Program-made: the position numbers and the translations under genes
The notes under the pieces: model-generated
Database searches by the model: none
Told to the model about the DNA's origin: nothing
The model's input: the letters and a program-made list of their open reading frames with translations, nothing else
Assembly: GCA_018004645.1 (NCBI GenBank)
Contig: JAGNBV010000003.1
Coordinates: 1-63,943 of the forward strand
Direction of reading: 5' to 3'
Source of the DNA: Bacteroidales bacterium
GTDB lineage: Bacteria; Bacteroidota; Bacteroidia; Bacteroidales; CAIWKO01
Length of the DNA stretch: 63,943 nucleotides
In this document: piece after piece, positions 1-63,943 of the stretch
How the letters are laid out: each line of letters opens with the position of its first letter
Numbering within the stretch: position 1 is the first letter of the stretch

Positions 1-507
1 GCCGTCAGGCGTATAGCCGAAAAAATGATAGTTGCTGCCCGTACGGCCCCCAAAGCAAGGGGCGTAGATAACCTGATACTGGCTATCGCCGAAAAGGAGG
101 ATATTCAGGAAATAGCCGAAAAAATGATAGAGATTGGCCAGCGGATCAATGCAGCTTTTTTTCTGCGTGATGCGGAAAATATCCTACACGCTTCCTGCAT
201 ACTTCTGGCAGCAACGAGAATAAGTACCATGGGACTGCCTTATTGTGGTTTGTGCGGTTTTACCGATTGTGACGAAAAAAAGAAACATCCTCAGACACCC
301 TGCGTGTTCAATACCGGTGATTTGGGCATAGCCATCGGCTCGGCGGTGAGTGTGGCCGCCAACCATCGTGTGGACAACCGCGTCATGTACACCATAGGTA
401 TGGCTGTAAAAGAGCTTGGACTGCTAGGCGGCGAAGTAGCGGTTGTTTATGGCATCCCCCTCTCGGCTACCTCGAAAAACCCTTTCTTTGATAGAAAGCA
501 GGTCTAA
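1..507 (+). CDS. DUF2148-type ferredoxin-domain protein, C-terminal part (frame open to the window edge; track ORF 25..507)
   Basis: Frame 1 has no stop from nt 1. AARTAPKARGVDNL...PYCGLCGFTDC...NTGDLGIAIGSA resembles the DUF2148 core as I remember it. The true start is probably upstream of the window. Confidence 0.55.
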   Translation, partial: AVRRIAEKMIVAARTAPKARGVDNLILAIAEKEDIQEIAEKMIEIGQRINAAFFLRDAENILHASCILLAATRISTMGLPYCGLCGFTDCDEKKKHPQTPCVFNTGDLGIAIGSAVSVAANHRVDNRVMYTIGMAVKELGLLGGEVAVVYGIPLSATSKNPFFDRKQV

Positions 508-656
508 AAAATTCAACTATGTTCAAAGAATTTTTCAAAATCTTTGAATTTAGCGGGAAGTAGCAACTTGGAAATTTGTAATTTATTGCAGAAAAACCGT
601 GTCGGCGTGAACAGGAGTGCGGATTCGCTATACATTCAGTACGGGTTTTTTTCTGA

Positions 657-1397
657 ATGAATATTTGTGTACTTTTGAAGATATTTTATATATCCTGCCG
701 ATTGAAAACTTTATTGGTCCTCACAAGCCTCTTTCTATTGGGTAATATCGGCATAAGCCAGAATTGGGATACTATCTTTTTGAAAAACAGCAGCAAGATT
801 TCCTGCACATTACTCACAGTAAATGATAGCATAATTGAGTATCAGGAGGCGTCTGACAGTAAAGTGCAAAAATTTCAGATTCAACGAGTTCTGGTGGATA
901 GTATTTATTTTTATCCCATGCCGGTGGTTGATTCCTCCAAATACGGTATCCGATTCACCGCCACGGTTGCCTGCGACAGTCTGCGTACAAAAAATGCCTT
1001 GTTTGATGCTGCCTTGTTATGGGTGAACACCTACCTGCCCATAGCCGGCAAGGAGGCTGCTTTTCGGGTTAACAAAGACAGCGCAAGGATTTCCAGCGCG
1101 GCTGAGATAAATTATGATCTGAATTTCAGCAGAGGCACCATCCATTTTGTCTTTCAGATTTTCGTTGAAGAGGGCAGTTATCATTATGAATTTTCCGGTT
1201 TTTTTCAGGAAGGCAGGGATATATACAGCAGTTACGGATTGATTACCTACGCCAGCGAGTGTCCGGCCGGTATGGGCCCCTATCAGTGGGGTAGCGTACG
1301 CAAAAATCAGGCCTGGAATGAAATAAAAAATAAAATCAGGGACGTGGTGGTAGCTCTGACCGGAAGTTTGAACGATCACATGACAAAAAAACTATAG
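657..1397 (+). CDS. Secreted hypothetical protein with a DUF4468-like C-terminal domain
   Basis: ATG start and an N-terminal hydrophobic signal (LLVLTSLFLLGNIGISQ). The C-terminal pattern NALFDAALLWVNTY...GTIHFVFQIFVEEGSYHYEFSGF resembles the DUF4468 (TBP-like fold) family. Confidence 0.4.
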   Translation: MNICVLLKIFYISCRLKTLLVLTSLFLLGNIGISQNWDTIFLKNSSKISCTLLTVNDSIIEYQEASDSKVQKFQIQRVLVDSIYFYPMPVVDSSKYGIRFTATVACDSLRTKNALFDAALLWVNTYLPIAGKEAAFRVNKDSARISSAAEINYDLNFSRGTIHFVFQIFVEEGSYHYEFSGFFQEGRDIYSSYGLITYASECPAGMGPYQWGSVRKNQAWNEIKNKIRDVVVALTGSLNDHMTKKL

Positions 1398-1409
1398 GAG
1401 GCACATTGC

Positions 1410-2051
1410 ATGAAAAAAGTGATACTAAAAAATACTATACCTGCGAAAAAAATTCTGGTTCATTTTTTGTTTTTTGTGATAGCTTTTCTGATTTCGTCTT
1501 GCGGCTTTGGAAGTTCAGGAAATAGTGAGGAAAATGTTATTTCATCGGCCGGAAATGATACTATAAAAAAACAGCCACCTGCTATTGGCGATACCATTGC
1601 CGGCAAGGTAGTGGCCGTGATTGACGGCGATACTTATGATGTGCTGGTACCGGGCGATACTACCCTGAGAGTGCGCATGGAAGGTATTGATGCCCCCGAA
1701 AAAGGTATGGCATTCAACAAAGTGGCCAAAAAATATTTGTCGGACCTGTGCTTCGGCAAAAACGTCAAAGTGCTGGTTACCGGCATCGACGGCCATCGCA
1801 GGGTGCTGGGATTCACCATTGTGGATGATACATTGGAGTTAAGCCATGAAATGATTAAGGCAGGGTATGCCTGGCATTTTAAAAAATATAGCAAAGACGA
1901 AGGCCTGGCGGCACTGGAACAGGACGCCCGCAAAGCCGGTAAGGGACTGTGGGCTGACAAAAATCCAATCGCTCCATGGGAGTTCCGCAAATTGATGAGA
2001 CAAGGCAATACTGCCGAAGAAATTTACCGGGAGCATAACAAAAATCAATGA
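1410..2051 (+). CDS. Thermonuclease (staphylococcal nuclease/SNase) family lipoprotein
   Basis: Lipobox-like LISSCG. SNase-fold motifs GKVVAVIDGDTYDV, RVRMEGIDAPE and KGLWAD are present. Confidence 0.8.
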   Translation: MKKVILKNTIPAKKILVHFLFFVIAFLISSCGFGSSGNSEENVISSAGNDTIKKQPPAIGDTIAGKVVAVIDGDTYDVLVPGDTTLRVRMEGIDAPEKGMAFNKVAKKYLSDLCFGKNVKVLVTGIDGHRRVLGFTIVDDTLELSHEMIKAGYAWHFKKYSKDEGLAALEQDARKAGKGLWADKNPIAPWEFRKLMRQGNTAEEIYREHNKNQ

Positions 2052-2087
2052 AATTGCCCGGCGTTTCTCTTGTTTGTGCCTACTGAC

Positions 2088-4172
2088 TTATTTTATAATT
2101 ATTTTTTGAATATGTGACTTATTCCCGGAAAAAATCCTGCACATATAAACGCCTCCGGGTTGCTCCGACAGGTCCATTGCTGTTTTATTGCCGGTAAATT
2201 GTTCCTGAAACACTTTTTTACCAAGAATGTCAAAAATTTCAATATTGTGATCTGTGGTTTCGGAGGTGTTCATTTCAATATAGAATTTTCCATCAGAAGG
2301 ATTGGGATAAATTACAGGATTGAATTTGTTGTCCTGTTCGTTTACAAAATAAGCTCCTTCGTTGAATAAAATGCCCCAACTGTTTAGCACACCCGTATTG
2401 CCGTTGGCCAGGTCGGTGATTTTGAGCCGCCAGTTACCCTGGCTGTTTTTGCCATGAAAAATTGTAAAGTCGTCATCAGTGCCTGCTACAGGGGCGTTAT
2501 CGACAAATGTGGTGTTCAAAATTTGATCAGGAATTTCCTTAAACAAGCAAGTGATGCCTTTGGTAGGCAGGGCAACCTGATTAACCAGGACAACGGAATC
2601 GTTATCGGGCGAAATCAGCTCGATTTTAAGGTCACTGAAAGATTCATGATTGAGCGATATAAATACCTTCATGACACTCTGATTGATTGGCACTGACTGG
2701 TTGACAAGCAGGGTGTCGTAGGTGTAACCAGCCGTTCCCGTAGATGGAATGGGCGCAAAGGGATGTGTCATCATCAAACTGTCGAGCAGCGATTCGTGTG
2801 AATTGCCCGTGTGAAACATAGGTGAATATGTGTCGGTGGAATAAGTAAAACGACAGCTAAAATTCTTTAGTAAACAACCATCTCTGGTGCCTGAATATAA
2901 AGCGCCATCAAAGTTATAGGCAACCGTAATTTGAGGGGCCACCGGTTTATTATTATACAAAACGGGTGTGTGCAGATAACGCTGTATCTCAACTTGCGTC
3001 TTTGAATAGTTTGAGATGCGTACTTCATCGATAAAACCGTTAAAGTAATCCGTACCGCTGCTGCTTGTGCCAATTCTGAGTTTTCCTGTATTCAGCGTTA
3101 ACTGGTTGTAGTTATAGCCGGCATCCATAATTCCGTTTATATAGATGTAGGCAGTTTGCGATCCGCTGGATGGCGTGCCGCATATCACAGCGATATGATA
3201 CCATCTGCCGGGTGTCAGCGCCAGGACGCTGGTACCGATATTGCCTCCCATAATCCAGGCGATTTTTCCTGCGGCATTCATTGTTAATTTATAACCGCCG
3301 CCGCCCTGGGTCAAATCAACAATGGTCTGCGCGGCGCCTGTGGTCAATGGGTAAATCCATGCTTCCACGGTCATTGGCCCTGTTAAAGAGATGTCGGGAT
3401 CGTTGGCCGAAGAAGCCTCCAGATAAGAACTTCCTGTGAAATACATGCTGTTGTTATGCAAGACGGTTTTGGAGGGTCGGGTGCCGAGAATATCGCTTTG
3501 AAAAGTTCCGACAGAGCCTCCATGCGGTAAATAAAATCCGGGGCTGTACACGTCAAAATCATAGGTCTGACAATAAACCAGGTTGTTATCATAATAGGTT
3601 AATCCATACCAGCCCAGATGTATTTTGTAGTATTGTTGAATTTCGCTGGCCGAACGAACCGTTTTCCATATTCTGACTTCGTCCAGCTCACCTTGCAGGG
3701 TATCTACATAGACGTTAGCACCAACAAACAGCGTGTCGGAAGTAGCAGTGAAAGCGCCGGTAAAAGTCGATAAAGTATTATCCAGACTTCCGTTTAAATA
3801 CACCTTGATTTGGTTGTTGGTATTGCTAAACGTAACAGCAACATGTGTCCACCTGCCTGTATCCAACTCGGCGTTTGAATAGAGGAGGGTAGATCCATCC
3901 ACCTGGATGCGGATTTTTTTCGCCCCCGTCATTATTCTGAATTGGTCCTTTCCAATGATTGCATAATTCGAGGCGTAATTTGCCAGTTTAATCCAAAACT
4001 CCACTGTCATCTCTCCCGAAGTGCTGTTGAGCGCAGTGACCATTTCTTTGTGATAACAACTGCCGTTGAAAACAGCCGCAGTGTTCCAGCTATTTTGGGC
4101 CGTGGTCCGGTGATTGCCAAACAAAACACAAAAACCTGTCAGCAATAAAAATGGTATAAGTAATTTTTTCAT
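2088..4172 (-). CDS. Secreted LamG/concanavalin-like lectin-domain protein with a proprotein-convertase P-like domain and a T9SS type A C-terminal sorting domain
   Basis: Signal peptide. Two LamG-like segments (MTVEFWIKL...DEVRIW and MTVEAWIYP...IDEVRISN). P-domain-like SDLKIELISPD...GNWRLKITD. C-terminal VIYPNPSDGKFYIE...GVYMCRI...KIIIK is typical of the T9SS type A CTD. Confidence 0.7.
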   Translation of the reverse strand: MKKLLIPFLLLTGFCVLFGNHRTTAQNSWNTAAVFNGSCYHKEMVTALNSTSGEMTVEFWIKLANYASNYAIIGKDQFRIMTGAKKIRIQVDGSTLLYSNAELDTGRWTHVAVTFSNTNNQIKVYLNGSLDNTLSTFTGAFTATSDTLFVGANVYVDTLQGELDEVRIWKTVRSASEIQQYYKIHLGWYGLTYYDNNLVYCQTYDFDVYSPGFYLPHGGSVGTFQSDILGTRPSKTVLHNNSMYFTGSSYLEASSANDPDISLTGPMTVEAWIYPLTTGAAQTIVDLTQGGGGYKLTMNAAGKIAWIMGGNIGTSVLALTPGRWYHIAVICGTPSSGSQTAYIYINGIMDAGYNYNQLTLNTGKLRIGTSSSGTDYFNGFIDEVRISNYSKTQVEIQRYLHTPVLYNNKPVAPQITVAYNFDGALYSGTRDGCLLKNFSCRFTYSTDTYSPMFHTGNSHESLLDSLMMTHPFAPIPSTGTAGYTYDTLLVNQSVPINQSVMKVFISLNHESFSDLKIELISPDNDSVVLVNQVALPTKGITCLFKEIPDQILNTTFVDNAPVAGTDDDFTIFHGKNSQGNWRLKITDLANGNTGVLNSWGILFNEGAYFVNEQDNKFNPVIYPNPSDGKFYIEMNTSETTDHNIEIFDILGKKVFQEQFTGNKTAMDLSEQPGGVYMCRIFSGNKSHIQKIIIK

Positions 4173-4435
4173 TATATATATTTTTATGGGGTTGTATTGT
4201 TATTGCGAAGATACGAAATTGAGGGAGAAAAATCAAGAAATTGTTAATAATTAAAGTTATGTATGCTTGCGAGCGCTCTCAGCAGGACGGAAAAAATCAT
4301 GCCTTTGCTGATTTTCACCGCCCGCGGTTTTGACTGGCAGCACGTTGCTATTTCCGAACAATAGCACTAAAAGCACCTGCAATGATCAAGAAAAACCACA
4401 TTCTGAAAAAGCGTGAATAATGCGAGACTTACTCA

Positions 4436-5092
4436 TTAATTGTTGTTGTCAGCGTTATCGTTTTCAGCATGGATATCCAGCAAAACTTTCCCCGACTCTT
4501 TTAGTAGTCCTGCTGACCATTTGATAATTACAAAGGAACCGATGAAAGCGCCTGCGGCGTCCAGCCAGTAAATTTGCCATAGCATGGCTCCGAATAACGC
4601 AATTATGGCTATTATGCTGGTGAGGGCATCAGCCAGCACGTGAAAGTAGGCGGCTTTGATGTTGTGATCGGAATGCGTATGGTCGTGGTGCAGAATAAGG
4701 GCACTGATCAAATTGATGAATAAGCCTGCTATTGCCACAATAATGGCCTCTTTAAACTGGATTTCTACGGGGTTAAAAAAACGCTTCAGTGCCTCCACCA
4801 GGATAAATATCGCAAAGATCAGCAGCATTAATCCGCTGCTATAACCTGAAAGTGAAAGTATTTTTTTTGAATTACCCGTAAAAGTGTCTTTCTTTTCAAG
4901 CCGCCTGACTGCAATATAAGCTCCAAGGCTTAAGCCAATGGCCAGCACATGCGACCCCATGTGAATACCATCAGCCAGCAACGCCATTGATTTTGTGATA
5001 AGGCCAAAGGTTATCTCGAAAATCATTGTAACCGCTGTCAGCAAAACTACCCACATGGTTTTTCTTTCTTTAGACTGAAGATCGTTACCCAT
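4436..5092 (-). CDS. Cation diffusion facilitator (CDF) family divalent-metal efflux transporter
   Basis: Multi-TM protein with ALLADGIHMGSH and HVLADALTS motifs typical of CDF/CzcD-like transporters. I prefer the ATG at 5092 (MGNDLQSKE...) over the track start at 5179, whose extra 29 aa are not CDF-like. Confidence 0.8.
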   Translation of the reverse strand: MGNDLQSKERKTMWVVLLTAVTMIFEITFGLITKSMALLADGIHMGSHVLAIGLSLGAYIAVRRLEKKDTFTGNSKKILSLSGYSSGLMLLIFAIFILVEALKRFFNPVEIQFKEAIIVAIAGLFINLISALILHHDHTHSDHNIKAAYFHVLADALTSIIAIIALFGAMLWQIYWLDAAGAFIGSFVIIKWSAGLLKESGKVLLDIHAENDNADNNN

Positions 5093-5351
5093 ATGTTTTA
5101 TAATTTGAAATACAATTAGTTCTCTGCTATTTGTCCTCTGAATTGCATTTGCTGATTTCAGGCGGCTAAGGTATTGCAATTTTTGATTGTATAAAGCCTT
5201 GGTTTTTTTTTAAATACAATCGTTAACAAAAAAGAGCCTGCTAACTCATTGCCCTGCCGCATCATCATTTATGGTGATTTTGTCGAAGCGCAGAATTTTG
5301 GAATGCATCTATGTGCGCTTTGCTAACGTGCAAATTAAAATGCGGTTTTTT

Positions 5352-5383
5352 TTTGCTTGGATTATTATTTTGACATATTTTTG
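5352..5383 (+). promoter_or_regulatory. Candidate Bacteroidota sigma-A promoter (TTTG -33 element, 20-nt spacer, TATTTTTG -7 box)
   Basis: TTTG at 5352-5355 and TAnnTTTG at 5376-5383, 38 nt upstream of the ATG at 5421. Confidence 0.35.
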
Positions 5384-5420
5384 CTATAAAATATTATTAA
5401 GTATTTTCAATTAATGAAAA

Positions 5421-7478
5421 ATGAAAAAATTGTTTGTTACTATTTGTTTTGTTTGGTTTTGCACTATCATTATTTTTGGGCAAAACACATGGTCGCGGCT
5501 AAATCCGGCAGTGCCTCAAAATGATCCTTTACAGTCCGTGTTTTTTGTAGATAGCAATACGGGCTACTCTGTGGGGTTAGGGGGTATTATATTAAAAACA
5601 GTTAATGGCGGCGGAGTATGGAAAGTTCTAACGAGTGGGATATCGGATGATTTAAATTCGGTTTATTTTACTGCCGCTGATACCGGCTATGCTGTCGGTC
5701 AATCGGGAAGGATTTTAAAAACTTCCGATGGGGGTGATAGCTGGATCGCCCAGATAAGCGGAATATCTAATAATTTATTTTCGGCTTATTTCATAGATGA
5801 TACAACAGGATATATCTCCGGCAGTGGCGGAAAGATCCTGAAAACAACAAATGGAGGTACAACTTGGACAATTATGACCAGCGGAACAACGAATGACCTG
5901 AGGTCAATTTATTTTCCGGCAACTGATACGGGCTATGCTGTCGGTACTTACGGCATAATCCTGAAAACAAATAATGGTGGCTTGAACTGGGCCGCTCAAA
6001 CGAGTGGCATTACTGTGAATCTTAATTCGGTGTGCTTCGCGGATGCGGATACCGGCTATGCTGTTGGCTATAGCCGTATGTTTTTAAAAACAAGCGATGG
6101 CGGGATAACCTGGACATATCAGCAATTATCTGAAGATTTATTATCAGTATTTTTTATCAATGCGGATACAGGTTATGTGGCAGGAGAAGCAGGGACAATA
6201 CTGAAAACGACCAACGCGGGTGACACCTGGACGTTGAAAACAACTAATACCTCTTATGATTTATATGCTGTATATTTCACCGGCATAAGCACCGGTTATG
6301 CCGTTGGTAACAATGGAATTATAAAAAAAACAACGGATGGCGGCAATAGCTGGAATTCACAGACGGTAGAACGAGATATTTTTTTACGGTCAGTTTGTTT
6401 CCCGGTATCTGACACCGGTTATACGGTGGGTAATTATGGGGTGATCCTTAAAACAACCGATGGAGGAGCAACATGGTCAACTCAAACAAGCGGAACAACG
6501 ACGGATTTAAATTCAGTGTATTTCATCGACGCTGATACTGGTTATGCAGTAGGTAATTTAGTGGGTTTTGATGGCATGGCGATCATCCTGAAAACGATAG
6601 ATGGAGGGATGAACTGGTCAATCCAACCATGCCTGTCGGCAGCAAATTTATATTCTGTCTATTTTGTTAATTCGAGCATTGGATACGTTGTCGGCCATAC
6701 AGGACGTATACTGAAAACTGAAGATGGCGGTGCTACCTGGACACTTCAGACAAGCGGGACGCAATTTGTTTTATATTCGGTATATTTTGTGGATTCTGAT
6801 ACAGGCTTTGCAGTTGGTGATTATGGTGTGAGCCTGAAAACAACTAATGGCGGTGAATTATGGACTGGTCAGACTATCACAGCAGTCAGCTCTTTTTCCG
6901 GAGTATATTTTACGGATGCCCATACAGGTTATGCTGTTGGGACAGACGGAGCCATAATGAAAACAACAGATGGCGGTTTTAACTGGGCGTTTCAGACAAC
7001 GAATACAACATCGAATTTACATGCTGTCTGTTTCCCTGATGAAAATACCGGCTATGCTGTAGGTGCTCAGGGTATAATTCTTAAAACAACAGATGGCGGC
7101 ATAAATTGGATTTCTCAACTTCATAATAGTGAATATATTAATAATCTATGGTCGGCCAGCTTTCCTAATGCATTTATTGGCTATGCTGTTGGTGATTATG
7201 AAGCGATTATTAAATCAACCGACATTTCATATGGTATATCCTCTATTATTACTAACGATCGTATTCATATTTATCCGAATCCGGCAAACCATTTTTTGTT
7301 TATAGAAAATGATACTCACCATACCACTGTTTCTATATATGATTTAAGCGGGAGGCGGCTACTCAACAGGCAAATTACCGGTAATCAAATTGACGTTGGC
7401 AATTTACCACAAGGTACGTACCTTCTTAAAATTACCACTCCAAAAGGATCTGCAACCGCTAAATTTGTTAAAGAATAG
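5421..7478 (+). CDS. Ycf48/BNR-like multi-bladed beta-propeller protein with a T9SS type A C-terminal sorting domain
   Basis: About 14 tandem ~40-aa blades of the form DTGYAVG..G.ILKT.DGG..W. Signal peptide present. C-terminal IHIYPNPANHFLFIE...GTYLLKITT...KFVKE. Confidence 0.7.
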   Translation: MKKLFVTICFVWFCTIIIFGQNTWSRLNPAVPQNDPLQSVFFVDSNTGYSVGLGGIILKTVNGGGVWKVLTSGISDDLNSVYFTAADTGYAVGQSGRILKTSDGGDSWIAQISGISNNLFSAYFIDDTTGYISGSGGKILKTTNGGTTWTIMTSGTTNDLRSIYFPATDTGYAVGTYGIILKTNNGGLNWAAQTSGITVNLNSVCFADADTGYAVGYSRMFLKTSDGGITWTYQQLSEDLLSVFFINADTGYVAGEAGTILKTTNAGDTWTLKTTNTSYDLYAVYFTGISTGYAVGNNGIIKKTTDGGNSWNSQTVERDIFLRSVCFPVSDTGYTVGNYGVILKTTDGGATWSTQTSGTTTDLNSVYFIDADTGYAVGNLVGFDGMAIILKTIDGGMNWSIQPCLSAANLYSVYFVNSSIGYVVGHTGRILKTEDGGATWTLQTSGTQFVLYSVYFVDSDTGFAVGDYGVSLKTTNGGELWTGQTITAVSSFSGVYFTDAHTGYAVGTDGAIMKTTDGGFNWAFQTTNTTSNLHAVCFPDENTGYAVGAQGIILKTTDGGINWISQLHNSEYINNLWSASFPNAFIGYAVGDYEAIIKSTDISYGISSIITNDRIHIYPNPANHFLFIENDTHHTTVSIYDLSGRRLLNRQITGNQIDVGNLPQGTYLLKITTPKGSATAKFVKE

Positions 7479-7691
7479 CGTATTATCGCGCACGGAATTG
7501 ATGCTTGAATGTGAGAAGTTTCCGAATCCCCGCTGTCACGGAATTTCATTCCTTGTCCAATCATAATATCACTTAAACACAAACCGCATTTCCTTTGCGT
7601 TTTAATATTTTTTTCTGATACAAAACTTTAAGCTAAGGCAAATAGAGATTATACCTATCATGCAAACTCAACAAGGGATTGAGCTAAAACA

Positions 7692-8126
7692 TCAATTTTT
7701 GCCGGAAGGAGATAAGGCCGGCGTTTCCTTTTTCATATTTACAAGCCATTTGCCTTTTACCTTTACCAAATCAAGCTGCTGCTCCTTGCCATTTTCATCC
7801 TTGTATGTAACGACGGCATTTTTCCCATCAATGGCTGTTTTTACCACATTAATATTCACGTCTTTTTTATCTTTTGAGGGGTCTTTGCCTTTCTCTTTAC
7901 TTAGTTCGAGCATCATCGAAAACATATCGAGCATCTTTCCGGTGCTTTCCGTGCCAAGTTTGCGGGCTTCGTCGAATTCAAAAGCCCTGAGGTGTTTCAG
8001 AAATTTCACTGCCACAGCGGCCGGTTTATTTTCTTTTCCGGAAGTTGTTTTGCACGATAGCGGAAACACTACCAAAATCACGGTAGCAGTGAGTATAAGA
8101 TAAAATTGTGATGAGAGAAATTTCAT
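7692..8126 (-). CDS. DUF4878-like lipoprotein
   Basis: ATG at 8126 gives MKFLSS...VVFPLSC (lipobox). AVAVKFLKHLRAFEFDEARKLGTE and a C-terminal ...LDLVKVKGKWLV fit the DUF4878 pattern. The track start at 8225 would overlap the ribE start and adds non-signal sequence. Confidence 0.5.
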   Translation of the reverse strand: MKFLSSQFYLILTATVILVVFPLSCKTTSGKENKPAAVAVKFLKHLRAFEFDEARKLGTESTGKMLDMFSMMLELSKEKGKDPSKDKKDVNINVVKTAIDGKNAVVTYKDENGKEQQLDLVKVKGKWLVNMKKETPALSPSGKN

Positions 8127-8191
8127 TTTCGAAATATTTGTTTCAAAAATAGGCAAATTATCCCATCCTGATATGAAATCTTCTTTTTTGC

Positions 8192-8199
8192 TACCTTTG
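8192..8199 (+). promoter_or_regulatory. Candidate -7 box (TACCTTTG) for ribE
   Basis: TAnnTTTG match 26 nt upstream of the ATG at 8225. No clear -33 TTTG at canonical spacing. Confidence 0.3.
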
Positions 8200-8224
8200 C
8201 AGGAAACAATAAAAACCAAAAACA

Positions 8225-8836
8225 ATGTTTACAGGAATAGTCGAAACCACCGGCAAAGTCGTCAGCATCGAACGCGACCGCACCAATATTCATATTACCA
8301 TTGAAACCCCTATTGCCAAAGAGCTTAAGATAGACCAAAGCATGTGCCACGACGGGGTGTGCCTGACCGTGGTAAGCGTGGACTACGACAAATCACAGTA
8401 TGTGGTTACCGCCATACAGGAAACGCTGGATAAGACCAACCTTGGCCACTGGCAGACGGGTTACGAAGTAAACCTTGAGCGCAGCATGAGAATGGAAGCT
8501 CGTTTCGACGGACATATCGTGCAGGGGCATGTTGACCAGACGGCAGTATGCAACCGTGTTGAAGAAATGGATGGGAGCTGGAAATTCTGGTTCGACTACG
8601 ATGCGTCAAAGAAAAATATAACAGTGGAAAAAGGGTCCATTTCTGTGAACGGCGTGAGTCTCACCGTGGTTGATTCGCAGCCCGGGCAGTTCTCGGTAGC
8701 TATCATCCCTTTTACTTACCAGGTAACAAATTTTCATAATTTCAAAAAAGGAACTGTTATCAATATTGAGTTTGATGTGTTTGGAAAATACGTGGCCAAA
8801 CTTTTGCAACAATATCTTGATCAGAAAGGCCTGTAA
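8225..8836 (+). CDS. ribE: Riboflavin synthase (alpha chain)
   Basis: MFTGIVE.TGKV start, an internal duplicated lumazine-binding repeat (SMCHDGVCLTV / SISVNGVSLTV), about 200 aa. Confidence 0.9.
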   Translation: MFTGIVETTGKVVSIERDRTNIHITIETPIAKELKIDQSMCHDGVCLTVVSVDYDKSQYVVTAIQETLDKTNLGHWQTGYEVNLERSMRMEARFDGHIVQGHVDQTAVCNRVEEMDGSWKFWFDYDASKKNITVEKGSISVNGVSLTVVDSQPGQFSVAIIPFTYQVTNFHNFKKGTVINIEFDVFGKYVAKLLQQYLDQKGL

Positions 8837-8911
8837 TCTAGCCTTGCCTGTTTGTAAATGACGATTGAAATTAATGAAACTGTGTGGACACTGCGGGCAG
8901 CAGGTCGGATA

Positions 8912-9295
8912 GATTTTTGAAGTGAAGGGCCACTTTGTAAATCATCATCCGTTGATCGATGTTCGATATTAAAAGGAATTCAGTGATGTATGAATTTCGA
9001 TTGACGAGTTTCGATTTTTGAAGTACTGGAATCATCAATCGTTAATCGGTGTTCGATCTTAAAAGGGATTAAGTGATATATGAATTTCGATTAGCATTGC
9101 CTACGGCAAGCAGGGATTTTAGATTTTTGAAGTGATATGCCACTCTTAAATCATCATTCGTTAATCAATGTTCGATATTAAAAGGAATTTAATGATGTAC
9201 GAATATCGATTGAAGAATATCGATTTTTGAAGAAGAAACTTCTTAAATCATTCTTCGTTGATCGGTGTTCGATATTTGAATTGATGAACATGCTC
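8912..9295. repeat. Intergenic tandem repeat, four units of ~100-109 bp
   Basis: Units anchored on GATTTTTGAAG begin at 8912, 9013, 9122 and 9222. The shared core is AAATCATCATYCGTTRATCRRTGTTCGATMTTAAAAGGRATT...GATGTAYGAATWTCGATT. The array lies in the convergent gap between the ribE stop and the helicase stop. Confidence 0.85.
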
Positions 9296-9297
9296 TT

Positions 9298-12200
9298 TTA
9301 GTCCACCTTTATTATCAAAGGCTCTTCGTGCAAATAGATCAGGAATTTTTCGGTAGGTTTGTTGTTGATCTCGGTTAATATGGCCGCGTAATTATCAATT
9401 TGTGTTTTGTGATCGTCTTTTTGGACGCCGGTTTTAAAGTCCACCACCACATTTTTGTCTTTTTCAAACAGGATCCTGTCGGGACGGTACACCTTATTGC
9501 CCGGGGTAAGTATCTCTGCCTCGGTGAGCACCGGTAGTCCGGGTTCGAAAAAGCTCTTAAAATGCGGGTTGGCCATTAGCTGTTCAATGTATTTCGTTAT
9601 CTTTTCAGCATCGGCCTGGCTGATGATGCCTTCCAGAAGCATGCCGGTGGTAACACCAATGGCATCCTCGGCTTGTTTGATCTCCGACAGGATTTTATGA
9701 ATGATGTTACCCCAGCCGCGGGTTGTGGCCGTTTCATCATCGGCCCATAATACGGTCGAATCGTGGCGTATAAGCATCCTGGCGGCCCAATCGGAGGACA
9801 GGATATTTTCCGGAACCACTGTTTGTCCTTTGCTGGTGTGCTTCTCTTTTGTGGTAACAGCCGCAATGCTTCCAAACTCATACACATCATTTTCTTCGGA
9901 CCACAGCTCACGATGCATCAAATATTTTTTCAGCAGTGAGCCAAAACTGTGACCATTTTCTTTGTACTTTTTTGTGAGCACATAGAGCTGTTCTTCAGGA
10001 CGTGTGAGCGCTACATAACAAATGTTCATCATATCGAGGCGTGCCAGACTCTGTTCTTGTTCAAAATAATCCGAAAATGAAGATCCTTCTAATCCTTTTG
10101 CGCTGATGGCTATTGGGAATGCGGGAATTTCAGGACAATAGTCAAAAGAGTTCATCACCCATGCGCTGGCGCCTTTGCTGCCGGGCATTTCATCGGCAAA
10201 CGGGTAGATAACCACAGGAAATTCGAGTCCTTTGGCTTTGTGAATGGTCATAATCTTTACAGCATTGAGTTGCTCGGGCACTACAATGCTGCGCGTTGCG
10301 CCTTTCTCGTCCCACCATGCTATAAAATCGGGCAGGCAGGGAGTTTTTGTGCTCACAAATTCGCTGATAGCATCCAGGAAATAAACCATAAAAGGATCGG
10401 ACTGGTGATGAAACCCGAATGTCCTGACCAGCGACTCCACCAGGTCGAATAGCGGGGTGCCGGACATCTTGACACATTCGATATCTTTCTGAAAAATGGC
10501 AAAAATTTCGTTCAGAGGATACTTGCTCTTACCGGCTGATTTTACCGACTGATATTGAGCAATCAGGGCGTTCAGGTCATAGTCTGCAGGGTAATTGTGC
10601 TGCAGGAAATTAAGGATATAAGCGGCCGCCAGCTCATCGGCAGGGTTGTCGACATACCGTAGTAGCGATACGATAAAGTTGACTTTGGGTGAAGAACTCA
10701 GCAGCAGCGATTCGCTTGATACCACGTCAACGCCCTTTTGAAGCAAAAAGGAGGCAATAGCGGCTGCCTGCCTGTTTACACGGCAGATGACAGCGATGTC
10801 TTTCAGCGGGGTGTTTAAGGAGATAAGCCGGCTGATAATCTCAAAAATTTCGGCATGCTGCCTGTCCGCATAATCAGGCCCCGCCTCGAAAAATTTTAAA
10901 CGCACATACCCGCCATCATTACCCGGCCGGGGCTTTTGTATGGTGTCGAGATAGATGCTTCTTTTTTCATCGGCCAATACTTCGCCGGCTAAAAAATTAA
11001 ACAAGTTGTTATTAAAATTGATGATTTCGGCTTTCGACCTGTAATTCACATCAGGAATATGTCCTGAATACTCATCGTAGTAGATAATATTTCTGGAAAG
11101 CGCGTTTTCAATCTCGTTAAAATGTGGCAGGGCAGGTTTTTTATAGATGGCGGGCAGAGTCGCAAACTGCATCACTTCTCCATCGCGCCAGCGATAAATA
11201 GCCTGTTTGCCATCACCGACAATCAGGTTTTTGTTTCCCGAAGCCAGCGCATTTTCGATAAGCGGCAACATATTCTGAAATTGCAGCACGGAGGTGTCCT
11301 GAAACTCATCAATAAAATAATGAGCATATTTTTCGCCTGCCCGCTGGTAGATAAAAGGAACGGGTTCGCCAAGCAACTGTTCGTGAATTTTGCGGTAAAA
11401 GTCGCTGATAAAAATAAGGTTAGCATCGCTTTTCAAGGCTTCGGTTTCCTTTTCTATCTGGTTTAGCAACGACAAAGGATATAGGCTTTTAACGATTACC
11501 GCGAGGTCGCGAAATTCGCGTATCATAGGAATAATAGCGTTGTAGGCTTCGGCAATCTGGTCTTTTACGCCATCAATTTTATTCTTTTCATTTTCAGGCT
11601 GTGTTTTGGAATACCACATATCTTCCTGTATGGCGCTGTTGCAATAAGAATTGGGGGAGGAGCCGGCCAGGCCGTTTTGACTGACTTTTGTAAAAAAACC
11701 GGGTATGCCTCTCATTCCCTGGTAAAAACTCTTTGGGTTGATATCATTGTCTTCTATCAATTTTAATACGGCGCCGGCGAGTTTCCTTGCATTATTATCT
11801 GTTGCGGCTCTCCGGGCGGAGATTCCGGAAATAGCTTTTGAAAAATTGGCTAACTTAACGTCGCCAAACAGGTGGAGAAATTTTTGCGTGTCCTCTTTCA
11901 ACAGTTGTCTGGAGAATGTTTTCAGGTCCTGGCTGATGTCCCAGTTCTGGCCATCATCCATTTTTTGTTCGATAAACCCGATGAGCATCCTGGTAATCTG
12001 GTCATCGGAGCCGGCATAGGATATCAACACGTCAACAGCTTCGGACAACACCCTGTCGGAATCGAGCTCTACCTCGAAATTTTGCGAAATCTTCAGGTCG
12101 TAAGCAAACGTGCGGATTATTTTTTGTACAAAACTGTCAATAGTGCTGATGGCAAAATCAGAATAATTATGAAGAATTTTATGCAGAATACTGCCTGACC

Positions 12201-12516
12201 GGGCGGCCAGGCCTTTTTCATCCAGGCCTGAGCTTGCGCATAATTCGCTTATCAGCGCCCCATTTTTTTTTCTGACGGATTTTTTTTCGTCTTCCGTGAC
12301 GGTATCCTCACCCAGGCCTGAAAGCATTTTCAGACTTGACATAATGCGGCTTTTCATTTCATAGGCTGCTTTATTGGTAAAGGTAACAGCCAGGATATGC
12401 CTGTATTTGGAGGGATCTGTCAGCACCAGTTTAAGATATTCTTTTACCAGGGTATACGTCTTACCTGAGCCTGCAGAGGCTTTATAAATAATAAAGTTTT
12501 TTGTGGAATGGACCAT
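9298..12516 (-). CDS. UvrD/Rep-family helicase fused to a C-terminal PD-(D/E)XK nuclease (AddA-like)
   Basis: Walker A ASAGSGKTYTL, motif II DEFQDTS, and a C-terminal RPDRILFEKDKNVVVDFKTG nuclease motif. 1072 aa. Confidence 0.85.
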   Translation of the reverse strand: MVHSTKNFIIYKASAGSGKTYTLVKEYLKLVLTDPSKYRHILAVTFTNKAAYEMKSRIMSSLKMLSGLGEDTVTEDEKKSVRKKNGALISELCASSGLDEKGLAARSGSILHKILHNYSDFAISTIDSFVQKIIRTFAYDLKISQNFEVELDSDRVLSEAVDVLISYAGSDDQITRMLIGFIEQKMDDGQNWDISQDLKTFSRQLLKEDTQKFLHLFGDVKLANFSKAISGISARRAATDNNARKLAGAVLKLIEDNDINPKSFYQGMRGIPGFFTKVSQNGLAGSSPNSYCNSAIQEDMWYSKTQPENEKNKIDGVKDQIAEAYNAIIPMIREFRDLAVIVKSLYPLSLLNQIEKETEALKSDANLIFISDFYRKIHEQLLGEPVPFIYQRAGEKYAHYFIDEFQDTSVLQFQNMLPLIENALASGNKNLIVGDGKQAIYRWRDGEVMQFATLPAIYKKPALPHFNEIENALSRNIIYYDEYSGHIPDVNYRSKAEIINFNNNLFNFLAGEVLADEKRSIYLDTIQKPRPGNDGGYVRLKFFEAGPDYADRQHAEIFEIISRLISLNTPLKDIAVICRVNRQAAAIASFLLQKGVDVVSSESLLLSSSPKVNFIVSLLRYVDNPADELAAAYILNFLQHNYPADYDLNALIAQYQSVKSAGKSKYPLNEIFAIFQKDIECVKMSGTPLFDLVESLVRTFGFHHQSDPFMVYFLDAISEFVSTKTPCLPDFIAWWDEKGATRSIVVPEQLNAVKIMTIHKAKGLEFPVVIYPFADEMPGSKGASAWVMNSFDYCPEIPAFPIAISAKGLEGSSFSDYFEQEQSLARLDMMNICYVALTRPEEQLYVLTKKYKENGHSFGSLLKKYLMHRELWSEENDVYEFGSIAAVTTKEKHTSKGQTVVPENILSSDWAARMLIRHDSTVLWADDETATTRGWGNIIHKILSEIKQAEDAIGVTTGMLLEGIISQADAEKITKYIEQLMANPHFKSFFEPGLPVLTEAEILTPGNKVYRPDRILFEKDKNVVVDFKTGVQKDDHKTQIDNYAAILTEINNKPTEKFLIYLHEEPLIIKVD

Positions 12517-12757
12517 GATGAATTAAAAAGTAAAAATAACGTTTTTGCCAATACGATAAATTTTTTAACCTGAACATTTCAAAAAAATGACCTGGCAATA
12601 ATTGCAGGAATCCGCCGTATAAAAGTCCCGTTGTTGCATGTGCTGTTTTGTTTTGCATGTAGCACTAAGGAAACGCCAACTTACAATATATTCGGGTTAT
12701 ATTTAGTATTAAGAAATGTTAAAAATAAAAATTTTTTTTCATTTCATGATATTTGAG

Positions 12758-12765
12758 TATCTTTG
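12758..12765 (+). promoter_or_regulatory. Candidate -7 box (TATCTTTG) for the cold-shock gene
   Basis: TAnnTTTG match 32 nt upstream of the ATG at 12797. Confidence 0.35.
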
Positions 12766-12796
12766 CAAATATTTTAATACACAATAATTTATTACA

Positions 12797-12988
12797 ATGA
12801 AAAAAGGAACAGTAAAATTCTTCAATGAATTAAAAGGTTTTGGATTTATTAAAGATAATGAATCCGACAAGGAATACTTCGTGCATGCCTCTGGCCTTAT
12901 CGACAAGATTAAGGAAGGTGACACAGTAAGCTTTGAACTCACCGAAGGAAAAAAAGGATTAAATGCGGTAAACGTAAAACTCGTATAA
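12797..12988 (+). CDS. Cold-shock protein (CspA family, single CSD)
   Basis: 63 aa. GTVKFFNELKGFGFI (RNP1-like) and YFVHASGL (RNP2-like). Confidence 0.9.
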   Translation: MKKGTVKFFNELKGFGFIKDNESDKEYFVHASGLIDKIKEGDTVSFELTEGKKGLNAVNVKLV

Positions 12989-13019
12989 ATTATCCCGATT
13001 GAAGATTATCAAAGTTAAA

Positions 13020-13051
13020 GAGGCTGTCTCAAAAAGGCAGCCTCTTTTTTT
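13020..13051 (+). terminator. Rho-independent terminator after the cold-shock gene
   Basis: GAGGCTGTC / GGCAGCCTC stem (one G-U pair), 7-nt loop, then a T7 run. Confidence 0.7.
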
Positions 13052-13088
13052 GTAGTGAGTCGTCCTATTGTAATCCTGAAGATATAAA

Positions 13089-13124
13089 AGACTGTCGCGA
13101 TTGTGAGACAGTCTCTCTTTTTTG
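13089..13124 (+). terminator. Second, tandem hairpin terminator
   Basis: AGACTGTC / GACAGTCT 8-bp stem, 10-nt loop, followed by CTCTTTTTTG. Confidence 0.5.
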
Positions 13125-13259
13125 TGGCTTATGGTAACATAGAATTAATAAGTGGTAAGCTGCTGGTTTATAATAAAAAAATTTTGCAGTTATTGTTTTT
13201 ATGAATATTTTTATACCTAAATCAAACGATGATATAAATGTCCATATAATTACTTGATT

Positions 13260-16200
13260 ATGAAAAAACTAGTTTTTTTGTTATTCTCTATGGTCATCAG
13301 CTGCCTGGCTAATGGGCAAACCACTTTGATTTCTCCTGCCGGTGATGGTGGTTTTGAATCAGGAGGAACCCCCGCAGCCAATAACTGGTATGCTGTCAAT
13401 TCCACTACAGATGGCTGGTATGTAGGTTCTGTGCCGGTACCGGCAACGGGAACCAACTGTGCTTATATTTCTTCCGCAGCGGGCACTTCCTGGACTTACA
13501 ACGAAACCAGCGCAATACAACATATTTACTATGATGTTATTATCCCGGCAGGAGAATCCAAACTAACTCTTACGTTCAAGTGGAAAGCCTTGGGTGAAGG
13601 CTCCGGATTTAGTGACTGGGATAATATGAAAGTGTTTTTTGGGGCAGGTTCCGCTATGGGTATTCCAACGGCAAATACGGAAGTATCAGCTGCGTATCAG
13701 ATTTCCGGTGCTGGTGCAAGTTACGGCATGTATAAGCTGAGTTCTTCGGCATGGAACACAGAGACAATAAGTCTTACAGGAGTGCCGGGTGTTGTTTGCC
13801 GCCTTGTTTTCAGTTGGAAATCTGATATGTCGGATATAGCTAATCCTCCGGCCGCTATTGATGATGTTTCTTTGTTATCGATGACACCCGACCCGTTGCA
13901 TGGAATTTATACTATTGACAATACGTTGCCTACAACAAATCCCATGTTGCACAACGGGACAGATAATTTCAACAGTTTTACGGAGGCTATCAATTATCTT
14001 AACAGCGAAGGCATTGCGGCGGGCGTTACTTTTGGAGTGAGCTCCGGGCAGGTTTTTAACGAAGATTGTCCCGCGATAACTGCCACCGGTACGCTTTCCA
14101 ATCCCATAGTTTTTCAGAAATCAGGCGCCGGTGCAAATCCTGTGCTCCGGCCCACCGGCACAACGGGAGCTTATGATGCGGGCATATTGATTCATGGCGG
14201 TGATTATATCACTTTTGATGGTATTGATATTGCTATCGCACTGGGCTCTGCGGTCGAATTTGGCTATCTGGTCAGGAATGCTTCGGCTACCAACGGAGCG
14301 CAACACAATACCATTATTAATTCAAAAGTTACGCTGAACCGATACAACAATTCATCCAAAGGGATTTATCAGTATCGGGCAGCAACGGCCACGGATGTTG
14401 AAGGCACCAATTCCTACAATGTTTACCGGAAAGTTACTGTCGAAAACGCCTATATGGGTAGTTATCTTTACGGCAGTTCTGCATATCCTGACCAGGACTG
14501 TGTTATTGACTCGTGTACCTTTGGAGCTGTTACTGCCAATGATATCGGTAACGGAGCAGCCACATCGTGCGGTATCCGTGCTTCTAATCAGAGTGGAACA
14601 GTCATTGCTCACAACACAGTTAGAAATGTTACCACCACAGCCCTTGTTGCCTCCGGAATATTTGTGGAAGCAGCGCAGGGCGTCATTAATGTTTATAACA
14701 ATAATGTCTATTCAATTGGTACCACATCGGTAACGGCAACAAATTATGTTTATGGGATAAGGGTGGATGTTAATGCCGGATATACCGCCAATGTTTATAA
14801 TAACATGGTTGCCGACCTTTTTCATGGGATAAGTACGGCCTCTGCCACTATTTCAATCAGGGGGCTGGCTCTGGGCGTTTCGGGTACCGGTACCGGTAAT
14901 TTTTACTATAACTCCGTTCTGATCAGCGAAAATGCCATCCCTTCCGTTGCTGCCTTTTATTTGGCGGGAGGTAATGCCAACCTCCTGAACAATATCCTGG
15001 ACAATGCTTCTGCTGCCGGTGGTACCTCAAAAAGGTACTGCATATACAGGTCCGGAGGAACTTTGTCTTCCAATTATAATGATTTATACATCGCCACAGG
15101 AACCAATAATTTCACGGGATATTATAATGCTGATCAGGCCTCACTGGCAGTCTGGCAGACAGCTACCGGCAATCAGGACATGAACTCAATGGCTGCTGAC
15201 CCTTCCTTTGTTTCCAACCTGGATCTGCATACCAGCAACCCCTTGCTGAATGCCGCCGGATATCCTGTGGCCGGCATTTTATTTGATTTCGATGGCCAAC
15301 CACGCGACCTGAATTATCCTGATATTGGTGCTGATGAAAACCTTTCACCGCCGGTATTTACATGCACTACACCCGTCCCCGGAAATACCCTCGCCACTAC
15401 ATCTGTCTTTTGTACAGGGCAAATAGTAACACTTTCGCTGCAACATACCATCACCGGTACCGGTGTGTTGTATCAATGGCAGCAATCGTCCGACGGGGTA
15501 AATTTTGTTGATATCTCCGGAGCAGCAACCTCAACATGTAATGTAATGCCCGATGCGGATACTTATTACCGTTGTATGGTAACCTGTCAGAATGGCCCGG
15601 TATCGTCGAATTCTACGCCGGTTTTTCTTTCCCTGACCCAGAACCTGACCTCGGTAACCCCCGGTTCGCATTGCGGTCTGGGAAGTGTAACATTGTCTGC
15701 TACGGCTATTCCGGGAGCAGTAATAAAATGGTATAATGCCGCTGACTCTCTCCTGGGAACAGGCTCTCCATGGGCTACTCCCGTTATTGATACCACTACG
15801 GCCTATTATGTAAAAGCCGAAACATCTACGGCAAGCACCGCCGGCAGGCCATTACCCGCTGCATCGACAGGCGCTAACTGGAACAACTTCGGCCTGGTAT
15901 TTAACACAACCAGGAATATTATTATTAACTCTGTTAAGGTGTATCCTGTGAATTCAGCTCCGGCCTTAATGACCATCAGGTTGCTGAATAGCTATGGAGT
16001 GCAGGTCGCCGGGACCAGCGATGTTGTTTTTATGCCTAATTCAGGAACAGGGACCACTGCACAGACTGTCGTCTTAAATTATGCCGTACCTGCAGGAACA
16101 GGTTATAAACTGATTATAGTTTCCGGAATGAACAGTGCCAATAAACTGGTTCAGGAAACGACCGGCTTTACTTATCCAATAACATCGGGGGCAGTATCCA

Positions 16201-18683
16201 TTACTTCAAACTGGAACAACGGGGCTGCCAGCCCTTTGTATTACGACTGGTTTTATGATTGGGATGTTACCGAGTTATGCGCCGGAACCTTTACGGAGGT
16301 CTTGGCCACTATTGCTACACCTCCGGTATTAACGCTGACAGCTGATCAGACCTTGTGTAACAATACCCCCGGACAGATTGCCGTGAGCTCTCCTGCAGGA
16401 AACTTTGATACGTATGTGTGGACTCCCGCAAACGATTTATTTGCCGATCCGGCATGCACCATGCCATATAACAGCGGAGCCACTGCATTGACAGTGTATG
16501 TGAAAACAGCTTCCGCCGGAACTACCGTGTATTCCTGTACAGCTACGGATACGGTAAGTCAGTGTGCCGATGTGGTTGCAGCCACTGTTACGGTATTGCC
16601 TTCCTACATTACAGCATCAGCCTCGCCTTCGGTTTTTTGTGAGAGCGGGAGCGCTACCCTGACAGCCGGCCCGCTGACCGGCTTTGAGGCAGCCACACTG
16701 CAGTGGCAGAGTTCCTCCGATAACATTGTGTTTGCTGATATCCCCGGTGCTGATTCCTCGGTTTATATCACAGGGGTTATCACGGATACTACATATTATA
16801 AACTTTTAGTAAAGCTTGGGACGAGCGTATGCACAGAGACAGATGTTTTGGTTGTTACTGTCAGTCCGATACCCACCGCACCCTTCGTGGGTGTTATCAC
16901 TCAGCCAACGTGCACCCTGGCAACAGGAAGCGTGGAACTGACAGGCCTTCCAGGGGGAAGCTGGGTAATTGAACCGGGCAATCACACCGGGACAGGAGCC
17001 ACAGGCATAATAGGCGGCCTTTCCACCGGGACACATAATTTTACGGTCAGTAACGGAAATTGTATTTCCGATTGGTCTGCCGATGTGGTGATCAGTGCCC
17101 AGCCTGCTGTTCCTGTAGCCAATGCAGGCGCCGATGCCGCATTTACCGGCACCCCGGTACAGATTGGTGATGTGTCAAGCGGGCCGGGAACATTCAGCTG
17201 GTCGCCGGCAACAGGCCTCAGCAATCCTGCCGTTTCGCAGCCCCTGGCTTCACCGGCAACCACCACCACATATACACTTACGGTGGACAATGGCATATGT
17301 ACCGCTACGGACGATGTGACGATATATTTCGGATACGTCATTAGCGGCAAAACCCGCTATGCCGCCAAAGCAGTGGCAGGAGCTCCTGCTCCGAATATGC
17401 CCACTTATGAAGCTGTAAAATACAATATCAATAAAGTGGTTGTGATTTTGAAATCAATGCCTGCAGGTAATGAAGTGGCCAGGGATACCAGCGATGCCGC
17501 CGGTGCCTTTGAATTTGTTGACGTAGTGGATGGGAATTACATTCTTTCTTATGATAAATATGCTGCAGATACCATGCAGATGGGTAATTCCATTAATGCA
17601 ATAGATGTTGCGCTGATGAAATATCTGATCGGACATGACACAACGGGCGATCCGTCGAGATACTTTTCCTTGAAACACCGGAAAGCGGCCAATGTGGATA
17701 ATAACTCGTTCATTAACTCTATTGATGTGGCAAGGTTAAGGACAAAAATTGGCCAGCCATACAATCCTGCGGTGAACTTTCCGAAAGGAAATTGGGTGGC
17801 TTTTGATACTTTGATTACCGTTTCTGGAGCTAACCTGAATGTTACCCTGAAAACTATTTGTTATGGCGATTACGATGCCTCAAGCAGCAAATATCAGGAT
17901 TCGGCGACAAACTGGAGTATGACGAAAACGTTGCCTGATAGCGATATCATTATTGACGGTGAAGAGATGATAGTAAAACAAAAGCAGGGGATGCTTGAAA
18001 TACCTCTCCGGATAAGCAATAAGGTTCAGGATCTCGCAGCTTTGGGACTGGAGTTGAATTATCCTGCCACTGATTACCGGCTACGGGCGGCTTATATGCC
18101 ATCAGTTCAGAAAAAAGGCAGTGCTCTTCAGATTAATCCCTCTTTGGAAGAAGTTATTGCCAGCAATGACGACTTGCTTGTTACCGATGAAAACGGGAAA
18201 ATCAGGGTGGTTTTTGCTACAACTGATTTTTTTGATGCCCGGGCCAACGACCAGCTTATTACGTTTGTTTTTGAACCGCTGAAAGACCTGCCTGCAGGAA
18301 TACTAAATTTTGATCTGACAGGGACGGGTGTCATTGGGAATCAATATGGGACTGAGATTACGGATGCTTTTTTGTTGATGCCGAAGTTTTTTATTCAAGG
18401 AGACGACTTGCCGGAATTGGATATGAGCATCAGCGGATTCCCGAATCCCTTTAGCGACAAGGCCACCATAGTTTACCAGATTCCTGATGATGGAAAGGTG
18501 ACACTGCAGGTTTACAATGTGCTGGGAGCGCTTGTGGCTGAAATGGAAAATGGGATGCAGCAAAAAGGAAAACATACTTTAGTGTTCAATGCGGAAGATC
18601 TTCCGTCAGGGTTATACTCTTTTAAGCTGGTGTTTGATGCCGGCAAAAGCTTTGAAAGCAAAGTGTTGAAATTGGTTCATTGA
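13260..18683 (+). CDS. Giant (~1807 aa) T9SS-secreted surface protein with a beta-helix region, Ig-like repeats, a carboxypeptidase-regulatory-like domain, a dockerin-like repeat pair, a cohesin-like domain and a type A CTD
   Basis: ATG at 13260 (MKKLVFLL signal); the track start at 13254 is TTG. Parallel beta-helix-like NVYNNNVYS / VYNNMVADL / LLNNILDN. Repeated YQWQQSSDG / LQWQSSSDN Ig-like modules. Dockerin-like INAIDVALMKYLIG...ANVDNNSFINSIDVARLRTKIG. C-terminal FPNPFSDKATIVYQ...GLYSFKLV...KVLKLVH. Confidence 0.75.
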   Translation: MKKLVFLLFSMVISCLANGQTTLISPAGDGGFESGGTPAANNWYAVNSTTDGWYVGSVPVPATGTNCAYISSAAGTSWTYNETSAIQHIYYDVIIPAGESKLTLTFKWKALGEGSGFSDWDNMKVFFGAGSAMGIPTANTEVSAAYQISGAGASYGMYKLSSSAWNTETISLTGVPGVVCRLVFSWKSDMSDIANPPAAIDDVSLLSMTPDPLHGIYTIDNTLPTTNPMLHNGTDNFNSFTEAINYLNSEGIAAGVTFGVSSGQVFNEDCPAITATGTLSNPIVFQKSGAGANPVLRPTGTTGAYDAGILIHGGDYITFDGIDIAIALGSAVEFGYLVRNASATNGAQHNTIINSKVTLNRYNNSSKGIYQYRAATATDVEGTNSYNVYRKVTVENAYMGSYLYGSSAYPDQDCVIDSCTFGAVTANDIGNGAATSCGIRASNQSGTVIAHNTVRNVTTTALVASGIFVEAAQGVINVYNNNVYSIGTTSVTATNYVYGIRVDVNAGYTANVYNNMVADLFHGISTASATISIRGLALGVSGTGTGNFYYNSVLISENAIPSVAAFYLAGGNANLLNNILDNASAAGGTSKRYCIYRSGGTLSSNYNDLYIATGTNNFTGYYNADQASLAVWQTATGNQDMNSMAADPSFVSNLDLHTSNPLLNAAGYPVAGILFDFDGQPRDLNYPDIGADENLSPPVFTCTTPVPGNTLATTSVFCTGQIVTLSLQHTITGTGVLYQWQQSSDGVNFVDISGAATSTCNVMPDADTYYRCMVTCQNGPVSSNSTPVFLSLTQNLTSVTPGSHCGLGSVTLSATAIPGAVIKWYNAADSLLGTGSPWATPVIDTTTAYYVKAETSTASTAGRPLPAASTGANWNNFGLVFNTTRNIIINSVKVYPVNSAPALMTIRLLNSYGVQVAGTSDVVFMPNSGTGTTAQTVVLNYAVPAGTGYKLIIVSGMNSANKLVQETTGFTYPITSGAVSITSNWNNGAASPLYYDWFYDWDVTELCAGTFTEVLATIATPPVLTLTADQTLCNNTPGQIAVSSPAGNFDTYVWTPANDLFADPACTMPYNSGATALTVYVKTASAGTTVYSCTATDTVSQCADVVAATVTVLPSYITASASPSVFCESGSATLTAGPLTGFEAATLQWQSSSDNIVFADIPGADSSVYITGVITDTTYYKLLVKLGTSVCTETDVLVVTVSPIPTAPFVGVITQPTCTLATGSVELTGLPGGSWVIEPGNHTGTGATGIIGGLSTGTHNFTVSNGNCISDWSADVVISAQPAVPVANAGADAAFTGTPVQIGDVSSGPGTFSWSPATGLSNPAVSQPLASPATTTTYTLTVDNGICTATDDVTIYFGYVISGKTRYAAKAVAGAPAPNMPTYEAVKYNINKVVVILKSMPAGNEVARDTSDAAGAFEFVDVVDGNYILSYDKYAADTMQMGNSINAIDVALMKYLIGHDTTGDPSRYFSLKHRKAANVDNNSFINSIDVARLRTKIGQPYNPAVNFPKGNWVAFDTLITVSGANLNVTLKTICYGDYDASSSKYQDSATNWSMTKTLPDSDIIIDGEEMIVKQKQGMLEIPLRISNKVQDLAALGLELNYPATDYRLRAAYMPSVQKKGSALQINPSLEEVIASNDDLLVTDENGKIRVVFATTDFFDARANDQLITFVFEPLKDLPAGILNFDLTGTGVIGNQYGTEITDAFLLMPKFFIQGDDLPELDMSISGFPNPFSDKATIVYQIPDDGKVTLQVYNVLGALVAEMENGMQQKGKHTLVFNAEDLPSGLYSFKLVFDAGKSFESKVLKLVH

Positions 18684-18777
18684 ACCTCTTTTATACACTT
18701 ATAAATAGATTGGCCTTTTGTGCCGGAAATTTTTCTGTAATTCTCCGATAGAGCATTCGCGCCATGAAAGCTGACAG

Positions 18778-20340
18778 CTACTTCGTGGGTTTTACTTTTT
18801 CCCACGGCCCAATATCGTATTTCTTAATCATCTGCCGGTAGGTATCGGCATCCCCGATTATTTTTTTGATGTGATTATGATAGCTGGTCATGGATAGTAT
18901 ATGGGAGAATCCCATGTCGGTAGCCACTTTTTTGCGCAGGATGAGGGAAATCATGTAGTTATAAAACTTTCGCTTATATGGTTCCGGTCTAAAGGCATAC
19001 TCTTTGAATAGTTTTGCCAGCAGTCTGATCACAAAGCCGGCGCCAGGTTTCCCATCATTGTATGGCTTGCGAAAGTATCCATCGCCAAAAAGCACGCTGG
19101 CCTTTTTATACAATGATTCAAAAGAATATATTTTGGTAAGCGTTTCGAGATATTTGTCAAACAAATCAATCTGCGACATCTTATAGTAATGGATGCAGGG
19201 AAACAAACCGCCCATCATGTCGGTGTCGATATCGTACATACGGCCTTCGGCGGTAAGCCTTTTTTGCAGCTCTGAACCGTAAGGTGCACCAAGAATATTG
19301 AAGTTTACATAAGAGAGTCCTGTGCGTTGCGTAAACTCGTACAGGTGGTCAAATTCTTTCGCGGTATCATTGTCAAAACCAATTACAAAAGAGGCCGTGA
19401 TATGTATGCCATGAGAATGGATTTTTTTAATGGCGTCCTCGTAGATCAGGGCGTCGCGGTTTTGCTTCTTTTTGGTTTCGAAAAGGCTGCCTGCATTTAA
19501 TGATTCAAAACCAATAAGGATATTAAAACATCCGGCATTGTTCATCGCGGTGAGTAATTCTTCTTCGCGGGCAATTTCGATGCTCGACATACAGCCCCAT
19601 GAAATCTTCAGCGGGGCCAATGCTTTCATCAGGTCGTGGGCGTAACGTTTATTGGCGGTGAGGTTATCATCCACAAACAGCATTTTTTTTACCGGCAGGG
19701 ATTTTATTTCTTCCACCACGTTGGAAATTTCGCGGTAACGCATTTTGTGCCCAAACAGGTTGGTGACCAGGCAGAACTCGCACTTGTAAGGACAACCGCG
19801 CGAAACCTGAATGCCTACCTGAAACACCTTTTTCATATCTACCAAATCCCAGCGGGGGATGGGTATTTCTTTAAAATCAACGTATTCGCCCGAATTGTAA
19901 ATTTTTTGCAGTGCTCCCTGTTCAAAATCCTGCAGGCATTTTTGCCAGGCGCTTTCAGCTTCGCCAACCACAACAGCATCGGCATGTTTGATGGCCTCAT
20001 CGGTCATAAAGGATACGTAAGGCCCTCCGATAATTACTGTAGCGCTTTTTGACCTGTACCAGTCGCCGATTTCATAGGCTCTTTTTGCTGTGGTAGCCAG
20101 TGTGGAGATGCCTACTATTTCAGGAATTTCTTCGGGCAAAGGTTCAAGTTCTTCATCTATGATACGCACCTGGTATTCGGGGGGAGTAATGGCTGCAATC
20201 ATAGGCAAGGCTAGGGATACCATAAACTTTTTTTTGCCCATCATTTTGCAGAGTTCGGTCTGCCCGTAATAATTTACATATTTCTGTCCGGGCATGACCA
20301 GAAAAATTCTTTTTGAGCTATGTGTCTTTCCGTCGGTCAT
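18778..20340 (-). CDS. Cobalamin (B12)-binding-domain radical SAM enzyme (class B), long form
   Basis: N-terminal B12-binding-like domain (IVGISTLATT...VIIGGPYVS...VVVGEAE). Radical SAM cluster motif CPYKCEFC. ATG at 20340 preferred; the TTG at 20349 would overlap the KASIII stop by 4 nt. Confidence 0.8.
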   Translation of the reverse strand: MTDGKTHSSKRIFLVMPGQKYVNYYGQTELCKMMGKKKFMVSLALPMIAAITPPEYQVRIIDEELEPLPEEIPEIVGISTLATTAKRAYEIGDWYRSKSATVIIGGPYVSFMTDEAIKHADAVVVGEAESAWQKCLQDFEQGALQKIYNSGEYVDFKEIPIPRWDLVDMKKVFQVGIQVSRGCPYKCEFCLVTNLFGHKMRYREISNVVEEIKSLPVKKMLFVDDNLTANKRYAHDLMKALAPLKISWGCMSSIEIAREEELLTAMNNAGCFNILIGFESLNAGSLFETKKKQNRDALIYEDAIKKIHSHGIHITASFVIGFDNDTAKEFDHLYEFTQRTGLSYVNFNILGAPYGSELQKRLTAEGRMYDIDTDMMGGLFPCIHYYKMSQIDLFDKYLETLTKIYSFESLYKKASVLFGDGYFRKPYNDGKPGAGFVIRLLAKLFKEYAFRPEPYKRKFYNYMISLILRKKVATDMGFSHILSMTSYHNHIKKIIGDADTYRQMIKKYDIGPWEKVKPTK

Positions 20341-20345
20341 ATCAA

Positions 20346-21455
20346 TCAATAATAACGAAGTGTAAAACCAGCCTGCATAAATTTGCTGACTTCAGTAACA
20401 AAACTTATGATCAGGTCGTTTGGGAAAAGCTTTTCTTCCCTTAAAATCTTGTCGAGGCAGATGAAAACCATAGGAGGGCCTATATAGCCCATATCGTTCA
20501 TCCGGGTGTAGAGGGACTCTTTTTTTATTCCGAGTTGTCCGCATTCTTCGATAATCATCTCGGCTATATGTTTTGACGGGAAGTTGACCTGGAAGAATCT
20601 TAATGTGCTAAGGTCGATACCGTATTTTTCAATCATGCGTTTCAGGCCTTTGTAAAACACCGAGCCGTCGTCATCATGAAAATGCATGCGCAGTTGTTCG
20701 TTAAACATCTGTGCCAGGTGATGATCGCCGTTTTCGAACTCTTGTTTGGGGTTTTGCCAATAGGCGGGACGATGGTTGAGCATAGCCGCAGGTTTCTTAC
20801 CGCCGACAGATTCCATAAACACATTTTCAACGAATAATCCTTTATGGTCTGTGGCTTTTTGCAGTACCAGCGCTCCTGCGCCATCGCAAAGGAAATACCG
20901 CAGAAACAATTCTTCTTTTTTCAGTAAGGGCTGATTGTAATACTCCGCTATTAATTCTGAGGAGGAAATGCCCGATGAGACCACCAGCGCGTTATCGTAT
21001 CTGCCCGATTGTATGAACTCATAAGCGATCAGCAGGGCTTTGTAGGCGGAGGTGCAGTTAGCATGTATTGATACTTCAGCACAATACTCAATGCCAAGAG
21101 CTTCCTGTATCCTGACGCTGGCCGTAGGCATCTGGTGCTGATGTGCGCTGCCATAAGCGATAAATTGTATGTCTTCAGGTTTCATTCGGGCCATGTCAAG
21201 AGCCTGGCGTGCTGCCTTGACGGCCATGGTTACATTGTCTTCGGTAAACTTGCGGGTTTCGGGATCGATGGCATAATGATAATATCCGATATCAAGCATT
21301 TCTTTCATCACCGGCCTGATACGTGAAAGCCATCTGCTTACAGATGCCGGAGCGTCTGTTATTTCACCCAGGTAACGGTCGGTTTCTTCAAAAGGAACCG
21401 CCTTGCCTGGCAAAAACCTTCCCGTTCCTGTTATTTTAACCCTGTGATCTGACAT
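20346..21455 (-). CDS. KASIII (FabH)-like thiolase-fold condensing enzyme
   Basis: 369 aa. Candidate Cys-His-Asn triad (HANCTSAY; FPSKH; MNDMGYIGPP). FabH/type-III-like size and layout. Confidence 0.75.
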   Translation of the reverse strand: MSDHRVKITGTGRFLPGKAVPFEETDRYLGEITDAPASVSRWLSRIRPVMKEMLDIGYYHYAIDPETRKFTEDNVTMAVKAARQALDMARMKPEDIQFIAYGSAHQHQMPTASVRIQEALGIEYCAEVSIHANCTSAYKALLIAYEFIQSGRYDNALVVSSGISSSELIAEYYNQPLLKKEELFLRYFLCDGAGALVLQKATDHKGLFVENVFMESVGGKKPAAMLNHRPAYWQNPKQEFENGDHHLAQMFNEQLRMHFHDDDGSVFYKGLKRMIEKYGIDLSTLRFFQVNFPSKHIAEMIIEECGQLGIKKESLYTRMNDMGYIGPPMVFICLDKILREEKLFPNDLIISFVTEVSKFMQAGFTLRYY

Positions 21456-22114
21456 TATTTCGATTTTAAAAATTTCCCGACATAATAGTTTCTGAGTTCC
21501 GGGTTATAATTGTCATAAATTTGCCGGGCAAAGTTAACTGCTTTTACGATAATTTCATCTTTCCTGACCACCTTGTCGATAAGCCCCAATTGTTCAGCTT
21601 CTGATACATTCAGGTTGTTTCCTTTAAGCATCAGTTCCATCATAGTTTTTTTTCCTGTAAATTTTGAAAGATAAACAGAACCACCGCATCCGGTCATCAG
21701 GTTGAAGCTTGCTTCGGGAAAACCCAGCATAATATTTTCGGCAGCGATGCGAAAATGGCAGGCCATGGCCAGTTCCATGGCAGAGCCGATACACACACCT
21801 CTGATGGCGGCAATGACAGGTATTTTAGCTGCATGAAACCTTTTAAAGGTGAGGCTGTTTGCCATGTAAAAATCTTTAGCCTGTTGCGGATCCCTTGTGT
21901 CAAACGATAACAAATCCCTGATATCAGCTCCGGAGGAGAAATGCCTTCCTGCACCGCTTATTATGATCGCTTTCACGCGTTCATCATTCAGGATCTTATC
22001 TGTAAGTTCACGGATCTCATAGAAGAAAAGCTTGTTCATGCTGTTAGCCGGAGGGCTGTTCAGTTCAATGAACCCGATATTATCTTCAAAACGCCAGTTT
22101 ATACTTTGGTACAT
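21455..22114 (-). CDS. Enoyl-CoA hydratase/isomerase (crotonase) family protein, short (219 aa)
   Basis: Oxyanion and acid motifs ISGAGRHFSSGADI, CIGSAMELA and GFPEA. The stop overlaps the KASIII start as TAATG. Confidence 0.8.
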   Translation of the reverse strand: MYQSINWRFEDNIGFIELNSPPANSMNKLFFYEIRELTDKILNDERVKAIIISGAGRHFSSGADIRDLLSFDTRDPQQAKDFYMANSLTFKRFHAAKIPVIAAIRGVCIGSAMELAMACHFRIAAENIMLGFPEASFNLMTGCGGSVYLSKFTGKKTMMELMLKGNNLNVSEAEQLGLIDKVVRKDEIIVKAVNFARQIYDNYNPELRNYYVGKFLKSK

Positions 22115-22863
22115 TACAATGATCCGGATTTTCTTCTTGCGGCTTCTTCCTCAGCCAGTTCGCAGAACATAAGTGTTTCTTCATGCAGTGCTTCGTGCAG
22201 CGGGAGCTTATAGGCATTATGGATTGACTGCATAATAGAAGCGATCACCTTTTTAGGTTTTGACTCAAGCATACTATTCAGATATTTCAATGAATATTCC
22301 AAAACATTTTCTTCCGTCAGTTGATGTACTACATTTAATTTTAATGCTTTTTCCGCATCGAAAATTTCTCCTGATAATACATTAGCTATGGCTGCATAAG
22401 TTCCTGACTCTTTTACCATCCGCACGATGCCACCCAAACCGGGCAATAATGCGGAATTTATTTCAGGAAACGCAAAAAGAGCTTTTGCCGAAGCAAACCG
22501 TATATGGCACGACAGGGCAATTTCCAGCCCTCCGCCCCAGCAAACACCATTTATTGCCGCGATGACAGGGATTTTTAATTCTGATATTTGTTCAAGCAAT
22601 TCCGAGCCGGCTGTCATTTCTTGTTTAAGAATATCAGGATATTTTACCAGCTCAAAAAGGTTTTCCAGGTCGGCGCCGGCTGAAAAGTGACGCCCTGTGC
22701 CGGTGATGATTATCCCTTTTATTTCCTGGTCATCAGCGATATTGTACAATAGTTCTTTGCTGATAAAGGAAGGAGATTTCAGATAGTTTTGCGGGGGGCT
22801 GTTTATTTTCAACACTGAAATACAGCCTTTTTTTTCGATAAGGATATTAGCTGATTGGGACAA
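22114..22863 (-). CDS. Enoyl-CoA hydratase/isomerase (crotonase) family protein
   Basis: ITGTGRHFSAGADL, CWGGGLEIA, AFPEI. TTG start 2 nt after the thioesterase stop. Its own stop overlaps the next start as TAATG. Confidence 0.75.
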   Translation of the reverse strand: MSQSANILIEKKGCISVLKINSPPQNYLKSPSFISKELLYNIADDQEIKGIIITGTGRHFSAGADLENLFELVKYPDILKQEMTAGSELLEQISELKIPVIAAINGVCWGGGLEIALSCHIRFASAKALFAFPEINSALLPGLGGIVRMVKESGTYAAIANVLSGEIFDAEKALKLNVVHQLTEENVLEYSLKYLNSMLESKPKKVIASIMQSIHNAYKLPLHEALHEETLMFCELAEEEAARRKSGSL

Positions 22864-22865
22864 TT

Positions 22866-23258
22866 TCAGTTGTTTTTGGCGAGTAATACTTCGTATTCCT
22901 TAGCAAGGCCGCAGGGCACCCTGTCCTGATTCAGCGGGATGGTTTTAACGGTGGTGTGCGAAATCTGAATATTATCATCTTCGTTGAACATATACTGTTT
23001 AAAGACGATGTATGGCCCCGAAAATTCCACCTTGCTTTTGATGAGAATATTGTCGAACAAACGGGCTTCTTTGGAATACCTGATATTGATTTCGGTAACT
23101 ACCACCAGAATTTTTTCGTTCTGTAGTTTTTCGAGGAGGCCGGTTTCTTTCATAAGCTGCCAGCGGGCCTGTTCGTAGTAGTTCAGGTAAACGGCATTGT
23201 TAACATGGTTGTATGAATCCAATTCATAGCCACGTACCGATAATCGATATTCAAACAT
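22866..23258 (-). CDS. 4HBT/YbgC-type hotdog-fold acyl-CoA thioesterase
   Basis: 130 aa. RGYELDSYNHVNNAVYLNYYEQAR is the typical 4HBT N-terminal motif. Confidence 0.7.
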   Translation of the reverse strand: MFEYRLSVRGYELDSYNHVNNAVYLNYYEQARWQLMKETGLLEKLQNEKILVVVTEINIRYSKEARLFDNILIKSKVEFSGPYIVFKQYMFNEDDNIQISHTTVKTIPLNQDRVPCGLAKEYEVLLAKNN

Positions 23259-23296
23259 AATTTAATTTATGAATTCGGTAATGCGATTTTTCCGCA

Positions 23297-23698
23297 TCAG
23301 GATTTGCTGTTTTGTATTAAATTATCAACTTTTGCTTTTTCTATCTGGCTCCATTTTGGGTCGGTAAATTTGGAGCCGGTCCATGCAAAGTCAACCTGAA
23401 AAAAACTTTCATTTAAAAATGTCAGTTTTGATTTAGCATCCGGTGTGTGCACGATAAAAATTACCTTGTCATGGTCAATGGCAAACTCGGAGCATATTTG
23501 TGTTGCCAGGGGTGCGCAGAAATTTGTTACCGAGGTGCCGGGGTTTTCAGCGTAGAGTTCGGTGGCAATGATAATGGTTTGCCCGTTGTTTTCCACAATT
23601 TTAAGTCCGCAGCGTGAGGGGGCATCCCATTGGCCTTTGAAATCGTATACTTCAGTAAAATATTCAGAATTATTTTCGTTGTTGAAATGCTTAATCAT
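23297..23698 (-). CDS. Hypothetical 133-aa protein embedded in the cluster
   Basis: Clean ATG ORF on the same strand, 21 nt after the rSAM stop and 38 nt before the thioesterase start. I recognise no motif. Confidence 0.4.
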   Translation of the reverse strand: MIKHFNNENNSEYFTEVYDFKGQWDAPSRCGLKIVENNGQTIIIATELYAENPGTSVTNFCAPLATQICSEFAIDHDKVIFIVHTPDAKSKLTFLNESFFQVDFAWTGSKFTDPKWSQIEKAKVDNLIQNSKS

Positions 23699-23719
23699 AA
23701 TACCAGGTGAGCTTTTTGA

Positions 23720-24994
23720 TTATCTAATTACTTTTTTCCCAAAACTGCTTCTTGATAATTCTTCGCGTATGGGTTTGTAGGTGCCATTGGCGATTTCTTT
23801 CATGATGACCGAGCGGAAAAGCTTAAACATTTTTTCCGACTGGGTTTCATCTTTGTAAAAAGTATCCCATGCATAATGGTACAATTCCTGGAGTTTTTCA
23901 GGAGTCATCTGTTTAGGCTGAATGACCACTTTACCGGCGTTGTAATTATTCCAGTCCTTATCGATGATGCGGTTTTGCCTGAGCATGTCGTCGTAAGCTT
24001 TGGTGTGTGGGAAGGGCGTAAGTACGGTAAATTCGGCCAGGTCGAGGTTGACTTCGAGCAGGAAGTCGATCAGCCGTTTAATGTCGTCTTCAGTATGGTC
24101 GTCGGTTCCCAGTAGGATAGTGCCTTCTACCGCGATTCCATGGTCGTGGTAACGTTTTATTCTGTTTTTGATATAGTCCGAAGTATCGAATACGGCCTGA
24201 TATACAAACCATGCTCCGGCTTGTGCCGCCATGTCGAGTACTTCATCGTCGTCTTCAATAGGGTGGGAGCACCAGTTTTTCTTGAAGGGGATCATTTCGC
24301 GGAAGAGGTCGAGTTCCCATTGTTTATCCTGTGCCAGTGAGTTGTCCACGATAAACAGCCTGTTGTTATCGATGGTGGCCAGTTCTTCAACCACCTTGTC
24401 GATGGGGCGCGGCCTGAAGCATTTTCCTCCGAGGTAGGCTACAGCGCAAGGGTAGCAGTTGTATTTGCATCCACGCGAAGCATGGAAAAGGTCCACCATA
24501 CGCACTCCTTTGTGGTAGTATTTTTCCGTGTTCAGAATACTTCTGCGGGCAGGGCCGATGGTATTGATATCAGGGTGTACGGTGAGGTAATTATAAACTT
24601 TCTGCAATTTATTGTTGGCAAAATCCTCAAAAACTTTTTCCATACGTCCTTCGGCTTCACCAAGAAATATTGAATCGGCATATTCCAGAGTTTCCTCGGC
24701 ATGCAGCATGGTGGATATCCCGCCAAAAATCACTTTTTTGCCCCGCTTACGGTATTCGGTGGCAATTTCCCATCCGCGTTTTATCTGGCTCGTTAGCATC
24801 ATAGAAATGCCAACAAAGTCAACATCATTGTTAAAAATAACTTCGTCTACATTTTCGTCCGTAAATTCCACATCAACATAATCGGGTAAGGCGGCAGCCA
24901 TAACTACCGGGCCATGTGGTGGCAGATTAAAAGTGGTTTGTCCTTCGAGTTTTTCCCATTTAGGGTAGATAAGTTTGAATTTTATGCGTTGCAT
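23720..24994 (-). CDS. Cobalamin (B12)-binding-domain radical SAM enzyme (class B), short form
   Basis: FVGISMMLTS...VIFGGISTM...IFLGEAE B12-binding-like domain. CKYNCYPC radical SAM motif. Clearly paralogous to 18778..20340. Confidence 0.8.
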   Translation of the reverse strand: MQRIKFKLIYPKWEKLEGQTTFNLPPHGPVVMAAALPDYVDVEFTDENVDEVIFNNDVDFVGISMMLTSQIKRGWEIATEYRKRGKKVIFGGISTMLHAEETLEYADSIFLGEAEGRMEKVFEDFANNKLQKVYNYLTVHPDINTIGPARRSILNTEKYYHKGVRMVDLFHASRGCKYNCYPCAVAYLGGKCFRPRPIDKVVEELATIDNNRLFIVDNSLAQDKQWELDLFREMIPFKKNWCSHPIEDDDEVLDMAAQAGAWFVYQAVFDTSDYIKNRIKRYHDHGIAVEGTILLGTDDHTEDDIKRLIDFLLEVNLDLAEFTVLTPFPHTKAYDDMLRQNRIIDKDWNNYNAGKVVIQPKQMTPEKLQELYHYAWDTFYKDETQSEKMFKLFRSVIMKEIANGTYKPIREELSRSSFGKKVIR

Positions 24995-25073
24995 GGATTA
25001 GAATTTTTCTTAGTTTATTAATAATCTGTTTAAGTATCCAAATGATGTAGTCATCTGCTTGTAAAACGGAGTG

Positions 25074-25081
25074 CAAAGATA
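25074..25081 (-). promoter_or_regulatory. Candidate internal -7 box (TATCTTTG on the minus strand) ahead of the core sub-operon
   Basis: The plus-strand CAAAGATA is the reverse complement of TAnnTTTG. It lies 80 nt upstream of the ATG at 24994, inside the 210-nt gap. Confidence 0.25.
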
Positions 25082-25204
25082 AGTCAATTTGAAATAACTT
25101 TTGTTGCTATGCATATATTGTCATAGATAAAAAATGTTGTTTTGAAGACATTTATTTTTTGAAAGGCTTTATGTTGCCGCTGAGGACACATTCAGCAGAC
25201 ATAC

Positions 25205-26704
25205 TCAGGTGTTATTAATTTTTTCCACCAGATATTTCATTCCAAGCAGTTCGGCACAGGTAGTTACCGAGCCAATAGTAACGCCCAGTACGCCGTGGAG
25301 AATAATGCTCTGGCCGGTAAGAAAGAGGTTGGGTATTTTTGTCCTCGGCATGATGAGAGTCTTCAGAGGTTCGTGGCAATCCTTGGCCACGCCATAAATA
25401 GAGCCGTCCACTGTACCGGTATAATCCCGGAAAGTCAGCGGACTGGAGGTGTAATATTTTTTAATGGTACTGCGGAAACCGGGGAAGCGGATTTCTACGG
25501 TGTCGAGCAGTTGTTCGGCTTTTTGCTGTTTAAAGGCCTGGTAATCATCACCACGGTGTTCAATAGTGGTATGTTCCCATCTTCTGACTTCATCCATTGA
25601 CATGTACGTAAGGATGGTAGCGCAGTCGGCAAAATTTTGCTGTTGTTCGCTTGAAGGCGTGATCAGCAGGTAGTTATTGGGCCAGCCTTTTCCGCGGACA
25701 TCATGCGAATACCATACGTTGTTGTTTTTATAGTAATATACGTTATGGTTCAGGTATTCGAAGGCGTCTTTTTTAAAGACTATATACATGATGAAATTTG
25801 ACGTGGTATTTTCCAGATTTAAGATACGTTCCCTGTAGGCGCTGCGGATTTTTGTCCTGTCAACCATTTCAATGGTTTTTGCGGGGTGTATGCTGGAAAT
25901 AATATTGGTGGCAAAAAACGATTCGCCATTGGTGAGTTTTACGCCGGTGAGTTTTTTGTTGTCAAAAATAAATTCCTCTACCTTGGATTTTTTAAAAATA
26001 GTGCCGCCATTTTCAATTATGGATTCTGCAAGGATAGTAGCTATATGTGAGCTGCCTTTCACCACCCGCCACGAGCTTTCGATAAAAGAATTATTGACCA
26101 GGGCGTGGACATACAGCGGGGTTTTTTCGGGTATGCCTGCATACAACGGGTTGCTCCCGGCGAGCACATTTTGTAATTTGCGGTTATGTGTAACCGATCT
26201 GATATAATCGAAAGCATTTTCCGAAAACAACTGAAGCTCTGACACCTGAAATTCGTTTTCTCTTATGCTGTACAGCGGAAAATGATTGCAAATATCTTTC
26301 AGCTTGCCGACATATTTTTCCAGTTCCTTTCTTTCGGACGGAAAATGGTGGCAGAGGCCATCCACAAAATGCTCATGCCCCATGGCAAACTTGTATTCCA
26401 CGGGATCTCCGGCAAAATTGATGGTGTCGAAACCATTTGCATCCATGCGTTTCAGGTCCAGTTTGTCCATCAACCCGAAGTACTTAAAATAACGGTTCAG
26501 CACCTGGCCTTCGTCCAGGCCTCCGATGAAATGAACGCCGGTATCGAACACGCAATTATCGCGGGTAAAATTCTGCAAACAGCCGCCAATCTGGCTATGT
26601 TGCTCAAGTATGCAGACTTTCATTCCCTCCCTGCTCAGGATATAGCCGCATTGTAAACCGCCAAGGCCGCTGCCGATAATGATGACATCAAATTTATTAT
26701 CCAT
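25205..26704 (-). CDS. NAD(P)/FAD-dependent oxidoreductase of the phytoene-desaturase (CrtI-like) family
   Basis: N-terminal dinucleotide fold DVIIIGSGLGGLQCGYILSREGMKVCILEQHSQIGG. About 500 aa. C-terminal FLTGQS typical of this family. Confidence 0.75.
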   Translation of the reverse strand: MDNKFDVIIIGSGLGGLQCGYILSREGMKVCILEQHSQIGGCLQNFTRDNCVFDTGVHFIGGLDEGQVLNRYFKYFGLMDKLDLKRMDANGFDTINFAGDPVEYKFAMGHEHFVDGLCHHFPSERKELEKYVGKLKDICNHFPLYSIRENEFQVSELQLFSENAFDYIRSVTHNRKLQNVLAGSNPLYAGIPEKTPLYVHALVNNSFIESSWRVVKGSSHIATILAESIIENGGTIFKKSKVEEFIFDNKKLTGVKLTNGESFFATNIISSIHPAKTIEMVDRTKIRSAYRERILNLENTTSNFIMYIVFKKDAFEYLNHNVYYYKNNNVWYSHDVRGKGWPNNYLLITPSSEQQQNFADCATILTYMSMDEVRRWEHTTIEHRGDDYQAFKQQKAEQLLDTVEIRFPGFRSTIKKYYTSSPLTFRDYTGTVDGSIYGVAKDCHEPLKTLIMPRTKIPNLFLTGQSIILHGVLGVTIGSVTTCAELLGMKYLVEKINNT

Positions 26705-26810
26705 AAACGCCTGGTTCCTTTGTGTAGAATATTCTAAAAGGTTGAAACTGATGAGTCGTTAATACATGCACGAATGTGAACGATAATGACACAACATTAA
26801 AATCCGGATG

Positions 26811-26818
26811 CAAAGATA
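26811..26818 (-). promoter_or_regulatory. Candidate internal -7 box (TATCTTTG on the minus strand) ahead of the oxidoreductase gene
   Basis: The plus-strand CAAAGATA lies 107 nt upstream of the ATG at 26704, in the 199-nt gap. Confidence 0.2.
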
Positions 26819-26903
26819 CTATCGTTTCATCACAATAAAAATGAATTTGTTTCGTGTAGATGACGATAATAGCGGGCAAAGGAGTTTTTATCTTTTCGTG
26901 GGG

Positions 26904-29900
26904 TTATTTTTTTATTAAATACAGGGTGTTGGAGGTTATCCTTGGATTTTTTATTATCTGAACATTTACATTCAGTGATGCTGCAATATCCGCCAGTCTT
27001 GCTGCCGAAAAGAAATGAAGTTTGTCGTTTGCGGTTTTGTTAAACCCAAAATTTGTAGACATAAACTCTGTCCATCGTGTTTTTCTATGTTGCCGTTCAC
27101 TGTCTTTATTCGCATCCCTGATCAAAATTATTCCCCCCGCATTCAGCCTGTCAACGCATTGGTGCAGTATGCCGAACTGATTTTCGGGAGTCAGGTAATG
27201 CAGTACATCGCTCAGAATAAAAACATCGCTATTCCCAAATTCATAGCTGGTGATATCTTCGTGAGAAAACATAACATTAGGCGGTTTTGACAGGCAGTGT
27301 GAGGCTACATCAATTTTATCCCTGTCGTAATCTATGGCCACAATTTTCCTTTTGGGCGATACCCAGGCCAGCATCATAGATAAATAGCCATAGCCGCAGC
27401 CAATGTCTATTATACGGGCATCGCGCGGAATGATGTCGTTGTATTGGCTATAATTATTCTCCAATTTTGATTTTATCCGCGTGTACCATTCCAAAACCGG
27501 GCCTTTGTAAATAAAGTTTTTTATTAAAATATCGCGGTATAGTCTGGTGTCACTGTAATAGTCGTTTAAGAGCTTTTGGTGCTCCTGTCTGAAATGATGC
27601 TGAATATTTTTTGTCCGTTCGGTGTAATTGGCCCCCATGGCAGTATCGCCGGGTTTTATTCGGTCGAGAAACTTAACGGTTATCAGGCTTTTTTTGCCAA
27701 GTAAGTCATCTTTGGCAATATAGTTGCCCGTGCCGTGGCTCACAATGGGCAGGATATCCATGTGAAGCTGTTCTGCTAAATAAAAGGCGCCTTTATGAAA
27801 ACGCCCGATATGCCCGTCGGTAGAGCGGGTTCCTTCAGGAAAAATTATGACGGAATATCCTGCTTCGGCTACCGGTTTTATTTTTTGGGCTATAACGTCA
27901 TACCCCAGTGATGCAGGTAAGAAACCTCCCAGTTTCACAATGATGCCTATCAGTTTAGAATTGTAAAACGCATCGTTGGTAATCATGATGACTTTGGGCG
28001 AAAACATCAGGAATAACGGAATGTCAATGATCGACTGGTGGTTGGCGATGATAACCGCCGGCTCTTTCAGCGTGCCGGGAGTAAAGTTGATGATTTTCTT
28101 TTTGGTGAAATACATGAGATACATGGTTGACCGGCAAACCCCGTACAGGGTCTGATGATACAACAACTGTCTTTTCTTTTTTGAAACGGGCAGTACTTTA
28201 TAGATGGTAAGTCCCAGCAGGGCTGTGATGATGCATCCAAGCAGAAAGTAAGTGTAACACACCACGGCATAACTAATACCGTAAGCGGTAAGAGGAAATT
28301 TCCGGAACTTGTTTTTTTTGTAAACCAATACGCGGAATAAGGCAGGAGCAATGGTGTACGAGCAGAAAACCACGGAAAACATCCCGATAATTGTGAGCAG
28401 TGCGATAGAACGCAGGGCAGGATGTTTGGCGAATATCAATACGCCTATGCCAACAAACATGGTAAATGCCGACAGTAATACTGCTGTTTTGTAGGAGTCA
28501 AGCAGGTCGATTCCTTTTTTATACTTTTGAAGCAGGCCGTCCATGATAAATATACTGAAATCATCGCCCAGGCCGAAGATAAAAGCTGAAATGATGATAC
28601 TGAAAATATTAAATTTTATATGGAACAGGCTCATGAAGCCCAAAATCCACACCCAGCTGATCAGCATGGGGATAAATGCCGTGATGGCGAGTTCTATACG
28701 GCCATAAGAGATTAACAGGAACAAAAAAACCAGCAGAGATGAAATGAGAAGTATCGTATTAAAATCTTTTTTGATGATTTCAATAAACTGAGTCAGGATA
28801 TTTGAGGGTTCCACCACCAGGGTATTCGTAGTTTCAGGGATGGCGGCCAGCACCTGATCATACCTTTGGTTTTTTATTTTCAACGGGCTAAATACGTAGT
28901 TGTTCTTTTCATCATGATGGATATAGGGTTGGGCAAAATGTTCTTTGAGCCATCCAAAGTCTCCTGGACTAATGCATGAATAATTCTTATCGAGAAGTGA
29001 ATAAAAATCATGGAAAGCATCCTCGCTAAAGTCGTATTGGCGGGCGCTTTCGGCAAGATGGTTTTTTGTGTTTTGCCTGCGTTTATTATTCCAGAATTCC
29101 TTCCACAGACCTGCCTTAACTTGCTGCATCGAATCGGAGGGCAGGAGGGGGGAAACGCTCTGGATTTGACAAAACGCTTTGGATAGCTTCAAATCCATAA
29201 TTTTTCTGCAGGCATTTTCGTTGTGTTGCAACGCGGCGTTCAGGTTATCTCCTTTGCTGATCAGGAAAACCTGGCGTGAAGCATCTCCCGAAATATGCTG
29301 AAGAGTAGTTTCGGCCTGTCTCAGTTTTTCCGGGGTGTAGCCGAGTGTATTCATGTCGGTTTCAAAGCCGGGTTTCCCGGCCATAAAAAACAAAAACACC
29401 GTGATGACAGCCAGAGCCACTATCAGATAAGGATTCCGTTCGGGGTGGTAAGCCGATATCCTGTCGATGATATTCGTCTTTGAAGGGCCGCCTGTTTCCT
29501 CATTCTTGTGTTTTATTATGAAAGGCAAAAATATCAAGGTACACAGTACCGACCCCAGCAGGCACATCGCAGCGGCCAGGCCGAAATCGTTGAGAACTTC
29601 CGACCTGACAAACAAGAGCCCCAAAAACGCGCCTATAGTGGTTACGCTGCCAAGTGTCAGCGGCAAAGATAAGTCTTTGATGACCTGTCGGACCGAACCT
29701 GTATGACGGTAATGCGAAAAAAAATGTATGGAATAAGTCAGCGCCACGCCAAGGATTATTGATCCGGCTCCCAGAGCGATGAGCGAGATGTCATCGTTAA
29801 GCAGCGACAGGATGGCCATGGAAAACAGACCGCCAAAAACCACCGGTATCAAAACCAGGATGAAAGTGGTTTTTTTGCGAAAGAACACACTGAAAAAAAT

Positions 29901-30752
29901 GAATAATATCAGTATCGCAATACCCAGGGTAACGACCACGTCTTTCTTTAGTTGCACGGAGTTTCCCACGGAAGCCGCTACCGTTCCGTAATACTGTATG
30001 GTAAGCGATTCCCTGCCGGTATTTGCCTTATGCTCCCGGATGATATTGTCAAGTTCTTTGATGAGCTTTTTGTTATGAAAACTTTCGTTGGCGGGATAAC
30101 TGGATTGAACAAACATCAACAGGTGGCGGAGGTCCTGCGAAAAAATATGGTTTTTATAAATCCTGAAATTGCTGCCAATGCCAGGCATGCGCATTTTTTC
30201 CATTGCCAAACTGCCAATGTTGAGCGGGTCGCTGACAATTTGTTTTTTCAGGAAGGTTCCGGCAGGGGAAAGCAGTAGTTTATAGTTGCTGAGCATTACC
30301 GAGTCAATATGTTCCGGAGTCAGCATTTTCTCTATACGATCATAATCTTCTCTGTCAAGGAAAAAAGGAAGATTTCTGAGAATTAAATCATAGGTGCCGG
30401 CAAAATAATTGTCGTCAAACTTGCAGGTAATATTTTTCACCATACCCTGAACCTGCAGGTTTTCGAGGTTCCGGTTGACTTCTCCGGCATAGGAAATAAG
30501 TTTGTCGGGATCAGCTTCAGGATTGTTATCCGTAAGGATAATACCAAGGTCGTTCCCAGAATTTACCATGCGTAACACCTCATGAATATTTTCAGTAGCT
30601 TTTGTTTTGGGTAAAAAATCGGTGATGTCTTCGCTGACCCTTATTCGTGTTGCCATAAACAGAAAAAACGCAACTAAAAGAAACAAAACCACAAATAACA
30701 AAAACCTTCGTTGCCTGAAAAAATCATATATTTTAAGAAATATAAAACTCAT
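26904..30752 (-). CDS. Three-domain fusion of an MMPL/RND-like exporter, a PlsC-type acyltransferase and a class I SAM methyltransferase (1282 aa)
   Basis: About 830 N-terminal aa form two TM bundles separated by large soluble loops, which is exporter-like. HX4D motif ANHQSIIDIP (about nt 28025-28045) and FPEGTRS (about nt 27826-27845) mark the acyltransferase. IIDIGCGYGYLS (about nt 27385-27412) is methyltransferase motif I. Confidence 0.7.
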   Translation of the reverse strand: MSFIFLKIYDFFRQRRFLLFVVLFLLVAFFLFMATRIRVSEDITDFLPKTKATENIHEVLRMVNSGNDLGIILTDNNPEADPDKLISYAGEVNRNLENLQVQGMVKNITCKFDDNYFAGTYDLILRNLPFFLDREDYDRIEKMLTPEHIDSVMLSNYKLLLSPAGTFLKKQIVSDPLNIGSLAMEKMRMPGIGSNFRIYKNHIFSQDLRHLLMFVQSSYPANESFHNKKLIKELDNIIREHKANTGRESLTIQYYGTVAASVGNSVQLKKDVVVTLGIAILILFIFFSVFFRKKTTFILVLIPVVFGGLFSMAILSLLNDDISLIALGAGSIILGVALTYSIHFFSHYRHTGSVRQVIKDLSLPLTLGSVTTIGAFLGLLFVRSEVLNDFGLAAAMCLLGSVLCTLIFLPFIIKHKNEETGGPSKTNIIDRISAYHPERNPYLIVALAVITVFLFFMAGKPGFETDMNTLGYTPEKLRQAETTLQHISGDASRQVFLISKGDNLNAALQHNENACRKIMDLKLSKAFCQIQSVSPLLPSDSMQQVKAGLWKEFWNNKRRQNTKNHLAESARQYDFSEDAFHDFYSLLDKNYSCISPGDFGWLKEHFAQPYIHHDEKNNYVFSPLKIKNQRYDQVLAAIPETTNTLVVEPSNILTQFIEIIKKDFNTILLISSLLVFLFLLISYGRIELAITAFIPMLISWVWILGFMSLFHIKFNIFSIIISAFIFGLGDDFSIFIMDGLLQKYKKGIDLLDSYKTAVLLSAFTMFVGIGVLIFAKHPALRSIALLTIIGMFSVVFCSYTIAPALFRVLVYKKNKFRKFPLTAYGISYAVVCYTYFLLGCIITALLGLTIYKVLPVSKKKRQLLYHQTLYGVCRSTMYLMYFTKKKIINFTPGTLKEPAVIIANHQSIIDIPLFLMFSPKVIMITNDAFYNSKLIGIIVKLGGFLPASLGYDVIAQKIKPVAEAGYSVIIFPEGTRSTDGHIGRFHKGAFYLAEQLHMDILPIVSHGTGNYIAKDDLLGKKSLITVKFLDRIKPGDTAMGANYTERTKNIQHHFRQEHQKLLNDYYSDTRLYRDILIKNFIYKGPVLEWYTRIKSKLENNYSQYNDIIPRDARIIDIGCGYGYLSMMLAWVSPKRKIVAIDYDRDKIDVASHCLSKPPNVMFSHEDITSYEFGNSDVFILSDVLHYLTPENQFGILHQCVDRLNAGGIILIRDANKDSERQHRKTRWTEFMSTNFGFNKTANDKLHFFSAARLADIAASLNVNVQIIKNPRITSNTLYLIKK

Positions 30753-30758
30753 GCTGCG

Positions 30759-31586
30759 CTAAGGTTGGTTATTGGTGGGATTTTTTGCAGTTTTTTTTTG
30801 CCGGGTAGCAACATCGAACGTCATTTTTTTCTTTATAAATTTCAGCAGTGCTAAAGGTTTAATAATAAAGAAAGCTAAAAAAACCAGTATCGTGTTTAAA
30901 ACGCTTATTCTGAAAAAATCGCTGAACGGCCTGAAGTGCGAAACACGTTCACCGGCCGGTGGATAATAGACACTCACAGGGATGGGTATGGTCCTGATGC
31001 CACTCCAGGCCGAACGTACCAGCACTTCCACTTCAAATTCATATTTCCGGCCAAAAAATCTTTTTTTGTGTAACAGGTACAAGGGATAGGCCCTGAAGCC
31101 TGATTGCGTGTCGGGCAGTTTACGGCCGGTTTCAATATAAAACCAGAAGTTCGAAAACTTATTGCCAAAACTGTTTTTTGCCGGCATGTTTTCCGTTTGC
31201 AGGTTCCTTGACCCGATGATGATTGCTCCAGGCACTTCCATTATTTTCTTCAGAAAAGCAGGCAGGTCGGATGCGAAATGCTGTCCGTCGGCATCTATGC
31301 TTATCCCATACCGAAAACCCATGCTATGTGCATACCTGATGGCTTTTCGCAGCGCATAGCCCTTGCCTTTGTTTTTTTTATTATCCAAAATATGAATGCC
31401 GGAAAAGCTTTCCAGAATCTTCCCTGTTTTATCGGTCGATCCGTCGTTAACAACGATGATGTTGCCCGTGTATTCAAGCACCTCCGACAATACCTTGCCG
31501 ATGGTGCCGGCGTTGTTATACGTCGGCATAATCACACAACAGTGCAGTTCATCGAAAACAGCTTTTATGTCAGCCAGGTCATCCAT
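30759..31586 (-). CDS. Family 2 glycosyltransferase (polyprenol-phosphate glycosyltransferase-like, C-terminal TM helix)
   Basis: VIMPTYNNAGTI, VVNDGSTDKT, SIDADGQH (DxD). The ATG at 31586 gives an 8-nt overlap with the upstream gene. The track TTG start at 31619 would overlap by 41 nt. Confidence 0.75.
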   Translation of the reverse strand: MDDLADIKAVFDELHCCVIMPTYNNAGTIGKVLSEVLEYTGNIIVVNDGSTDKTGKILESFSGIHILDNKKNKGKGYALRKAIRYAHSMGFRYGISIDADGQHFASDLPAFLKKIMEVPGAIIIGSRNLQTENMPAKNSFGNKFSNFWFYIETGRKLPDTQSGFRAYPLYLLHKKRFFGRKYEFEVEVLVRSAWSGIRTIPIPVSVYYPPAGERVSHFRPFSDFFRISVLNTILVFLAFFIIKPLALLKFIKKKMTFDVATRQKKTAKNPTNNQP

Positions 31587-33252
31587 CGGTTGCGCAGGTT
31601 TTTTTTTCACAAAGATCAAGGTGTTTGCGGATTTCCTCTTTCTCCTTTTTGGTAGGGATTTCTTTTTGGAGGGCTATACGATAATAAGAAGTTGCATGTG
31701 TATAGTCTTTTCTCCTACGGAGGTAATCGCCGGCGGTGCTGTAGGATAAAAAGTATTCAGGGTTAAGGCCAATCATTTCTTCAATCAAAGCATTCACTAT
31801 GCCTTGATTTTCATGAGTTGCGAGCAACTCTTTCCTAATTTGCTTGAATCTTTCAAATTTCTCAAATTCTCCGTTGGTCAGCATGGGATCGCCCGGTATT
31901 ACAAGGGTTTCTGTGATTATATTACAGGTATCCTTGATGGATGAGGGCTTCCCGAATACCGTATTCAGGTCATAACATAAGAATTCTCCAAGGTTGAACG
32001 GCCCTGATGAAACCCACATTTTTAATTCGCCGGGCTTGAAAATGATGGCGTGATGGGCCAGCAGCTGGTTAAGGGTGTATTCGTTGCCGTTACCTATCGG
32101 CTTATCCTCCAACCCTAGGCGATTTCTTAGTATCCCTACGGCTTTTTCAACTGTAATTTGCCCGCTTCGTTCAAACAACTCACGGGTTCTTTGGTACCGG
32201 TACATTGAGGCCGTATCGTTGATCTGCCGTATGTTCATCGGGTCTTTTTTAAGGGCCTCCGACTGAAAGTGGTTGGTGCAGATAATCTGGCCGTTGTCCG
32301 GTTCAAAAATTTCGGTCCGGTAAGGAGTTTTTTCGATAATCAGTGCTTTGTTATCCCTGCCGGAGCTTACCAGAAAAGATTCGGATACTGAAATTCTGCG
32401 CTTGCGGGCAATTGCCACGGCCTCTTCGATAGTGCCGGCATATTGCAGCATTTCCCTGACCAGTATGGTAACCGGTGTGGAGATACTGCGGGGCATTTTT
32501 GATTTGGCTGCATTTACCGTAATGGCCAGACCTTGCATATTCATGCCCGAAACTGTTCCTACCAGGCCGCCCCAGGTGATCATGGCGAATTTGTTGCCCC
32601 GGTCGGGCGCGTAAAAAGAAATAATTTTCTCTTTGCAAAACTCATCACCGGCGTAAAAATCAAAATTCCGTGCATGTAACAGGTTGCCGTCGGGCGTGTG
32701 TTTTCCTGAAGCAACAAATGCTGTGCACCCGACCAGGTTGATATTCACCAGGGCGTGGGCTATATCGTGAGCCGCATGGTAATTGAGTATGCGCAAATAA
32801 GCAGGGCCTATCATCCGGAACCTGGCTGATGCCGAAAGAGAAACCCCGTAAATTTCAAGATCGTATTCCTTGCTGATATTTCCCTTTAACTTGCGGTTCA
32901 TCCATAAAGAAACAATTTTAAGAAACTGAAGGTAAAAGTTGTTGGGTATCCTTCTTTTTATCTCTTCAATAAAAAGGTTTTCCTGAGTATAGATCAGCTT
33001 TTCGGTCAGCCGGCCATTAATGATGCCGCGCTCATAAGGCGCTCCTTCAATGTACATTTCATAAAGCCCTCTCGAATTGAGGTGGCACCAATTATTGCCC
33101 AATTGAAGCATACGGTCGGATTTTTGCACGGGCTGATAATCGGTCAGGTCTGTGGCAGGAACCGCCGGATGCCTTTTGTAAGCACGTAAAAAATAAATTA
33201 GAATCACAGCAACAGTCAGCAGTAACAGGCCAATAAGTATATTCAATACCAT
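31579..33252 (-). CDS. C45-family (acyl-CoA:6-aminopenicillanic-acid acyltransferase-like) Ntn-hydrolase-fold protein with an N-terminal TM anchor and a C-terminal TPR-like tail
   Basis: N-terminal TM helix. LVG-CTAFVASGKHTPDGNLLHARNFDF fits the Gly-Cys autoprocessing/nucleophile site of C45/Ntn enzymes. The C-terminal YLRRRKDYTHATSYYRIALQ is TPR-like. Confidence 0.55.
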   Translation of the reverse strand: MVLNILIGLLLLTVAVILIYFLRAYKRHPAVPATDLTDYQPVQKSDRMLQLGNNWCHLNSRGLYEMYIEGAPYERGIINGRLTEKLIYTQENLFIEEIKRRIPNNFYLQFLKIVSLWMNRKLKGNISKEYDLEIYGVSLSASARFRMIGPAYLRILNYHAAHDIAHALVNINLVGCTAFVASGKHTPDGNLLHARNFDFYAGDEFCKEKIISFYAPDRGNKFAMITWGGLVGTVSGMNMQGLAITVNAAKSKMPRSISTPVTILVREMLQYAGTIEEAVAIARKRRISVSESFLVSSGRDNKALIIEKTPYRTEIFEPDNGQIICTNHFQSEALKKDPMNIRQINDTASMYRYQRTRELFERSGQITVEKAVGILRNRLGLEDKPIGNGNEYTLNQLLAHHAIIFKPGELKMWVSSGPFNLGEFLCYDLNTVFGKPSSIKDTCNIITETLVIPGDPMLTNGEFEKFERFKQIRKELLATHENQGIVNALIEEMIGLNPEYFLSYSTAGDYLRRRKDYTHATSYYRIALQKEIPTKKEKEEIRKHLDLCEKKTCATDG

Positions 33253-33300
33253 TCCATTATCTTTAGCTTACAAAATTATCTTTTTTTGGATTGCCGCTGT

Positions 33301-34062
33301 TCAAAAATCACCTTGATGGTACTGTGCGCTGAGCTGTTTGAATTCAGTACGCATTAGCCGCATGACATTATCAGTGAGTTCCTGGTAAGTGGCGCCATAT
33401 CCGGGACTTTCCACGGTTACCGGATCAAGAAATTTTACTAAGACATCACCGTGCTTGAGGTAAAACCAGCTTTTTTTCAGTATTTGCGGCGAATAAAATA
33501 TCACTACGGGCTGTATGTCCATCCTGAGTTTTTCTGCAACAAAAAATCCTCCTTTGTGAAAACGCGATATCGTTCCGTCTTTATTCATTTTACCTTCGGG
33601 AAATATCAGTAACGGACATCCCATTTTTACAGGTGTCCTGAGCTCTTCAACCAGCAGTTTTTTTTCTTTGTAAATAGAAAACAGGTTTATATATTTTGTA
33701 AGGAAAAACCTGGCCCAGACATTATCATGCCAGTTGTTGTTGAGTACACAAACTTTTGAATCGAAAGCCGTAGTAACCACTACATCGGTAAACGACTGAT
33801 GGTTGCATACTATCATTACCGGCTTATCAAAGGTATTTTTCTTTTTATTGATATATCGTACCCGGATATTAAAATGCGTTTTAATCACAAAGCGTGCATA
33901 CCCTACTAACAGCCGGGTGTAAAAATCATCAGCTTTCTTTTTTTTGTGTGTAAAAGGCGCAGGAATCAATAAGGTAAATACCTGTGAAGTGATGATGAAA
34001 ATTATAAACGAAACCAGTCCTTTGAAGAGTATCAATAGTTTTTTTAGTTCTTGTGTTGCCAT
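33301..34062 (-). CDS. PlsC/LPLAT-family lysophospholipid (1-acyl-glycerol-3-phosphate-type) acyltransferase
   Basis: TM anchor, HX4D motif CNHQSFTDV, and the FPEGKMN motif. Confidence 0.75.
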   Translation of the reverse strand: MATQELKKLLILFKGLVSFIIFIITSQVFTLLIPAPFTHKKKKADDFYTRLLVGYARFVIKTHFNIRVRYINKKKNTFDKPVMIVCNHQSFTDVVVTTAFDSKVCVLNNNWHDNVWARFFLTKYINLFSIYKEKKLLVEELRTPVKMGCPLLIFPEGKMNKDGTISRFHKGGFFVAEKLRMDIQPVVIFYSPQILKKSWFYLKHGDVLVKFLDPVTVESPGYGATYQELTDNVMRLMRTEFKQLSAQYHQGDF

Positions 34063-34128
34063 TTAAAATCTGGAGAGTCAATCTTTTTGTGTAAATGAAC
34101 CGATTTCTTTTCAACGGATATTTTCCTG

Positions 34129-34138
34129 TTGTGCACAA
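34129..34138. promoter_or_regulatory. Perfect 10-bp palindrome TTGTGCACAA upstream of the first cluster gene (possible operator)
   Basis: Self-complementary decamer 67 nt upstream of the ATG at 34062. Function is purely hypothetical. Confidence 0.15.
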
Positions 34139-34221
34139 AACAATGTCGCCGTTGTGCCGGCAAAGGTAAACAAAATCATTCCCTGAAAAATCTACCTGAA
34201 CATTTTATGAAAAATCAAGCC

Positions 34222-35382
34222 TTACATTTTGATGAATTTTTGAGTAACTTTCTGACCATTTTCACCAATCATGGTTACCCAATATATGCCCTGGCAGAAG
34301 TGGCTGATATCAATACATACCTGCCGGCCTTTATGACAGGAACTAAACAGTTTGTTTCCGGTAATACCCGTAATTTCAATACGTACCTCTTTATCCTCTG
34401 CAAAGCTAATATTCAGTTGGCCTGAGGCAGGGTTGGGGAATAAGGTCATAGCAGGCAGCGAGCATTCATTGGTGTTTATCGCTGATGGATTGATGGTGCA
34501 ACTGTGGATGCGGGTAACTTTCGTGGAGTTGTTTAATGAATCAAGGAAGTTGTTCCATGAAGCGTTGTTTCCTTTTAAAAAGTAATCCAGATAAGGCATA
34601 ACAAAATTCATGGCCGTAAGCTGCTGTTCGGCCCGCGACAAGGGTACACCGCCGGGATGACAGCTTTCTTCACCTGTAGTGCATATAAAATTGTAGTCGG
34701 CAAAGTTACAGTGTCCGCCGTTTTTGATGCTGATAAAGGTTTTACATGGTGAAGAAAGCGAATCGAACATGGGTGTCTGGTGTTCATCGGGTGGCGCCAC
34801 ACAATCCATTTCGCCTGCTATTACCATGGCCGGGATGCTAACATTGGTGGCCGCATGAATTGACGATGGGTTGGTATTGGCAGCGGCAAAGGTAACCATC
34901 ACGTTAGGTACGGAATTGTTTTCGCAGGCCAGGAATGCAGCACCGCCACCCATCGAATGCCCCATAATGGCGGAGGTGGCGCTGACTTTCTGATAAAAAG
35001 GCGACGAGCTGTTTGTCCCTTCTGATTTTAATTGATTGATAAGGAAAGCAAGGTCACGACCAAATTCCAAATGATCTGGTGTTCCGCTTTCTGTTTTAGG
35101 CAGGGCCACGATATATCCCATGGGAACGAGGACCGTCCATACATTTTCATATGCCGATACACCCATCAGGAAGCCATGGCCATAAACAACTATGGGGAAT
35201 TGTCCGTTGGCAAGGGCAGCATTGTCGCCCGCCGTGGTTCCCGGATAATAAACTTCTGTTTCGATATTGCGGTTGCTACGCGCCGGATCCTGGAAAGTGA
35301 TGGTGCGGTGGCCAACCTGAAATTGTGCAAAAGAACCTGAAAAATAAGATAACAGGGCAAGAACAAATAAAATTCTTTTCAT
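34222..35382 (-). CDS. Secreted alpha/beta-hydrolase of the dienelactone-hydrolase/cutinase (PETase-like) type with a T9SS type A CTD
   Basis: Signal peptide. Nucleophile elbow GHSMGGG preceded by NSSSPFYQKVS. Candidate acid and His residues in GEMDCVAPP and NGGHCNF. C-terminal LFPNPASGQLNISF...GIYWVTM...KFIKM. Confidence 0.7.
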   Translation of the reverse strand: MKRILFVLALLSYFSGSFAQFQVGHRTITFQDPARSNRNIETEVYYPGTTAGDNAALANGQFPIVVYGHGFLMGVSAYENVWTVLVPMGYIVALPKTESGTPDHLEFGRDLAFLINQLKSEGTNSSSPFYQKVSATSAIMGHSMGGGAAFLACENNSVPNVMVTFAAANTNPSSIHAATNVSIPAMVIAGEMDCVAPPDEHQTPMFDSLSSPCKTFISIKNGGHCNFADYNFICTTGEESCHPGGVPLSRAEQQLTAMNFVMPYLDYFLKGNNASWNNFLDSLNNSTKVTRIHSCTINPSAINTNECSLPAMTLFPNPASGQLNISFAEDKEVRIEITGITGNKLFSSCHKGRQVCIDISHFCQGIYWVTMIGENGQKVTQKFIKM

Positions 35383-35412
35383 TGTTTTGATATTTTCGGG
35401 TTTAGGAATTAA

Positions 35413-35444
35413 TAAAAAAAAAAGAGGCCGTTAAGCCTCTTTTG
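35413..35444 (-). terminator. Rho-independent terminator after the POT transporter gene
   Basis: AGAGGC / GCCTCT stem with a 6-nt loop. On the minus strand the stem is followed by a T11 run (plus-strand A run 35413-35423). It lies 6 nt beyond the stop at 35450. Confidence 0.6.
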
Positions 35445-35449
35445 GAATT

Positions 35450-36979
35450 TTATTTGGCAACTCTTTCCAGCCATCGTAGCATGAAGAACATTGTCCCCAT
35501 CGAAATACAGCAGGCCACGATGAAAACGGTCCATACGCCGGAAATAGGAATAATGTCGTACAATACAGCTCCGATAAACAGCAGCGAGTTTCCGACAGCA
35601 GTGGCACAAAGCCATAATCCCTGCATCATACCCTGATATTTGGGAGGAGCCACTTTCGAAACGAAGGATATTCCCAACGGCGAAATGAAGAGTTCGGCCA
35701 CAGTCAGGATAAAATAAGTGCCTAACAGCAGGAAGGGTGTGATACGCTGAGCATCGGGCAATCCTCCCATTTCTGTAAGTTCGCTTTTTGTAGGAATTCC
35801 CATTGAACCCAGTGCCATTAACAGATAGGCACTTGCAGCGATACCCATTCCGATGGCAATCTTTTTAGGAGTTGAAGGTTCTTTTCCTCTGGCCCGTAAA
35901 GCGCCGAAAACAGCTAAAATCACCGGTGTAAGGAATACAACAAAAAATGGATTAATTGACTGGAACAATTCTGCACCTTTTATTTCGGTAAACCCAAGGT
36001 TAATACTGATTTTGCTCAGGTCTGTGTAGTCTTTTGCAAAATAAGTAAGTGTTAACCCATTCTGATGGAATGAGAACCAGAAGAAAATAACCACGGCAAA
36101 AACTGCAAACAATGCATAAAGGCGCTGCTTGACTTCTTTAGCATCCATTTCTTTAATATTGGCATTGGCAACTTCTTCCTTGGTTTTAGGATTCGGGAAT
36201 TTCTTTTTGTTGGCAATGTAGATAATCAGTGAAATTAACATAGCACAGATTGCTACTGCAAAAGCATAATGAAAACCTGTAGCAAACACGTTAAGGTATT
36301 TATTGGCGAAAGTTGTTATGTCGGTTCCGGCATAATTAAATTGTGCGGCGAATTCCTGAAGTTTGGTTAGGCCTTCTGCGCTGATTGTGTTATTCAGTTG
36401 TGAATGGCACAATTCCGGCATTGCAGAGTTGTATTCAAATCCATGAGACGTTACCCACCAGTTCCTTACGCCTACAGCTGCAAGTGGCGCAAAGATGGCA
36501 CCCACATTGATAAACATATAAAATATGGAAAATCCAGAATCACGTAATTTCCCATATTTTTCGTTGTCGTACATCTGACCGACAAGAGCCTGCAGGTTGC
36601 CTTTGAACAAACCGTTACCGAAGGCAATAACAAACAATCCGCCGCAGGTCATCCCAAGTAAAAGATTAAAAGAATTTTCAGGAACCGGAGTTGATGTAGG
36701 GATAGCAATCAGAAAATACCCGACAGCCATCATAATTAAGCCTATAAGGATAGTGCCTTTAAAGTTCTTGGTTTTATCAGCAATGAGTCCGCCAACAAAG
36801 GCAAGAATGTAAATCGAAAAGTAAAAAATGGAATAAATGATTCCGGCATTGGGGCCTGAAAGACCGAATTTTGCCTGAAGAAACAGCACGAGGATGGCCA
36901 TCATGGTGTAAAACCCGAAACGCTCTCCCATATTAGCCAACGCTGCCGACAATAAACCCTTAGGATGATTTTTAAACAT
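35450..36979 (-). CDS. Proton-dependent oligopeptide transporter (POT/PTR2 family, DtpT-like)
   Basis: N-terminal HPKGLLSAALANMGERFGFYTMMAILVLFL is the POT signature. About 14 TM segments, 509 aa. Confidence 0.85.
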   Translation of the reverse strand: MFKNHPKGLLSAALANMGERFGFYTMMAILVLFLQAKFGLSGPNAGIIYSIFYFSIYILAFVGGLIADKTKNFKGTILIGLIMMAVGYFLIAIPTSTPVPENSFNLLLGMTCGGLFVIAFGNGLFKGNLQALVGQMYDNEKYGKLRDSGFSIFYMFINVGAIFAPLAAVGVRNWWVTSHGFEYNSAMPELCHSQLNNTISAEGLTKLQEFAAQFNYAGTDITTFANKYLNVFATGFHYAFAVAICAMLISLIIYIANKKKFPNPKTKEEVANANIKEMDAKEVKQRLYALFAVFAVVIFFWFSFHQNGLTLTYFAKDYTDLSKISINLGFTEIKGAELFQSINPFFVVFLTPVILAVFGALRARGKEPSTPKKIAIGMGIAASAYLLMALGSMGIPTKSELTEMGGLPDAQRITPFLLLGTYFILTVAELFISPLGISFVSKVAPPKYQGMMQGLWLCATAVGNSLLFIGAVLYDIIPISGVWTVFIVACCISMGTMFFMLRWLERVAK

Positions 36980-37306
36980 AGTTTTTTAGTTTTAAATTAT
37001 AAGGTGCAAACATAGTCAAATTTTTTAATTAGACAAGCATAAATTTTATGTTTCCTTGAAATATGTGGTTTATAAATGTTTATTGATTACGACAATACTG
37101 TAATCCCTTAACCTGAAAAATTCATAAGAATTTTTCACCCTTCGAGCAGACAAAAGAAAATAGGGTAACCCTGCAATGATTGGCTTCTTTATATATTTTC
37201 TTTGTCGGGATTTACCTAACCTGCTGCCCACATCGACCTCCCAAATAAACAAATTTCACTTCTTTCATTTGTGAAAAGGTCTGGTTAAAAATGCAATTTT
37301 TCCAAA

Positions 37307-38611
37307 TTAATTAATATCATGTGGTAATCCCGGGAGTATGCCTTTATTAACGTATATAGGGCGCACATACTTCCTGAGCGCTTTGAGGTTTACCCAAAGC
37401 CATACGCCTGATAAAATCGTTATGGTTCCTGAAATCAGCAATGTGTAAGGTATACCAATCCCACTGGCCAGCGTTCCTGAAAGGAGATTGCCAATGGGTG
37501 TCGTTCCCATCAGCGCCATAGCATAAAAACTCATCACCCGCCCCCGTTTATCTTCATCGGCAATGGTCTGAAGCATCGTGTTTATTGAAGATAATGAAAG
37601 AACCATAGTGAGCCCGGCGAAGAAAAAAATCATCATTGAAAGATAGGCTATGTGCGAAAATGATGCTAACGTTAAAGCCAGGCCATAAATTCCGATGCTT
37701 ACAGAAATTATTCTTCCCAGCCCCAGCACTGTTTTGCGTGATGCCATATACAGCGCACCGCACAGTGCGCCGGCGCCCAGGGCGGACATAAGGTATCCAA
37801 GAGTATCAGCATTTCCATGAAGGATTTCTTTGGCATATGCCGGTAAAAGAACTACCACCGGAAGGCCGATCAGGCTTAAAACAGCCAACATGGTAATCAA
37901 AGTGCGTATCGGCATGGAATGGAAGGTATAATGGAACCCCTCCGAGAAACTCTTTTTAAATTTTCCGGGAATGATGGACTGTTGTCTAGCCGGAATCTTA
38001 ATCTGCATCAGTGCGGCAATAACCGCGACAAAACTCAGGGCATTCAACAGAAAACAGATGCCCTCACCAACTATGGCAATGGTAATACCTGCAATAGCCG
38101 GGCCTATTAAACGCCCGGCGTTGAAAATTGCTGAATTCAATGCGATGGCGTTCCCCAGGTCTTTGGGGTTATCAATCAGATCGATGACCAGTGATTGCCG
38201 GGCCGGTGCGTCAAAAGCGTTGATAATACCAAAAACAATACTTAAGGTTACGATATGCCATACCTGTATGGCGCCGGTCAGTACCAAAACAGCCATAGCC
38301 AGTGCATGAAGCATGAAAAAAATCTGTGCAAGTTTCATTAATTTAAGCCGGTTATACCTGTCACTGATCACCCCTGAAAAAGGTGAAAGAATAAAACTGG
38401 GTATCTGACTGGTAAATCCCACCAGACCTAAAAGAAATACCGATCCCGAAAGCCTGTAAACCAGCCAGCTTAATGCAATATTCTGCATCCATGTTCCAAT
38501 CAGGGAAACACCTTGGCCTATGAAATAAAGCCGGTAGTTTCGCGAATGCAGCGATGAGAAAATGTGCTTTATCGCCGTAAAACCTTTCGGAATATATTTG
38601 TTGAGCCCCAT
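37307..38611 (-). CDS. MFS transporter (DUF894/EntS-like subgroup)
   Basis: 12-TM layout. FSGVISDRYNRLKLM is the loop 2-3 MFS motif. 434 aa. Confidence 0.7.
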   Translation of the reverse strand: MGLNKYIPKGFTAIKHIFSSLHSRNYRLYFIGQGVSLIGTWMQNIALSWLVYRLSGSVFLLGLVGFTSQIPSFILSPFSGVISDRYNRLKLMKLAQIFFMLHALAMAVLVLTGAIQVWHIVTLSIVFGIINAFDAPARQSLVIDLIDNPKDLGNAIALNSAIFNAGRLIGPAIAGITIAIVGEGICFLLNALSFVAVIAALMQIKIPARQQSIIPGKFKKSFSEGFHYTFHSMPIRTLITMLAVLSLIGLPVVVLLPAYAKEILHGNADTLGYLMSALGAGALCGALYMASRKTVLGLGRIISVSIGIYGLALTLASFSHIAYLSMMIFFFAGLTMVLSLSSINTMLQTIADEDKRGRVMSFYAMALMGTTPIGNLLSGTLASGIGIPYTLLISGTITILSGVWLWVNLKALRKYVRPIYVNKGILPGLPHDIN

Positions 38612-38769
38612 GGCCGGTAATAATTAATGTAAGTGTGTTATGAACCGCATACATTTTTGTATGACAAAGTTCCGAATAAATCTTTAGTTGATAGGAATTA
38701 TATCAGACAATTATCTAATGCTAGTGCCTATAAGAAAACTCGTGTTTGTACAACAAAACGTCAAGTTTG

Positions 38770-38803
38770 AGGCCTGCCTGACTGAAGTCATTCAGGCAGG
38801 CCT
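38770..38803 (-). terminator. Perfect 12-bp GC-rich hairpin between two minus-strand genes (terminator-like, no U tract)
   Basis: AGGCCTGCCTGA / TCAGGCAGGCCT with a 10-nt loop, about 105 nt downstream of the stop at 38910. Confidence 0.35.
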
Positions 38804-38909
38804 GCGAAGCGACAAAAAGCGGAGTATACTGGTGCAAATGAGCATTTTTGTCGCAAGCGTAACCCTGCCCGATGCAGGCGGGGAAAAAATTGACGTTTTC
38901 CTACAAACA

Positions 38910-39203
38910 CTATCTAAGCATGTGCCGGAGCGCTACCAACGGGTGATACAAGATCATCCTGGGCCCTGAATAACGCATTACCTGCCTTATTTTCTCCCGT
39001 TTATCTTTTTGGTAGCAATGAGTTGTGCACTTGCTGCATTTTGGCTTTTTAGGGTTGTATCGGCATTGATCAATTTTTTCATAAGCATAAAGTGTGAGTT
39101 GCCGGCATTCTTCGCACATTTCCGCATGATGGCGTTGTTTTTTACAATACATCCCAATCATGAGATACACTGTTTTTTTTTCCCGTTCGGAACTTGTCAT
39201 CAT
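38910..39203 (-). CDS. Nitrous-oxide-stimulated promoter family (YgbA-like) Cys-rich small protein
   Basis: MYCKK.H....CEEC..L..YA...ID.C......KP.CSKC..HCY pattern. ATG at 39203 preferred over the GTG at 39209. Confidence 0.55.
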   Translation of the reverse strand: MMTSSEREKKTVYLMIGMYCKKQRHHAEMCEECRQLTLYAYEKIDQCRYNPKKPKCSKCTTHCYQKDKREKIRQVMRYSGPRMILYHPLVALRHMLR

Positions 39204-39214
39204 AAACACACGAT

Positions 39215-41227
39215 TTATTTTTTACAATGTTTGAACAAGAGGTTATAGGATTCTTTTAGCCCCAATTCTCCGGCTTTACTGATATCCTCGCATCCTTTTT
39301 CAATATTGCCGGTAAATAGATATAACAACCCACGGCTAAAGTAGGCTTCGGCAAATGAGGTGTTGTAAAAAATACTTACGGAATAATCGAGTATGGCCCC
39401 ACTGTAATCGTTCAGCATGGTCTTGACATAGGCACGGTTGAAATACGCAAATGTAAATTTGTTATTCTTTTCTATGGCTGCCGTATAGTCTTCCAGGGCC
39501 TTATAATAATAGTCGTTTCTGTCTTTAGTGTCATTACCGGAAATCAGATCCATATTTTTCTGGTCCTGTTCCAGGTTTTGTCCCAGGTCATAATGAATAT
39601 TGCCCCTGATAAACCATGCCAGGTAAGAAAATCCGGATGAGTCGCTGATGCCGGTCAACAGGTTCAGAGCTTCGCTGTAATTAAACAACGAGGCAGATAA
39701 AATACTGCTCCAGATCAGAAGCGCCTCGTTGTGGTTTTCCTTAAGGGCAATTTCCTGCAGCCGGTCACGCTCTTTAATGATTTTTTCTTTGCCTGCTTGT
39801 TGGTCGTTATGGATGAATTCAAGGTGCAGTAGGATTTCACTTAACGAGTTAAGTTCGGCAAGCTGCGCATTATAGTTCTTAGGCGTGAGCGGTAAGGCGG
39901 TCTGTTGCGCCGGATCGGCAACCGTCAGGTAATAAAGCGGCTTAATGGAAATCTCATAAGATTTGTATTGAATTTTTCCGCTGGAGGTGTCAGCGTTTTC
40001 AACCTCGGTGCGTAGCTCAAACAAACTTTTAAACGAGTTGAGCTGGGTTTCGTTGTACAAGGTGGTATCCGTGCTGTTCATCAGGTGCTCGGCCATCATC
40101 TTGTCGCGGTGGTATCCATCATAATCATTAATCTGACGGTAAAGCATAGAGCGCATATAATACGCATGATAGAATGCGGGGTACAGGCTGATGACTTTTG
40201 AGTAATCATCAATTGCGCCTATCAGGTCGTTCTGTTGCTGTCTTATTTCGGCACGGTAAAAATAGGCAAGCAGGTTTTGGGGGTTGATGCTGATCACATG
40301 GGTATAGTCCGATATAGCCTCCTGGTATTGCTCATTTTCGGCATAAAGAGCGGCCCGGTTAAAATAGCATTCGGAATTGTAGGGATTGAGGGCGATAACC
40401 TTGCTGTAGTGCCGCATAGCGTTTTGATAGTCTTTCGTGTGGTGATAATACAGGGCAAGGTTGTAATAAGCGGCAATGTTGCCTGAGTCCCGGGAAAGCA
40501 CATATTCAAAGTCCTTATAGGCGGAGAGGGAATCCTCCATACACAGCCTGATGTGCCCTCTCAACAGAAATAATTCGTCGAAGGCCGGGTTTATCCCGAT
40601 GGCTTTGTTGCAGTCGGCCAGGGCTTTTTCGTACTTTTTGCTGTTAAGCCATAACACGCTCCTGTTGTACCAGGCGTTTACGTTGGCATTGTTCAGGAGG
40701 ATACTTTGGTTAAGATCTTCTTCCGCTGCCAGGGTATCCCATATCATTGTCTTGACATAGCCGCGGGCATTGAAATAATCGGTGTTGGTGCAATTTAATT
40801 CAATGGCCCTGTCAAAATTTTTCAGGGCATCAAAATAGTCTTTTTTTTCTGCTTTGATGATGCCAAGGTAATAGTATCCTCCACTATAACCCCGGTGTAT
40901 CATGGTGGTTCGTTCAAAATCGCTTTCGGCGCCAATCAAATCTCCCAATTGCATTTTTGCAAAACCCCGGTAAAAATAGGCGAGATGGTTTTCTTTTTTT
41001 TCTTCGATAACTTTGTTAAACAACGCAATGGCGCCGGTGAAATTATTTTTTTGCAGTTCCTCCTGGCCTTTGCCCATATAATAGTCCGTATTTTTTTGTC
41101 CCTGCGTTACGGCTATATTTAATAGCATCATAAATGACAACAGGGAAAAATAATATTTGAAGAAAAATGTCACGGAGCTTATGTAATATTTTTCGTGTGG
41201 TAACGACGATTTATTTTTTACTGACAT
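39215..41227 (-). CDS. Tetratricopeptide (TPR) repeat protein, 670 aa
   Basis: Many 34-aa repeats of the form A..D....I.LNP....AYFNRG/A. N-terminal hydrophobic segment. Confidence 0.7.
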   Translation of the reverse strand: MSVKNKSSLPHEKYYISSVTFFFKYYFSLLSFMMLLNIAVTQGQKNTDYYMGKGQEELQKNNFTGAIALFNKVIEEKKENHLAYFYRGFAKMQLGDLIGAESDFERTTMIHRGYSGGYYYLGIIKAEKKDYFDALKNFDRAIELNCTNTDYFNARGYVKTMIWDTLAAEEDLNQSILLNNANVNAWYNRSVLWLNSKKYEKALADCNKAIGINPAFDELFLLRGHIRLCMEDSLSAYKDFEYVLSRDSGNIAAYYNLALYYHHTKDYQNAMRHYSKVIALNPYNSECYFNRAALYAENEQYQEAISDYTHVISINPQNLLAYFYRAEIRQQQNDLIGAIDDYSKVISLYPAFYHAYYMRSMLYRQINDYDGYHRDKMMAEHLMNSTDTTLYNETQLNSFKSLFELRTEVENADTSSGKIQYKSYEISIKPLYYLTVADPAQQTALPLTPKNYNAQLAELNSLSEILLHLEFIHNDQQAGKEKIIKERDRLQEIALKENHNEALLIWSSILSASLFNYSEALNLLTGISDSSGFSYLAWFIRGNIHYDLGQNLEQDQKNMDLISGNDTKDRNDYYYKALEDYTAAIEKNNKFTFAYFNRAYVKTMLNDYSGAILDYSVSIFYNTSFAEAYFSRGLLYLFTGNIEKGCEDISKAGELGLKESYNLLFKHCKK

Positions 41228-41332
41228 TATTAACCGAAAAAAACGAAAAATATTTTATCTTCATTGACATGCTATTACTGACCAGATGTGTGAAACACCT
41301 GTCACGGGCAGTGTAACCACCGCATTGGACCA

Positions 41333-43438
41333 TTAAAATTTAAACCTTACCTGAGCTTTGATTTCGGATTTTTTGTTGCTGTTGATTTCGTCCCAGCCTG
41401 AGCCTATCACATTTCTATCGTTATAAAATGTCTGGGCAAAACGCAACCAGATATCGATATGCCGGCCAAGTTTATACTTCAACATAAGGTAATAACGTAT
41501 CCCTTTGCCATAAAAACTGGGGATGGAATACGCATACAACACATCGTTTTCGTAGGCGTACATCCTGGTGTCGTACGATTTGGTGTCGAACAGGGCAAAA
41601 CGAAACGAGGCGGCCAGCGGGAATTTGTTGGATTTGTACCGTATGTCCTGATAAATCATATATCCGTATTCGGGGTCTGCCGTATGATTTTTATAGCGCG
41701 ATACTTCCACACGGTTGCCCATATTCAGTGATGCAGATACGGGATAAGTCACCTGGAAACGGTAGTTTTGACGGGTATAAGGAACGGGATAATCAATAGC
41801 GGCGTCTTCATCATCGCTGTTGGTTTGCTTATTTTCATATTTATAGCGAAGCACTATGTTAATCTTTTTTGTAGGCTTGTACTGAAGTTGGAGGTTGCAG
41901 TCGAAGCCTTTGGATGGGCTGTTGACCAGATACCTCAGCCAGGGGAAGGAGTAAAAATCAGCATAGGCGTTGATCATTACCCTGTAGTGGGGACGGATGC
42001 TCAATCCGGTATAAAACCCGCTTTCGTTGTATGCGTTGCCACTTTCCAGAAAAGGGGAGGCAAACATTGATTGGTAGTTGCGCTGGTAATGACGGTAGGC
42101 AACAACAAGTGATACATAACGGTCGAGGCTTACCATAAGTCCGTTGATAGTGGCCCATCCGCCTTTGGGATTGTATTTGTTACGGCTGTACGAGGTTTCG
42201 CCAAACAGGTTGAAATTTCTGAAAATATAACTGTAATCGATGCCGATATTGAAATTGTTTTTTCCTTTAAAATCAAACATATTGTAAGGCTGCTGTTCTT
42301 TCAGCAGTTCTGCCGCCAGATGCATACCGTAGGCGGTAACACCGATGTTGATTTTTCTTGTTTTATAGGCCAGGTGGCCGCCATAGACCTGTTGGTTCAG
42401 AGTGTTTTTTTTGTCGGCCAGCGATTGGGTGTAGTGGTAACCGCTTTCGGTTATCGAGGTGATATAAAACTCGTCATTGTCCAGGGTGTCGCTTCCATTC
42501 AGCGAGGCGTCGATATTTTTTTTGGAGTAAAAAGCGGAAAGCTCAAAATTTTTAAAACCTATGGTAAATCCGGTACCACGCATAAATCCTGATTCGTAAG
42601 AGGAGGAATAGGGGCTGATGCCGCGTCCGAGTTTTTTGATGTTCACGGGTTCGCTTCCTTTTCCAAAACTAAGCCCTGTCCATAAAGTGAGTCCCTGCCC
42701 AAACTGCACATTGAAGTCGCCGACGAGGATACTCTTGATGATGCCAATATTCCTGACATTGACAAAACCGGAATAATAGTCGAATCCGTATTTGTTTATT
42801 CCTTTGAAAAACTGTTCTCCGGCATCTTTTTCGGCCGTAAATCCGCACAAGACCTTGTTGATATAGTTATAACGGTATTTTACATAAAGCTTGTCGGGAC
42901 TGCCGAGGTAATGCGGTTCGGTAGTATCCGATTTCTCGTATCCCTTCGATTTTTCAAGCCCGCGCTGGTAGCGGATGAATACATCGTTTTTCCCGTATCT
43001 CAATAGGTCCTTGAAGTTAAATGTCTGCCTTTCATTTTCAGGACCTATGGTGATGTATGGCAGCAGGCGGCTGATAAGGTCCACGTCGAAGCCCTGAACG
43101 GATTGTAATTCATATACCGATAATAACTTGCCATTTTTTTGAATGTGATCAATCAGGTTGTTGATTTGAATTTCGTTCAATATTTTCAGGGCGGTCAATT
43201 CTTCATAATCGGCCCTGTTGAGGTTCACGGGATGTTTCAGAAAATACTCCAGATCGGCCAGCATGTCCACGTAATCTATTTCGGCTTCGGTTTGTTCGCT
43301 GTAGTTTTCAATCTGTTGCTGCACCTGTTCGTCTATGGTGCTGTCTGGCTCTATTTCCTGGCAAAAGGCCGGTAGGCCGGCCAATGAAAGTGTTAACGCT
43401 GCAACAAGAAAAAACAATATTTTCAACGGTGGTTTCAT
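41333..43438 (-). CDS. Secreted helix-hairpin-helix (ComEA-like) domain protein with a large beta-rich C-terminal region (putative outer-membrane barrel)
   Basis: Signal peptide. Two HhH-like segments (VNLNRADYEELTALKILNEIQINNLIDHI; LLSVYELQSVQGFD). The C-terminal ~500 aa are rich in alternating aromatic/polar beta-strand patterns and end in ...AQVRFKF. Confidence 0.55.
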   Translation of the reverse strand: MKPPLKILFFLVAALTLSLAGLPAFCQEIEPDSTIDEQVQQQIENYSEQTEAEIDYVDMLADLEYFLKHPVNLNRADYEELTALKILNEIQINNLIDHIQKNGKLLSVYELQSVQGFDVDLISRLLPYITIGPENERQTFNFKDLLRYGKNDVFIRYQRGLEKSKGYEKSDTTEPHYLGSPDKLYVKYRYNYINKVLCGFTAEKDAGEQFFKGINKYGFDYYSGFVNVRNIGIIKSILVGDFNVQFGQGLTLWTGLSFGKGSEPVNIKKLGRGISPYSSSYESGFMRGTGFTIGFKNFELSAFYSKKNIDASLNGSDTLDNDEFYITSITESGYHYTQSLADKKNTLNQQVYGGHLAYKTRKINIGVTAYGMHLAAELLKEQQPYNMFDFKGKNNFNIGIDYSYIFRNFNLFGETSYSRNKYNPKGGWATINGLMVSLDRYVSLVVAYRHYQRNYQSMFASPFLESGNAYNESGFYTGLSIRPHYRVMINAYADFYSFPWLRYLVNSPSKGFDCNLQLQYKPTKKINIVLRYKYENKQTNSDDEDAAIDYPVPYTRQNYRFQVTYPVSASLNMGNRVEVSRYKNHTADPEYGYMIYQDIRYKSNKFPLAASFRFALFDTKSYDTRMYAYENDVLYAYSIPSFYGKGIRYYLMLKYKLGRHIDIWLRFAQTFYNDRNVIGSGWDEINSNKKSEIKAQVRFKF

Positions 43439-43443
43439 CAGTA

Positions 43444-44295
43444 CTATTTGCTAATGTTTTTCTTCGAAATTATCGGGTGTATGTCGTAAACCAGCGATGC
43501 TTGCGGTGTAAATCCCAGCACGGGATGGCGCGAAGCAGAAATGTCAAGTTTGAAATGATAAAATTCAAAACCCGCTCCGAACGAATAAACAAAAGGTGTT
43601 GTGGCAACACCAATTCTTACAAAAACCGGCTTGGCAACATGGTATTCCAGTCCGGTTTTGAACACCGGCTTAAAATTATTGTCTTTTTCTACTTCCACAG
43701 CCAAAACTGCCTTATCAGAAAATGTGTACGACAAGCCGATTTTAAAAATCAGGGGCAGCCGTTCGTCGTTGTATGAGGCAAGTTTTACCTGTATGGGATT
43801 GAAGATGTGGGCGCCTATCACCAGATTTTTGATGAGGACAGCCCTGATGCCTGCTTCAAAGGTGACTGCGCCCTTGTTGCCATAGTTTTCGCCAATATGG
43901 GTATAGATATAATCAAGCTGCACTCCGGCCGAGATATTTTTCCCGAAAGACATACCGTAGGCCAGGCCAATTTTTGATTCGTTATACAGACGATAACCCA
44001 GGCTGGATACGTTAACACCGAAAACTCCGGCCTTGTTTACAGGCACCACCAGCGAGAAACATTTTAATCCCAGTTCTTTAGTGATAAAACGGTTTTCATA
44101 ATAGATTCCGGCAGCTATCTTATCGTAATAAGCCATGCCCGCCTGGTTGTTTTGTACCGACCAGAAATCAGTGAAGGTTACCGATGCATGGCCCATGGCT
44201 CCGGAGCGACTGCCGAAAGGTGCATTTTCCTTTTGCGAAAAAAGAGAGAAAGAAACGATAAAAAGAAAGGAATATAATAGTATTTTTTTTGTCAT
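43444..44295 (-). CDS. Putative outer-membrane beta-barrel protein (PorQ/FadL-like; family uncertain)
   Basis: Signal peptide. GSRSGAMGHASVTFTDFWSVQNNQAGMA N-terminal motif. Alternating beta-strand pattern. Sits 5 nt downstream of the HhH gene. Confidence 0.4.
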   Translation of the reverse strand: MTKKILLYSFLFIVSFSLFSQKENAPFGSRSGAMGHASVTFTDFWSVQNNQAGMAYYDKIAAGIYYENRFITKELGLKCFSLVVPVNKAGVFGVNVSSLGYRLYNESKIGLAYGMSFGKNISAGVQLDYIYTHIGENYGNKGAVTFEAGIRAVLIKNLVIGAHIFNPIQVKLASYNDERLPLIFKIGLSYTFSDKAVLAVEVEKDNNFKPVFKTGLEYHVAKPVFVRIGVATTPFVYSFGAGFEFYHFKLDISASRHPVLGFTPQASLVYDIHPIISKKNISK

Positions 44296-44299
44296 CGGA

Positions 44300-44803
44300 T
44301 CATACTTTATATGAATACTTTAATTGGCTGAGTTCTTCGTTGGCCTTGACAATTTTTGCTTTCAGATTTTCTTTGTAGGCAATGTTTTTTTTCATCAGCT
44401 CTTCATTATCCAATGCAAGAATTTGTAAAGCAAGTATGGCAGCGTTGAGGGCGCCGTTTATGGCTACCGTGGCCACAGGAATTCCCGGGGGCATTTGCAA
44501 AATGGCCAACACGGAATCTAATCCTTCCAAGGACGATTTTATAGGCACGCCAATCACCGGCAAGGGCGTCATGGCTGCGATAACTCCAGGCAAATGTGCC
44601 GCCATACCCGCTCCGGCAATAATTACTTTTATGCCCCGCGCATGGGCATTTTTTGCAAAAACGGCTACTTCATCTGGAGTCCGGTGGGCCGAAAGCGCAT
44701 TTATCTCGAAAGGTATCTGCATGTCCTCGAAAAACTTTGCTGCAGCTTCCATCACCGGAAGGTCTGACGTGCTGCCCATTATAATGCTTACTAGTGCTTT
44801 CAT
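44300..44803 (-). CDS. purE: 5-(carboxyamino)imidazole ribonucleotide mutase
   Basis: [14 protein letters not shown]...SAHRTP...[13 protein letters not shown]... are canonical PurE motifs. 167 aa. Confidence 0.9.
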
Positions 44804-44819
44804 AAGAAAATTATCTACA

Positions 44820-44827
44820 CAAAGATA
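44820..44827 (-). promoter_or_regulatory. Candidate -7 box (TATCTTTG on the minus strand) for purE
   Basis: Plus-strand CAAAGATA 17 nt upstream of the ATG at 44803. Confidence 0.35.
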
Positions 44828-44890
44828 AAATATTTATAAGATTGTCGGGAAAATTATTGAAATTTGTACTTTAGCCATGAAAATAATTTT

Positions 44891-45427
44891 ATGAAAAGAG
44901 TAACCCTTCACGACAAGACTTTTGAACTGTCTATTCCGGAAAGAGACATCCTGCAGGCAGTGGATCATGTGGCTGCACAAATAAATAAAGACTACGCAGG
45001 CTGCGAACCAGTATTTCTGATTATCCTCAACGGCTCTTTTATGTTTGCCGCTGACTTGCTGAAAAAAATTGACTTTAACTGCGAAACAAGTTTTGTGAAA
45101 CTCTCATCCTATGCAGGCACTGAGTCCACTCACTGTGTCAGGGAGCTTATTGGCATCGAAGAAAACCTGAAAGGCAGGAGAATAATTGTTGTGGAAGATA
45201 TCATAGATTCAGGCCTGACCATGGAATACCTGCTGGGTGAACTTAAAAAGGTGCAGCCTGCCGATGTGAGTATAGCTACTTTTTTGCTGAAACCCGATGC
45301 CTTGACCAGAGACATCAGGATTGATTATGTTGGAATAAAAATACCTAATGACTTTATTGTGGGTTATGGCCTGGACTATGACGGACAAGGGCGAAACCTG
45401 CCTGATATTTATAAAATTTTACCTTAA
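44891..45427 (+). CDS. hpt: Hypoxanthine(-guanine) phosphoribosyltransferase
   Basis: PRPP-binding loop IIVVEDIIDSGLTM and C-terminal FIVGYGLDY. ATG at 44891 (MKRVTLHDKTF) preferred over the track start at 44864. Confidence 0.85.
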   Translation: MKRVTLHDKTFELSIPERDILQAVDHVAAQINKDYAGCEPVFLIILNGSFMFAADLLKKIDFNCETSFVKLSSYAGTESTHCVRELIGIEENLKGRRIIVVEDIIDSGLTMEYLLGELKKVQPADVSIATFLLKPDALTRDIRIDYVGIKIPNDFIVGYGLDYDGQGRNLPDIYKILP

Positions 45428-45437
45428 AACCTTGACT

Positions 45438-46010
45438 ATGTTTAACATTATACTATTTGGAGCACCGGGAACCGGAAAAGGAACACAATCCGAAAATATC
45501 ATTAACAAATACCATCTGGAACACCTGTCCACCGGTGACATCATGAGGGAGGAAATCCGCAAAGGCACCCAGATCGGGGTTCTGGCAAAATCGTATATTG
45601 ATAAAGGCCTGCTGGTTCCCGACAGCGTGATATTTAAAAACCTCTATTATAAAGCTTCGGCCATCAAAAACCCAAAAGGTTTTATCTTTGATGGATTTCC
45701 CCGTACCATCAACCAGGCCGATGTGCTTGACAAGGTACTGATAAAAAAACAATGTCCCATTGCTTTGGTGTTGTATCTCGACGTTACAGAAAAAGAGTCC
45801 TTCAATCGTATAATGTACCGTAGTCAGCGCTCAAACCGTGCTGACGATAATGAAGAAATAATCTGGAAACGTATTGCTGTGTATCACGAACAAACCAAAC
45901 CATTGCTTCAATACTACATTGGTCAAAACAAACTGGTAACTATTGATGGTATGGGAAGCATCGAAGATGTCTTCGGTCTCATTTCAAAGGAAATTGATAA
46001 ATTTATTTAA
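45438..46010 (+). CDS. adk: Adenylate kinase
   Basis: P-loop at the N-terminus (MFNIILFGAPGTGKGTQ), LSTGD, GFPRT. The track ORF start at 45348 overlaps hpt and is rejected. Confidence 0.9.
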   Translation: MFNIILFGAPGTGKGTQSENIINKYHLEHLSTGDIMREEIRKGTQIGVLAKSYIDKGLLVPDSVIFKNLYYKASAIKNPKGFIFDGFPRTINQADVLDKVLIKKQCPIALVLYLDVTEKESFNRIMYRSQRSNRADDNEEIIWKRIAVYHEQTKPLLQYYIGQNKLVTIDGMGSIEDVFGLISKEIDKFI

Positions 46011-46045
46011 AAAAACCTCACTCACACACTCAACCACTGACCAAT

Positions 46046-46276
46046 GAACAATTAACAATTAACAATTAACAATTGGTAATGAACAATGAACAATGACCAG
46101 TGACTAATGACTAATGACTACTTTCAACTTTCCACTTTTTACTTTCTACTATCAACTTTCCAATGAACGATGACTACTGACTACTGACTATTGACTAATG
46201 GCTAATGACTAATGGCTAATGACTAATGGCTAATGGCTAATAACTAATGACTAATGGCTAATGACTAAAAACTAAT
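46046..46276. repeat. Phased array of 33 degenerate heptanucleotides (GACTAAT/GGCTAAT/GAACAAT/TAACAAT/TTNNACT)
   Basis: Reading 7-mers from 46046 keeps one register for 231 nt. Every unit ends in T, almost all in A(A/C)T. There is no ORF in the interval, and the array ends 100 nt upstream of the obg ATG. Confidence 0.85.
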
Positions 46277-46375
46277 AACATAATAACCCAATAACTCCTT
46301 ATCCCTCCACCTAATAACCTAACTAACTATTTCCCAAAATTTCTAACACCTTATAATAAATAACTACTACTTCCC

Positions 46376-47365
46376 ATGTCTGGTTCAAATTTCGTTGATT
46401 ACATTAAAATTCATTGTCGATCAGGCAATGGGGGCAACGGCTCAGCACATCTCCGGCGCGAAAAATACAAACCCAAAGGCGGCCCCGACGGTGGCGATGG
46501 CGGCAGGGGTGGGCACATCATTCTCAAAGGCAATAAACACCTATGGACATTATTGCACCTGCGATACACCAGGCATCTGAAGGCTGCCGATGGCGTTAGC
46601 GGGAGCAGCAACCAGTGTACAGGCGCTTCTGGCGAAGATACCATTATTGAAGTGCCTCTCGGAACTATTGCACGCGATGCAGAAACGGGCGAAATAGATT
46701 TTGAGATAACTCAGGATGGCGAAACAAAAATTTTGCTGGAAGGAGGCCGTGGCGGCTTAGGGAACCAGCACTTCAAATCAGCCACCTTCCAAACCCCACG
46801 TTTTGCACAGCCCGGAGAACCAGGATTGGATCGCGACAAGATTCTGGAACTGAAACTTCTGGCGGATGTGGGATTGGTAGGATTTCCCAATGCCGGTAAA
46901 TCTACTCTCTTGTCGGTGGTTTCTGCTGCGAAACCCAAAATTGCCGACTATCCCTTTACTACCATAGTTCCCAATCTTGGTATTGTCGGTTACCATGAAA
47001 ATAAATCCTTTGTCATGGCCGATATACCGGGAATTATTGAAGGTGCTCACGAAGGCAAGGGACTCGGCTTAAGGTTTTTAAGACATATTGAGCGCAATTC
47101 GGTGCTTTTGTTTATGGTGCCTGTGGATGCCGTTAATATTGCAAAAGAATATAAAATACTATTAAACGAACTCAAACAGTATAATCCTGAATTGCTCGAT
47201 AAAAAAAGGTTGCTGGCAGTGACCAAATGCGATATGGTGGATGAAGAGCAAATAAAAAAACTTCATAAAAAACTCCCTGATGTGCCATTTGTTTTCATTT
47301 CATCGGTAAGTTTATATGGTATTGCGCAACTCAAAGATAAGTTGTGGGAATTACTCAATGAATAG
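46376..47365 (+). CDS. obg: GTPase Obg/CgtA
   Basis: Glycine-rich Obg fold ([26 protein letters not shown]). G1 [10 protein letters not shown]3 DIPG and G4 TKCD motifs. Confidence 0.9.
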
Positions 47366-47378
47366 ATTGTTATAGATT

Positions 47379-47975
47379 ATGATTGAAAAGCTAATCGGTT
47401 TTGATGTTAGTTTGTTTTTGTTTTTAAACGACCAGCGCAATCCATTTTTTGATTTTGTTTTTTGGTGGGCCTCGGCTCCTTTGGCATGGGTGCCGGTTTA
47501 TGTCATATTGCTGTATCTCGTGATTAAGATATACCGGTGGCAATCAATTTTTGTAGTGATTTTTACCATTATTCTGATAAGCCTTACCGACCAGATTTCG
47601 GTTCATTTTTTTAAGGATATGTTTATGAGGCTTCGTCCTTGTCATAATCCAGAGATACAGGCACAGGTAGATACGCTTAACGGCTATTGCGGAGGCCAGT
47701 ATGGTTTTGTGTCTTCCCATGCCGCCAATTACTTTGGCATAGCTACGTTTTTATCCGTTTTGTTTTTCAGGAAGATTAGGTTTTTTATTCCTTTAATAAT
47801 GTTTTGGGCCGCACTTATTGCATATAGCCGTATTTATCTTGGCGTGCATTATCCTGCTGATATATGCTGCGGTGCCATCCTGGGTATAATCCTGGGATTG
47901 ATCGTTGGGTGGGCTTTTAAGCTATTGTCAAATAAATTGTGGAGCAGACACCCCTTCTTCCGCATGGGAGGTTAA
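47379..47975 (+). CDS. PAP2-family (type 2 phosphatidic acid/undecaprenyl-diphosphate) phosphatase
   Basis: KDMFMRLRP, SSHAAN and SRIYLGVHYPAD fit the tripartite PAP2 signature. Multi-TM protein. Confidence 0.75.
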   Translation: MIEKLIGFDVSLFLFLNDQRNPFFDFVFWWASAPLAWVPVYVILLYLVIKIYRWQSIFVVIFTIILISLTDQISVHFFKDMFMRLRPCHNPEIQAQVDTLNGYCGGQYGFVSSHAANYFGIATFLSVLFFRKIRFFIPLIMFWAALIAYSRIYLGVHYPADICCGAILGIILGLIVGWAFKLLSNKLWSRHPFFRMGG

Positions 47976-48055
47976 GCATTATTCCCACGTCTTTTTGCTG
48001 GTGCAAAACAAAACTTTATTAGAGAAACAGGCGCTTAAGCCGATTATGGCGGATA

Positions 48056-48520
48056 TCAATAGCCGTATTCTTTCCCAAAAATCTTATCAACCACCACTTT
48101 ATACACTGCTACTTCTTTGATGGATGGCATGCCGTATTTAAAATCCCTGCCGGTATATTTTTGCATAATGATGTTCAAAGCCTTCATCTTTTCTTCAGCG
48201 TCTTCAATAAATTCTACGTGCCCGAAAGCCTGAACACTGCGATAGCGTAAAAGATAGCTGCAAGCCACATCGGGATGTTGCCAGCCTAACTGGTGGTCGG
48301 TGCTGAACGAAACACACACCTTGTTGTTCTTTCGCAGGATGTCAATTTTTTTTCCGTTTTGGCCGGAATGCAGATAGATGCACTTATCTTTAAATCCGAA
48401 ATTAAAGGGCACCACATAAGGCTGGTTATTTTCATCGGCCATCCCCACAAAACAGGCATCGCATTTTTCCAGAATTTTTTCTATCTTATCGAGGTCTTCG
48501 TAAAGAACTTTTGTTCGCAT
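48056..48520 (-). CDS. Pyridoxamine 5'-phosphate oxidase-family (FMN-binding split barrel) protein
   Basis: 154 aa. The pattern CFVGMADENNQPYVVPFNFGF...IYLHSG..G.K fits the Pyridox_ox_2-type family. Confidence 0.6.
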   Translation of the reverse strand: MRTKVLYEDLDKIEKILEKCDACFVGMADENNQPYVVPFNFGFKDKCIYLHSGQNGKKIDILRKNNKVCVSFSTDHQLGWQHPDVACSYLLRYRSVQAFGHVEFIEDAEEKMKALNIIMQKYTGRDFKYGMPSIKEVAVYKVVVDKIFGKEYGY

Positions 48521-48581
48521 AAAAAATCATTCAAATTAATATTTCTGTGGCGGATCTTATCTTGCCACGTGTAGTATTCCT

Positions 48582-50996
48582 TTACCGCATCAAGGTTACC
48601 GTGCCGTTATACCTTATTTCTTTGCCGTCAAATTTTCCCACAGCAGTATAGATATAAAAATATACGCCATCGGCATTTTTGGTTCCGTCCCATTCGCCGC
48701 CTATTTCATTCCATGAAAATATTTTTTTGCCCCAGCGGTTATATATCACCATTTCTTCACTCAACAGACTTTCGGCCCTAACGTCGGCTTTAAAAGTTTC
48801 ATTAATTCCATCGCCGTTGGGAGTGAAAATGTTGGGAATTTTTATTTCGGGAGGCAGAAACACCCATACTGTCATCTGCATAGAATCTTTGCAGTCGTCA
48901 GGGTTGCCGGTGCTTACCACAAGCCATACCGTATATTCTCCTTCCGCAGTGTATTGATGGGTGGGGTTGGCAAGAGTGGAGGTGCTGTTGTCGCCGAAAT
49001 TCCATAAATATTCAAAAGCTCCGTTCCCGGTAAAAGTAAAATTGAAGGTGTTGTCAATTAAAATTGAATCGTTCGGGCTAACCTCAAAAGCTGCATGAAT
49101 AGGCGATTCCGTAATAATGGGAATGTTGGCTGTCCATGTGCAGTTGTTCGAATCGCTTACAGTAACGGAATAATTGCCGGCCGGAAGGTTGGTGAGGTCC
49201 GCAGTGGTTTGCGATGAACCGGTCCAAACATACTGATAGGGTGGGATGCCGCCGCTGACGGCAAGGCTTATGGTTCCGTCGTTATTGTAAAGGCAGCTTT
49301 CATTTTCAAAAGTTACTACCACTGACAGGGAGTCGGGTTCGTTTATCATGATGGTATCGTAGGTAATGCAGCCCACATTATCGGTCACCGTTACAAAGTA
49401 AGCCCCGGGAGACAGGTTGCTGGCTGTTTGTGTGTTCTGTGGAGGGATGCTGCTCCATAAATAGGAGTAGGGTGCCGACCCGTCAACAGGATTGACCGTT
49501 GCGGTGCCATTGGCCTCGCCGTAACATATCACATCGCTGTATTCAGGAGGATCAGTGCCAATGTCGCTGACCATGGCATTGTTTAGCGTAAGCGTTGACG
49601 CACAGTTGTTTTCGGTAACGGTAAGGGTGATATTATAATTTCCTGGCGAAGACCAACTTACTTGATGTGGGCCTTGTCCTGCGCCCGGTGTGGCGTTACC
49701 GCTGGAAAAATTCCAGGCATAGTTTGCATTGGGTGAGGCTGTGCCTGTATAGGTAACCGTAGCGGTATTGTCGTTGCAGTTTGGCGATGAAACAGTAAAG
49801 TCTGACGTCGGGTAAGGGTTTACAGTGATGGTTACTTCATCGGAGGTAGGGCAGTTGTTGTTGGTACTGGTGCCGTTTACCGTATAGGTGGTGGTAACTG
49901 TTGGTGTAGCAACAGGGTTGGCGATGGTGGTGTCGCTGAGTCCGGTGGAAGGTGTCCAGGCATAGGTTGCGCCTCCGGTTCCCTGCAGGGTGATGCTTTG
50001 TCCGATGCAAATGGAGGTATCCGGCCCGGCATTGATGGCTGAAGAAACACCGGCACCTGCAGAAATAATATAATCGCACACGCAGCCGGCATTGCCGTCG
50101 ATCATAAGGTAGTAGGTCTGGCCAACGACAAGGCCTGTGGAAGTAACCGTGCCGCTGACCACGGAAGCCGGATTCCAGCAATTGGAAACAGCCGTAAAAT
50201 TGTAGCAGTCAGTCGTAGTATATACCTGCATTTGTATTCCGGCAGTAGTGGAGCAATTCGACACAAAGACATTTAATACCGAAGTGGTGGAATCAGCCAC
50301 AAAAGACAGCCAGGAATTGTTTTCGATAGATCCGCAGAAAACATTGCCAAGAGGTGTATTGTCTTCATCAGTGGGGTTGGTTGGGCTGACTACCGGAGTG
50401 TATGAGGCGCTGGTGTTGCCGCAATAGCCGTTGAGGTTGCAGATAGGCGTAGCCGTAGAACAATAGTCCCCGGCAATGGGGTTGGCGGCGCAGGCCGGCG
50501 GTCCGGTTACAGTGTACACACATAGTCCGAAAGTGCCATAGGTGCCCCCGCCATATTCCCAGAACCTGATAAAGATCGTTTCACCCGGCGTGAGTCCCCA
50601 TTTGTAAATCATAGGCATAGAGCCATTCGGACTGTCATTGTCATCACATTCGATCAGGTTTAATGCCCCGCAGGAGCCATTGTATATAGCCATCCCGCCA
50701 TTGGTGATATTGCCTGTTTGTGTATCGAAACACAGGGCTCCCGTAGAAGGAACTATCACCTTGAACCAGACATCGGCGGCCGCTGTGGTGTAACTGGCAC
50801 AGCCCGGCAAGGGAGTGGTGGACGAATAGGTGGCTCCGGTATTGGTGTAAGTGGTGTAAGAACACGAGGTCCCGGCCGTAATGCCTATAGCACCGCTGCA
50901 TTCGTCATTGGCAGGCTGTGCAATAGCCATGCCGGTAAAGAAAATCAAAGAGACAAACAGAAAAATTATCCGAAACTTTTTGGCAGCCTTGTTCAT
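48582..50996 (-). CDS. Large secreted protein with PKD/SprB-like repeats and a T9SS type B (gliding-motility-associated, CHU_C) C-terminal domain
   Basis: Signal peptide. AQPANDECSGAI N-terminal module. SprB-like repeats (VICYGEANGTATV; ESCLYNNDGTISL). PKD-like F.F.G.G...YLWNFGD. C-terminal IPNIFTPNGDGINETF...NRWG..IF. Confidence 0.75.
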   Translation of the reverse strand: MNKAAKKFRIIFLFVSLIFFTGMAIAQPANDECSGAIGITAGTSCSYTTYTNTGATYSSTTPLPGCASYTTAAADVWFKVIVPSTGALCFDTQTGNITNGGMAIYNGSCGALNLIECDDNDSPNGSMPMIYKWGLTPGETIFIRFWEYGGGTYGTFGLCVYTVTGPPACAANPIAGDYCSTATPICNLNGYCGNTSASYTPVVSPTNPTDEDNTPLGNVFCGSIENNSWLSFVADSTTSVLNVFVSNCSTTAGIQMQVYTTTDCYNFTAVSNCWNPASVVSGTVTSTGLVVGQTYYLMIDGNAGCVCDYIISAGAGVSSAINAGPDTSICIGQSITLQGTGGATYAWTPSTGLSDTTIANPVATPTVTTTYTVNGTSTNNNCPTSDEVTITVNPYPTSDFTVSSPNCNDNTATVTYTGTASPNANYAWNFSSGNATPGAGQGPHQVSWSSPGNYNITLTVTENNCASTLTLNNAMVSDIGTDPPEYSDVICYGEANGTATVNPVDGSAPYSYLWSSIPPQNTQTASNLSPGAYFVTVTDNVGCITYDTIMINEPDSLSVVVTFENESCLYNNDGTISLAVSGGIPPYQYVWTGSSQTTADLTNLPAGNYSVTVSDSNNCTWTANIPIITESPIHAAFEVSPNDSILIDNTFNFTFTGNGAFEYLWNFGDNSTSTLANPTHQYTAEGEYTVWLVVSTGNPDDCKDSMQMTVWVFLPPEIKIPNIFTPNGDGINETFKADVRAESLLSEEMVIYNRWGKKIFSWNEIGGEWDGTKNADGVYFYIYTAVGKFDGKEIRYNGTVTLMR

Positions 50997-51031
50997 GTGG
51001 TTTTTACTTTTAGTATTAAACTTTTATTGTA

Positions 51032-51397
51032 TTATTTATCTTCCGCGGGGTCTAAGGTTTCCACAAATAACTCGTGTCCAAGTTGTGTCCAGGCCGTTCG
51101 GATATGTTCATTAATTTTGTCAATATCTTTGATGTCCTTTAGTTCCACCTTGCAGATTCCGGTGGCAATGTTGGTCTGTGACGATATAACCAAACCTGTT
51201 TTCATCAATATTCCATCAATCAGCAAGGCATCTTCCTGAGTGCTAAGACCGGTGATTTTATAATACACCGTAACGGGTTCTTGTAGGTTGGATGCAAAAA
51301 GCTGATCTTCATAAAAAGTATTCCCGGCCTTAGCGAAACCAGGGCTGACAAATAATGAGAGGAAAATAATAAGTATTCCTGAAAATAAATGTTTCAT
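51032..51397 (-). CDS. Small secreted hypothetical protein (121 aa)
   Basis: Signal peptide MKHLFSGILIIFLSLFVSPGFA. A beta-alpha-beta-like pattern without metal-binding Cys motifs. Lies between the two type B cargo genes. Confidence 0.4.
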   Translation of the reverse strand: MKHLFSGILIIFLSLFVSPGFAKAGNTFYEDQLFASNLQEPVTVYYKITGLSTQEDALLIDGILMKTGLVISSQTNIATGICKVELKDIKDIDKINEHIRTAWTQLGHELFVETLDPAEDK

Positions 51398-51589
51398 AAT
51401 AAAACTGCTTGGTTCTTAAAAGTTATATAGTTTAGACAATAAAACCATTGAGGAAGTTGCTTTAGGCAAAAATAATTGTATATTATTTTTGTACAAAAGT
51501 ACCAATTTTTCCTGTTATACAGGGCACAAAATCCCAAAGCTTTTGTTAAAAAAATATTAAAAATTGAGTTGACAGAATCGTTGGCGTAA

Positions 51590-54500
51590 CTACCTGACCA
51601 GGGTTACTATGCCTTTAAGTTTAAATTCCTTACCTGCCAGATTTTGATAATTGATCAGGTACAAATATACTCCGAGTTCGCAGTTTTTTCCTTTGTTTTT
51701 GCCATCCCAGCCTTGCTCGTAATCTGTGGTATAAAACTGTTCCCTACCCCAGCGGTCAAAGATATACAAACTGTAATTATCTTTATCTATGCCCGTAATT
51801 ACAGGCTTCCAGATATCATTCCAGATGTCATTGTCAGGGGTAAAAGCATTAGGGACATATATGACAACCTGAGGCTTTATCGTCAGCGGTTTTTCCGTGG
51901 TATCCGAACAGTTATGGCTGCTGGTTACAATAAGTTGCACCATGTAATCTCCTGAATCGCTGAAGATGTGATAAGGGTTTTGCAGATCTGAGGTGTTTTC
52001 GCTATACGAAGCAGGATCGCCAAAATTCCATGACCAGAAATTGGCACCCATCGACAGGTCAACAAAATTTACCAAAGGATCATCGGTCCAGGCAGTAAGC
52101 GGTGTGTAATAAAAATCAGCATGCGGCGAAATGTATACATCCACCGGGATATAATCTTCAACATGACAGCCGTTGATGTCTTCTGCAGTGAAAAGTACCA
52201 CATAGTTTCCTTCATGCTGATAAAAATGGCTTGGAAATTTTTCTGATGAAGTATTGTCGTTACTGTAAAAATCACCGAAATCCCAGTGGCAGGTCGAATC
52301 GTTTATGATGTTCTCAGGAGAATAACTCAAGGCGACGTTCACAGGGTTGCATCCCCATGGCGGTATAGCCACTATATCCACAAGCGAGGTGTTGTAAAGA
52401 TTTATCGTAGAGGTGGTGGAGCCGCTGCAGCCGTTGTCGTTGGTGCCTGTTACCGTATAAATGATGCTTGTCGGCGGGTCGGCAACCACCACAGGCCCTG
52501 AAGTTACATTGATGCCGAGCGGCGGTGCCCAGGAATAAAAATAATTTGCACCGCTGGCTGTGATGGTGATGTTATCTTCAGGACAAATGGTCATGAATGA
52601 AGGATCCACACTGATGAATATACCCGGGTCGATAGTGATAGTCTGGGTGATAGAGTCGGTGCAGGTAGTGCCGGGATCAGTATAAATATATTTTATGACA
52701 TGCGTGCCGACGCCTGCAATAGCGGGATCCAGGCTGTCGTTGGTAACTCCCGGCCCATAATAGGTTCCCCCGGCTGGTGTTGCCTGGGTTAATGGCAGGA
52801 TTGGCGAACTGGGACAAATCAGGGGCAAGGGGTCAAATTGTAGTACCGGCAAGGCATTCACCGTGATCTGGTAAGTTGACGGAATCCCTGTGCAGTTGTT
52901 GGCTGACGGAGTAACCGTGATAGTGGATGTCAGTGGTGTGGTGCCTGTATTGGTGGAAGTGAAGGCAGGAATGTCGCCCATGCCGCTACCGGCCAGTCCT
53001 ATGGCAGTATTGGAATTGGTCCACGAATAAGTTGCTCCGGCAGTGGTACTGGTAAAAGCTGTGGCAGGAATCGTATTCATAGGACATACCGTGATATCGG
53101 CAGGAACAACAACAATAGGTGAAGGGTTTACCGTTATGATATAGGTAGAAGCAGTGCCCGTGCAGGTGTTGGCGGTAGGTGTTACGGTGATGGTAGCTGT
53201 TATCGGGCCGCTTCCGGTGTCCGTGGCGGTAAAGGCAGCTATGTCGCCAACACCACTGGCAGCCAGGCCAATAGCAGGGTTGGAATTAGTCCAGGCATAT
53301 GTAGCGCCTGCCGTTGGACTGGTGAATGAAGTGGCCGGAACCACAAACCCGTTGCATATCACCACATCAGCGGGTACAACAACCGTAGGTGTCGGATTCA
53401 CGGTGATGGTAAACGACGATGCAGTGCCTGGGCAGTTGTTGGCAGTTGGTGTAACGGTTATGGTTGCCGTAATGGGACTGGTACCGGTATTCGTGGCCGT
53501 GAAAGAAGCAATATCACCCGCACCGGAGACGGCCAGGCCAATAGCAGGGTTTGAATTGGTCCAGGCATAGGTAGCGCCGGGTGTCGGGCTGGTGAATGTG
53601 ATAGCAGGGACAGCGGCGTTGTTGCATAAGGTAATATTGGAAGGAACATTTACTGTAGGTATCGGATTGATTGCGATGGTGTAAGGTGTAGGAGCGCTGA
53701 CACAGTTGGCAACGGTGGCGGTAACAGTGATCGTTGAATACGTTGTGAAAACCCCGTTATTTATGGCAGTAAACGAAGGGACATCGCCTGTTCCGCTGCC
53801 TGTCAGGCCTATAGATGTATTGGAGTTCGTCCACGAAAAAGTGCCTCCTGCAGGGGTGCTCACAAAGTTGGTGGCAGGGATGATGGCGCCGTTGCAAACC
53901 ACTATATTGGCAGGTACAGTCACTGTTGGAACAGGGCTGGTGGTAACAGTGTATGATCCGGTAGCCTGGCAGTTATTGGCATCGGTAACCGTTACGCTGT
54001 AGCTGCCTGATGCCAGGCCTGTCAGGTTTTGGGTGGTTTGTCCGCTGCTCCAGTTAAAAGTTACCGGGTTAGAGGCGTTACTTACTGTTAAAGTGATGGA
54101 TCCATCGTTCTGGCCGGCGCAGGTCTCGTTTTGCACATTAGAAGTAAGGGAAATGGCATTATAGGAGGTGGACGAAATAACTACCCATTCAGTTACTGTT
54201 GACGATGTGCAACATTCCCAGGGAGTGCAGGAACACGAGCCGTATTCGTCGCAATAGTGTACACAACAGGGGTCGGAAATATAACTTGTGGGGCATGACG
54301 AAGCACCGGGAACATTATTGCAACACCAGGCATAGCTGCTGCCCGAACAGGTAGTATAGATAGGACCTGTGCCCTGATATAGTCTCTCTTCCCATTGACA
54401 GCAATCCCCGAAGAAACTTTGTGTCTGAGCAGTGGCTATATAGCCAGAAGGCGGTGTGCCTATGGAAGGACAGGCCACTTTTACGCCCTTATGCAAGGCT

Positions 54501-55051
54501 TTAATATCTTCAGGGGTATTGTCGATAATTATGGGGTTGCTGTTGGTTGTAATAACTTTTTGTCCATCGTCGTCAGAATGTATTACTTGAGAAATGTACG
54601 TGGCTCCCGTAAACGTAACCATCCTGATCCGGTACCATCTGGAATGAATGGCCACCGGATCCATTATCACATCATTGTAAATAAATCTGATGTTGCCGTG
54701 CTCCGATGACATTAAAACCTGTTTGTTATAGTCTATTTCCTTTGGATAATTGTATAAATGAATATCTATCAGATTGGTAATGGTAGCGCCAGAAATCACA
54801 GAAAAATTATTGCCATCATAGCTCGATTCTACAAACACCTGGGCGATGTTGTTTGCATCATGGTTTTCCCAAACCATGTGCACGATGCTGTCACGCCAGA
54901 TGCCGCAGTTGAAAAAAACATTTACCTGTACGGATGACCCTCCCGAAAACGTTTCAGGCTCCTGCACCGCAGCAATGTGTTGGCCGGGGCAGGTGAAAAC
55001 AATAAGCAGGAGTAATAGCGAGAGCAGGAGTAATTTTTTATAATGTAACAT
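51590..55051 (-). CDS. Large secreted protein with a Cys-rich region, a SprB-like repeat, four 90-aa Ig/PKD-like tandem repeats, PKD domains and a T9SS type B C-terminal domain
   Basis: Signal peptide. NETCAGQNDGSITL (SprB-like). Repeated ...VPA.IVVCNG..VPAT.F.S...GATY.WTNSN.AIGL..SG.GDI..FTA.N.G. PKD-like WDFGD / WNFGD. C-terminal VPNAFTPDNDIWNDIW...DRWG. Coordinates are taken from the ORF track. Confidence 0.75.
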   Translation of the reverse strand: MLHYKKLLLLSLLLLLIVFTCPGQHIAAVQEPETFSGGSSVQVNVFFNCGIWRDSIVHMVWENHDANNIAQVFVESSYDGNNFSVISGATITNLIDIHLYNYPKEIDYNKQVLMSSEHGNIRFIYNDVIMDPVAIHSRWYRIRMVTFTGATYISQVIHSDDDGQKVITTNSNPIIIDNTPEDIKALHKGVKVACPSIGTPPSGYIATAQTQSFFGDCCQWEERLYQGTGPIYTTCSGSSYAWCCNNVPGASSCPTSYISDPCCVHYCDEYGSCSCTPWECCTSSTVTEWVVISSTSYNAISLTSNVQNETCAGQNDGSITLTVSNASNPVTFNWSSGQTTQNLTGLASGSYSVTVTDANNCQATGSYTVTTSPVPTVTVPANIVVCNGAIIPATNFVSTPAGGTFSWTNSNTSIGLTGSGTGDVPSFTAINNGVFTTYSTITVTATVANCVSAPTPYTIAINPIPTVNVPSNITLCNNAAVPAITFTSPTPGATYAWTNSNPAIGLAVSGAGDIASFTATNTGTSPITATITVTPTANNCPGTASSFTITVNPTPTVVVPADVVICNGFVVPATSFTSPTAGATYAWTNSNPAIGLAASGVGDIAAFTATDTGSGPITATITVTPTANTCTGTASTYIITVNPSPIVVVPADITVCPMNTIPATAFTSTTAGATYSWTNSNTAIGLAGSGMGDIPAFTSTNTGTTPLTSTITVTPSANNCTGIPSTYQITVNALPVLQFDPLPLICPSSPILPLTQATPAGGTYYGPGVTNDSLDPAIAGVGTHVIKYIYTDPGTTCTDSITQTITIDPGIFISVDPSFMTICPEDNITITASGANYFYSWAPPLGINVTSGPVVVADPPTSIIYTVTGTNDNGCSGSTTSTINLYNTSLVDIVAIPPWGCNPVNVALSYSPENIINDSTCHWDFGDFYSNDNTSSEKFPSHFYQHEGNYVVLFTAEDINGCHVEDYIPVDVYISPHADFYYTPLTAWTDDPLVNFVDLSMGANFWSWNFGDPASYSENTSDLQNPYHIFSDSGDYMVQLIVTSSHNCSDTTEKPLTIKPQVVIYVPNAFTPDNDIWNDIWKPVITGIDKDNYSLYIFDRWGREQFYTTDYEQGWDGKNKGKNCELGVYLYLINYQNLAGKEFKLKGIVTLVR
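52865..53945 (-). repeat. Intragenic tandem repeat, four units of ~270 nt (90 aa), inside 51590..55051
   Basis: Successive units start at the peptides SPVPTVTVPANIVVCNG, NPIPTVNVPSNITLCNN, NPTPTVVVPADVVICNG and NPSPIVVVPADITVCPM. A fifth, degenerate unit follows. DNA-level similarity is visible (CCAGGCCAATAGCAGGGTT.GAATT.GTCCAGGCATA). Confidence 0.8.
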
Positions 55052-55203
55052 AATTTCTTATGATTTTATCATACCATATTATATAACGGCAAAAAAATAT
55101 TTATACTTGTTAGTAGCACATATTTTTATTCGAATGTTTTTTTTATAGAAGTAATTTGTAAAAATAATAAATAAATTTGTTCGTTTTTTATCTTTTCATA
55201 AAA

Positions 55204-55860
55204 ATGATTAACACAATTATTACTTTTTTAGAAAATTTGTCGGCAAATAATAATCGTGAGTGGTTTGAAAAACATAAATCATCTTATGAAATTGCCCGTA
55301 ACAATTTTTATTCTATAATAACTGCCTTGCACAAGGAAATCTCAGTGTTTGATGAAGGTGTGAGGATGCTGAACCCCAAAGACTGTATCTTCAGAATATA
55401 CCGCGATATGAGGTTTTCAAAGGACAAAACTCCTTATAAGACCAATTTTGGCGCTTACATGAATCTGTTTGGAAAAAAGGTCAATAATGCCGGATATTAT
55501 TTTCATCTGGAGCCTGGCAATTGTTTCCTTTGCGGAGGCATTTACATGCCGCAGGCACCCGTTCTGAAATTGGTGCGCAGCGAAATTTACTATAATTTCG
55601 ACGAATTCAAAAAAATCATCTCTGAAAAGAAATTCAGGGAGTTCTTTGGTGATGTATCAGGCGATAGGTTGCAAAAGATACCGGCGGGTTATCCACGCGA
55701 CTTTGCGGGAGCCAATTATCTCCTGTTGAAAGATTTTTTAGCCCTGCACCAATACAACCCGCTGCAACTTGGCGAAAAGGAACTGGTGCCTTATGTTATC
55801 AACGTTTTTAAGGCTATGAAACCTTTGAACGATTTTCTGAACAAGGCATTGGAAAATTGA
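55204..55860 (+). CDS. DUF2461 (TIGR02453) family protein
   Basis: L..L..NN.REWFE.HK..Y N-terminus and IYRD.RFSKDKTPYKT core. ATG at 55204 preferred over the TTG at 55177. Confidence 0.65.
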   Translation: MINTIITFLENLSANNNREWFEKHKSSYEIARNNFYSIITALHKEISVFDEGVRMLNPKDCIFRIYRDMRFSKDKTPYKTNFGAYMNLFGKKVNNAGYYFHLEPGNCFLCGGIYMPQAPVLKLVRSEIYYNFDEFKKIISEKKFREFFGDVSGDRLQKIPAGYPRDFAGANYLLLKDFLALHQYNPLQLGEKELVPYVINVFKAMKPLNDFLNKALEN

Positions 55861-55896
55861 AAAATTATTAGCGGGAAAATATTAAAATAATTAATT

Positions 55897-56676
55897 ATGC
55901 ACCAGGGAATATGTGTGTTAAGTGTAGTGCCAGTGCGAGCCGAACCTTCCGATACTTCCGAAATAGTTTCGCAGCTATTGTTTGGAGAATTATTCCGGCT
56001 CACCGAAACCCGCCGTTCGTGGGTTAAAATCTGCATGACTTATGATAATTATGAAGGCTGGATTGACAAAAAACAATGCTGCCTGCTTACGGATGAAGAG
56101 TTTCAAAGACTCCATAACGATGTCAAAGCGGTGGCTACTGATACTATTTCCATTATTCGTGATGTGACTCTTGGATTGGATTATCCCATAGTGTCAGGTA
56201 GCAGTTTGCCCGGCTTAGATGAAAAAAAGCTTTATATCGCTGGACATGAATATTTTTTTGATGCCGTGTATAGGGATGTTTCGGTAAAGGCGGATAGGGG
56301 ATTTGCCAGTGATCTTGCTTTCACCTATCTTAATGCTCCTTATCTATGGGGTGGCAGATCTCCTCTGGGCATCGACTGTTCGGGCTTTACACAGGTAGTG
56401 ATGAAAATGTGCGGGATTGCATTGCCTCGCGATGCTGCGCAACAGGCCATGGAAGGAGTTCCTGTGGATTTTGTTGAACAGGCGCTGCCCGGCGACCTCG
56501 CTTTCTTTGAAAACGCCGAAAACAGGATTATTCACACAGGAATTATACTTTCAGGCCAGAGAATTATTCATGCTTCGGGCAAGGTGCGCCTTGATGATAT
56601 CGACCATGAGGGAATCTTTAACAGGGACCTTGGGGCCTATTCCCATAAACTACGATGTATAAGGCGTGTTTTTTAA
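55897..56676 (+). CDS. NlpC/P60 (C40) cell-wall peptidase with an N-terminal SH3-like domain
   Basis: YLWGGRSPLGIDCSGFTQ (catalytic Cys) and HTGI...IIHAS (His). N-terminal SH3b-like VVPVRAEPS...GE.F. Confidence 0.8.
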   Translation: MHQGICVLSVVPVRAEPSDTSEIVSQLLFGELFRLTETRRSWVKICMTYDNYEGWIDKKQCCLLTDEEFQRLHNDVKAVATDTISIIRDVTLGLDYPIVSGSSLPGLDEKKLYIAGHEYFFDAVYRDVSVKADRGFASDLAFTYLNAPYLWGGRSPLGIDCSGFTQVVMKMCGIALPRDAAQQAMEGVPVDFVEQALPGDLAFFENAENRIIHTGIILSGQRIIHASGKVRLDDIDHEGIFNRDLGAYSHKLRCIRRVF

Positions 56677-56726
56677 TTCCGTATGACTGGCATAAAAATT
56701 GTCAGTAAATACTGTATATTGCAGCC

Positions 56727-57314
56727 ATGAAAAAACTAGTAATTCTGATATTGTTTGTTCTTGCTTTTACTGCTCAGGACATTTATTCGCAGGACACCAA
56801 CAGTGTGGTAACCCGTGCCATAGTCATCAACGGCGATACGCTGCCGGTGCTCGCCCTCGAAGAAGTGAAAATCTTTGGCCCGGTAGTCTTTGCCAGCAAA
56901 TACGAAGCCCTGCGTTTTTCCAAATTGGTGTACCACGTCAAGAAGGTTTATCCTTATGCTAAAATTGTTACGGTCAAGGTGCAGGAGTTCAATTACCTTA
57001 TCAGCAAAGCAGACAGCAAAAGAGAGAAAAAACGCCTGATGAAGCAGGCCGAGGATGAGCTGAAGGCCCAGTTTGAAGATGATGTAAAAAATATGACGTC
57101 CACACAGGGCGAGATACTCATCAAACTTATCGACCGTGAAACAGGCTCTTCTTCGTTTGATATCATTAAGGAATTCCGGGGTGGTATCGTGGCTACCTTT
57201 TATCAGACCTTTGGACGTTTTTTTGGCTACAACCTCAAATCCACCTACGATCCTTTCGGTGCTGATAAAGATATTGAGCAAATTATGGTAATGATCGAAA
57301 ACGGGGAGTTGTAA
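56727..57314 (+). CDS. DUF4294 family protein
   Basis: Signal peptide. LPVLALEEVKIFGP...KYEALRFSKLVYHVKKVYPYAK matches my recollection of the DUF4294 pattern. Confidence 0.5.
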   Translation: MKKLVILILFVLAFTAQDIYSQDTNSVVTRAIVINGDTLPVLALEEVKIFGPVVFASKYEALRFSKLVYHVKKVYPYAKIVTVKVQEFNYLISKADSKREKKRLMKQAEDELKAQFEDDVKNMTSTQGEILIKLIDRETGSSSFDIIKEFRGGIVATFYQTFGRFFGYNLKSTYDPFGADKDIEQIMVMIENGEL

Positions 57315-58739
57315 TTATTTTCCCCGTCCCTGCAGAATGATGAGAGCTGTATAAATCAGTATCTTAAAATCTACAGCCAGCGACATGTTTTCTATATACA
57401 ACACGTCAAATTTTAAACGGTCTATCATCTGGTCAACCGTTTCTGCGTAACCGTATTTTACCTGCCCCCACGAAGTGATACCGGGCTTTACCTTGTGCAA
57501 CAGCTTGTAATGCGGGGCTTTTTGAACAATCTGATTGATGTAGTAAAGCCGTTCAGGGCGCGGGCCTACTATCGACATATCGCCTTTCAGCACATTATAA
57601 AACTGGGGGATTTCATCCAGACGCACTTTTCTCATAAAGCGGCCAAAAGGAGTGATTCTTTGGTCGTTTTTGCTTGATAGCTGCGGGCCGTTTTTTTCGG
57701 CATCAACATACATCGACCTGAACTTAAACATGGTGAACGGTTTGCCGTGGAGGCCTATGCGTTCATGCGAATAAAACACCGGTCCCCTGGAGGACAGTTT
57801 AACGCCCAGGGCTACCAGCAGATACACCGGCATCAGCAATGTCATTGCAAACAGCGAACCCGCCACATCGATAAATCGTTTGAGGTAACACTGCCAGGCG
57901 GGCATTAGTTCGGGGGAAATCTGTATCAGCGGAGCATGAAAGATAGAGGTCATTTTTACGCTGCCCAGCAAAAAGTCTTTCAGGTCGGGAATGATTTTTA
58001 TTACCACATGGGTGTCTTCCAGCAGCGAAATAATTTGTTCTACAAACGAACGTTCAGTTTTATCTATGGCGATGATAACCTCTTCTATACCATATTCAAG
58101 GATGATGTTTTTCAGGTTTTTATAGCTGCCCAAGTGGGGTAAAAATGCCTCCATGGGATGGTGGTCGCCATTGTGCACATCCACAAAACCAACAAATTTG
58201 TTGCCCGATGACTTCCATTGATTCTCTATTTCATTATATATCGCGGTGGCATTGCCGTTGCTGCCTATCAGCAGCGTGTTAAACCCGATGATCTTATGGT
58301 GCACCTTGTAGGCGGTCTGCGACGATAATATCAGGCGCCCGATGTAGGTAAAAGTAAAATGCAGGCCAAAAATAATGCCGAAATACAGGTAATAGTTTTT
58401 GTAGGAAACCACCTGGTCGTCGAGTATGAAAAGGAAAAAAATCACCACCATGCCAATGATAGAGATGGTGAAAGTTTGCCCGAGTTCTTTTAAACGTGAT
58501 TTTCTGAAAATCTTGTGATAAGTGCCAATGATAGTATATAACATTATCCAGAAAAAGATAATAAAAAGCAGTCCGATGTAAAGGTTCTTATCCCCGAAAA
58601 TCATTTCGGGCTGGTTGAAAACATCGTGATTAATATGGTATTTCCGAAAAATAAAAAACAATACCCAGGCTGAGGCAGCCGATAGGACATCTGAAACGAC
58701 ATATTTAATTACCTGTAGTTTTTTATTCATTACGTTCAT
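57315..58739 (-). CDS. Polyprenyl-phosphate sugar-phosphate transferase (WbaP/WcaJ-type initiating glycosyltransferase)
   Basis: N-terminal TM bundle. C-terminal KRFIDV..S......P........KL.S.GPVFY..ERIG..GK.F...KFRSM...DERIT..G...R...LDE.PQ..NVL.GDMS.VGPRP. Confidence 0.85.
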   Translation of the reverse strand: MNVMNKKLQVIKYVVSDVLSAASAWVLFFIFRKYHINHDVFNQPEMIFGDKNLYIGLLFIIFFWIMLYTIIGTYHKIFRKSRLKELGQTFTISIIGMVVIFFLFILDDQVVSYKNYYLYFGIIFGLHFTFTYIGRLILSSQTAYKVHHKIIGFNTLLIGSNGNATAIYNEIENQWKSSGNKFVGFVDVHNGDHHPMEAFLPHLGSYKNLKNIILEYGIEEVIIAIDKTERSFVEQIISLLEDTHVVIKIIPDLKDFLLGSVKMTSIFHAPLIQISPELMPAWQCYLKRFIDVAGSLFAMTLLMPVYLLVALGVKLSSRGPVFYSHERIGLHGKPFTMFKFRSMYVDAEKNGPQLSSKNDQRITPFGRFMRKVRLDEIPQFYNVLKGDMSIVGPRPERLYYINQIVQKAPHYKLLHKVKPGITSWGQVKYGYAETVDQMIDRLKFDVLYIENMSLAVDFKILIYTALIILQGRGK

Positions 58740-59617
58740 TCGGTGTAAAGCAATTTTATGTTATCCAGCAAAACCTCAGCCGATGCCTGATTTTCGGGTT
58801 TGTAACTTTCGAAAAACACTTTATACCCTGTCACATTCGATGATACATTGGCAGCAGGCGTGAGATTTATAAAAATTTTATTCCAGGTAGTATTAGGGTT
58901 AATTACCATCACATCTATACGGTTGTTCAAGCCGGTGTTTAAAACGGCAAAAAGGCCTATGGCCAGGGGGGCGCTGGTTTTGTAATTGAGTTCAAGAAAC
59001 ACCGGCGACTGGTTTTGCGGAATTTCATATATCTGATCCGAAACACTTAACAGATAAGGGGCGGAGGCGTCCATATATGCGACCCCCGAACTGGCGCCTT
59101 CAAATACCAGGGCGCTGTCCTGTGTTTGTATAAAATTAGTATCGCTGTTGGTAAATTTCAGCAGTGTCATACCGGCCGTTTCAAAATCTTCTTTCCATCG
59201 TATTTTGTTCTCATAATAGGTAACCACGGGATGCAGGGTGTCGGTCTGTTCGGCAGTCAGTTCCACAGCGGTTTCCCAGGGCTGATAAAAGGAATAGTAT
59301 GCCCTCGACATGGCTATGCCGTTAAGTTTTATTCCCGCCCTGACCATAACGGTGTGTTGTCCTTTGGCCAGCACCGGAAAAGTGGCCGGCAGTTCATAAA
59401 TACCTTGCAGATCACCGTCAATATATACCCAGGCATCGGTTATTTTGCTGGAGTTTGTGCCGTCAAATTCGTAAGTGGTGTTGAGATCTATTTTATCAAT
59501 GTGGATATACGAAGGGACCAGGTCTGTTTTTTTACACGAGGGGAAGGAGAGGAGCATGGCATACCCGGCAACAACCATAAAAATTATGCGAAATCCGGCA
59601 GCGTATTTTTTCCCCAT
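58736..59617 (-). CDS. Hypothetical lipoprotein (293 aa)
   Basis: Lipobox LLSFPSC. Its stop overlaps the sugar-transferase start by 4 nt. No recognised motif. Confidence 0.45.
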   Translation of the reverse strand: MGKKYAAGFRIIFMVVAGYAMLLSFPSCKKTDLVPSYIHIDKIDLNTTYEFDGTNSSKITDAWVYIDGDLQGIYELPATFPVLAKGQHTVMVRAGIKLNGIAMSRAYYSFYQPWETAVELTAEQTDTLHPVVTYYENKIRWKEDFETAGMTLLKFTNSDTNFIQTQDSALVFEGASSGVAYMDASAPYLLSVSDQIYEIPQNQSPVFLELNYKTSAPLAIGLFAVLNTGLNNRIDVMVINPNTTWNKIFINLTPAANVSSNVTGYKVFFESYKPENQASAEVLLDNIKLLYTE

Positions 59618-59680
59618 TATCGGTAATGAAATTTATTGGGTTAACGGTAGTAAAATAAAATTATTGTATCTCAGGAAAAT

Positions 59681-60661
59681 TTAATCCGGAATATTGATTT
59701 TTTCGATGACTTTGTATGCAATGTCCAGCGCCTTGTACCCGTCAATGATACTGACGGGGGTTTCCGTATTGTTTTCAATCGAGTGGAAAAATGTTTCCAG
59801 TTCGGTTTTGATGGCGTTGATGGGTACAATTTCGGGCTTTTCAAACAATATTTGTTTTTTGCTTTTGCCTTCGCCGAGATCGATGATCATGTCTAAAGGA
59901 CCTATGCTGTTCTCGTCCTCTATATTTTTGAGCCGGATTATTTCGGAATATTGTTTCAGGAAATCAACGGATATATAGGCATCCGCCTGAAATATGCGCG
60001 TTTTACGCATGTTTTTCATCGAGATACGGCTTGCTGTCAGGTTGGCCACACAACCATTGTCGAATTCCAGACGTGCATTGGCAATATCGGGAGTTTCACT
60101 AACTATTGACACCCCGCTGGCGTTGATTTTTTTGATGTTTGATTTTACCAGGCTCATAACGATGTCTATGTCGTGTATCATCAGGTCGAGTATCACGGGC
60201 ACATCGGTTCCGCGCGGGTTAAATTGTGCCAGGCGGTGGGTTTCAATAAACATGGGCTGCTGGATAAAAGGAAATGCCGCAATAAAGGCTGGATTGAACC
60301 GTTCCACGTGGCCAACCTGCACCTTTACCCTGGCCTCGCCGGCTATGGAGATAAGCACTTTGGCTTCCTCCAGCGTGGTAACCAGAGGCTTCTCGATAAA
60401 CACATGTTTGGCCGACTTCATGGCCCGCGAAGCGCAATCAAAATGCGACAGCGTGGGTGTAACAATATCTACAACATCAACCCGGTCAATAAGCTCTTCC
60501 ACCGAAGCAAAGGCCTTGATGCCGTATTCGGCTTCCACCTGCCTGGAAACACCTGGGTCCTGGTCGTAAAATCCAAGAATATTAATCTGTTCGATCTGCT
60601 TCAGGCATTTGATATGAATCTTTCCAAGGTGCCCGGCTCCTAATACGCCTACTGTTAACAT
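59681..60661 (-). CDS. Gfo/Idh/MocA-family NAD(P)-dependent oxidoreductase
   Basis: N-terminal Rossmann VGVLGAGHLGKIH and the EKP motif (VFIEKPL). 326 aa. Confidence 0.8.
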   Translation of the reverse strand: MLTVGVLGAGHLGKIHIKCLKQIEQINILGFYDQDPGVSRQVEAEYGIKAFASVEELIDRVDVVDIVTPTLSHFDCASRAMKSAKHVFIEKPLVTTLEEAKVLISIAGEARVKVQVGHVERFNPAFIAAFPFIQQPMFIETHRLAQFNPRGTDVPVILDLMIHDIDIVMSLVKSNIKKINASGVSIVSETPDIANARLEFDNGCVANLTASRISMKNMRKTRIFQADAYISVDFLKQYSEIIRLKNIEDENSIGPLDMIIDLGEGKSKKQILFEKPEIVPINAIKTELETFFHSIENNTETPVSIIDGYKALDIAYKVIEKINIPD

Positions 60662-60793
60662 GTGAGTTGGTATTTTTTAGCAAAATTAAATTTTTTATAA
60701 GTGGTATTTGATTATTTTCGCAAGAGAAATTAACAGGTAGAAAGATTGGTGGTGTGTGTGGTAACTATCTGAATAACATTAATATGGATATCG

Positions 60794-61444
60794 ATGATAG
60801 ACTCTTATAAACATAAAGGACTGCGAAAACAGCTGGTAGAAACCGTCAGGGCAAAGGGTATTACGGATGAACGTATTCTGGATGCTATCGAAAAAATTCC
60901 CCGACATTTTTTTCTTGATTCCACATTTCAAAACTTTGCCTACGAAGACAAACCTTTTCCCATTGGTGCGGGGCAAACCATTTCGCAACCCTATACAGTT
61001 GCTTTTCAAACACAGTTGTTGCAGGTAAAAAAACGCGATAAGGTACTTGAAATAGGTACCGGATCGGGATACCAGGCCTGCGTGCTGCTCGAACTGGGGG
61101 CCACGGTCTTTACCATCGAACGGCAGAAAAGCCTCTATCAGAAAACCAAATTATTTTTACCTTCCATAGGATACAACCCGAAATTCTTTTATGGCGATGG
61201 TTACAAGGGCTTGCCCGCTTTTGCTCCATTCGACAAAATCATTGTTACTGCCGGTGCGCCTTATATTCCCGAAATGCTGCTCGACCAACTGAAAAATGGC
61301 GGTATCATGGTGATTCCGGTGGGCGAGGGCGATGTGCAAAAAATGATTACTGTCGAAAAAAGCGCTACAGGTGAGGTAACCATACATGAGCACGGCGCTT
61401 TTCGTTTTGTACCCCTGCTTGGCGACAAAGCTAATGATAAATAG
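60794..61444 (+). CDS. pcm: Protein-L-isoaspartate O-methyltransferase
   Basis: IPRHFF, QTISQPY, VLEIGTGSGYQ (SAM motif I), ...DKIIVTAG...P..L..QL..GG.MVIPVG. Confidence 0.85.
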   Translation: MIDSYKHKGLRKQLVETVRAKGITDERILDAIEKIPRHFFLDSTFQNFAYEDKPFPIGAGQTISQPYTVAFQTQLLQVKKRDKVLEIGTGSGYQACVLLELGATVFTIERQKSLYQKTKLFLPSIGYNPKFFYGDGYKGLPAFAPFDKIIVTAGAPYIPEMLLDQLKNGGIMVIPVGEGDVQKMITVEKSATGEVTIHEHGAFRFVPLLGDKANDK

Positions 61445-61452
61445 TTGTTTTT

Positions 61453-63468
61453 ATGTGCGGTATTGCTGGCATACTGAAAAAAGACCCTTCGGTAACTGAT
61501 GTCGCCAACATGCTGCACAGGATGTGTCAATCGCTTCGGCACCGCGGCCCCGATGATGAAGGGTATGTGTGTTTTGCACGCGAGGAAGTGTATGCCTGCG
61601 GTGGCAACGACACCCCTGCTGGCTCGCGCGAAATCAACCTGCCTTATGCCGCGCAACACCATATCTCCGCTATGCCCGGCGAAATATTCCTTGGCCTGGC
61701 ACACCGCCGCCTTGCAGTCATCGACCTGTCTCCGGCAGGACATCAGCCGATGTGCAACGCCGATCAGTCGATATGGGTGGTGTTTAATGGCGAAATATAC
61801 AATTATTGGGAGATTCGTGAAGAGCTGGAAACAAAATCCGTGACCTTTGTCTCCAATACCGATGTGGAGGTGATGCTAAAAGCATACGAATACTGGGGGA
61901 TGGACTTTACGGCCAGACTTAACGGCATGTGGTCTTTTGTGCTCTACGACCGCCGCAGCAATTGTTTGATTGGTTGCCGCGACCGTTTTGGGGTGAAACC
62001 ATTTTACTACTATAACTCTCCGCAGTTTTTTGCCTTTGCATCCGAACAAAAAGCCCTTATGCAACTACCGGTCGATACAGGCATCAACCCTGAAGCCGTG
62101 GGCGATTACCTGGTCAACAGCCGGATTGAAGCCGGAGAACAAGGCATTTACCGTAATATTAAGGAGTTGATGCCTTCCCATTACCTGGTGTGTCATCTGG
62201 ACGATAACACCCTGGAGATAAAAAGATATTACACCCTCCCATATAACAAAAACAAGGAGAAATTTGCTCCCGAAGAGTTTAAAAAGGCGGTACATCAGGT
62301 AAACGAAAAGCTCAATAAGGCTATCACGCTTCGCCTGCGTTCTGACGTCAATGTGGGCTTTTGCCTGAGCGGAGGCATCGACAGCAGCAGCATTATCGGC
62401 TTGTCGCACCAGGTCAATGCCAGGCATACGTTACGGCAGTTAGGCAGCCAGCTGCATGCGTTCACGGCCGTGTCCGACGATCCATCGGTGGACGAAAGCC
62501 CGTGGGCGGCTTTAGTAGCCAATAAATACGGCCTCTCCTGGCATAAACAGGACTGCACTGCCGACTTACTGTTCGAACAATTGGAAGACATCATTTATTA
62601 TCAGGATTCTCCTTTGTTTTCGGCCAGCACTTATGCCCAGAGCGCCGTGATGAAACTGGCCCGCGAAAAAGGCATAACCATTTTGCTCGACGGGCAGGGC
62701 GGCGATGAGCTGTTTGCCGGGTACGTGCCCTTTTATATTTCGTATTATCTCGAACTGCTGCGCCGCTTCAGGCTGAAAGCCTTTGCTGCCGAAATGTCCA
62801 GCCTTAGTCACGCCCCGCTTAACCATAATATTATTGTCCGTTCCATGGCAAAAATATTTATCAGCGAAGTATTTCCATCATCAGTGCAAGACTGTATTTT
62901 TAAGAGAAACCATAAAGAAATTTCTTTTATCAGCCGGGAGTTTTTCGGCGGGGATAGCAAATTTGTCAGGACTAATAACGGATACAGCAGCAAAGACCTT
63001 AACACGGCACTGTTTGGTTTTTTTACAGGGGGATACCTGCGGAATCTTTTGCGATGGGAAGACCGTTGTTCCATGCAGTATTCGGTGGAATCACGCACTC
63101 CTTTTGCCGATGATGTAGAGCTGATAGAATATGTTTTTTCGCTTGCTTCTGTGTATAAGATTCATCAGGGGCGCAGCAAATATTTGTTGCGCGAAGCCAT
63201 GGGCAGCCTGCTTCCCGAAGACATTTACAGTCGTACCGACAAATTGGGTTTTGCCACTCCCCAGTCCTTATGGCTCAAACAGTCGCAACAGCGGATGAAA
63301 CAAATCATCAGCGATCTGTCGGGCTTAGACAGCGAAAAGTTTGGCGATGCTGCTGCGCTGTTAAAAAATTGGGATGCAATTTTCATGAAACCCGAAAACA
63401 GCAAAATGATGGATTTTGTTTGGCGGTACATGAATTTTCTGATGTGGAGAAAGATCAATAAATTATAA
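61453..63468 (+). CDS. asnB: Asparagine synthase (glutamine-hydrolysing) family protein
   Basis: MCGIAG N-terminal nucleophile. HRGPDD, VFNGEIYN. SGGIDSS PP-loop in the synthetase domain. 671 aa. Confidence 0.8.
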   Translation: MCGIAGILKKDPSVTDVANMLHRMCQSLRHRGPDDEGYVCFAREEVYACGGNDTPAGSREINLPYAAQHHISAMPGEIFLGLAHRRLAVIDLSPAGHQPMCNADQSIWVVFNGEIYNYWEIREELETKSVTFVSNTDVEVMLKAYEYWGMDFTARLNGMWSFVLYDRRSNCLIGCRDRFGVKPFYYYNSPQFFAFASEQKALMQLPVDTGINPEAVGDYLVNSRIEAGEQGIYRNIKELMPSHYLVCHLDDNTLEIKRYYTLPYNKNKEKFAPEEFKKAVHQVNEKLNKAITLRLRSDVNVGFCLSGGIDSSSIIGLSHQVNARHTLRQLGSQLHAFTAVSDDPSVDESPWAALVANKYGLSWHKQDCTADLLFEQLEDIIYYQDSPLFSASTYAQSAVMKLAREKGITILLDGQGGDELFAGYVPFYISYYLELLRRFRLKAFAAEMSSLSHAPLNHNIIVRSMAKIFISEVFPSSVQDCIFKRNHKEISFISREFFGGDSKFVRTNNGYSSKDLNTALFGFFTGGYLRNLLRWEDRCSMQYSVESRTPFADDVELIEYVFSLASVYKIHQGRSKYLLREAMGSLLPEDIYSRTDKLGFATPQSLWLKQSQQRMKQIISDLSGLDSEKFGDAAALLKNWDAIFMKPENSKMMDFVWRYMNFLMWRKINKL

Positions 63469-63511
63469 AAGTTGGTTATAGTCGGGGGCTGAGGCTTTCA
63501 AAGTCCCAGGG

Positions 63512-63943
63512 GATGATTTGCTCTCTACTACCATTACTTAATCAAAATGAGCCCTAATGCGAAATTTGGATTTAGTAATGGTAATGCCGGTAGAGTAGCT
63601 GTTATCGTTTATAGCGCGAATGCGCTAATGAACGAATACAGATACCGTATCGGTATAATTCTTATCCCTGCCTACCTGTTGAGCCAGCCATGTTTGAAGT
63701 ATTGATAATCCGCCAACCGGCGGATGATTTGCTCTCTACTACCATTACTTAATCAAAATGAGCCCTAATGCGAAATTTGGATATAGTAATGGTAATGCCG
63801 GTAGAGTAGCTGTTGGCGTTTATAGCGCGAATGCGCTAATGAACGAATACAGATACCGTATCGGTATAATTCTTATCCCTGCCTACCTGTTGAGCCAGCC
63901 ATGTTTGAAGTATTGATAATCCGCCAACCGGCGGATGATTTGC
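63512..63943. repeat. Tandem repeat with a 211-bp unit, 2.05 copies visible, running off the window end
   Basis: Unit starts at 63512, 63723 and 63934. I count 3 mismatches between copies 1 and 2 (63572 T/A, 63604 A/G, 63605 T/G). There is no ORF of 60 aa or more, and the unit is rich in internal hairpins. Confidence 0.9.

Follow-up and report, generated by a model that had tools for sequence, protein, structure and literature searches.

Upstream of obg, in the genome of a Bacteroidales bacterium, lies a run of 33 degenerate heptanucleotides in strict phase, and this locus raises a simple question: is such a tract built for the gene that follows it, or is it carried along by the spacer in which it stands? 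The window, i.e., the whole stretch of 63,943 nt that was analyzed, is an entire contig of a 3.29-Mb genome assembled in 213 contigs (42.6% GC). Among named genomes, the closest are uncultured Bacteroidales bins, and the contigs encoding identical proteins come from anaerobic-digester metagenomes. Measured from the adk stop (46010) to the obg start (46376), the spacer is 365 nt long (Table 1), which is the length given in a preliminary description of this DNA, and the 190-aa adk product is also called in public contigs. The parsing of positions 46046-46276 into 33 heptamers devoid of any register slip, put forward in the same description, was reproduced exactly as listed, and the stops announced in all frames were found in all six of them. 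On the 5' side, the heptamer register extends 1-3 units beyond 46046 (GACCAAT at 46039, AACCACT/CACACTC from 46025) and, on the 3' side, a tail of 99 nt separates the 33-unit array from the obg ATG.

Table 1. Features of the adk-obg region (window coordinates).
Feature	Positions	Strand	Remarks
adk (adenylate kinase)	45438..46010	+	Pfam PF00406, E 5e-47; 10 nt 3' of hpt
Lead-in without G, AAAAACCTCACTCACACACTCAACCACT	46011..46038	+	small indel/substitution variation among strains
Block 1: GACCAAT, GAACAAT x3, TAACAAT x3, TGGTAAT, GACCAGT	46039..46101	+	
Block 2: GACTAAT x2, GACTACT	46102..46122	+	
Block 3: 6 TTCNACT-type units (other phase = ACTTTCN)	46123..46164	+	
Block 4: GAACGAT, GACTACT x2, GACTATT	46165..46192	+	
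Block 5: 12 GACTAAT/GGCTAAT-type units, 14-nt super-period	46193..46276	+	
G-poor tail, decayed 7/8-mers, up to the obg start	46277..46375	+	TRF, unit parsing
obg (GTPase)	46376..47365	+	Pfam PF01018, E 5e-58, plus PF01926

The 33-unit tract is real and stands well beyond chance. Its identity at a lag of 7 nt reaches 0.786 against 0.287 +/- 0.029 in 2000 shuffles (maximum 0.41) and is 0.70-0.73 at lags of 14, 21 and 28 nt. A occupies position 5 of the unit and T position 7, each in 32/33 cases, and TRF independently detects overlapping arrays of periods 7, 14 and 21. Regarding the strand asymmetry that had been ascribed to the tract as a whole, it proved modest across the array (A 89, T 70, C 42, G 30), with a GC skew of about zero in the GACTAAT/GGCTAAT block, and strong only at the ends of the spacer, i.e., in the lead-in and the 99-nt tail. 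The tract is composed of the C-rich/G-poor unit type only and has no complementary partner arm. At the 3' end of the window (63511-63943), TRF also reports a tandem repeat with a unit of 211 bp (2.1 copies, 98% identity) that runs off the contig end.

Strains were compared through contigs encoding exactly the same Obg, PAP2 or Adk protein, and the spacer turned out to be highly variable (365, 351 and 193 nt) rather than invariant in length, between flanks that are 97.8-100% identical. The 365-nt allele is present in at least six assemblies, being complete in L114, L164, L165, L166 and L168 and partial in six further contigs. The 351-nt allele, recovered from three independent samples (L113, L167, L169), lacks exactly one GACTAAT+GGCTAAT pair; this 14-nt polymorphism maps within 46193-46234, in block 5, and leaves 31 units where the window has 33, a whole-unit step of the kind that had been predicted. 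In L113, the lead-in reads AAAAATCCCTCACTCACACTCAACC. Finally, two samples (L112/L163 and L115) carry a 193-nt allele, found with an Obg protein that is 100% identical. Its array consists of different heptamers (GACCAAT, GACTTCT/GCCTTCT), and what it shares with the 365-nt allele is limited to the initial ~15-20 nt, apart from small differences there, and the terminal 10 nt (ACTTCCCATG). The obg array gains or loses whole units, as seen in the 14-nt step, and is swapped wholesale between strains. Replication slippage or unequal exchange would drive these changes, and the origin proposed at the outset, namely slipped-strand expansion followed by drift, is supported alongside the whole-unit polymorphism. 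The same comparison bears on the idea that the tract is an artefact of short-read metagenome assembly. Arrays in relatives are often located at contig ends, and the 5' edge of the obg array coincides with the break of several Logan contigs; however, the identical 365-nt spacer recurs in at least five other independent assemblies, obtained from different samples and with different assemblers, which argues against such an artefact, and the perfectly periodic stretch of the array is only ~44 nt, making a collapse by the assembler unlikely. We consider the chance of an artefact negligible.

Several kinds of signal were sought in the adk-obg spacer. No ORF of at least 40 aa lies wholly inside it, a scan for intrinsic terminators returned none, and the Bacteroidota-type TAnnTTTG (-7) motif is absent from its plus strand. 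A sigma-70 scan yielded weak matches made of the repeat units themselves and no more frequent than in shuffles. At the RNA level, the sense strand of the spacer folds with -27.4 kcal/mol over 380 nt (z = +0.46 vs shuffles), and no structure beyond composition was found on this strand or on the antisense one (z = +1.31). Rfam covariance models gave no match at E <= 1 on either strand between 45900 and 46450.

Across Bacteroidota, the adjacency of adk and obg is kept, with a median gap of 114 nt and many gaps of 10-20 nt. Such short gaps are consistent with co-transcription of the two genes, which are probably read on a single transcript. In the nearest species (G001), whose Obg is 97% identical, the gap measures 154 nt and is free of heptamers. 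Within the genus, 8/14 species carry some heptamer array in this gap, yet with unrelated units (GACCAAT, AAATCTC, CACTATT, ACCATTT, (GGTAAGA)x17 and AACTTTA). An array is present in 0/11 genomes from other genera of the order and in a few more distant Bacteroidota, typically with a G-rich array preceding a C-rich one. Heptamers extend right to the obg ATG in G003, as they do in the 193-nt allele, and in G007 (L007) this ATG is immediately preceded by TAACTGT-TAACTGA-AAACTGT units. Genome-wide, four successive ACTTTCN units were found in 3/18 and four GNCTAAT units in 7/18 same-genus genomes, both being found in 0/13 genomes of other genera, where the reversed control pattern is abundant in one genus; these genus-limited matches show unit turnover, without implying that other genera are devoid of heptamer arrays.

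In several same-genus genomes, the adk-obg gap also contains an inserted ORF followed by a heptamer array beside obg (L016:899-1500 in G006, as well as L013, L014 and L046). The cargo is diverse: a 73-aa hydrophobic ORF in G006, with (GGTAAGA)x17 on the adk side; an ORF with a weak META-domain match, below the Pfam cut-off, together with an unknown ORF and a PD-(D/E)XK-like ORF in G010/G011; and a 422-aa ORF in G004. The adk-obg spacer hence appears to be a recurrent insertion site. Of note, for the second-closest species, G012, as well as for a JGI contig, the same spacer consists of N (L003 / L032 / L111), owing to masking or to a scaffold gap.

Is the tract peculiar to obg within its own genome? 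Other heptamer arrays, whose existence was a point to be checked, are numerous. With a strict threshold (arrays of at least 35 nt), period 7 dominates (n=46), followed by period 4 (n=21), with 0-6 arrays for each of periods 5, 6 and 8-13; a looser threshold gives 86 period-7 arrays in ~43 spacers. Among them, 73/86 (90% of array bases) fall within the 11.5% non-coding part of the genome, and array density per kb amounts to 26.8 nt in convergent, 10.7 in co-directional and 2.3 in divergent spacers (~12-fold between convergent and divergent), these coding and orientation figures being indicative only, as they come from a crude longest-ORF gene caller and from sub-arrays that are not independent. 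Such densities imply that arrays track gene ends and operon gaps and not promoter regions. The units themselves recur at other loci (ACTTTCA/C, GACTAAT/GACCAAT/GGCTAAT, GAACAAT/TAACAAT, GGAGATT and AAGTAGC), four successive ACTTTCN units being counted 24 times genome-wide. Composite arrays at C36, C51, C90 and C150 begin with TAACAAT-GAACA(A/G)(T/G), like block 1, before running into ACTTTCN, and three of the four begin 20-36 nt past the stop of an upstream gene reading toward them. In addition, the obg spacer aligns, in the same block order, with loci on C114, C51, C150, C90, C209 and C123 (75-82% over 110-156 nt). With its units and block order repeated at other loci, the obg tract belongs to a dispersed family and was not built for obg. 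Where a spacer contains a G-rich as well as a C-rich array, the G-rich one comes first in six cases and the C-rich one in none, a count that is again indicative only. We also observed, at C63:31147-32061, a convergent spacer of ~900 nt with eight heptamer sub-arrays (TAGTCAA, ACTTTCA) spaced ~120 nt apart, which suggests a higher-order repeat of array-bearing units.

A particular group of genes stands out in the vicinity of these arrays. The genome contains six matches to PF05635, the family of small 23S rRNA intervening-sequence proteins, including one pseudogene, and one bAvd-like gene; 5/7 of these genes have an array within 100 nt, which holds for 2.1% of genes overall (hypergeometric P = 7e-8). 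The 110-nt flanks of PF05635/bAvd genes pair better than shuffles in 5/7 cases (z -2.6 to -7.7), their arms being mostly G-rich on the 5' side and C-rich on the 3' side, with the exception of the bAvd-like gene, whose C-rich array is on the 5' side. All the PF05635 genes (6/6) are co-oriented with both neighbors. Two cassettes resemble the obg tract. The one at C124:17045-17389 has AAAGTNN/ACTTTNN arms, the ACTTTNN 3' arm matching the ACTTTCN units of the tract. The one on C104 has a CATTAGC 5' arm, which is the complement of GGCTAAT from the tract, and a GGCTTAT/GGCCTAT 3' arm that is closely similar to GGCTAAT. In both, the 3' arm has the same orientation relative to transcription as the obg tract. 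Next to the former cassette, C124 carries a diversity-generating retroelement (~17.4-21.3 kb) with a 152-nt repeat pair of 84% identity (L133:1140-1291, L133:2109-2260). The VR is located at the end of the gene at C124:17461-18918 and the TR downstream, the bAvd-like gene (PF22296, C124:19113-19454) lies between the two copies, and the reverse transcriptase is at C124:20598-21290. An (ACTTTCA)x13 array is found directly upstream of this bAvd gene and an AAAGT/ACTTT arm pair after it.

The association between arrays and PF05635 genes extends to the relatives of this bacterium. PF05635 matches are multicopy in 30 of them (0-16 per genome), and a strict heptamer array flanks 14 of the 26 PF05635 loci for which both flanks are available, vs a 1.8% background (binomial P = 3e-18). 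Units at these flanks include TAACTGA and GAACAAT, and a PF05635 cassette of G021 (L143) has TAACTGA-type arms. One site, between frdA and frdB in the fumarate reductase/succinate dehydrogenase operon, is particularly informative, a PF05635 cassette being located there at C104:4376-4904 (= L172:971-1501). This spacer is empty (7-30 nt) in five genomes. Three genomes have an orthologous cassette there, in a spacer of 441-538 nt, with arms that differ in copy number, G007 and G009 carrying the orthologue, and five have a spacer of 45-126 nt occupied by arrays or hairpins devoid of a gene. Within the genome studied here, PF05635 paralogues share 25-45% identity, giving no sign of recent transposition. 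A search of the available literature library found no paper linking heptamer arrays to PF05635/S23p.

Does the tract then act on obg? The preliminary description suggested a possible switch dedicated to this gene, operating through promoter spacing, DNA curvature or phase variation at a contingency locus. It is true that the number of units varies (33 vs 31, in three independent samples) and that 21 bp equal, by arithmetic, two helical turns. However, obg encodes an essential housekeeping GTPase, similar arrays, present in ~43 spacers, adjoin many housekeeping genes, and they are depleted in the divergent spacers where promoters stand, ~12-fold relative to convergent ones. A dedicated promoter modulator is also disfavored by the lack of a Bacteroidota -7 motif and by sigma-70-type matches that are repeat units at shuffle level, as well as by the 99 nt beside the ATG, which differ between alleles with an identical Obg protein, one of them having the different 193-nt spacer, and by the nearest species, which is devoid of heptamers in this gap. 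Control of obg by any of these means is therefore highly improbable. A binding array for a repeat-recognizing protein, also suggested in that description, would be a candidate role. Acting on RNA instead, the tract could be a transcribed, unstructured and G-poor spacer or leader, or an array for a single-strand-binding protein, tuning the translation or stability of the obg mRNA; possible binders would be S1, a cold-shock protein or a four-helix-bundle protein of the PF05635 type. The essentially unstructured sense RNA is in line with such a role, as are the heptamers that reach the ATG in the 193-nt allele and in G003, the TAACTGT/TAACTGA units directly before it in G007, and the retention of some array in this gap by 8/14 same-genus species. 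We nevertheless judge it unlikely: units are wholly different between strains and species, hence no sequence-specific site is conserved, and the nearest species has no array.

A further candidate origin, suggested by analogy with the cassettes, is that the obg tract is the leftover arm of a mobile element carrying PF05635, or another heptamer-armed cargo, whose gene and 5' arm have been lost. The ACTTTNN (C124:17045) and GGCTAAT-like (C104) 3' arms in the orientation of the obg tract, the adk-obg gaps of G006, G010/G011 and G004 in which a cargo ORF precedes an array beside obg, and the empty, full and gene-less states of the frdA-frdB site would all fit this origin, which we hold as a tentative possibility. 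Indeed, searching with tblastn for the genome's six PF05635/bAvd proteins in 126 loci covering the adk-obg region revealed no PF05635 gene or remnant in the spacer and, as the tract also has no partner arm, its derivation from a cassette would be by analogy only. The divergence of the paralogues likewise speaks against recent mobility, and ectopic recombination or de novo origin could equally spread arrays. Stated more generally, heptamer arrays might be the arms, or leftover arms, of small selfish cassettes, each with a PF05635 (S23p/Avd-like) gene between complementary arms, colonizing transcribed operon spacers in the manner of 23S rRNA intervening sequences; the obg tract would then be a footprint, without its gene, at a site of repeated landing. 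This broader scheme is likewise a tentative possibility.

The explanation that we prefer is that the obg tract is a gene-less, non-folding array of the class formed by STRR (short tandemly repeated repetitive) sequences and LSSR (long simple sequence repeats), which is probably carried passively and has no dedicated role for obg. In this digester Bacteroidales genome, arrays of the STRR/LSSR class would occupy transcribed spacers and gene ends. They would often constitute, in this lineage, the complementary arms (G-rich 5', C-rich 3') of PF05635 genes wedged into operons, and the same kinds of units would also form gene-less arm pairs and solo arrays such as the obg tract. The latter would then ride passively, as an unstructured spacer rich in stops, on a transcript reading through hpt-adk-obg. 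Besides the absence of a partner arm and of any PF05635 trace in the adk-obg loci searched, two observations go against this explanation. With 231 nt, ~21% unit divergence and zero indels, the array is cleaner than simple neutral decay predicts, and something may thus maintain its heptamer phase. Moreover, the recurrence of arrays in the adk-obg gap, in 8/14 species of the genus and in other Bacteroidota, could mean that this position is functional and not merely permissive.

The obg tract belongs to a known, still unexplained repeat class, for which it is ordinary. With it, a Bacteroidales lineage of digesters joins the hosts of heptamer arrays, and public metagenomes reveal, at a single locus, the turnover of alleles with a clean step of two units. 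Its wider value lies in the association of heptamer arrays with PF05635, which is replicated in this genome, at 14/26 loci of relatives and in the different states of the frdA-frdB spacer. Should this association be causal, it would provide a testable mechanism for a 35-year-old unexplained class of repeats and broaden the range of the rRNA intervening-sequence element to include protein-coding operons.

Among known systems, the STRR heptanucleotides of heterocystous cyanobacteria, reportedly described by Mazel et al. in 1990, are an evident point of comparison. GACCAAT is TGACCAA read in a rotated phase, and TGACCAA would be the complement of the unit of STRR2. STRR/LSSR sequences and the arrays of this genome share tandem 7-nt units, many intergenic sites, an over-representation of period 7 and the mixing of related unit types in a given array, and the obg spacer changes fast in length and sequence among close relatives. 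Here, however, the host is an uncultured Bacteroidales and not a cyanobacterium, and the units are AT-rich (GACTAAT, GAACAAT, ACTTTCN). An excess of heptamers among long simple sequence repeats has been reported, in the terms in which PMC4679880 summarizes that work (Mrazek et al., 2007). Intergenic heptamer arrays are also known in Xanthomonas (GGGAATC) and Nostoc (GGGGAYT), where they stand close behind the preceding ORF or near its 3' end and frequently separate ORFs of the same direction, operon spacers such as pecE-pecF included; they vary extensively among close relatives and show no tie to any given function of the neighboring genes (Rehm et al., 2015; PMC4692102). The arrays of this genome are similarly mostly intergenic, located at gene ends and operon gaps, and variable between relatives; their units are A/T-rich without G runs, whereas those of Xanthomonas and Nostoc are G-rich and quadruplex-capable.

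In Beggiatoaceae, Cyanobacteria and five Bacteroidetes, TAACTGA direct repeats precede the start codons of housekeeping genes in forward orientation (MacGregor, 2015; PMC4679880). The same study describes Bacteroidetes with long composite heptamer arrays, the corresponding spacers of close relatives being short and repeat-free, and notes that one CspB protein is bound per heptamer (PMC4679880). TAACTGA-type units occur in the relatives studied here, both before the obg ATG (G007) and as PF05635 arms (G021). The obg tract differs by its units (GACTAAT, GGCTAAT, GAACAAT, ACTTTCN) and by stopping 99 nt before the ATG, and PF05635 genes go unmentioned in that paper (PMC4679880). With the contingency SSRs of pathogens, the tract shares a short tandem repeat and a strain-variable copy number, but its unit is 7 nt long, it is located outside any ORF and, judging from the promoter scans, not between promoter hexamers, and it is one of dozens genome-wide and lies beside an essential gene. 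Lastly, 23S rRNA intervening sequences with an S23p/PF05635 ORF are known in Coxiella and Leptospira, and the terminal stem of the S23p-bearing one of Coxiella is cut by RNase III (Warrier et al., 2016; PMC4990558). The obg tract, having neither ORF nor stem, is unlike them. The full cassettes described here differ from them in their sites, which are spacers of protein-coding operons such as frdA-frdB, and in their arms made of tandem heptamers, but they resemble these rRNA elements in having a small four-helix-bundle ORF, complementary termini and a long potential stem, and in being inserted, co-oriented, within a highly transcribed unit.
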